DNA of 31,571 bases, taken from positions 1-31,571 of the IMG/VR virus record IMGVR_UViG_3300029891_000080. One strand, written 5' to 3'. The position numbers and the translations under genes were made by a program. This document shows, one piece after another, positions 1 to 31,571 of the stretch. The notes under the pieces were generated by a model. That model saw only the letters and a program-made list of their open reading frames with translations, made no database searches and was not told where the DNA came from. The stretch is from a virus (lineage: Duplodnaviria > Caudoviricetes). Within the stretch, counting starts at the first letter, position 1, and the number at the start of each line of letters is the position of its first letter.

Positions 1-702
1 CTACCTTTCGACTGTGTGCCCCCACCAGACGACTTTACCGATAATACCAAGCTGCTCGGCATCGATGCCCGTGCGTCGCTCGGGCGGCAGCCGCAGAGCA
101 GTGTTGTCGGAGTGGAGCCAGAGCTCTCCTGAAGTGGAATGCTCGACACGTTTGATCCGCGCCCCACTGTCCTCATGCACGGCATATAAATCAGCGCGAA
201 GTGGCTTGGCGGCCTGGCGGGGGCGGATAGGCACTGTGGATTGAGCGGTGTCAATTAGTACCATGTCGCCGGGTGCCAAGGTGGGCTGCATGCTTTCGCC
301 GCGCACGCGTGCCAGCCGAGCGTTTGCCGGGGAAACACCGATCTTGCGAAGCCAGTCGCGCCGAAAGACGAGGTACTCGATAATTTCCTCGTTGCCATTC
401 AAGGCGCCTGGCCCGGCCGCAAGCTCTGCTTCGTGAAGCGCTACCCGAGCATAAGCTGTATGGTCGAGCGTTACTTGTTCGACCGGGCCCAGATCCCGGT
501 GTTCCCCGAGATAAAACTCAAGATTCAGCGCTTCGGCAAGCGCAAAAACTCGGTCTATTCCGGGAGAAGAACCCTTGCGTAGGCTTTGGATCGCTGTGTT
601 GTCCGCCTTTCCGAAGGCGCGCAGGCAGACCTCGGCCTGACTCAAGCCGAGCTCCTTCCGACGCTTTTCCACAAGCTCGTAGATGTAGTCCGCGCTGAAC
701 AT
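1..702 (-). CDS. Phage repressor, XRE HTH + S24 peptidase (CI/LexA-like), 233 aa
   Basis: Start re-called to ATG at 702 (MFSADYIYELVEKRRKELGLSQAEV); HTH, AG cleavage-type site (LAAGPG), catalytic Ser (VRGESMQP) and Lys (IKR), C-terminal IIGKVVW; divergent from the early operon. Confidence 0.92.
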   Translation of the reverse strand: MFSADYIYELVEKRRKELGLSQAEVCLRAFGKADNTAIQSLRKGSSPGIDRVFALAEALNLEFYLGEHRDLGPVEQVTLDHTAYARVALHEAELAAGPGALNGNEEIIEYLVFRRDWLRKIGVSPANARLARVRGESMQPTLAPGDMVLIDTAQSTVPIRPRQAAKPLRADLYAVHEDSGARIKRVEHSTSGELWLHSDNTALRLPPERRTGIDAEQLGIIGKVVWWGHTVER

Positions 703-819
703 GGTGGAAAAATGCACCAAACACGTCCGCCGCACAAGTGAGCCGTTATGGAAATACACCGTTTCTATAAAGTGTAATATTGCCATTGACTGATAGTGTA
801 AAATTTCCATAATGGTAGC
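703..819. promoter_or_regulatory. Divergent immunity control region with candidate operators and early promoter
   Basis: AT-rich; direct repeat AGTGTAATATTGCCAT (771-786) / AGTGTAAAATTTCCAT (795-810); TTGACT (786-791)-16 bp-CATAAT (808-813) on +. Confidence 0.75.
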
Positions 820-1062
820 ATGGATTACGAACACCTCGCCAAACTTGCCGCCACCCTTGCTGCCCATACGGGCCGCTCTGAGTTCACGATCGCCAAATGG
901 TGCGGCGTTCATGCGCGGCTGTTTCATCGCCTTCGTAAGGGCGAGGGGTGCAGGGTGGACACTTTCAACCATGCGATGCGGGCGATTTCGGAACGTTGGC
1001 CGTCCGATCTTGAATGGCCACGTTCGATCCCGCGGCCCAACAAACCAAGGGAGGCCGCGTGA
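820..1062 (+). CDS. Ner/Cro-like small DNA-binding protein, 80 aa
   Basis: First gene divergent from the repressor; HTH-like SEFTIAKWCGVHARLFHRLRKG; WPSDLEWP tail. Confidence 0.75.
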   Translation: MDYEHLAKLAATLAAHTGRSEFTIAKWCGVHARLFHRLRKGEGCRVDTFNHAMRAISERWPSDLEWPRSIPRPNKPREAA

Positions 1063-1358
1063 TGTCGGGCTTCTGCCTTCAGCGCCAGGGGCGCGGCTGG
1101 ATTGTTGCAGGGCCGAACGGGCGCGCGCTGACCGGGGTCTATGGCGACCGCAACCTTGCCGCGGTGCGGTTGGGCGAATTGCAGGACCTGGCCGAGACCA
1201 CCGAGCGGCGGATGCGGCGGGCCTGCATGTGCTGCGGGCGCGAGTTTCTTTCGGCAGGCATCCAGAACCGGCTTTGCGCAGGTTGCCGGACCGGAACGCC
1301 GGTCGAGCACATGCCCGCGCGGTCGCGCCATACGGCGAAAGCAGGGGGTAGGACATGA
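1062..1358 (+). CDS. Hypothetical zinc-finger protein, 98 aa
   Basis: TGATG overlap with the previous gene; CMCC...CAGC motif (RACMCCGREFLSAGIQNRLCAGC). Confidence 0.75.
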   Translation: MSGFCLQRQGRGWIVAGPNGRALTGVYGDRNLAAVRLGELQDLAETTERRMRRACMCCGREFLSAGIQNRLCAGCRTGTPVEHMPARSRHTAKAGGRT

Positions 1359-1486
1359 CGCTCATGCGCAAACTGATCGCTGGCGCGCGCTGGCTGGACA
1401 ACCACTGGCTGGGCGACCTGATCGGGGCAGTGTGCCTGATGATCATCGGCTACAGCGGCTTTTTCATCGCGGGAATCCTGCAATGA
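1355..1486 (+). CDS. Small single-TM membrane protein, 43 aa (not in ORF track)
   Basis: MTLMRKLIAGARWLDNHWLGDLIGAVCLMIIGYSGFFIAGILQ; ATGA overlaps at both ends. Confidence 0.75.
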   Translation: MTLMRKLIAGARWLDNHWLGDLIGAVCLMIIGYSGFFIAGILQ

Positions 1487-1737
1487 TCGGCCGCGGCACG
1501 GCACCCGGGCCGCGGTCCGGGTACGAGATCGTCAAATTGCTGCGCGCCAAGCTTGCGGCGGCGCGCCTGGCGGCGAAAGCGGCCGATGCGAGCGACGACG
1601 AGGACCAAAGTTTCGATCTTTGGGCCAGCCATGACGCGCTGGTCGACGAGATCCTCGAGCTGCTCGCGGCACTCGAGGATGGCGAGCATTTCAACACGAT
1701 CGCCGCGGTTCTGGCGGGCTTCGAGGGCCGGACATGA
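1483..1737 (+). CDS. Hypothetical acidic protein, 84 aa
   Basis: Start re-called to ATG 1483 (ATGA overlap); MIGRGTAPG...DASDDEDQSFDLW... Confidence 0.7.
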   Translation: MIGRGTAPGPRSGYEIVKLLRAKLAAARLAAKAADASDDEDQSFDLWASHDALVDEILELLAALEDGEHFNTIAAVLAGFEGRT

Positions 1738-1976
1738 GGGATGCGATGCACCATAACGGGCCGATTGCGCAATGGCAGCGCGCCAACGAGTTGCTGACCG
1801 AGGCGCGCCGGTTAATGCCCCTGATGAGGGCACGCCAGGGCTCGCCCATGCGCGATGCCGCCACGCAGGCCTATGTCGAGGCGGTCGACGAGCTGGTCGC
1901 GGTGCTCGGCGTGATGGCCGATACCGGCGCGCTCGAGCCGGTCAGCGAATATTTTTCCGTGGTCTATGGGGGTTGA
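1734..1976 (+). CDS. Hypothetical protein, 80 aa
   Basis: ATGA overlap, fills the operon, typical codon usage. Confidence 0.7.
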   Translation: MRDAMHHNGPIAQWQRANELLTEARRLMPLMRARQGSPMRDAATQAYVEAVDELVAVLGVMADTGALEPVSEYFSVVYGG

Positions 1977-1978
1977 GC

Positions 1979-2215
1979 ATGCATGCCGCGCCCCTGACTT
2001 CGCCCCGCCTGCAGCGAGTGCTGGCCGTGCTCGGCGACGGGCGTGCCCACACGACGCGCGACATCGTGCGGCGCGGTCGGGTGATGGCGGTGAACGCTTG
2101 CGTGGCCGAGCTGCGCGCGCATGGGGCCGAAATTAGCTGCACCGCGCGCATCATCACCGGGCGGCGGAGGTTTTTCTATCTGATGACGAAGGGGCCTGAG
2201 GTGGCGAGCAAATGA
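1979..2215 (+). CDS. Winged-helix-like small protein, 78 aa
   Basis: Start re-called to ATG 1979; RLQRVLAVLGDGRAHTTRDI...VNACVAELRAHG pattern. Confidence 0.7.
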   Translation: MHAAPLTSPRLQRVLAVLGDGRAHTTRDIVRRGRVMAVNACVAELRAHGAEISCTARIITGRRRFFYLMTKGPEVASK

Positions 2216-3054
2216 CGGAGATCATTCCTTCCGTAACCGAGCTGCCAATTGCGTACATCGCGGTGCCGCCTGATCGCTTGCGCCCTGTTTCTGCCGCGAC
2301 GACTGCTGTGCTGCGGCAGGTGATCGGCGAATTCGGGTTCACGGTGCCGGTGCTGGTGCGCAAAACGCGCAATGGGTTTGTGCTCGTCGACGGGGCGAAC
2401 CGGTTGGCGGTCATGACCGAGATGGGCAATGAGACCATCCCGGTCGTGGCGATCACCTGCCGCGACAACGAGGCGCGGGCGCTCGAGGCGAGCCAGAACC
2501 TCGCTGGTGCGGGCATGACGCCTGTTGATGATGCGATTTTTCTTGCGGCCTACAGTGCGGCGTATGGGGAAATGCACCCTGAAACCAGAGCCGGAGTCGC
2601 GGGTGGGCTTGCGAGGCAGGGATTAGCAACGGAACTAAGTTCCTTTGCTGAAACCATTGCCGAGAAGCGGGCTCTGACTGTGCGCCAGGTGAGGAAGATC
2701 GCCCGCGCCGGTCGTTTGATCAGCCGCGACGAAGCATATTGGCTGCGCACCGCGCCGAAAAAGGTGACGCTTGCCGACCTGCTGCTGCTCGGCAAGATCG
2801 GCGACCCAGACGAGCGTAGTGCAGTGGTCGCGGCGCTCGCGGAAGGCCGGAAAGCCACCGCGGCGCGCAAGGCCTATCTGGCCGCGAAGAACGGCGCCGC
2901 GCCTTCGGTCAAGTATCCCGCCGAGGATGGTTTCAAGGCGCTGATCGCGCTTTGGGGGCGGGTACCGAAGGCCTCCAAACGGCGCTTTGCCGAGCATTTT
3001 GCCACCGAACTGCAGGAATTGATCGATCAGGCGGATGGGGAGGGGCAGGAATGA
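2212..3054 (+). CDS. ParB N-terminal domain protein with downstream HTH, 280 aa
   Basis: DRLRPV...GFTVPVLVR...LVDGANRL...ASQNL ParB/Srx pattern; HTH-like FAETIAEKRALTVRQVRK. Confidence 0.85.
   Translation: MTEIIPSVTELPIAYIAVPPDRLRPVSAATTAVLRQVIGEFGFTVPVLVRKTRNGFVLVDGANRLAVMTEMGNETIPVVAITCRDNEARALEASQNLAGAGMTPVDDAIFLAAYSAAYGEMHPETRAGVAGGLARQGLATELSSFAETIAEKRALTVRQVRKIARAGRLISRDEAYWLRTAPKKVTLADLLLLGKIGDPDERSAVVAALAEGRKATAARKAYLAAKNGAAPSVKYPAEDGFKALIALWGRVPKASKRRFAEHFATELQELIDQADGEGQE
2625..2649. repeat. 25-bp near-perfect palindrome inside the parB-like gene (candidate parS/operator)
   Basis: AGCAACGGAACT-A-AGTTCCTTTGCT, 11 of 12 arm positions complementary. Confidence 0.7.
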
Positions 3055-5171
3055 CCTCTGCCGCACCCGATCGGCTCTGGTGGAGCGCGGAAGAAATAGC
3101 CGCCGCAGCACTTCCCGACATGCCGTCGACCCGCCAGGGCGTCGAGGCGCTGATCAAGCGGGCTGGCTGGCGCCAGGACACCTTGCACGCGCGTCGCCGC
3201 GCGGGCCGTGGCGGTGGTTGGGAATACAGCTGGCAGCTTCTGCCGGTGCGCGCGCGCCACCAACTGATGCGGTCAGAACGAGCACCCAGGGAACCCGAGC
3301 GCATGGGGCGCGACGAAGCCTGGACGTGGTTCGAAGCGCTGCCCGAGGCGGTGAAGGCCAAGGCGCGCGTCAGGCAGAGCATTTTGCAGAAGGTCGAGGT
3401 ACTCGAGCCCGCGATCGGGCGCCAGAGCGCGGTGACCGAGGTTGCCCGCCTGGAAGGCCTCGGCGCGCGCACGATCTGGTCGTGGCTGGCGCTGGTCGAA
3501 GGCGTGCGTGCCGACGACCGCCTGCCATACCTCGCGCCGCGCCACCGAGCAGCGCCCGAGCGCCCGCGGGCGAAGGACTGCAACCCTGAGTTTTTCGCGC
3601 TGATCAAGAGCGATTATCTGCGCCTTGAACAGCCGCCCTTCACCGATTGCTATCGCCGCTCGGTCAAGCGGGCCCGTGCCGAAGGCTGGGACATTCTGCC
3701 GGAGCGCACGATGCGGCGGCGGCTCGATGCGGCCGTGTCGCAGGTCAGCCAGGTGCTGGCGCGCAAGGGGCTCGACGCCGTGAAACGGATGTATCCCGCC
3801 CAGGTGCGCGACAAGACCGCAATGACAGTTCTCGAGGCGGTCAACGCCGACTTCCACAAGTTCGACGTCTTCGTGCGCTGGCCCGCCGCGCGTGGCGAAA
3901 AGCCGGTGATTGGGCGCGCGCAGATGGTGGCGTTTCAGGACATCTACTCTGGCCGCATCCTTGCCTGGCGCGTGGATCAGACCCCGAACGCGACCGCGGT
4001 GCTGCTGTGTGCGGGCGACATGATCGAGAGCTGGGGCATTCCGCAGCATGTGCTGCTGGACAACGGCCGCGAATTCGCTGCCAAGGCGATCACCGGGGGC
4101 AGCCCGACGCGCTACCGCTTCAAGGTGCGCGACGAGGACATTCCGGGCCTGTTCACGGCGCTCGGCTGTGAGATCCATTGGGCCACGCCCTATGCGGGCC
4201 AGTCGAAGCCGATCGAGCGGGCATTTCGCGACATGTGCACCGCGATTGCCAAGGATCCGCGCTTTGCGGGCGCCTGGACCGGCAACCGGCCCGAGGCAAA
4301 ACCTGAAAACTACGGCAGCCGCGCCATCGACCTCGAGCAGTTTCTCGAGGTGCTTGCCGAAGGGATCGAGGAACACAACACACGGCAGGGGCGGCGCTCC
4401 GAGGTCGCATGGGGGCGCAGCTTTGCCGAAGTGTTCGACGAAAACTATGCCATCGCCCCGATCCGCAAAGCCACCGAGGCGCAGCGGCGGCTCTGGCTAT
4501 TGGGCGCCGAGGGTCTGCGGGCCGACAGCCAGTCAGGATGTGTCCGCTTTCAGGGCAGCGAGTTCTGGTCCGAGTGGATGCATGAGATTGCCGAGCAGCG
4601 GGTCATCGTCCGCTTCGACCCTGCCGCGTTCTTCGACGGGCTGCACATCTACAGCCAGGACAACGCCTATCTGGGCCACGCGACTTGTCTGTTGAAAACC
4701 GGGTTCTTCGACATGGACGAGGCGCGCGCGCATGCGCGGGCCCGCAACGCCTGGCTCGCCGCAGAAAAGACGGCGCTGGCCGCGCACCGGAAATACAAGG
4801 CGGCCGAAATCGGCGAAGGGCTCACCGCGCTGACGCCGCCCGATCTGCCGAGGCCGGAGGCCAAGGTGGTGCGGCCGGTCTTTGCCAAGCCCGTGCCAAA
4901 ATCCGCGCGCAAGGCGCCCGCACCGGATCTCGAGCGCGCGCAGGCGACGATCGTCGCCGATCTGGCGGCGCATCGTAGCGCCCCGGTGCGCGTAGCCGAG
5001 GAAGAGCCGCGCGAGCGGTTCCGCCGTGCGCTCGAACTCGAACGAGCATTGGACGCGGGCGACCGGCTGACCGCCGAACAGCAACGCTGGCTCAGCGTAT
5101 ACCAGACCCAGCCCGAATACCGGGCCGAGCGCATGCTCTGGGACGAACGGGGCGACACGATCTTTGGCTGA
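3051..5171 (+). CDS. Mu-type DDE transposase (MuA), 706 aa
   Basis: Start ATG 3051; N-terminal Mu HTH (WWSAEEIA...GRGGGWEY); catalytic D (NADFH), D (LLDNGREF), E (SKPIERAF); VRFDP C-terminal domain. Confidence 0.96.
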   Translation: MTSAAPDRLWWSAEEIAAAALPDMPSTRQGVEALIKRAGWRQDTLHARRRAGRGGGWEYSWQLLPVRARHQLMRSERAPREPERMGRDEAWTWFEALPEAVKAKARVRQSILQKVEVLEPAIGRQSAVTEVARLEGLGARTIWSWLALVEGVRADDRLPYLAPRHRAAPERPRAKDCNPEFFALIKSDYLRLEQPPFTDCYRRSVKRARAEGWDILPERTMRRRLDAAVSQVSQVLARKGLDAVKRMYPAQVRDKTAMTVLEAVNADFHKFDVFVRWPAARGEKPVIGRAQMVAFQDIYSGRILAWRVDQTPNATAVLLCAGDMIESWGIPQHVLLDNGREFAAKAITGGSPTRYRFKVRDEDIPGLFTALGCEIHWATPYAGQSKPIERAFRDMCTAIAKDPRFAGAWTGNRPEAKPENYGSRAIDLEQFLEVLAEGIEEHNTRQGRRSEVAWGRSFAEVFDENYAIAPIRKATEAQRRLWLLGAEGLRADSQSGCVRFQGSEFWSEWMHEIAEQRVIVRFDPAAFFDGLHIYSQDNAYLGHATCLLKTGFFDMDEARAHARARNAWLAAEKTALAAHRKYKAAEIGEGLTALTPPDLPRPEAKVVRPVFAKPVPKSARKAPAPDLERAQATIVADLAAHRSAPVRVAEEEPRERFRRALELERALDAGDRLTAEQQRWLSVYQTQPEYRAERMLWDERGDTIFG

Positions 5172-5229
5172 GAAAACCGCCGGGTGCAAACGGCCCACGG
5201 CGGAAAACACGAGCGGAGGCGAGGGAACG

Positions 5230-6015
5230 ATGACGGACGAACCGAGGCTTTACAACAGCGTGGCACCCCTGCGGAATGTAGCGGCTTTGCTGACGCTGAT
5301 TGATCGGGTGCAGACGCGCGCGCATGGGTTGCCGGGCATGGCCACCTTCTACGGGCCTTCGGGCTACGGCAAGACTACTGCGGCGGTCTATGCCACCAAT
5401 CGTTTCCGCGCCTGCCACATCCAGATTCAGGCGCTCTGGCGCGCCAAGACCCTGCTGCAGGAGATCGTGATCGAACTTGGCCTTCGGCCCGCGCGCACGG
5501 CGCCCGAGCTGTTCAACCAGGCGGCGGAAGAACTCGCGCGCTCGGGCCGCCCGCTGCTTCTGGACGAGGCCGACCACCTAGTCAGCGACAAGATGATCGA
5601 GGTGGTGCGCGGGCTCTACGAGGCCTCGGGTGTGCCGGTGATCCTGATTGGCGAGGAGCTTCTGCCGCAGAAGCTGCAGCGGTGGGAGCGCGTACACGGG
5701 CGCATGCTCGACTGGGTCGCGGCCGAACCGGCGAGCCTTGCGGACGTCGGTCACATGGCGCCGATTTACGCGCCGGGCATCGAGATCGCCCCGGACCTGC
5801 GCGAGATCTTGCTGAAATCCTCGCGTCGCTCGATCCGTCGGGTGGCGATCAACCTCGCGCTGATCAACGAGCACGCGAAGGTGCGCGGGTTGGTGCGGGT
5901 CACCGCCGCCGACTGGAAAGGCGCGTTCTTTACCGGCGAGGCCCCCGCGGCGCGGCGCGATGAAATGGCCGAGGAATTCCGCCGCAAGGCCGATGCCAAA
6001 AGGAGGGTCGCGTGA
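5230..6015 (+). CDS. MuB-like AAA+ transposition ATPase, 261 aa
   Basis: Walker A GPSGYGKT, Walker B LLLDEAD, LIGEE; follows MuA; ATG 5230 after GAGGG preferred over TTG 5164. Confidence 0.93.
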   Translation: MTDEPRLYNSVAPLRNVAALLTLIDRVQTRAHGLPGMATFYGPSGYGKTTAAVYATNRFRACHIQIQALWRAKTLLQEIVIELGLRPARTAPELFNQAAEELARSGRPLLLDEADHLVSDKMIEVVRGLYEASGVPVILIGEELLPQKLQRWERVHGRMLDWVAAEPASLADVGHMAPIYAPGIEIAPDLREILLKSSRRSIRRVAINLALINEHAKVRGLVRVTAADWKGAFFTGEAPAARRDEMAEEFRRKADAKRRVA

Positions 6016-6566
6016 TGTTCCTGACCCCGGAAACCCGAATCGCGCTCGCAGATGCTGCCTGGGCGGTGGCGCTGCGGCTTGGCACCTTTGGCTACGCCGA
6101 GATCAGCGCCGAGCTGCACGTCAGCATGTATCAGGCGACCGAAATCGTGCGCGCCTGGGAAAAGGACGGCGCCTGCATCAATATCCAGCGCGGGGTCGGG
6201 CGGCGGAACCTCTATCGTGTCGTGGCGGAATTTCCGCGCACGCGCGAGGCAGGCACTGGCGGCTCGGTGCCACTCAACCTCTGGACCTCGATGCGGGGAC
6301 TGAAAAGCTTCACGCCCACCGATCTTGCGTCACATTCCTCGACCGTTTCAGTGCCGGTCAGGCTGGAAGCCGCGCAGGGGTACTGCCAGGCGCTTCTGAA
6401 GGCGGGCTACCTCAAGGTCGAGCGCACGGCAGTGCCGGGGCGGCGCGAGGCGATCTACCGGCTGATCCGCAACACCGGCCCGCGGCCGCCACGCGAGCGG
6501 CGGGTGCGCGCGCTCTGGGATGACAATCTCAGTGAACTCGTGCTGCTGAACGGGGGCTTGCAATGA
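6012..6566 (+). CDS. Conserved Mu-like phage DNA-binding protein (tandem winged helix), ~184 aa
   Basis: LWTSMRGLKSFTPTDLA...YCQALLKAGYL...YRLIRNTGPRPP, typical of the gene following B in Mu-like phages. Confidence 0.8.
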   Translation: MMFLTPETRIALADAAWAVALRLGTFGYAEISAELHVSMYQATEIVRAWEKDGACINIQRGVGRRNLYRVVAEFPRTREAGTGGSVPLNLWTSMRGLKSFTPTDLASHSSTVSVPVRLEAAQGYCQALLKAGYLKVERTAVPGRREAIYRLIRNTGPRPPRERRVRALWDDNLSELVLLNGGLQ

Positions 6567-6934
6567 GCCGCCCGCTCGAAATTGCGCGCGCCGCCTGGGG
6601 CGATGCCTTGCCGGACTGGGTCGAGGCGCTGGCGGTCGAATGCACCGCCACCAGCCAGAACCGGGTTGCGGCGCGCATGGACCGCTCGCCTGCGTTGATC
6701 AGCCAGGTGTTGCGCGCCAAGTATCCGGCCGATTTAAGCGCCGTTGAAGAGCGGTTCAGGGGGGTGTTTCTGGCGGGCCGCGTGGCTTGCCCGGCGCTTG
6801 GCACCCTGCCGTCGCACGAGTGCCAGGATTGGCGTGCCAAGTCGCGCGCCTTTGCCACCGGCAACCCGCTCCGGGTGCGGATGTTTCGCGCCTGCGCTGC
6901 CTGCCCGCGCAACGCGAGGGAGGACCAGCGATGA
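6563..6934 (+). CDS. HTH + Cys-rich Mu-like phage regulator, 123 aa
   Basis: SQNRVAARMDRSPALISQVLRAKY HTH; CPALG...C...CAACP. Confidence 0.8.
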   Translation: MSRPLEIARAAWGDALPDWVEALAVECTATSQNRVAARMDRSPALISQVLRAKYPADLSAVEERFRGVFLAGRVACPALGTLPSHECQDWRAKSRAFATGNPLRVRMFRACAACPRNAREDQR

Positions 6935-7182
6935 TCAGCACTGAGGAACATCAGGCGCTTTTCGACCGGCTCGAGCATCTGATTGCGCTCTTTCCATCGC
7001 AGGCAGCGTTCGCCCGCAAAGTCGGAATCGACCCGAGCGTGCCCGCCGACTGGAAAGCACGCATACGTCAACCGCGCGCACTGACACTGATGAAGGTGTG
7101 TGCCGCAACCGGTGCCGATGCCAACTGGTTGCTGCTGGGCCGGGGGGTGCCGCCTCGCGGCGTGAGGACACGCGATGTCTGA
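6931..7182 (+). CDS. XRE-family HTH protein, 83 aa
   Basis: Start ATG 6931 after GGAGG; SQAAFARKVGIDPS...ADANWLLLGRG. Confidence 0.8.
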   Translation: MISTEEHQALFDRLEHLIALFPSQAAFARKVGIDPSVPADWKARIRQPRALTLMKVCAATGADANWLLLGRGVPPRGVRTRDV

Positions 7183-7390
7183 GCGTTGGACCCTGCCAGA
7201 AATGCTGACCCTCGCTGCGCGCGGCCTCGGCAAGATCGATGCCGCCGGGCTGCGCGGCGCGAGCCTGGTCAGCACTGACGAACTTACCGCGATGGCCGGG
7301 GCGCTCGCCGCCTTCGGCCTCGTGCCGATCCCGCCGGGGGCCCCCGTGCCCGACCGGCTCATCATCACCCATCAAGGAGACCGGGCATGA
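7175..7390 (+). CDS. Hypothetical protein, 71 aa
   Basis: GAGGA SD; overlaps both neighbours. Confidence 0.75.
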   Translation: MSERWTLPEMLTLAARGLGKIDAAGLRGASLVSTDELTAMAGALAAFGLVPIPPGAPVPDRLIITHQGDRA

Positions 7391-8040
7391 CCCCCGAAAC
7401 CCCCACGCCGCGCGTGCCTGACGGCCGCTTCGAGCTGAACGGCAAGCCCTACATGGCCGACGCCAAGGGCGGCCTGAAACCTGTCGAGATGATCAAGGCG
7501 CAGGATCTGCTGCAAGACGAGGTCACGCGCAAGATCGTGGGCTACGCGCTCGAGCTTTCCGACCAGATCGCGCGATTCAAGGAGCATACCTTCGACGATA
7601 TTGGCGGCTTCGATGCAATCCTCGAGCAGGAATACGGCGCAACCATCGGCGGCGCCAAGGGCAACAAGACGCTGCAGAGCGTCGATGGGCTCTACAAGGT
7701 GCAGGTGCAGGTGGCCGATCATATCGACTTTGGCCCCGAGCTGCAGATCGCCAAGGGGTTGGTCGACGAGTGCCTCAACGAATGGTCGGCCGAGGCCCGC
7801 CCCGAAATCCGCGCGATCGTGACGCGCGCGTTCAACACCGACAAGGCCGGGCAGATCAACCGCTCGGAGATCTTCATGCTGCTCAGGCTCGACATCTCGG
7901 ATCCGCGCTGGCTGCGCGCCATGGCAGCGATCCGCGATGCGATGCGCGTAGTGGGCTCGAAGACCTATGTGCGCTGCTACGCGCGGCCACGCCACGACGC
8001 GGGCTGGACGGCAATCACCATCGATCTGGCGAAGGCCTGA
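7387..8040 (+). CDS. DUF3164 family protein, 217 aa
   Basis: YMADAKGGL...GGAKGNKTLQSVDG...FGPELQIAKGLVDECL...SKTYVRCY signature. Confidence 0.9.
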   Translation: MTPETPTPRVPDGRFELNGKPYMADAKGGLKPVEMIKAQDLLQDEVTRKIVGYALELSDQIARFKEHTFDDIGGFDAILEQEYGATIGGAKGNKTLQSVDGLYKVQVQVADHIDFGPELQIAKGLVDECLNEWSAEARPEIRAIVTRAFNTDKAGQINRSEIFMLLRLDISDPRWLRAMAAIRDAMRVVGSKTYVRCYARPRHDAGWTAITIDLAKA

Positions 8041-8050
8041 GGAGGGCGAC

Positions 8051-8485
8051 ATGAGCGCGGTCAAGACGATCTATGCGGGCATTCGCGCCCTCGGCATCGC
8101 CGAGGAAGAGGATCGACGTGACCTCTTCGAGCGCGTCACCGGCAAGCGTCGGCTGCGCGAGATGACCCCGAATGACAAGACCGCGGTGGTGGTCGAACTC
8201 AGGCGGCTCGGCTTTGGCGAGGCGCGGGCGGGGGCTGGGCGTAGACCCGCGGCCTCCCGCGCCGATCTTCGCTTCATCCATGTGATGTGGCGCCTGCTGG
8301 GCGAAGCAGGGGCGCTGAAAAAGCCGGGTCGCGCCGGGCTCAACAGCTTCATCCGTTCGCGCTTTGAAGCCAAATGGGGTGCGATTCCGGTCGACATCGA
8401 TGTGATGCGCGAGCCTGGCCAGATCAACGACGTGATGCGCGCGCTGAAGGATTGGTGCGGGCGGGCAGGGGTGGAGCTGAAGTGA
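8051..8485 (+). CDS. gemA: GemA/gp16 (DUF1018) regulatory protein, 144 aa
   Basis: ATG 8051 after GGAGGG; RRDLFERVTGKRRLREMT...LRRLGF and IHVMWRLL...ALKDW. Confidence 0.88.
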   Translation: MSAVKTIYAGIRALGIAEEEDRRDLFERVTGKRRLREMTPNDKTAVVVELRRLGFGEARAGAGRRPAASRADLRFIHVMWRLLGEAGALKKPGRAGLNSFIRSRFEAKWGAIPVDIDVMREPGQINDVMRALKDWCGRAGVELK

Positions 8486-8526
8486 GTGCATCCGCCCAAA
8501 GCGATCGCATCGAAGTGAGCGCATGA
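8482..8526 (+). CDS. Possible 14-codon mini-ORF coupling gemA and the activator gene
   Basis: GTGA overlap with the gemA stop and ATGA overlap with the next start; (M)SASAQSDRIEVSA. Confidence 0.4.
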   Translation: MSASAQSDRIEVSA

Positions 8527-8894
8527 CGGCGTTGCCACCCCCGCCAGCACACGTCGAGCCCTATGTTCGGGTACTGGGCATCGAGGGCGCGGTGACGTTT
8601 CTGCTGACCTTCGGCGGCGCCGAGCTTTACCTCGCGGCCAACCCCAAAGGGCGCGGCAAGCTGGCCGAGCTCGTCGGGATCGATCGTGCCGCGGCGCTCG
8701 CCCGTGCCGCCGAACACCTGCCGCGGCGGGTGCCGACTGCCAAGCCCTGGGTGGCGCGCGTGATGCACGCAAAAGGCTTGCCGAAAGCCGAAATTGCCCG
8801 CAGATTGCACACGAGCGACGTCTCGGTGCGCCGCTGGATCGATGCCGCGCCCGGCCCGGGTGTCGCCGATCCGCGCCAGCTTCCCCTGATCTGA
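8523..8894 (+). CDS. Mor/C-like late transcription activator, 123 aa
   Basis: LGIEGAVTFLLTFGGAELY Mor-type dimerisation motif plus C-terminal HTH (KAEIARRLHTSDVSVRRW); last gene before the lysis block. Confidence 0.82.
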   Translation: MTALPPPPAHVEPYVRVLGIEGAVTFLLTFGGAELYLAANPKGRGKLAELVGIDRAAALARAAEHLPRRVPTAKPWVARVMHAKGLPKAEIARRLHTSDVSVRRWIDAAPGPGVADPRQLPLI

Positions 8895-8902
8895 GCCTGC
8901 CC

Positions 8903-8948
8903 CCACAAGCCCTTGCGGGTGTTTTCATGCGCCGCCCGCGGCCATGCT
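8903..8948 (+). promoter_or_regulatory. Candidate late promoter (Plys-like)
   Basis: CCACAAGCCCTTGCGGGTG-21 nt-CATGCT; same motif and spacing at 16992-17037. Confidence 0.75.
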
Positions 8949-8994
8949 GGCGGCGTCAGCGAGGGCCGATTTGCCCTCTTTCCCGGAGGGCCAG

Positions 8995-9903
8995 ATGCAG
9001 ACCAGCGAGAAGGGGATTGCCTTCATCGAGCGACAGGAAGGCGTGATCCTGAAGGCCTATCGTGATCCGGTCGGGATCTGGACGATCGGCTCGGGTCTGA
9101 CCGCCGCGTCAGGCGTGATCAAGCCGGTGGCGGGCATGGTGCTCTCGCGCGCACGCGCGCGCGAGTTCTTGAGTCAGGCGCTCGCCGCGAATTACGAACC
9201 CGGTGTGGCATCCGCGATGCCGGGTGCCGAGCAGAATGCGTTCGATGGCGGCGTATCGTTTCATTTCAACACCGGCGCCATTGGCCGCGCGAGTTGGGTG
9301 GGCAAATGGCGGGCCCACGATCTGCCGGGCGTGCGCACGGCGCTGCTGCTTTGGAACAAGGCAGCCGGCAAGGTTTTTCCTGGGCTGCAGCGGAGACGCG
9401 AAGAGGAATATCTACTGATCGCCAAGGGCATCTACACGGCGAACCCGCCGCCCGCTGCTCGTGGCATCTTTGCCGGGTTCGGCATCATGGTTGATGCGGC
9501 CGAGGTGCAGCACATCCGCGACGGCTTCCAGGCGCTCGGATATGCGGTCACCGGCGCGCCCGGCACCACCGGCATTTTGCGAGAAGGCGTCGAGGTTTTC
9601 CAGCGCGACTATGACCTGACGGTCGACGGCATCATTGGCAAGGCCACGCTCTCAACGCTGCAACGGGCACTGGATGCGCGCACCAAGGCCGCCTCGGCTG
9701 CCGTCGCCACTGGCGCCGGGGGCGGTGTTGCCGCGACCGATACGCTCGCCGATCCCGCCGCGTTGCCGCCCTGGCTTGGCTGGGCGGTGCTGGTGCTCGG
9801 CGCGCTCTGGCTTGCCTGGCTTGCTTTCACCTACCGCGATGCGCTTGCCGCGCGCGTGCAACGAAAGATGCCGCGGCTCGCGGCGTTCCTGAGGAGTTTC
9901 TGA
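8995..9903 (+). CDS. Endolysin: GH24 lysozyme + peptidoglycan-binding domain + C-terminal TM helix, 302 aa
   Basis: E-x8-D-x5-T triad (EGVILKAYRDPVGIWT), GLQRRREEE; FQRDYDLTVDGIIGKAT PG-binding motif; hydrophobic WLGWAVLVLGALWLAWLAF. Confidence 0.92.
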   Translation: MQTSEKGIAFIERQEGVILKAYRDPVGIWTIGSGLTAASGVIKPVAGMVLSRARAREFLSQALAANYEPGVASAMPGAEQNAFDGGVSFHFNTGAIGRASWVGKWRAHDLPGVRTALLLWNKAAGKVFPGLQRRREEEYLLIAKGIYTANPPPAARGIFAGFGIMVDAAEVQHIRDGFQALGYAVTGAPGTTGILREGVEVFQRDYDLTVDGIIGKATLSTLQRALDARTKAASAAVATGAGGGVAATDTLADPAALPPWLGWAVLVLGALWLAWLAFTYRDALAARVQRKMPRLAAFLRSF

Positions 9904-9905
9904 CC

Positions 9906-10424
9906 ATGTATTCCGCCCTGATTGCCCTCGCCGCTCAGATCGGCGTGCCTCTGATCGAGAAGGTGCTTTCCCGCAAGCTCGGCGCGGGCAGTGCCGAACT
10001 GATCACCGACGTGATCCGTGCCATCGCCGAGCGCGCCGGAGTTGCGCCCGAAGCGCTGCCGTCGCTGGCCGAAAACAACCCGCCGCTGGTGATCGACGCG
10101 ATGCGCGCGACCGAGGCGATGGCGCCCGAGCTGATCGCGCTCTACGCCGCGGGCATCGAGGCGCAGTTCGCGCTGGCGAAGGCCGAAACCGAAAGTGAGC
10201 ACTTCCTCAGCTGGGCCTGGCGCCCAGCAGCGATGTGGGGCTTTGGGTTCCTCTGGTTCTGGAACATCGTGATCCTGCATGTCGCCAACGCGTACTGGAA
10301 GATCGCGTTGCCGCAGACTGACCTCGGCACGCTCTTTCAGCTCAACGCCGTCTACATGGGCCTCTACATGGGCGGCCACACGGTCAAGGACTTCGTCGAC
10401 ACCCGTTGGGGGGCGAGCAAGTGA
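9906..10424 (+). CDS. Putative holin (GTA-type 3TM family), 172 aa
   Basis: After endolysin; SEHFLSWAWRPA motif followed by hydrophobic helices. Confidence 0.75.
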   Translation: MYSALIALAAQIGVPLIEKVLSRKLGAGSAELITDVIRAIAERAGVAPEALPSLAENNPPLVIDAMRATEAMAPELIALYAAGIEAQFALAKAETESEHFLSWAWRPAAMWGFGFLWFWNIVILHVANAYWKIALPQTDLGTLFQLNAVYMGLYMGGHTVKDFVDTRWGASK

Positions 10425-10765
10425 CGGGATCGGAATTGAATATCGCGCCGCTGATTGTCTGGGTGGTCGGGCTTTCGACGCTGCTGTCGTTTGGCACCAC
10501 GGTCTGGAACCTGGTCAATTCGGGCTCGAGGCAGAATGCGCGGCGTATTTCCGACCTTGAGCACCTGGCCGAAGGACTGGGGCGCGAGGTGACCCGGCTT
10601 AGCGACAAGCTCGGCCAGATGCCGGACCAAAACATGATGCACCGGCTGGAGCTGTCACTTGCCCGCTTGGAGGGGCACATTGACCGGCTCGACGAAAGGC
10701 TGAAGCCGGTCGCGGCGATTGCGGAGCGGATGCAGGAAGTCCTGATCGAGCAGGGGCGGAAGTAA
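10421..10765 (+). CDS. DUF2730-like protein (N-terminal TM + coiled coil), 114 aa
   Basis: GTG 10421 with GTGA overlap; MPDQNMMHRLELSLARLEG; Mu-like position. Confidence 0.78.
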   Translation: MTGSELNIAPLIVWVVGLSTLLSFGTTVWNLVNSGSRQNARRISDLEHLAEGLGREVTRLSDKLGQMPDQNMMHRLELSLARLEGHIDRLDERLKPVAAIAERMQEVLIEQGRK

Positions 10766-10766
10766 C

Positions 10767-11069
10767 ATGGACATGGCGCAGCGCATCCGGGAAGACGCCC
10801 GGTTGATCATTCTCAAGGAGCTGGGCAAGCAAACCGATGAACGCCTGCACTCGGGGCAACTGACAGCGGCTCTCTATGCCTATGGCGGCATCGACCGCGA
10901 GCGTGAATGGGTGCATGGCGAGCTCGACTGGCTCGCCGAAATGGGTGCCGTGACACTGACCAAGCCGGGCTCTGTGGTCATTGCCACCTTGACTGAAAAG
11001 GGTGCGCGCCATCTGCGCCGGGCGATTGCCATCGAAGGCATCTCGCGACCCAGCCGCGGCGGTGAGTGA
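10767..11069 (+). CDS. Conserved Mu-like winged-helix protein (gp26 position), 100 aa
   Basis: EDARLIILKEL...ELDWLAEMG...ATLTEKG...GISRPS. Confidence 0.8.
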   Translation: MDMAQRIREDARLIILKELGKQTDERLHSGQLTAALYAYGGIDREREWVHGELDWLAEMGAVTLTKPGSVVIATLTEKGARHLRRAIAIEGISRPSRGGE

Positions 11070-11070
11070 C

Positions 11071-11670
11071 ATGGCAAAAGCCGCCCCCGACAAGGTGACC
11101 CGCGGCCGCCTTTCGGCGATCGATCTGATGCCGCCCGAGGCCGATGGCATCATCAGCTGGGCCGCGGCCGAGCTTGGCCTGCGTGAGCGCACCCAGACCG
11201 ACATCTACGCCGAGTTCGTCGGCAAGTGCGAAGATCTCATGGCCGAGCACCGGGGAGAACTCGAGTTTGCGATCCCGGCGTTTTCGAGCTTCAACCGCTA
11301 TTCAATCCGGCTGGCTCGTCTGACGCGGCGGCTCGACGAGACCCGCCAGATCGTCTCGGCGCTGTCGGCCAGCTTCGATGCCAAGGACAGCGACGACCTG
11401 ACCATCATGACCGCCGAGACGATCAAGGCGCTGGTGCTGCACATGCTGGGCGATGGCGCAGACGGGATCGAGCCCAAGGACGCCATGCTGCTGGCAACCG
11501 CCTTCAAGTCGGCGGCACAAGCGCAAAGCATTTCGACCGACCGGCGCCGCAAGGTCGAGAAGGAGTTCGAGAGCAGGATCGGCACGGCCGTCGAGACGGT
11601 GGCGCGCGCCAAGGGGCTGACGGCGGAAACCGCCGAGGCAATCAAGGCGCAGATCCTGGGGGTGGCCTGA
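11071..11670 (+). CDS. DUF3486 / Mu gp27-like terminase small subunit, 199 aa
   Basis: RGRLSAIDLMP...SSFNRY...GLTAETAEAIKAQILGV; upstream of TerL. Confidence 0.85.
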   Translation: MAKAAPDKVTRGRLSAIDLMPPEADGIISWAAAELGLRERTQTDIYAEFVGKCEDLMAEHRGELEFAIPAFSSFNRYSIRLARLTRRLDETRQIVSALSASFDAKDSDDLTIMTAETIKALVLHMLGDGADGIEPKDAMLLATAFKSAAQAQSISTDRRRKVEKEFESRIGTAVETVARAKGLTAETAEAIKAQILGVA

Positions 11671-11861
11671 TGGGAGATCTCGAGATCGGCGCCCTGGTCC
11701 TGGTCGGCAATGACGCCTGGTGCCACGCCTCCTTCGCGACGCGGGCCTGTGCCTGGGCTTTCGGCCAACACCAGGTGTTCACGCATCTCGGGCTCAAGTT
11801 GCGGATTTCGATCTGGCGCGGGCGGCCCTATCTGTTGACACTGCGCGAGGTCGCGGCATGA
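11670..11861 (+). CDS. Hypothetical protein, 63 aa
   Basis: TGATG and ATGA overlaps; MGDLEIGALVLVGNDAW...WRGRPYLL. Confidence 0.7.
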   Translation: MGDLEIGALVLVGNDAWCHASFATRACAWAFGQHQVFTHLGLKLRISIWRGRPYLLTLREVAA

Positions 11862-13525
11862 CCGCCCCGATCTCGGCCGCAGATTGGGAGCGTCAGCGCC
11901 GGGCCGCCACCGAGGCCATGCCCGACGTCATCGCGCAACTCGGCCTGCCGAAGGTGCTGCTGCCCTATCAGGCGCGCACCGTGTCGCTTCTGGAATCGAC
12001 CGCAGCCCGCGTGCTCTTCATCGAGAAATCGCGGCGCGTTGGCCTCACCTGGGGGCTGGCGGCCTATGCCGTGTTGCGGGCTGGGCGCGAGAAATCGGCG
12101 GGCGGCATGGATGCGATGTACATCTCCTACAGCCAGGAGATGACGCGCGAGTTCATCGACGCCTGCGCGATGTGGGCGCGCGCCTTCGCGATGGCGGCAA
12201 TGGCAGCGGACGAGCTGTTGTTCGAAGACGCAAACCCCGCCGACCCCAGCGACACCAAGCACATCCAGGCGTTCCGCATCCGCTTTGCCTCGGGCTTCGA
12301 GATACTCGCGCTCAGCTCGGCGCCGCGGGGGCTGCGGGGCAAGCAGGGCGTGGTGATCATCGATGAGGCGGCGTTCGTCGACAGTCTGGCAGAGCTTCTG
12401 AAGGCGGCTCTGGCGTTCCTGATGTGGGGCGGGCAGGTGGTTGTCTGCTCGACCCATAACGGCGCCGACAACCCGTTCAACCAGACGGTTCAGGACATCC
12501 TGGCGGGCCGCGCCCCGCACAAGCACGTGCGCATCGATTTCGACGACGCGCTGCGCGACGGGCTTTACCAGCGCATCTGCCTCGTGACCGGCAAGGACTG
12601 GTCGCCCGAAACCGAGGCGACCTGGCGGCAGGAGATCATTGACTTCTACGGCGACGGCGCCGACGAGGAACTGTTTTGCGTCCCCTCCATGAGCTCGGGC
12701 GCTTGGCTGCCCGCGCCGCTGATCGAGGCGCGGATGACCGCCGAGGCGCCGGTGCTGCGGCTCGAGCTGCCGGGCGACTATCTCTACCGCTCGAAGCTTG
12801 ACCAGGCGGTGCTGCTTGCCCCGTTCATCAAGGATCTGGCGGATGCGGTCGCGGCGCTCGATCTGACCGCGCAATTCGCCGCGGGCTTTGACTTCGGTCG
12901 AGTCGCGGACCTTTCAACGCTGTCGTTACTGGCCATTGAACAGCGTCTTAAACGGCGCGAGGCGCTCTCGATCGAGATGCGCAACGTGCCCGGCGACGAG
13001 CAGAAGCTGGTCGTCGGCTCGGTGCTGGAACATGTGCGGGGCCGCCTGGTCGGGGCGGCGTTCGACGCCACCGGCATGGGCTGGACACTGGCCGAAGACA
13101 TGGGCCGCCGTTTTGGCCTGCGCTCTGACCCCGAAGGCTCGGGCGCGATCATGGCGGTGAAATTCACCGAGGAATGGTACCGCCTGCACATGCCGCCGCT
13201 GAAGGCCGCGTTCGAGGACGACATGATCGCGATCGGCGCCGACGCCGAGCACCTGTCGGATCTGCGGGTGATCAAGGTGATCCGCGGTATCGCCCGCGTG
13301 CCGGTGACCCGCGAGGGCGAGAAGGGCAAGCGGCGCCACGGCGACTATGCCATCGCGCTGGCACTGGCGCATTTCGCGAGCCGCATGCGCTGGGTCGAAT
13401 ACGGCTACCGCGCCGCCACGCCCGTGACCGGAGCAGGCAACAATACCGCCGACGCCGACGATGCGCGGCGCGACGACAACTGGTGGCGCCCGCCGCTCGG
13501 CGCGCGCCTGAGAGGAGGCTTCTGA
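11858..13525 (+). CDS. Terminase large subunit (Mu gp28-like), 555 aa
   Basis: LLPYQ, EKSRRVGLTW, IIDEAAF, STHNG, GFDFGR, DATGMG, RRHGD motifs. Confidence 0.95.
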   Translation: MTAPISAADWERQRRAATEAMPDVIAQLGLPKVLLPYQARTVSLLESTAARVLFIEKSRRVGLTWGLAAYAVLRAGREKSAGGMDAMYISYSQEMTREFIDACAMWARAFAMAAMAADELLFEDANPADPSDTKHIQAFRIRFASGFEILALSSAPRGLRGKQGVVIIDEAAFVDSLAELLKAALAFLMWGGQVVVCSTHNGADNPFNQTVQDILAGRAPHKHVRIDFDDALRDGLYQRICLVTGKDWSPETEATWRQEIIDFYGDGADEELFCVPSMSSGAWLPAPLIEARMTAEAPVLRLELPGDYLYRSKLDQAVLLAPFIKDLADAVAALDLTAQFAAGFDFGRVADLSTLSLLAIEQRLKRREALSIEMRNVPGDEQKLVVGSVLEHVRGRLVGAAFDATGMGWTLAEDMGRRFGLRSDPEGSGAIMAVKFTEEWYRLHMPPLKAAFEDDMIAIGADAEHLSDLRVIKVIRGIARVPVTREGEKGKRRHGDYAIALALAHFASRMRWVEYGYRAATPVTGAGNNTADADDARRDDNWWRPPLGARLRGGF

Positions 13526-15168
13526 TGGCCCGCACGCCCACACTGCTGGATCGCTGGGGCCGCCCGATCGAGCGCGCCGTCCTGAAACAGGAGGTCGCCG
13601 CAGCGACCGTAGGTGGCGTGCGCACGCCGATTTCGGGCTATCCGGCCGATGGGCTGAACCCGGTGCGGCTGGCGCATATCTTGCGCGAGGCCGATCAAGG
13701 CGACCCGCTGCGCTATCTGGAACTGGCTGAGACGATCGAAGAGCGCGACCCGCATTATCTGGGCGTGCTCGGTACCCGCAAACGCTCGGTCAGCCAGATC
13801 GACATCACGGTCGAAGCGGCAAGCGATGATCCAGCCGACGTGGTCAAGGCCGATATGGTGCGCGAATGGTTGACGCGCGACGAGCTCAATGATGAGCTCT
13901 TCGACGTCCTCGATTGCATCGGCAAGGGCTATTCCTTCACCGAGATCATCTGGGATACGACCGAAGGCCAATGGCGGCCAACGCGGCTTGAGTGGCGCGA
14001 TCCGCGTTGGTTCCGCTTCGAGCGGCGCGATCTGGCGACACCGGTGATGCTCGACGAAAGTGGGCAAGAGCGGCCGCTAGATCCGTTCAAGTTCGTCTTC
14101 GCAACTCTCAAGGCGAAGTCGGGGCTGAGCCTGCGCTCGGGGCTGGCCCGCGTTGCCGCCTGGGGTTGGATGTTCAAGGCGTTCACACAGCGTGACTGGG
14201 CGATCTTCACCCAGACCTTCGGCCAGCCACTGCGCGTCGGCAAATACGGCGCAGGGGCTTCGGAGGCCGACAAGGACACGCTCTTTCGCGCGGTGAGCCA
14301 GATCGCGGGCGACTGCGCCGCGATCATCCCCGAGTCGATGGCGATCGACTTCATCGAATCGAAGACCGTCGGCGCCAGTTCGGCACTCTACCGCGAACGC
14401 GCCGACTGGCTCGACCAGCAGATCTCGAAAGCGGTGCTGGGGCAGACCGCCACCACCGACGCGATCGCCGGAGGCCACGCGGTCGGCCAGGAACACCGCG
14501 AGGTGCAGCAGGACATTGAACGCGCCGATGCCAAGGCGCTGTCGGCCATTCTCAACCGCGATCTGATCCGCCCCTGGATCGACCTCGAGTTCGGGCCGCA
14601 AAAGCGTTACCCGCGCCTCAAGATCGCGCGGCCAGAGGTCGAGGACATCAAGGGGCTCGTCGAGGCGCTCGGCATATTGGTGCCGCTTGGGATGCGGGTC
14701 GGTGCCAGCGAGGTGCGCGACCGCCTGAAGCTCGCCGAACCTGCCTCGGGAGAGGAAATTCTGGGGCAAATGGCGCCACCTGTTGCGCCGGTCGCACCAG
14801 CGGGCGACCCTCAGGCAACGGATCGGGAGATTAAACGGGTTTCAGGCGAAATTAAACGGGTTGACGGGTTTCCACGACCAACGACAGCCCTCAGCGCGGA
14901 AGGCCCCTCAGCGGCGATTTCTGAGGCCCTCGCGCCAGAAGACATTTTGGCCGATCAACTGGCCGAAGAGGCCGCGCCCGAGATGGCAGCGATGCTCGGG
15001 AAGATCGAAGCGATGCTGGCGGCAGCGGGCTCGCTTGAGGAATTCGCCGAGATGCTGCGGGCGGGGTTTCCGTCGCTCGATGCGTCCGGGCTTGCCGAAC
15101 GGATCGCGCAAGGCATGATCATCGCGCACGGCGCCGGGCGCGCGGCGGTGGAGGAGAGCGGTGGCTGA
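13525..15168 (+). CDS. Portal protein (Mu gp29, DUF935), 547 aa
   Basis: ATG 13525 after GGAGG; EERDPHY, KGYSFTEIIW, FGQPLRVGKY, ISKAVLGQT, HREVQQDI. Confidence 0.95.
   Translation: MARTPTLLDRWGRPIERAVLKQEVAAATVGGVRTPISGYPADGLNPVRLAHILREADQGDPLRYLELAETIEERDPHYLGVLGTRKRSVSQIDITVEAASDDPADVVKADMVREWLTRDELNDELFDVLDCIGKGYSFTEIIWDTTEGQWRPTRLEWRDPRWFRFERRDLATPVMLDESGQERPLDPFKFVFATLKAKSGLSLRSGLARVAAWGWMFKAFTQRDWAIFTQTFGQPLRVGKYGAGASEADKDTLFRAVSQIAGDCAAIIPESMAIDFIESKTVGASSALYRERADWLDQQISKAVLGQTATTDAIAGGHAVGQEHREVQQDIERADAKALSAILNRDLIRPWIDLEFGPQKRYPRLKIARPEVEDIKGLVEALGILVPLGMRVGASEVRDRLKLAEPASGEEILGQMAPPVAPVAPAGDPQATDREIKRVSGEIKRVDGFPRPTTALSAEGPSAAISEALAPEDILADQLAEEAAPEMAAMLGKIEAMLAAAGSLEEFAEMLRAGFPSLDASGLAERIAQGMIIAHGAGRAAVEESGG
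14830..14872. repeat. AT-rich direct repeats embedded in the portal gene
   Basis: ATTAAACGGGTT at 14830 and 14851 (21-bp period); partial third copy ACGGGTTTC at 14864. Confidence 0.75.
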
Positions 15169-16345
15169 CCTCAGCGCCAGTTTCCGGCGCCCCTTTGCCG
15201 AGCAGGTCGCGGCATTCCGGTTGCGGCTCGGCACACTCGCGCCCACCGCCCGCTGGGACGATCTGTGGCAGTCCGAGCACGACCGCGCCTTCATGGTGGC
15301 CGGGGCTACGAAGGCCGATCTGCTGGCCGACCTCGGGCTGGCGGTGGACCGGGCGATTGCCGAGGGTACCAGCCTCGAGACCTTCCGGCAGGATTTTCGC
15401 GGGATCGTCGAGAAACACGGCTGGCACGCCTGGACCGGCGAGGGCACCGCGAAGGGCGAGGCCTGGCGCACGCGGGTGATCTATCGCACCAACATGGCGA
15501 CCTCTTACGCGGCCGGGCGGCACGCGCAGCTGGTGGCGGGCGGTTTTGCATTTTGGGTCTACAAGCACAGCGGCGCCGAGCACCCCAGGCTAGACCATCT
15601 TTCGTGGGATGGAGTGGTGCTCGAGGCGGATCATCCGTTCTGGGCCGCGCACTTTCCGCCCAACGGCTGGGGTTGCGGCTGCAAGGTGTTCGGTGCGCGC
15701 TCGCAGGATGGCGCCAAGCGGGTGGGCGGCAAGCCCGGCAAGGATCTGCCCGACAACTGGAACCGGATCGACCCGAAGACCGGCGCGCCGGTCGGCATCG
15801 GCAAGGGCTGGGCCTATGCGCCGGGCGCAAGTGTCGCCGACACGGTGCTGGCGCTGCGCGGCAAGCTTGATGTGCTGCCGGAGCGGCCGTCGATTGATCT
15901 GATCCAGAACTGGCTCACGTCGGATATTTTCGGAGCATGGCTGCTCGCGCCGCGCGGTGCCTTCCCGTTGGTGCGTATCAGCACCGATCAGGCAGCAGCG
16001 ATCGGCGCCGAAAAGTTGGTGGCGGATATCTCGGTCGAGACTGCGCTGAAGCAGCTGCGCGAGCACCCCGAACTTTCAATCCTCGAATATGCAGAGGCGC
16101 AGCGGGTGGTCAGCGAGGCCACCCGCGTCATTCAGGACGGGCCACGTGCGCTGATATTTATTCTGGATGTTCCCGGCGCCAATGGGCACGTTCTGGTCGT
16201 GAAGGCCACGCAAACAGGCAAGGGGCTGTTCGTGACGAGCTTCCGGCGACTTTCTCGAGATCAGGTGTTGCGTGATGCGGAACTTCGACGGTTGCTTCAG
16301 AGGGCGGAAAAAGGTGCGGGCGGTGGGGCCCCCCTACCCGGATGA
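15161..16345 (+). CDS. MuF (gp30) minor head protein with C-terminal putative PBECR2-like nuclease domain, 394 aa
   Basis: MuF motifs AFMVAGA, IYRTNMATSYAAGR, R..H..WDG, PPNGWGCGC; ~150-aa extension with KQLREHPELSILEY and VVKATQTGKGLFVTSFRR, resembling BECR-fold domains. Confidence 0.85.
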   Translation: MADLSASFRRPFAEQVAAFRLRLGTLAPTARWDDLWQSEHDRAFMVAGATKADLLADLGLAVDRAIAEGTSLETFRQDFRGIVEKHGWHAWTGEGTAKGEAWRTRVIYRTNMATSYAAGRHAQLVAGGFAFWVYKHSGAEHPRLDHLSWDGVVLEADHPFWAAHFPPNGWGCGCKVFGARSQDGAKRVGGKPGKDLPDNWNRIDPKTGAPVGIGKGWAYAPGASVADTVLALRGKLDVLPERPSIDLIQNWLTSDIFGAWLLAPRGAFPLVRISTDQAAAIGAEKLVADISVETALKQLREHPELSILEYAEAQRVVSEATRVIQDGPRALIFILDVPGANGHVLVVKATQTGKGLFVTSFRRLSRDQVLRDAELRRLLQRAEKGAGGGAPLPG

Positions 16346-16420
16346 TCCGGCTACCCCACATGGCGCTCCGATCCGAAGACCGTGCTACGGCCGGGAGAAT
16401 ATTACCGTGTCGCGCCCGCT
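16308..16420 (-). ncRNA. Putative structured, tRNA-like non-coding RNA convergent with muF
   Basis: Own promoter; 7-bp closing stem GCGGGCG/CGCCCGC followed by ACC-UUUUU; cUUCGg hairpin; three further helices; possible pseudoknot. Confidence 0.72.
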
Positions 16421-16426
16421 AGAGGA

Positions 16427-16455
16427 AATATAGCCATGATCACCATCGAACTCAA
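16427..16455 (-). promoter_or_regulatory. sigma70-like promoter for the ncRNA
   Basis: Minus strand TTGAGT (16455-16450), 17-nt spacer, TATATT (16432-16427); A at 16420 is 7 nt downstream and abuts the closing stem. Confidence 0.7.
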
Positions 16456-16939
16456 GGATGCCGAGGTCAGCGCGATCCTCAATCGGCTGGGCGCCGCGAT
16501 GTCGGACCTGACGCCGGTGATGCAGGAGATCGGCGAGCAGCTGGTGTTCGAGACCGAGCAGCGGTTTGCCCAAGGCGTGTCGCCAGGGGGTGCCCCTTGG
16601 GCGCCGAAGTCGGAGACGACGCTCGAGGCCTATGCCCGCCGCGGCGACAAGATCGACTTCCGGCCGCTCTTTGGCCCGAGCGGCAGGTTGCATTCGACGA
16701 TCGATTATCGCGCGGGATCGGATTTCGTCGAAGTCGGGTCGGGTGCCGTCTACGCCGCGGTGATGCAGTTCGGCGCGGGCAAGGGGGCGTTCGGGGTCGA
16801 CGCCGCAGGCCACCCGATCCCATGGGGGCCGATTCCTGCGCGGCCGTTCATCGGGATTTCCGAGATCGATCGCGCCAATATCATCGCCACGGTGACCGTG
16901 TGGATTGAAGGGCTCGCGGCGGGCAGCGACGGGGCTTGA
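16436..16939 (+). CDS. Virion morphogenesis protein (Mu G/gp31), 167 aa
   Basis: ATG 16436 after AGAGG; DLTPVMQEIG, RF...SPGGAPWAP, VGSGAVYAAVMQFG, IPARPFIG. Confidence 0.92.
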   Translation: MITIELKDAEVSAILNRLGAAMSDLTPVMQEIGEQLVFETEQRFAQGVSPGGAPWAPKSETTLEAYARRGDKIDFRPLFGPSGRLHSTIDYRAGSDFVEVGSGAVYAAVMQFGAGKGAFGVDAAGHPIPWGPIPARPFIGISEIDRANIIATVTVWIEGLAAGSDGA

Positions 16940-16991
16940 CCGCCTGGCGCGCGCGGGTGCAGCATTGATCCATCCCGGGTAGCCCGCGTCT

Positions 16992-17037
16992 CCGCACACC
17001 GTTGCGGATGTAACGCGAAGCGATCGGCGGCGATGAT
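16992..17037 (+). promoter_or_regulatory. Candidate late promoter (PI-like)
   Basis: CCGCACACCGTTGCGGATG-21 nt-GATGAT; matches 8903-8948. Confidence 0.75.
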
Positions 17038-17044
17038 CGCCGCC

Positions 17045-18109
17045 ATGAACACCAGGCATCTCACTCTCACCCCGGTCTTGATGGCCGCCCAGGACGCCGC
17101 TGCCAACGCGGCGGCGCCCGACTGGGTGCATCTTCTGCCGGGCAGCGCGGGCGGGATCAGAACCGCCGACGCGCGAGGCCCCTATCATGTGACCGATCCC
17201 GCCACGCTGATCACCGCGTCCTTCGCCGAAGCCGACCGGCTGCCGATCGACGAAAATCATGCGACCGACCTCGCGGCGCCGCTGGGGCAGCCTTCGCCCG
17301 CGCGCGGCTGGATCGTCGAGATGCAGGCCCGTGCCGACGGCATTTGGGGCCGCGTCGAATGGACAGAGGCGGGGCGTGCGCTGGTCGCCGACCGCGCCTA
17401 TCGGGCGATTTCCCCTGTCGTGCTGCACGACACCGCCAAGGCGATCACGCGGATCCTGCGTGCGAGCCTCGTCAACCGACCCAACCTGCGCGGACTGGCC
17501 GCGCTCAATCAGGAGAGCGATGTGAAACCGCTTCTGGAACGACTGGCCGAGCTTTTCGGCCTCGACGCGGCCTCCGGTGAGGACGCCGTTTTCAACGCCG
17601 CTCAGGCGGCGAAGGGCGCCGGTGCTCCGGCGCTGCAATCGCAACTGGCCGAAATCGGTCAGGTGTTCGGCGTCACCGGCGACGGTGCAGTTGTGCTTGA
17701 GGCCGCGCGCAAGGCGGCACAAAAGCCGGGCGAGGCGCCCCAGGTGGTGGCGCTGCAGGCCGAGCTGACCACGGTCACCACACGCCTCAACACACTGACT
17801 GAAAGCGTGGCGCGTGAGAAGGCGACGGGCTTTGTCGACGGCGCGATCCAGGCGGGCCGGGTCGGCGTGAAGCCTCTGCGCGAGCACTACATCGCCATGC
17901 ACATGGAAGATGCCGCGCGCGTCGAAAAGGAAATTGGCGCGCTGCCGATCCTCGGTCGCTCGGGCACTGTTGCCGCCGCGCCGTCTTCGCCCGCGGGCGA
18001 GATCGCGCTGCAATCCGAGCAGACGGCCGCCGTCAAGATGCTCGGCCTCGATCCCACGAAATATGCCGCGACGCTCAAAGCCGAGCGCGCCCATGAGGAG
18101 GCTCTCTGA
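17045..18109 (+). CDS. Prohead protease I with C-terminal scaffold region (Mu gp32), ~354 aa
   Basis: WVHLLP, PIDENH, PARGWI, GIWGRVEWT, YRAISPV, ASLVNRPNL; start 17045 preferred over 17033. Confidence 0.92.
   Translation: MNTRHLTLTPVLMAAQDAAANAAAPDWVHLLPGSAGGIRTADARGPYHVTDPATLITASFAEADRLPIDENHATDLAAPLGQPSPARGWIVEMQARADGIWGRVEWTEAGRALVADRAYRAISPVVLHDTAKAITRILRASLVNRPNLRGLAALNQESDVKPLLERLAELFGLDAASGEDAVFNAAQAAKGAGAPALQSQLAEIGQVFGVTGDGAVVLEAARKAAQKPGEAPQVVALQAELTTVTTRLNTLTESVAREKATGFVDGAIQAGRVGVKPLREHYIAMHMEDAARVEKEIGALPILGRSGTVAAAPSSPAGEIALQSEQTAAVKMLGLDPTKYAATLKAERAHEEAL
17522..18109 (+). CDS. Scaffolding protein Z from an internal in-frame start, 195 aa
   Basis: AGGAGAG SD then in-frame GTG immediately after the protease domain, as for Mu I/Z. 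Confidence 0.7.
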   Translation: MKPLLERLAELFGLDAASGEDAVFNAAQAAKGAGAPALQSQLAEIGQVFGVTGDGAVVLEAARKAAQKPGEAPQVVALQAELTTVTTRLNTLTESVAREKATGFVDGAIQAGRVGVKPLREHYIAMHMEDAARVEKEIGALPILGRSGTVAAAPSSPAGEIALQSEQTAAVKMLGLDPTKYAATLKAERAHEEAL

Positions 18110-18543
18110 TGTCTGCCCTGACCCAAGACCGCAACACGCCGATGGCGCTTGGTGATCTGCGCGAAGGCGCGGTTGCCGCCGCCGTAAAGCTTTTCGCAGG
18201 TGCCATCGTGATGCGCAACGCCACCGGGTTCCTCACGCCGGGCGCCACCGCGACCGGGCTGGTCGGTGTCGGCCGAGCCGAGGCGCAGTTCGACAACTCG
18301 GCTGGTGCTGCTGGCGATATCCAGGCGCGCTATCGCCCCGGCGTCTACCGTTATGCCAACTCGGCCGCGGCCGACGCGATCACGGCCGCCGAGATCGGGA
18401 AGGCCTGTTACGCGGTCGATGACCAGACGGTCGCCAAGACCTCTGCCACCAACACCCGCTCAAAAGCGGGGGTGGTCGAGATGGTCGATGCCCAGGGCGT
18501 CTGGGTGCGTTTTGACGAAGCCCTGACCCGCGTCACGGCCTGA
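18109..18543 (+). CDS. Putative capsid decoration protein, 144 aa
   Basis: Between protease and capsid; LTQDRNT, CYAVDDQTV, GVWV motifs. Confidence 0.75.
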   Translation: MSALTQDRNTPMALGDLREGAVAAAVKLFAGAIVMRNATGFLTPGATATGLVGVGRAEAQFDNSAGAAGDIQARYRPGVYRYANSAAADAITAAEIGKACYAVDDQTVAKTSATNTRSKAGVVEMVDAQGVWVRFDEALTRVTA

Positions 18544-18557
18544 GAGGAGCAACCCTG

Positions 18558-19451
18558 ATGATCATCAATTCCGCCAACCTCGACGCCCTGCGCGTCGGTT
18601 TCAAGACCTCTTTCCAGGGAGGTCTTGGGCAAGCTGCAAGCCAGCACCTGCGTATTTCCACGGTCGTTCCCGCGACCACGAAGGAGCAGAAGTATGGCTG
18701 GCTCGGCAAGATCCCGAACGTGCGCGAATGGATCGGCCCGCGTGCTGTACAGAACCTGCAAAGCCACGACTACGCGATCAAGGAAAAGCCGTGGGAGCTG
18801 ACCATCGGTGTCGATCGCGACGACATTGAAACCGATAACCTCGGGATTTACGCGCCGATGTTCGCCGAGATGGGCCAGTCGACCGGCTCGAAATGGGACA
18901 TGCTGGTGTTCGATCTGCTGAAGGCCGGATTTGCCACCGAGTGTTACGACGGTCAGTACTTCTTTGACACCGACCACCCGGTGCTCGACGCCGACGGGGC
19001 CCCGGTCTCGGTCGCCAACACCGACGGCGGCGCCGGTACGCCCTGGTTCCTGCTTGACGTCAGCCGCATGCTGAAGCCGATCATCTTGCAAAAGCGCAAG
19101 GATTTCGAGTTCGTCGCCATTGACCGGCTGACCGACGACAACGTTTTCCGGAACAAGGAATTCCAGTACGGGGCAGACGCGCGGGGCAATGCGGGCTTCG
19201 GCTTCTGGCAATTCGCCTGGGGTTCGAAGCAGACCCTCGACGCCACCCACTACGCAACAGCGCGTGCGGCGCTGAGCGGCATGAAGGGCGACTATGGCCG
19301 CCCGATCGGGATCATGCCGAACCTTCTGGTGGTGCCGCCTGCGCTCGAAAGTGCGGCGCGCAAGATCCTGAACTCGGAATACGCCACGGGCGGCGAGACC
19401 AACGAGTGGAAAGGCACCGCCGAACTTCTGGTCGTGCCCTGGCTCGCCTGA
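18558..19451 (+). CDS. Major capsid protein (Mu gpT), 297 aa
   Basis: YGWLGKIPNVREWIGPR, VDRDDIE, CYDGQYFFDTDHPV, GFGFWQFAW, LLVVPWL. Confidence 0.96.
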   Translation: MIINSANLDALRVGFKTSFQGGLGQAASQHLRISTVVPATTKEQKYGWLGKIPNVREWIGPRAVQNLQSHDYAIKEKPWELTIGVDRDDIETDNLGIYAPMFAEMGQSTGSKWDMLVFDLLKAGFATECYDGQYFFDTDHPVLDADGAPVSVANTDGGAGTPWFLLDVSRMLKPIILQKRKDFEFVAIDRLTDDNVFRNKEFQYGADARGNAGFGFWQFAWGSKQTLDATHYATARAALSGMKGDYGRPIGIMPNLLVVPPALESAARKILNSEYATGGETNEWKGTAELLVVPWLA

Positions 19452-19466
19452 CGCTCGGTTTTTCCA

Positions 19467-19493
19467 GAGGGGGCGGGTGCCGCTCGCCCCCTT
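19467..19493 (+). other. Stem-loop downstream of the capsid gene
   Basis: GAGGGGGCGGG-tgccg-CTCGCCCCCTT, 11 bp including G-U; no U-tract. Confidence 0.65.
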
Positions 19494-19517
19494 CGATAAG
19501 CCAAGAGGAGAAAAGCG

Positions 19518-19850
19518 ATGGCACGAAAGCCCAAGACGCTGCCCGCGGGCACCGACCCTGTGCAAGTCAACCCCGCCGCCCATGAGCAGACGGGGACCGC
19601 CGGGGAGGCGGCAGTCGCGCAAGCGGTCGACCTCCCCGGCAACATCGTCGCGCCCGGGGCGCCGCAGGTGATCCCGCGCGGCACCGAGGCTGTGATGCTG
19701 ACGATCACCGGCCCGAAACACGGCCGCCGCCGCATCGGGCGCCAGTTCGGGACTGAGCCGGTGGTGATTGCCGCGGCCGATCTGACCGAAGCCGAGCGTT
19801 CGGCGCTGGCAGCCGATCCACTTTTGAAGATCGACGTCAGCGCCAGCTGA
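19518..19850 (+). CDS. Hypothetical protein (Mu gp35 position), 110 aa
   Basis: GAGGAG SD; GRRRIGRQF...LAADPLL motif. Confidence 0.8.
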   Translation: MARKPKTLPAGTDPVQVNPAAHEQTGTAGEAAVAQAVDLPGNIVAPGAPQVIPRGTEAVMLTITGPKHGRRRIGRQFGTEPVVIAAADLTEAERSALAADPLLKIDVSAS

Positions 19851-19856
19851 CGCGAC

Positions 19857-19930
19857 GGGCCGATTGTTCCCCCCCGGCCCCGATGCTCCTGCCAAGGAGC
19901 CTGCCTGGCGGCGGTGATGTCGCCGCCAGG
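19857..19930. other. Three tandem intergenic hairpins
   Basis: GGGCCG/CGGCCC, GCTCCT/AGGAGC, CCTGGCGGCG/CGCCGCCAGG. Confidence 0.6.
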
Positions 19931-19958
19931 ACCCTGAAACCCGGAAAGGCCAAGGCGC

Positions 19959-20387
19959 ATGTCCTACATCACGCAAGCCACGCTGACCGACCGCTTTGGC
20001 GCGCACATGCTGGTGGCACTGACCGACCGGGGCGACGTTGCCACCGGCGCGATTGATGCCGTCGTGGTGGCGCGGGCGCTCGCCGATACCGATGCCGTGA
20101 TCGATGGCTATCTGGCCGCGCGCTACGCGCTGCCGCTGGCTGAGGTGCCCGCGCTCATCGCCGACATCGCGGGCGCGATCGCGATCTGGAAGCTGCATCT
20201 TGCAGCCGCCGATCCGAAGATCGAAGCCGATTACAAGGACGCAATCCGCATGCTGCGCGACATCGCCTCGGGCGCGGTGCGACTGTCGGTGGCAGGTGCC
20301 GAGCTCGGCGTCAGCGGCGGCACCGGCGTGCGCATCACCGACCGTGAACGGCCGCTGACCGAGGCGAACATGAAAGGCTTCATCTGA
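19959..20387 (+). CDS. Head-tail adaptor (Mu gp36, DUF1320), 142 aa
   Basis: MSYIT, IDGYLAARYALPL, YKDAIRMLRDIASG. Confidence 0.92.
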   Translation: MSYITQATLTDRFGAHMLVALTDRGDVATGAIDAVVVARALADTDAVIDGYLAARYALPLAEVPALIADIAGAIAIWKLHLAAADPKIEADYKDAIRMLRDIASGAVRLSVAGAELGVSGGTGVRITDRERPLTEANMKGFI

Positions 20388-20821
20388 TGCTGGTCGCCGA
20401 TGTCATCGCCCGGATCGACGCCCAGGTGGTGGGCCTTGCAGGCCGCACCGAGGGGGCGGCACAGTTCGCCGACCTGATGGCGCGCAAGGCGCTGCCGCAG
20501 GTGACGCCCGCCGCGCATGTGCTGCCGCTCGGGCTGCAAGGCGGGCAGGTGCAATCGGCGGCGGGCATGTTTGTGCAGGGCGTCGAGGAAGTGGTCGCGG
20601 TGGTGCTGACGTTTCGCTCGCACGAGCGCACCGGCAGCGGCGCGCTGGCGCCGCTCGACCAGGTGATCCGCGCGGTGATCGACGCGATTGCCGGCTGGGG
20701 GCCCGACTCCGCCGTTGGCGCGTTTTCACTCAGGCGCGGCGCGGTGATCAGCATGGCGGCTGGCACCATCGTCTACCAGCTCGAGTTTTCCATTTCCGAC
20801 CAGCTGAGGATTGCGACATGA
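20387..20821 (+). CDS. Tail terminator/completion protein (gp37 position), 144 aa
   Basis: TPAAHVLP, IAGWGP, YQLEF; synteny. Confidence 0.75.
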   Translation: MLVADVIARIDAQVVGLAGRTEGAAQFADLMARKALPQVTPAAHVLPLGLQGGQVQSAAGMFVQGVEEVVAVVLTFRSHERTGSGALAPLDQVIRAVIDAIAGWGPDSAVGAFSLRRGAVISMAAGTIVYQLEFSISDQLRIAT

Positions 20822-20955
20822 CCCACACCCTTCCCGCCGCGGGCGGCAGTTACATCCGCGCGACCGATGGCACGCTCAAGCCCGCCGGGGCACCCGAGGT
20901 GCCCGCCGCCACCCCGAAACCCGCCCCGAAACCTGCCCCGAAAAAGGAGGCGTAA
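20818..20955 (+). CDS. Small Pro/Lys-rich protein, 45 aa (not in ORF track)
   Basis: MTHTLPAAGGSYIRATDGTLKPAGAPEVPAATPKPAPKPAPKKEA; ATGA overlap; its stop abuts the tail tube start. Confidence 0.75.
   Translation: MTHTLPAAGGSYIRATDGTLKPAGAPEVPAATPKPAPKPAPKKEA
20912..20943 (+). repeat. 12-bp tandem repeat (~2.7 copies) encoding PKPA
   Basis: CCCCGAAACCCG CCCCGAAACCTG CCCCGAAA. Confidence 0.8.
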
Positions 20956-21888
20956 ATGGCCATTAAATGGCGCACAAAGATCCTGCTGGCCAAGATCGAA
21001 ACCAGCTACGGCGTCGATGCCGCCCCGAGCGGCGCGGCCAACGCTATCCTTGCCACCGATGTTGCATTGACACCGATGGATGGCTCCGACGTCAGCCGCA
21101 ATCTGGAACTGGCCTATCTCGGGGCGCAGGCGACGATCCCTGCGGAACTGAACGCCAAGCTCACCTTCAAGGTCGAGCTGGCAGGCTCCGGCGCAGCGGG
21201 CACTGCCCCGGCCTGGGGCCCGCTTCTGCGCGGCTGCGGCGTGGCTGAAGTGATCTCGGCCGGGGTGTCTGTTGCCTACAACCCGGTCAGCGAGGCCCAT
21301 GAGTCGTTGACGCTGCACCTCTGGATCGGCGACACGCGCTATGTGCTCAAGGGCGCGCGTGGCAACGCCAAGATCAACGTCGGTGCGCAGGCAATCCCCT
21401 ATCTCGAATTCAGTTTTACCGGGCTGTTCAGCGCACCCGCCGAGACCGCGCGCGTCATACCCACGCTTACCGGGTTCCAGAAACCCGACCTCGCCACCAG
21501 CGCAAACACGCCGGTGTTCACGCTCGATGCGGCGGCGCTGGTGCTGCGCTCGTTCGTGCTCGACCTTGGCAACCAGATCGAAAACCGCTTCCTGATCGGC
21601 TCCGAAGCGGTGCTGATCACCGAGAAAGCCGATACGATCGAGGCCAAGGTCGAAGCGGTGGCGCTGACAACCTTCAACCCGTTCGCGAAGGCGCTCGCGC
21701 AGGACAGTGTGGCGCTGGCGCTGACCCACGGCACGGTTGCGGGCCAGATAGCGGCGCTCAGTGTGCCCGCCGCGCAGATGCAGCGCCCGCAGGGGCTCGA
21801 GAACGCTCAGAACATCAAGGAATGGCCGCTGCGCCTGGTGCCGCTGCCCGGTACCGGCAACGACCAGTGGACCCTCACCCTCACCTGA
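20956..21888 (+). CDS. Tail tube (major tail) protein, 310 aa
   Basis: AGGAGG SD; LAKIETSYGVD, VELAGSGAAGTAPAWGPLLRGCG, GARG motifs; precedes the chaperones. Confidence 0.85.
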   Translation: MAIKWRTKILLAKIETSYGVDAAPSGAANAILATDVALTPMDGSDVSRNLELAYLGAQATIPAELNAKLTFKVELAGSGAAGTAPAWGPLLRGCGVAEVISAGVSVAYNPVSEAHESLTLHLWIGDTRYVLKGARGNAKINVGAQAIPYLEFSFTGLFSAPAETARVIPTLTGFQKPDLATSANTPVFTLDAAALVLRSFVLDLGNQIENRFLIGSEAVLITEKADTIEAKVEAVALTTFNPFAKALAQDSVALALTHGTVAGQIAALSVPAAQMQRPQGLENAQNIKEWPLRLVPLPGTGNDQWTLTLT

Positions 21889-21903
21889 TCCTGCGGAGAC
21901 AAC

Positions 21904-22233
21904 ATGTTCAAGATCATCCAGAACCCCGAGTTTACCCATGCCGTACCGGTGCAGGTGCCCGCCGACGGTGGCCACCGCGAAGAGGTGCTGAAGGCTCGGT
22001 TTCGCGTGCTTTCGGGCGCGGGCGATGACGTCTTTGCGCTGCGCACGAACGAGGAGATCGGCAGTTTCCTCGCCCGCGCCGTGGTGGGGCTGGAGGACAT
22101 TGTCGACGATGACGGCGCGCCGGTGCCCTATTCCGATGCGGTGCGCGACCAGGTTCTGGCACTTCCTTACGCACGCACGGCGCTGCTGCGCACCTATATC
22201 GCGGCAGTCACCAAGGCCCGCGCGGGAAACTGA
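21904..22233 (+). CDS. Tail assembly chaperone (G-like), 109 aa
   Basis: Between tube and tape measure; ends in slippery G GGA AAC TGA. Confidence 0.85.
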   Translation: MFKIIQNPEFTHAVPVQVPADGGHREEVLKARFRVLSGAGDDVFALRTNEEIGSFLARAVVGLEDIVDDDGAPVPYSDAVRDQVLALPYARTALLRTYIAAVTKARAGN

Positions 22234-22580
22234 CAGCCGCCGGGCGGGCCTGGGCGCGGGGCGAGCTTGGCGGGGCGGGCGAAGACGAGGCGGCGGCAGA
22301 TGCGCGCCGCTGGGGGCTGGAGCTGGAAGCGGGTGCGACGCCCGAGGCGGGCCCTGGCATCTGGGCGGAAAACCTTGCGGCTCTAGAGGCGTTTCTAAGC
22401 GTCGCGACACAGTGGAGGATGGTGGCAGGAATGGGCGGCGTGGCGGTGACAGGGCTTGATTATGCGGGCGCCCGCGCCGGGCTCGATCTGGCCGGGATCG
22501 CCATGACACCCACGCTTTGGGCTGATCTGCGACAGATCGAGCACGGCGCGGTGGCCGCGATGAACGAGGCGCGGCAATGA
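22224..22580 (+). CDS. Tail assembly chaperone extension (T-like, DUF1799-like) reached by -1 frameshift (not in ORF track)
   Basis: GGGAAAC at 22224-22230; -1 frame open to TGA 22578-22580, encoding WAENLAALEAFLSVATQWR...GLDY. Confidence 0.85.
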   Translation, partial: GKLTAAGRAWARGELGGAGEDEAAADARRWGLELEAGATPEAGPGIWAENLAALEAFLSVATQWRMVAGMGGVAVTGLDYAGARAGLDLAGIAMTPTLWADLRQIEHGAVAAMNEARQ

Positions 22581-25003
22581 GCCAGGCCTTCGTTCTTTCC
22601 GGCAAGATCACGATGGACGCCAAGGCGGCGGTGGCAGGCCTTGACGCCACCACTGCGGCACTCGGTGAAACCAAGGCCGCCGTCGCGGGTTTTGGGCAGG
22701 GTGCCAACAGCCTGAACAACGATCTGCAGGTGGCCTCGACCGCCATGCAACAGATGATTGAAGCAGCGACCGGAGTTCGGGAGGCTACCGAATTGTCTGC
22801 CGCCGAAATGCTGGTCTACGGCGAAGAGCTCGACCGCATTCGCGCCCGGTACAATCCGCTCTTTGCTGCATCCCGCGCCTATGAACTCGAGCTGCGCGAA
22901 ATCGCCGCCGCCGAGCAGCTCGGCGCGCTTTCCGCAAACGAGGCTACTCAGGCACGGGAACGCGCGGCCCTGGCAATGACCCCGATGACCGCGCAGGCCC
23001 GCGCGCTTGGCGTGGAGATGAGCCGCAGCTTCGCGCTTGGCGGCAATCAAGCCAAAATGCTCGCGATGCAGCTCTCGCAGGTCGGGCAACAGGCGATGGC
23101 GGGCGGCGGATTTATTCGGGCGCTGGCCATCCAGTTGCCGGATATCGGCTTGGCCTTTGGCACCGTGGGAACCGCAGTCGGGCTGCTCGCGGGTATCGCG
23201 CTGCCCGCCTTGGTCAGCGCATTTCGGGATGCCGGAGATGCCGAACTCACGGCGGAAGCGCAGATCAAGAACCTGACTGGCGCACTCGATGCCTACAACA
23301 GCTACACGGAAATCGCGAAAAAGACGACGAAAGAGCTCAACGCCGAATTTGGGTCGTCCGCCGAAACACTGAGGAACTTTTCGCGGTATCTTGCCGACGT
23401 ATCGGTCGGCCGCGCGCTCGACGCTTTGGCCACGGAAGGCAATCCGTTGCTCGGAGAGCTGCGGGACGCAGTAACCGCAGTCCATGAACTCGATGCCGCG
23501 ACACAGCGCTCCGCCAGTCTGATATCGGGCTGGGGCGGCGCCACATCGGAACAGATCCTGACCGCGAAAGAGGCTCTCGGGGGTTTTCAGGATAGCGTGG
23601 ACGACGCGGCCGCGAAGCTCGGCATGCTCCCGGAGCAGGCGGTGGCAATTTCGGCGGCATTTGACAGGTTATCGACCGCGCAAAGCATGACCGAGATCAG
23701 GGATCGCGCTGCCGAGGTCCTGACCGAAATTCAGCAGTTCTTCCCTGAGGGTGCCAGGCTGCCGCCAAAGCTGGCCGAGGTGGCGGAGCTTCTGAATGAA
23801 ATTGCCGCCAAGGCCGCGCGGGGTGTTGCCTCGGCTGAAGAATTGGCGGCGCTCGATATCGCTGGCGGTATCCGCTCCGCTGCGGATGAGGCGCGGCGCC
23901 TGGCCGACGAGCTGCTGGCGGCGGTGGGTGCCGCGCAGTCGCTGGCGTCGCAGGGCGGAGCAGCGCTGCGCGACGCCAAACTGCGCTTTGAATTCCGCGA
24001 TGATCCGGTGCGGCTGGCGGCCGAGCTTGCTGGAGCACAATTCGATGCGCGCACGCGGATTCCGCAGAATGCCGATCCGACCATCAAGGCAGTCATCGAG
24101 GCGAACCGGCGGCAGGCGGTCGCCGATGCGGCCGAGATCGCGCGCAGCAATGCCGCGCTTGCCGAGTGGCAACGCAACCAGCGCTCCGCCGCTGGCGGCA
24201 CAGAAAAGCAGCGCTCGGCGCTCGCCGATCTGATCGACGCGCAAATGCAGGAACTCGCAATCCTGCGCGAAACCGACCCGGTGCAAAAGGAGATGCTGAA
24301 GCACCGCGAAGCACTGGCGGGCGCCACCGATGCCGAGCGGCAGATGGTCGAGGAACTGATCGCCGCACATATCCGCGAACAGGCCCAGATGCAGGCGCTG
24401 CAGGAGACGCAGGACTTCTTCACCGGCACGCTTTACGACGCCTTCGAGGGGCTGATTTTGCGCGGCGACAGCCTGACGGAGGTGCTGCACAACATCGTTT
24501 CGGCGCTCGCCCGCGCCGCCTTGCAGGCAACGCTCTTGGGCACCGGGCCGCTTGCAGGGCTGTTCGGAACTTCGGGCGGCGGCGGGTTGCTGACCATGCT
24601 TTTCAAGGCGGTCGTTCCTGGCAAGGCCGAGGGCGGCATGATCACCGGGCCCGGCTCGGGCACCTCGGACGATGTGCTGATCGCCGCCTCCTCGGGCGAA
24701 TTCGTGATGACCGCCGCCGCCACGCGCCGCCACCGGCACCTGCTCGAGGCGATGAACGCGGGGGCGCATATCCCCGGCTTCGCGCGCGGCGGTGCGGTGG
24801 GCGGGCAGGCGCGCGGGGGCGGAGCAGCGGCGGCCGAGGCAGCGCCTGCCAACATCACCATCGATCTGCGCGGCGCACGCGGCAATGCCGAGATCGAGGC
24901 ACTGGTGGCGACGGGCATCCGCCGCGGCCTTGCCGAATACGACCGCTCGGCACTGCCGCTGCGGGTGCGGCAGATTTCTTCTGACACGCGGAGGATCGGC
25001 TGA
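22577..25003 (+). CDS. Tape measure protein, 808 aa
   Basis: Long Ala-rich helical ORF after the chaperones; RARYNPL, ALAIQLPDI, GPGSGTSDDV...SSGEFV motifs. Confidence 0.92.
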   Translation: MSQAFVLSGKITMDAKAAVAGLDATTAALGETKAAVAGFGQGANSLNNDLQVASTAMQQMIEAATGVREATELSAAEMLVYGEELDRIRARYNPLFAASRAYELELREIAAAEQLGALSANEATQARERAALAMTPMTAQARALGVEMSRSFALGGNQAKMLAMQLSQVGQQAMAGGGFIRALAIQLPDIGLAFGTVGTAVGLLAGIALPALVSAFRDAGDAELTAEAQIKNLTGALDAYNSYTEIAKKTTKELNAEFGSSAETLRNFSRYLADVSVGRALDALATEGNPLLGELRDAVTAVHELDAATQRSASLISGWGGATSEQILTAKEALGGFQDSVDDAAAKLGMLPEQAVAISAAFDRLSTAQSMTEIRDRAAEVLTEIQQFFPEGARLPPKLAEVAELLNEIAAKAARGVASAEELAALDIAGGIRSAADEARRLADELLAAVGAAQSLASQGGAALRDAKLRFEFRDDPVRLAAELAGAQFDARTRIPQNADPTIKAVIEANRRQAVADAAEIARSNAALAEWQRNQRSAAGGTEKQRSALADLIDAQMQELAILRETDPVQKEMLKHREALAGATDAERQMVEELIAAHIREQAQMQALQETQDFFTGTLYDAFEGLILRGDSLTEVLHNIVSALARAALQATLLGTGPLAGLFGTSGGGGLLTMLFKAVVPGKAEGGMITGPGSGTSDDVLIAASSGEFVMTAAATRRHRHLLEAMNAGAHIPGFARGGAVGGQARGGGAAAAEAAPANITIDLRGARGNAEIEALVATGIRRGLAEYDRSALPLRVRQISSDTRRIG

Positions 25004-25659
25004 TGGCGCTCGCCTTTCCGCTTGCCCGCGAAAGCTTCTTCGATCTGCTGCCGGTGCAGAGGATCACCTTTGATTGCCCCGAGCAGGTGCAAACGGCGCG
25101 CACCGGCGGCGGCGAAATCCTCGCCGCCGACCTTGGCCCCCGGCTCTGGTCGGGTGAGGTGACACTCGGTCGGCTGACCCGCGCCGAGGCTGCGTCGGTA
25201 TTGCCGCTGTTGTCGGTGCTGCGCAGCGCCGGGGCCTCGTTTCTGGCCTATGACGTGACACGGGCGGCGCCGCTCGCTGACCCGACTGGCTCGATCCTTG
25301 GCGCTGCAACGCCCGAGATCCTCGAACTGGTGGCCGGGTCGCGCGAGCTGCGGCTCGGCGGGCTGCCGGCAGGATACATAGTGAGCAGCGGCGACTATCT
25401 CGGCTTTGCCTATGGCAGCGGCCCGGTGCGTCAGGCGTTGCACCGGGTGGTGACCGGCGCGGTGGCGGCGGGCGATGGCAGCACCGGCACGATCGAGGTG
25501 ACACCGCCCCTGCGCCCCGGTGCGAGCCTCGGCGCCGCGGTCACACTCGTCAAACCGGCAATCAAGGCGGTGATCGAGCCCGGCTCGACCGACCCCGGCG
25601 CGGTTACGCGCTGGCTGACCGAGGGCATCGCCTTCCGCTTCATCCAGACGCTCAGGTAA
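25003..25659 (+). CDS. Distal tail-like protein, 218 aa
   Basis: Directly after the TMP; GDYLGF, IEVTPPLR. Confidence 0.65.
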   Translation: MALAFPLARESFFDLLPVQRITFDCPEQVQTARTGGGEILAADLGPRLWSGEVTLGRLTRAEAASVLPLLSVLRSAGASFLAYDVTRAAPLADPTGSILGAATPEILELVAGSRELRLGGLPAGYIVSSGDYLGFAYGSGPVRQALHRVVTGAVAAGDGSTGTIEVTPPLRPGASLGAAVTLVKPAIKAVIEPGSTDPGAVTRWLTEGIAFRFIQTLR

Positions 25660-25668
25660 GGAGGGGCA

Positions 25669-26280
25669 ATGCGCACATTCGGGGCAATGACCGGCGCCTA
25701 CCTTGCGGCGCGCGATGGCATCCAGGCGCGGCTGCTGATCTGGGTGCGCGCGCGCAACCGCGCCACCGGTGCCGAAGAGGCCCTCGGGCTCTGGACCGGC
25801 GACGATCACCAGAGCTTCCTGATCGACGGCGCCTCTCGGCTTTACTATGGCGCGGGCGGGGTACTCGGTGTCGAGCCGATCACCATGCAGTCGGGCATCG
25901 TGGTGCGGATGCACCGCATCACTTTGGCGCCGACCGCGCCCGAAGTGGCGGTCGCAATCCGCGGCTATGACGCGCGCCTCGCCCCGGTGGAGATCCACCG
26001 CGCCTTTTTCGCGCCTGCTTCTGGCGAGTTGATCGAGGCGCCGCACCGGGTATTCAAGGGCTGGATCGATGCCATTTCGCTGCCCACGCCCGAGGTGGGC
26101 GGGCAGGGCGCCGTCGAGGTGACGCTCGCCAGTTCCGCCCGTGCCCTGACGCGGCCGCTGGCGCTGAAGAAAAGCGACGAAAGCCAGCGGCGGCGCAGCG
26201 ATGACCGGTTGCGGCGCTACACCGACATTTCCGGGTCAGTCGACGTCTATTGGGGCGAAGCCAAGGCAGCGAGGAAATGA
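25669..26280 (+). CDS. Tail tip/hub protein, 203 aa
   Basis: AAGGAGG SD; GLWTG, FKGWID, SDESQRRR..DRLRRY..VYWG pattern. Confidence 0.65.
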   Translation: MRTFGAMTGAYLAARDGIQARLLIWVRARNRATGAEEALGLWTGDDHQSFLIDGASRLYYGAGGVLGVEPITMQSGIVVRMHRITLAPTAPEVAVAIRGYDARLAPVEIHRAFFAPASGELIEAPHRVFKGWIDAISLPTPEVGGQGAVEVTLASSARALTRPLALKKSDESQRRRSDDRLRRYTDISGSVDVYWGEAKAARK

Positions 26281-26705
26281 CCGAACGCACCGCCCCCCTG
26301 ACGCGACTGCCCGACTGGAAACCCCGGCTCACCGCCTGGCTTGGCGCCACCGCGCGGCGGCCTTTTGCCGAGGGCGAAAACGACTGCGCGCTCTTTTTTG
26401 CAGGGGCTGTCGAGGCGATGACCGGAACCGACATCGCGGCGCGCTGGCGCGGACGGTATTGCACGACCAAGGCGGGCCTGCGCGCGCTGCGCAGGGCGGG
26501 GTTCGCCGACCACGTGGCACTTGCCGCAACTCTCTTCGATGAGGTGCCACCGGCCTATGCGCGCATCGGTGACTGCGCAGTGGTGCCGACTGCGGAGGGG
26601 CCTGCGCTCGGCATCGTGCAGGGCGAATTGATTTACGTTCTTGGGCCTGCGGGCCTTTCGCGGCTGCCGCGCGCACGTGCCACGCGCGCCTTCAGGGTGG
26701 GCTGA
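26277..26705 (+). CDS. NlpC/P60-like tail tip protein (DUF6950-like), 142 aa
   Basis: RLPDW..RL, PF..G.NDCALF.AGAVEAMTG, ARIGD, ALGIV. Confidence 0.8.
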   Translation: MTERTAPLTRLPDWKPRLTAWLGATARRPFAEGENDCALFFAGAVEAMTGTDIAARWRGRYCTTKAGLRALRRAGFADHVALAATLFDEVPPAYARIGDCAVVPTAEGPALGIVQGELIYVLGPAGLSRLPRARATRAFRVG

Positions 26706-26708
26706 GCG

Positions 26709-29705
26709 ATGCCGCAAGTATTCGCCGCTGTTGGCGCCGCCGTTGCTGCATTCAGCGCCTCCGCAATCGGGACGTTCCTGACCCAGACCATAATCGGTCG
26801 ACTGCTGGTCTCGGTGGCGCTTTCGGCGCTGGCACAGGCGCTGGCGCCCAAGCCTCGGTCCCCGGGGATCAAGACCACCGCCACCGCTTCTGGTGGCACC
26901 AACCCACAGAGCTTCATTATTGGGCAATACGCCACGGCGGGCTTTGCGATTGCCCCGCCGATGAGCCACGGCACGAGCGGCAAGACCCCGAACGCCTACC
27001 TCACCTATGTGATCGACCTTGGCGACATCCCAGGCCAGATGCTGAGCGGCCTGATCATCGACGACGGATACGTGGAAATTGACAACACGATCGAGAGCGT
27101 CGGCGGCAGCACGCTGTTTTCCGGGCTGCCTGGCTGGCTGACATTCCCGAACTGGCCGGATCCGTTCGGCCTGTTCCCGCACACCAGCGAGGTCACCTAT
27201 GGCCGCCCGCTGCTCGGCAAATATCACGGCTACGCCTGGGTCACCTATTACGACGGCACGCAAACCGCCGCTGACCCGATGCTGCTCGCGCAATACGGCA
27301 CCGATCCGGACCGGCCCTGGAAGCCCGATATGGTCGGCACCGGGCTTTGCTATGCGGTGCTGACCTTCCGCTACAATCGGGAACTGTTCAACGGCCTGCC
27401 GCGGGTGCGTTTCGTGCTGGCCGGGATCCCGCTTTACGATCCGCGCGCCGACGATACCGTGGGCGGCAGCGGCGCGCAGCGCTGGTCGGACCCGGCAACC
27501 TGGGCGCCAAGTGCCAACCCGGCGGTGCAGATCTACAACATCCTGCGCGGTATCACGCTGCCGGACGGCTCGATCTGGGGCGGTGAGAGTGCTGCCGAAG
27601 ACCTGCCGACGGGCGCCTGGTTCGCCGCGATGAACGAGTGCGACGTGCCGGTGGTGCTTGCCGCGGGCGGCAGTGAGCCGCAGTACCGCACGGGCTTTGA
27701 AGTGACCGTTGAAGAGGAGCCTGCAAGCGTCATTGAAGAGCTGTTGAAAGGCTGTTCAGGGCAGATGTCCGAAATCGGCGGTGTCTGGAAAATCCGCGTC
27801 GGCGGGCCCGGCCTGCCGGTCTATGTGTTCACCGACGACGACGCCATCGTGACCGCGGCGCAGGGATTTGAGCCTTTCCCCGGCCTCGATCGGACGTGGA
27901 ACGGTATTCAGGCGAGTTACCCCGAGCCCTCGAGTCTCTGGGAAAGCAAGGACGCGCCGCCGCGGTTCAACGCCGATTATGAGGCGCTCGACCAGAACCG
28001 CCGCCTAGTGGCGGATCTGAGCCTGCCCGCTGTGCCCTACGGTGCCCAGGTGCAGCGCGTCATGCGCGCCTACATCGAAGAGGAGCGCCGCTTTCGCCGC
28101 CACAGCCTGACGCTGCCGCCTGATGCCGCAATCCTCGAGCCGCTCGACGCGGTGGTCTGGACCAGTGCCGCGAACGGCTATGAGGCAAAAGTGTTCGAGG
28201 TCTCCGAATGCGTCGATGACCTCGGCACCGGATTGCAGCAGGTCAGTTTGCGCGAGCGCGACCCGGCCGATTACGACTGGACCCCCGCTGATGAGTTGCC
28301 CTGGGAGGCGTCACCGGGTGGTATCACGCTGCCCCCGGCGCCAATTCTGCCCGGGGTTACGCTCTCGACCGAGGTGCGGATCCGCAACCAGCAGCCGGTG
28401 GGCGTGCTGATCATCGACGTCGCCTGGGCAGGCGGATATGTCGACAGCGCCGAGGTGCAGTATCGCCCCACCGGCGATGCGGTCTGGCGCGATGTCGGGG
28501 CGAGCGGCGCCGGGCGTTTCGAGGTCTCGGGCATCGAGGCGGTGGAATACGACGTGCGGGTGCGCGCGGTCAGCGTGCTCGGCACCAATTCCGACTGGCT
28601 CGAGCTGCTCGGCTATCCGGTCGCGCTGCCCGGCCTGCCGCCCGCCGACGTCACCGGATTTGATATCGCCATCACGGGCGCTGTGGCCCACCTGACCTGG
28701 GACCCGGTGCCCGACGAGGATTTGTCGCATTACATCATTCGCTGGTCACCGAGCGTGACGGGGGCAAGCTATTCGAACGCGGTGACGCTGGTGCCGAAAG
28801 TGCCGCGGCCCGGCACCTCGGTCACCACGTCGGCGCGCACGGGGACGTATTTCATCAGGGCAGTCGACAAGCTCGGCAACGAAAGCCTGAACCCGGCGGC
28901 GATCGTTACCACGATCGCGGGCGTCGAGGGGCTGAACGCGGTCGAGGCGGTGACAGAGGAACCGGGGTTCACCGGCGCCGAAGTCCGGTTCAGCGAAGTG
29001 CCGGGGCTCTTTGCCGCCGCCTCCGGCCTCTTCTCCGCAGCAGGCGGCACGGTGAAACCCACGAGCCGCAGCGGCCTCGGGCTGGTGCTGACCGACTATT
29101 CCGCGCCTGGCAGCGGCATCTACGAGTTTCGCACGGTCGTCGATCTCGGCGCGCGCTACACCTCGCGGCTGACCGCGCGGGTCGAGGTGATCCGGCTCGA
29201 TGACACGGCCGGGATGTTCGCGGCCGCACCAGGCCACTTTTCGGCCCGCCAGGGCCTCTTTACCGGCGATTCCAATGCCGCCGATACCGAGGTGGTGGTC
29301 GAGGTGTCGACCTCGGACGATATGGTGGCCTGGAGCCCTTGGCGCGCGCTCAGTGTGGGCGATTTCACGGCGCGCGGGTTTCGCTTCCGCGCTGTGCTTT
29401 TCACAGCCAGTGCCAATGTCACGCCCTTTGTCACCGGGCTTGCCGTCGAGGTCGACATGCCTGACCGCACCATCGCCGCGGCCGACCTCGAAGCGGGTGC
29501 CGGGGGCATGGTCGTCAACTTCACCCCCGCTCTCCGCGGCCTTTCCGGGCTTGGCGTCTCGGCGCAGGGCCTCGCGAGCGGCGACTATTACGAGATCACC
29601 GGCAAGAGCGCCGCCGGTTTCACCATCCAGTTCAGAAACGCGGCGGGGGACGGCGTGGCGCGCAGCTTCGACTACGTCGCCCGCGGCTATGGAGTAGCAT
29701 CATGA
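26709..29705 (+). CDS. Tip attachment/host-specificity protein (J-like) with FN3-like domains, 998 aa
   Basis: LYDPR, SANPAVQIY, AAMNECD, YDVRVRAVS, GTYFIRAVDKLGNES, RGFRFRA. Confidence 0.85.
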   Translation: MPQVFAAVGAAVAAFSASAIGTFLTQTIIGRLLVSVALSALAQALAPKPRSPGIKTTATASGGTNPQSFIIGQYATAGFAIAPPMSHGTSGKTPNAYLTYVIDLGDIPGQMLSGLIIDDGYVEIDNTIESVGGSTLFSGLPGWLTFPNWPDPFGLFPHTSEVTYGRPLLGKYHGYAWVTYYDGTQTAADPMLLAQYGTDPDRPWKPDMVGTGLCYAVLTFRYNRELFNGLPRVRFVLAGIPLYDPRADDTVGGSGAQRWSDPATWAPSANPAVQIYNILRGITLPDGSIWGGESAAEDLPTGAWFAAMNECDVPVVLAAGGSEPQYRTGFEVTVEEEPASVIEELLKGCSGQMSEIGGVWKIRVGGPGLPVYVFTDDDAIVTAAQGFEPFPGLDRTWNGIQASYPEPSSLWESKDAPPRFNADYEALDQNRRLVADLSLPAVPYGAQVQRVMRAYIEEERRFRRHSLTLPPDAAILEPLDAVVWTSAANGYEAKVFEVSECVDDLGTGLQQVSLRERDPADYDWTPADELPWEASPGGITLPPAPILPGVTLSTEVRIRNQQPVGVLIIDVAWAGGYVDSAEVQYRPTGDAVWRDVGASGAGRFEVSGIEAVEYDVRVRAVSVLGTNSDWLELLGYPVALPGLPPADVTGFDIAITGAVAHLTWDPVPDEDLSHYIIRWSPSVTGASYSNAVTLVPKVPRPGTSVTTSARTGTYFIRAVDKLGNESLNPAAIVTTIAGVEGLNAVEAVTEEPGFTGAEVRFSEVPGLFAAASGLFSAAGGTVKPTSRSGLGLVLTDYSAPGSGIYEFRTVVDLGARYTSRLTARVEVIRLDDTAGMFAAAPGHFSARQGLFTGDSNAADTEVVVEVSTSDDMVAWSPWRALSVGDFTARGFRFRAVLFTASANVTPFVTGLAVEVDMPDRTIAAADLEAGAGGMVVNFTPALRGLSGLGVSAQGLASGDYYEITGKSAAGFTIQFRNAAGDGVARSFDYVARGYGVAS

Positions 29706-30619
29706 GCCAGAACGATTTTGTGGTGGCGGACCAGACCTTTCCGTCGATCCTCGCCGATTTCAACGCGGCGTTTCAGGCGCTGGCCTCGGCCTCGGCCGGG
29801 GCGGCGGCACCCGGCACCACCTACCCCTATCAGCTCTGGGCCGACACCACGAACAACCTGCTGATGATGCGCAATGGCGCCAATACTGCCTGGCTGACAC
29901 TGGCGAAGTTCGACACCGTGAACAATCGCTGGGAGGTGCGCAGCGATGTGGTGCAGGCGCTGAGCACTGGCGGAGTAACCGTTCGCAATTCGGCCGGGAC
30001 GGCGTTGGCGACCTTCAGCGACAGCGGCATCACTCTCTTCACTGGCACCTGGAGAGTGAAGAATGCAGCGGGCACCGAAACGCTGATCGAGGGCTTTGCC
30101 GATGGCGGCATCTACCTGAAATACAACAATTCGAGCAAAGCGTGGACCACCAACACCGGGCTGACGGTCTCGGGCACGCTTACGGCCGATTTGATCAATG
30201 GTGCCGCCCTGGCTTCACAGGCCGAAGCGGAGGCGGGCACCGACAACACCAAGATCACCACGCCGCTGCGGGTGGCGCAGGCGATTGCAGCGCTGGCGCC
30301 TGCCGCGACCACACTCGCCGATATTGCCGCCGCAACAGCCGGAGCCGTTGGCACACTCGCATTTGCGCGCCGGACCACGGGCACGACCGACGTGACATTT
30401 GGAACCACCTTGGCGGGCAGTTCGCTGTCGCCAGTATCAGCAGCGGCAACTGTCAGTTCGGCGTCGGGTGTTGTAACCGCCTCTCTCGCGACCGGGACGG
30501 CCCTTTCGGGGACATGGCGATGCCTTGGCAACTACGACCACACGGTCACGGCTGGGCCTGATGGATCTGGAAACTTTGTGACTCTCGGCGGGGCAACTCT
30601 TTGGGTGAGGATTTCGTGA
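29702..30619 (+). CDS. Tail fibre/receptor-binding protein, 305 aa
   Basis: Thr/Ala/Gly-rich; MSQNDF...LWADTT...RNGANTAW N-terminus; ASQAEAEAGTDNTKITTPLRV; GTWRCLG...LWVRIS C-terminus. Confidence 0.8.
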   Translation: MSQNDFVVADQTFPSILADFNAAFQALASASAGAAAPGTTYPYQLWADTTNNLLMMRNGANTAWLTLAKFDTVNNRWEVRSDVVQALSTGGVTVRNSAGTALATFSDSGITLFTGTWRVKNAAGTETLIEGFADGGIYLKYNNSSKAWTTNTGLTVSGTLTADLINGAALASQAEAEAGTDNTKITTPLRVAQAIAALAPAATTLADIAAATAGAVGTLAFARRTTGTTDVTFGTTLAGSSLSPVSAAATVSSASGVVTASLATGTALSGTWRCLGNYDHTVTAGPDGSGNFVTLGGATLWVRIS

Positions 30620-31215
30620 TGGAATGGAAGAACCCGACCTACAACGCCGTTGGCACCATCGACATTGACCTAAACCACCCCTCGTTCGGCTGGATACCGT
30701 TCACCGTATCGCCTGATGATACCGGGGCGGCGTTCGACGTGAAGGCCCTGCATTACGAAATTCTGGCGGGAGACATAGCGCCGTTTGTGCCCCCGCCTGC
30801 GCCTACACCACCCCCGCTCGACGAGGTGAAATCCCGCGCCATTTCCGCCATGCTGGCTTGGGCCGGTGACTTCATGGGCCGCTTTACCGCAGACACGCCC
30901 TTGGACGAGCGGCTATCGTGGGATGCGAAAGAGGCGGCGGCGCGGGCGCATATCGCTGGCACGGCGGATGCCGCGCAAGTGGAATTGCTGCAAGCCGAGG
31001 CGGCGTTGACGGGCGAGACGGTCGATAACCTGTCGCTACTGATCCTCGCCAACGCCGAGTTGTTCCGGCAGATCGTCGGGCGCGTGTCTGGCCTGCGGCG
31101 GGTCACACGGGACGCGATCAACGCGGCAGAGACGCCCGAGGCGGTGCAGGCGGTGCTGGACGTGGCCAAGGCACAGGCTCTGGCGATGGCCGCAGCCTTG
31201 GGGATTGCCCCATGA
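30619..31215 (+). CDS. Putative tail fibre assembly protein, 198 aa
   Basis: ATG 30619 (TGATG); IDIDLNHPSFGWIPFTVSPDD N-domain, Pro linker, ERLSWDAKEAAARA helical domain. Confidence 0.7.
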   Translation: MEWKNPTYNAVGTIDIDLNHPSFGWIPFTVSPDDTGAAFDVKALHYEILAGDIAPFVPPPAPTPPPLDEVKSRAISAMLAWAGDFMGRFTADTPLDERLSWDAKEAAARAHIAGTADAAQVELLQAEAALTGETVDNLSLLILANAELFRQIVGRVSGLRRVTRDAINAAETPEAVQAVLDVAKAQALAMAAALGIAP

Positions 31216-31571
31216 CGGCGCGTCGAAACCCGCTGCGGCAGTTGGGGCACGTCCTTTACGAGGTCGGTTTCAAGCTGGCTTCGCTGGTTTCCGAGGCGCT
31301 CAACGCGTTGGTTTTCGGCGGATCAACCCATATCACCACCTCGGCCGAGGCGGGCACCTGGTCACGTCCTTCATGGATGACCGAGGCCGAGGCCGACGCT
31401 TCGCCCAGGGTTGCGGCCTGGCGGCGGCGCGAGCGGATCATCAACCGCCTGCTCGCCTGGTGGGAAAAGGATCATTGCGCCAAGGCACGGGATGCTGCTG
31501 TGCTTCGCGCGAGATGGACACTTTACCGCTGCGGCGAGGGGCCGAAACCCGACGCCGGGACCGAAGGCTGA
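31212..31571 (+). CDS. Conserved hypothetical phage protein, 119 aa
   Basis: ATGA overlap; LNALVFGG...TTSA...INRLLAWWEKDHC pattern. Confidence 0.7.
   Translation: MTARRNPLRQLGHVLYEVGFKLASLVSEALNALVFGGSTHITTSAEAGTWSRPSWMTEAEADASPRVAAWRRRERIINRLLAWWEKDHCAKARDAAVLRARWTLYRCGEGPKPDAGTEG

Follow-up and report, generated by a model that had tools for sequence, protein, structure and literature searches.

A conserved tRNA-like antisense RNA accompanies a predicted MuF-fused ribonuclease of Mu-like phages and may be its immunity factor

We identified a family of small structured RNAs, encoded antisense to the head genes of Mu-like phages, that is conserved, tied to a BECR-like domain at the C terminus of phage MuF proteins and, as far as sequence comparison and published work indicate, apparently undescribed. 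The distribution of these RNAs suggests that MuF and its C-terminal domain form a polymorphic phage toxin and that the immunity factor is probably not a protein, as is usual, but a tRNA-mimicking RNA that inhibits the toxin directly.

The DNA analysed here (the window, 31,571 nucleotides (nt), contained in genome G000) is a Mu-like transposable prophage, with Pfam matches to transposase, AAA ATPase, GemA, lysozyme, terminase, portal, MuF, G, protease I and the major head protein T. Where relatives of the locus are named, they belong to Rhodobacteraceae/Paracoccaceae, Pseudomonas and Nitrospirae. Protein searches of cultured phages and searches of plasmids returned no match, and a DNA search of cultured phages with the window gave none beyond a single weak one in gene G (E = 0.2). 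Within the head module, the portal gene (13525..15168, plus strand; PF06074, E = 9e-100) is directly followed by muF (15161..16345, plus strand), which encodes a gpF-like minor head protein of 394 amino acids with a MuF domain at residues 60–176 (PF04233, E = 1e-11) and a C-terminal extension. Gene G, for virion morphogenesis, comes next (16436..16939, plus strand; PF05069, E = 2.5e-29). A short open reading frame (ORF) follows 89.4% of 191 MuF toxin genes (Jamet et al. 2017, PMC5576092). In the window, only 90 nt separate the muF stop at 16345 from the start of G at 16436, so that there is no room for an immunity ORF, and the ORF list contains none directly 3′ of muF; the gap is occupied by the RNA element. 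We regarded a long ORF on the minus strand (16385-18094) as a shadow frame of G and I.

The element lies on the minus strand and occurs once in the genome. Its core (class I, 16316..16419), delimited by a covariance model and by covariation, has four arms. A closing stem of 7 bp (P1) joins 16419-16413 to 16322-16316. The alignment defines a D-like arm (P2, 16387..16408), with an invariant 5-bp stem and a loop that carries the strand CUCCC (16397-16393), and a middle arm (P3, 16365..16385) at the position of an anticodon arm, made up of a 2-bp helix, an internal loop and a hairpin. The 2-bp helix (16385-16384/16366-16365) covaries and had been overlooked in the first-pass annotation of this DNA. 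The T-like arm (P4, 16323..16359), supported by covariation, is stacked on P1 through its helix (16359-16353/16329-16323), and its loop holds a hairpin (16350-16338) and the segment 16334-16330, which forms a 5-bp pseudoknot with the CUCCC strand of the D-like loop. The sequence features that the first-pass annotation had listed (the closing stem, the stacked helix, a UUCG hairpin, ACC after the stem and a run of five U) are all present as described, as is the 38-nt overlap with muF, which ends at 16345, the RNA ending at 16308. A sigma-70-type promoter, TTGAGT-17-TATATT (16427..16455, minus strand), had also been proposed; it is one of two promoter-like sites in 2.5 kb, where shuffled sequences have a mean of 0.2. 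Its predicted start is at about 16420, and it overlaps the start and the ribosome-binding spacer of gene G. Taken alone, the window's element folds no better than its shuffles (z from -0.47 to +1.29 over nine folds), ARAGORN calls no tRNA in it and Rfam has no match to it at E ≤ 10.

It is the homologues, rather than single-sequence folding, that confirm the element as a real, conserved minus-strand cloverleaf of about 104 nt. A search with the MuF C terminus found homologous loci in which a closely similar element comes immediately after the stop codon, and scanning viral contigs with a motif gave 119 loci, from which 104 distinct copies, including the window's, were aligned (L092 and copies without the anchor motif were left out). 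With the pseudoknot included, 98.5% of 3,348 cells in these copies pair, compared with 83.0% in shuffled controls and 35–48% when partners are slid by one to three columns, and there are 489 two-sided changes in 21 of 33 pairs. RNAalifold independently arrived at the same cloverleaf (covariation term -6.07; two-sided changes in 19 of 27 pairs), and the pairs with the highest mutual information fall almost all within the cloverleaf and the pseudoknot. The P3 hairpin varies in length and sequence and has no conserved anticodon loop, and all seven pairs of the middle arm show two-sided changes; 27 of the 104 copies lack the T-loop hairpin insertion. A pseudoknot between a G run and UCUCCC, suggested from the window alone, is borne out as a covarying pseudoknot of five base pairs, formed in 104 of 104 copies, with the variants C-G/G-C (91/13) and U-A/U-G/C-G (78/13/13), and again in 63 of 63 further metagenome copies. 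The D arm (helix 2) and three pseudoknot columns, partly fixed by the search motif, do not vary; because the motif imposed this invariance, it does not count as evidence. The covariance model (R1) matches 16310-16423 of the window with 112.8 bits, the window belonging to its training set. The first-pass annotation had named conservation and covariation among homologues as a check on the RNA, and both were found.

The strand follows from the alignment as well. G-U cells outnumber A-C cells by 83 to 13 (two nearly fixed U-G pairs excluded), and in 71 of 104 homologues TAnnnT ends 4–12 nt ahead of P1, against 4 of 103 and 182 of 5,200 (3.5%) in controls. This -10 box is present in 38 of the 55 copies with no start codon opposite, and a -35 box with at least four of six positions matching is found in 35 of 71, compared with 8.6%. 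The G-U excess and the -10 box point to the minus strand and to transcription that begins at the closing stem or just ahead of it. Together with the covariation, they lend comparative support to the original proposal of an independently promoted minus-strand RNA with tRNA-like topology and a pseudoknot.

Some arguments first made from the window did not survive comparison. The cUUCGg loop, offered as evidence of strand, occurs in only 11 of 104 copies, and the U tract fares little better, a T4 run being found within 15 nt in just 23 of 103. The likeness to a tRNA acceptor stem holds for the 7-bp helix and fails for the ACC tail, since NCC follows the stem in 14 of 103 copies and NCCA in one. 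ACC, UUCG and the U tract appear to be private to the window's copy. The tail of about 10 extra codons on muF (16313..16345, plus strand) had rightly been taken for read-through into the RNA element: most homologues have 382–386 amino acids, and their stop lies before the element or within its first 10 nt in 80 of 91 cases, with an overlap of more than 10 nt in 11 of 91. As a separate matter, an anti-Shine–Dalgarno role for the CUCC loop was considered and rejected, as the loop covaries with the T loop.

The partner of the RNA is a BECR-like domain at the C terminus of MuF (15863..16312, plus strand), which we infer to be an RNase from conservation, an AlphaFold model (pLDDT 94) and fold matches. 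These 150 C-terminal residues keep the candidate site residues K297 (16049), H302 (16064), T359/S360 (16235-16240), R362 and R363, all on the plus strand; H302 is present in 26 and S360 in 27 of 28 aligned rows, and the C-terminal helix is basic and conserved. In the model the histidine lies on helix 58-67 and the serine or threonine on strand 122-129, which matches the arrangement of the PBECR/colicin D site, a histidine within the N-terminal helix together with a serine or threonine in strand 4 (PMC5512222). A lysine preceding a PBECR-type site has been remarked on in a 2026 preprint. The top fold matches were BrnT (Z = 5.9), CdiA-CT (Z = 5.9 and 5.1) and colicin D (Z = 4.8); a Z of 5.9 is modest and in a range common for unrelated folds, and the matched family is consistent. 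Foldseek with the C-terminal domain gave no match at E ≤ 0.001, and PDB sequences gave none to this domain. Pfam PBECR3 is matched weakly (14.4 bits, cut-off 30), as it is in 10 of 28 subfamily members (best E = 0.0013). The label PBECR2, which the domain had been given at first, has to be dropped, as PF18810 has no match in G000 or among the 28 members. The domain falls below every Pfam PBECR cut-off, in which it differs from the PBECR domains of PMC5512222.

Presence of the RNA tracks the predicted nuclease site. The comparison covers 58 of 59 non-redundant loci that score at least 100 bits against the subfamily profile, L268 having been dropped because its frame enters unrelated sequence. 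Where H302 and S360 are both intact (a definition made post hoc, after the data had been seen), a structured element is present in 51 of 51 loci: class I in 43, class II in seven and a short class in one. The element is absent from six of the seven loci with an altered site, where gene G starts within 2–17 nt, and the seventh (L202) has a degraded copy (88 bits, against mostly 100–120). The coupling of RNA to nuclease proposed at the outset thus seems to extend to the site itself. In a subset of 22 loci chosen without C-terminal motifs, the RNA occurs in 17 of 17 loci with an intact site and in one of five with an altered one. Its losses accompany four different substitution sets; on a quick tree three changes are needed, two of them forced, the loci being kin and statistically non-independent. 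An intact site was never found without RNA (0 of 51), which is the order of loss that an antitoxin predicts. Close sisters allow a finer comparison: L257 and L279 have the RNA, whereas L258, L260 and L273 do not. The latter three keep the histidine and differ in the last strand and helix, on a possible RNA-binding surface, so that the joint loss would also fit a cofactor.

The RNA goes with the C-terminal domain across the wider family. For this comparison, 48 complete loci were collected via the MuF N terminus. RNA is absent where MuF has no extension, an expectation of the first-pass annotation: five short MuFs abut G, with gaps of -8 to 13 nt. BECR-like tails leave gaps of about 60–180 nt before G, and two ADP-ribosyltransferase tails leave 334–340 nt, a length that would suit a small ORF. 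Two loci (L246 and L247) have N termini 94% and 93% identical to that of the window, yet carry other C termini and other RNAs. The RNA class therefore appears to be exchanged together with the C-terminal domain.

Several RNA classes occupy this slot. Class II (30 loci, 20 of them distinct, with 19 following the same nuclease family) retains the closing stem, the stacked stem and a CUCCC/GGGAG contact, with 95.7% of positions paired and an invariant pseudoknot. Distant homologues have versions of 60–90 nt. A tight elbow descriptor, set only after a looser one that did not separate real from shuffled sequence, matches the antisense strand of eight of 12 of these, compared with 1.9% of shuffles, and also matches two of 15 negative controls, one of 27 PBECR2 loci and two of eight PBECR3-like loci. 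By eye, the intergenic gaps of PBECR2 loci are short and contain stems and -10-like boxes; given the single descriptor match they are excluded from our claim. A scan with the short-class motif gave 120 loci, none with a profile match; a scan seeded with L016 returned no contigs beyond those already in the set, and one seeded with L274 returned itself alone. Rfam had no match at the elements of 17 other-class loci.

Another C-terminal family has an antisense pseudo-tRNA in the same slot, which ARAGORN reports as tRNA-??? in two of 47 loci and which scores 33.3 bits against the Rfam tRNA model (cut-off 29). Its D and T loops are canonical, and a variable middle arm of 18–35 nt replaces the anticodon; class I, as a counterpoint, has neither a canonical T-loop nor CCA. 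The pseudo-tRNA motif has 46 distinct matches, of which 16 follow that C-terminal gene family; by eye, about 25 of the 46 look like chance. The domain linked to the pseudo-tRNA shows weak homology to that of the window (hhalign 6.8%, E = 0.005), from which common ancestry of class I and pseudo-tRNA does not follow. RNAs that look tRNA-derived occupy the slot, then, which does not in itself prove the descent of class I from tRNA.

Copies of the element also occur inverted, displaced and alone. L205 and L206 carry it in the opposite orientation to L208 (alignment score 78 versus 24) and show, on inspection by eye, a promoter-like pair upstream of it, and in L004, L162 and L163 other genes, spanning 0.7–1.4 kb, separate it from muF. 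At L644, the gene ahead of a class I RNA is PBECR3-like and stands alone, next to an IS1595 transposase, and the genome contains no match to MuF, which suggests that the partner is the nuclease domain and not MuF. Among 85 metagenome copies, 35 have an upstream nuclease match, 32 have none (one of these, L561, follows a MuF with another tail) and 18 have too little flanking sequence. The covariance model matches 13 of 150 family genomes, 11 of them at E ≤ 1e-8: one has the MuF nuclease, one the stand-alone gene and nine no nuclease nearby, seven of the nine being also without any MuF match in assemblies that are 91–100% complete. Orphans thus stand to linked copies at about nine to two in family genomes, and the RNA could have a job of its own.

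Orphan copies keep the -10 box in 22 of 31 cases and tend to cluster. At least two units lie within 900 nt in 10 of 49 orphan-set loci (eight of them mixed-class) versus one of 70 linked loci, the set of 49 including L644, later found to be linked, and the near-duplicates L528, L590 and L640. Orphans are found between housekeeping genes, in Mu-derived elements and in defence-like islands (with MmeI/SocA, with MqsRA or beside CRISPR-like repeats). Small elements with transposase, ATPase, GemA, T and protease I genes, in which MuF is unmatched, carry class I and pseudo-tRNA in tandem; their records are 4–12 kb long and may be fragments. The orphan arrays of these mini-Mu elements adjoin Mu gpT/gpI genes. 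Inverted, orphan and arrayed copies, and a copy linked to a stand-alone nuclease, give the RNA a distribution that looks antitoxin-like, in keeping with the role for which it had first been put forward.

An RNA that is kept with an intact site, decays or vanishes with an altered one, is swapped along with the domain, does not depend on orientation and is accumulated by non-producers follows the pattern of toxin and immunity, and this is the explanation that we favour. Host polymerase would transcribe the RNA, both in lysogens and soon after infection, and the start of transcription would define its 5′ end. The MuF domain would cut host RNA, most likely tRNA, although phage PBECRs may also spare tRNA and target mRNA or crRNA (Iyer et al., PMC5512222). 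Stacked acceptor-like and T-like stems and a Watson–Crick pseudoknot between the D- and T-loops could create an L-shaped mimic that, lacking an anticodon loop, would offer nothing to cut and would probably be bound as an uncleavable tRNA. Such an RNA would protect the producing cell and the lysogen, and orphans in chromosomes and mini-Mu elements may represent acquired immunity against similar toxins of other phages. More speculatively, and with rather more doubt than conviction on our part, the MuF-fused tRNase may be packaged in the head and injected with the DNA, so that only DNA encoding the matching tRNA-derived decoy, transcribed at once from a host promoter, would survive. The toxin would then license its own genome and kill recipients of satellite or transducing DNA, and capsid-encoding mini-Mu satellites and chromosomes would collect mixed arrays of decoys.

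We consider it unlikely that the RNA instead serves the MuF domain as cofactor or cargo, in a ribonucleoprotein that is packaged or is active only as a complex. Such a partnership would account for the joint loss of RNA and protein residues, for the conserved basic helix and for the fit between RNA class and C-terminal family, and RNA binding has been predicted for the inactive domain of Mu gp30 (Iyer et al., PMC5512222). However, promoter-bearing orphans exist in MuF-less genomes and in mixed-class arrays, none of the 51 intact proteins has lost its RNA although deletion would take a single step, and no variable guide was found that has its target in the phage. We give similarly little credence to a general tRNA decoy with work of its own, for example against tRNA-targeting defence nucleases of hosts or rivals, to which the MuF link would be secondary. 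Orphans are indeed common and some lie in defence-like islands, but within phages the RNA depends strictly on the His/Ser site, a stand-alone nuclease is paired with it at L644, and arrays bring together several RNA classes that each go with one C-terminal family.

Cis-antisense regulation, or an mRNA structure that controls expression of muF or gene G, is suggested by the position of the element in the window, where it runs antisense to the late operon, shares 38 nt with muF and has its promoter over the start of G. We regard this as very improbable: most homologues (the 80 of 91 noted above) overlap little or not at all, inverted, displaced and orphan copies exist, and antisense pairing would presumably not need invariant unpaired bases or a tertiary pseudoknot. 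The least probable reading by our estimate is a prohead or packaging RNA like the pRNA of phi29, a packaging RNA that uses intermolecular loop–loop pairing: the element lies within the head module, its orphan arrays adjoin gpT/gpI and its complementary loops could pair between molecules, but it is missing from short MuFs and from close relatives that have the same head module (L258, L260 and L273 against L257 and L279), its class tracks the nuclease and not the head genes, and orphans sit between housekeeping genes.

The RNA does not appear to be described in print, and the supplements or motif tables of large RNA screens might list it unnamed. In PMC5512222, the passages on PBECRs name no RNA or immunity factor associated with them, and the word 'noncoding' does not occur in those parts; the relevant passages of PMC5737381, PMC11090510 and bioRxiv 10.64898/2026.08.28.747851 contain no such RNA. 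If our reading is correct, there is a polymorphic toxin family with RNA immunity factors, a third route beside protein immunity and the repeat-type type III systems, which would account for the lack of an immunity ORF behind many MuF extensions. It would also mean that tRNA genes have been recycled as decoys, and would provide a handle on the function and target of PBECR domains; 1,086 clusters at 50% identity match the profile at E ≤ 0.001. Several RNA families absent from Rfam are added, and a toxin-by-RNA specificity matrix is predicted.

Among known systems, type III toxin–antitoxin systems (ToxIN/AbiQ) encode a pseudoknotted RNA as tandem repeats that lie in one operon with the toxin, upstream of it. 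The element described here is likewise a structured, pseudoknotted RNA that adjoins a predicted RNase gene and is proposed to inhibit its product directly. However, it is a single copy, downstream, antisense (or inverted) and with a separate promoter; its partner is BECR-like rather than ToxN and is fused to a virion protein; and there are several RNA classes and orphan arrays. It shares with tRNA (RF00005) the four-way cloverleaf, a 7-bp closing stem, a stacked T-like stem and a contact between D-loop and T-loop, and its pseudo-tRNA sister class scores as tRNA, but it has no anticodon loop and no conserved CCA, and a 5-bp Watson–Crick pseudoknot replaces the T-loop. Other tRNA mimics include bacterial Y RNA and the c4 and CI RNAs of P1 and P4. 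RNAs of the c4/CI type are trans-antisense phage RNAs with complementary targets elsewhere in the phage. For the element, 12-mer complementarity elsewhere in the phage was found twice outside the locus, neither time in the conserved D arm, and we see no convincing antisense target in the phage sequence. Type I and other cis-antisense antitoxins differ in that overlap with the toxin-coding sequence is not conserved here and inverted copies exist. Polymorphic toxin systems are known for clusters of orphan immunity genes without a toxin, which the tandem arrays resemble in uniting several immunity-like classes without a toxin, although the units here are RNA genes of about 70–125 nt. The closest setting is that of the MuF polymorphic toxins themselves (PMC5576092), with a post-portal MuF, an exchangeable C-terminal domain and a short cognate downstream element that is swapped along with it; here, however, a structured antisense RNA that has a promoter motif of its own takes the place of an immunity ORF. 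Each known family tested has a defining feature that the element lacks, yet the element would appear to work like a type III antitoxin.

Some copies of the RNA occur as orphans, without an adjoining nuclease gene. At one locus (L637:1503-1756; genome record G135), two orphan copies lie in tandem, flanked by housekeeping genes, and both pseudoknot variants are present, one per copy (CCC/GGG type and CGC/GCG type). CRISPR-like repeats adjoin orphan copies at L560 and L646 (18 and 10 regex matches, respectively, with both strands counted). Two tandem units of the short RNA class are found at L209, where they follow a single nuclease gene. At L644:1506-3063 (G042), a stand-alone PBECR3-like gene and a class I RNA, the class found in the window, adjoin an IS1595 transposase; this gene–RNA pair may be a toxin–RNA module on an insertion sequence.

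RNA units are also carried by small Mu-derived elements (L508-L511 and L513; records G788-G791 and G793, which may be fragments), together with genes for GemA, head protein T, protease I, a 142-aa protein and a small HTH protein. A transposase and an ATPase are encoded in G789 and G790, and an ATPase in G793. No MuF match was found in these five, possibly fragmentary, records. We consider these elements candidate capsid-encoding transposable satellites. One of them has a third structured unit of a different class (L509:4300-5140), ahead of its class I and pseudo-tRNA units.

Further RNA classes possibly reside in the short 3′ intergenic gaps behind PBECR2 genes (L216-L244), in which inspection by eye shows stems, what look like kissing loops, and −10-like boxes on the antisense strand; the elbow descriptor, a search pattern for the RNA, does not fit these gaps. 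Behind PBECR3-type MuF tails at six loci (L250, L265, L275, L281, L289 and L294), the gap to the morphogenesis gene G is only 59-64 nt, and the gaps resemble one another in sequence, a possible minimal RNA class.

Within the window, a second promoter-like site lies on the minus strand inside gene G (16704-16731), and a ParB-like gene (2212-3054; E = 0.001) occurs among the early genes, immediately ahead of the transposase. In relatives, inserted cargo genes can part muF from the RNA (L004:1986-2958, L162 and L163); by eye, the cargo ORF of L004 looks like a DNA adenine methylase. Immediately upstream of another muF, a minus-strand segment (L303:1576-1663) matches a known RNA family, the Rfam sRNA-Xcc1, at 63.9 bits, above the cut-off.
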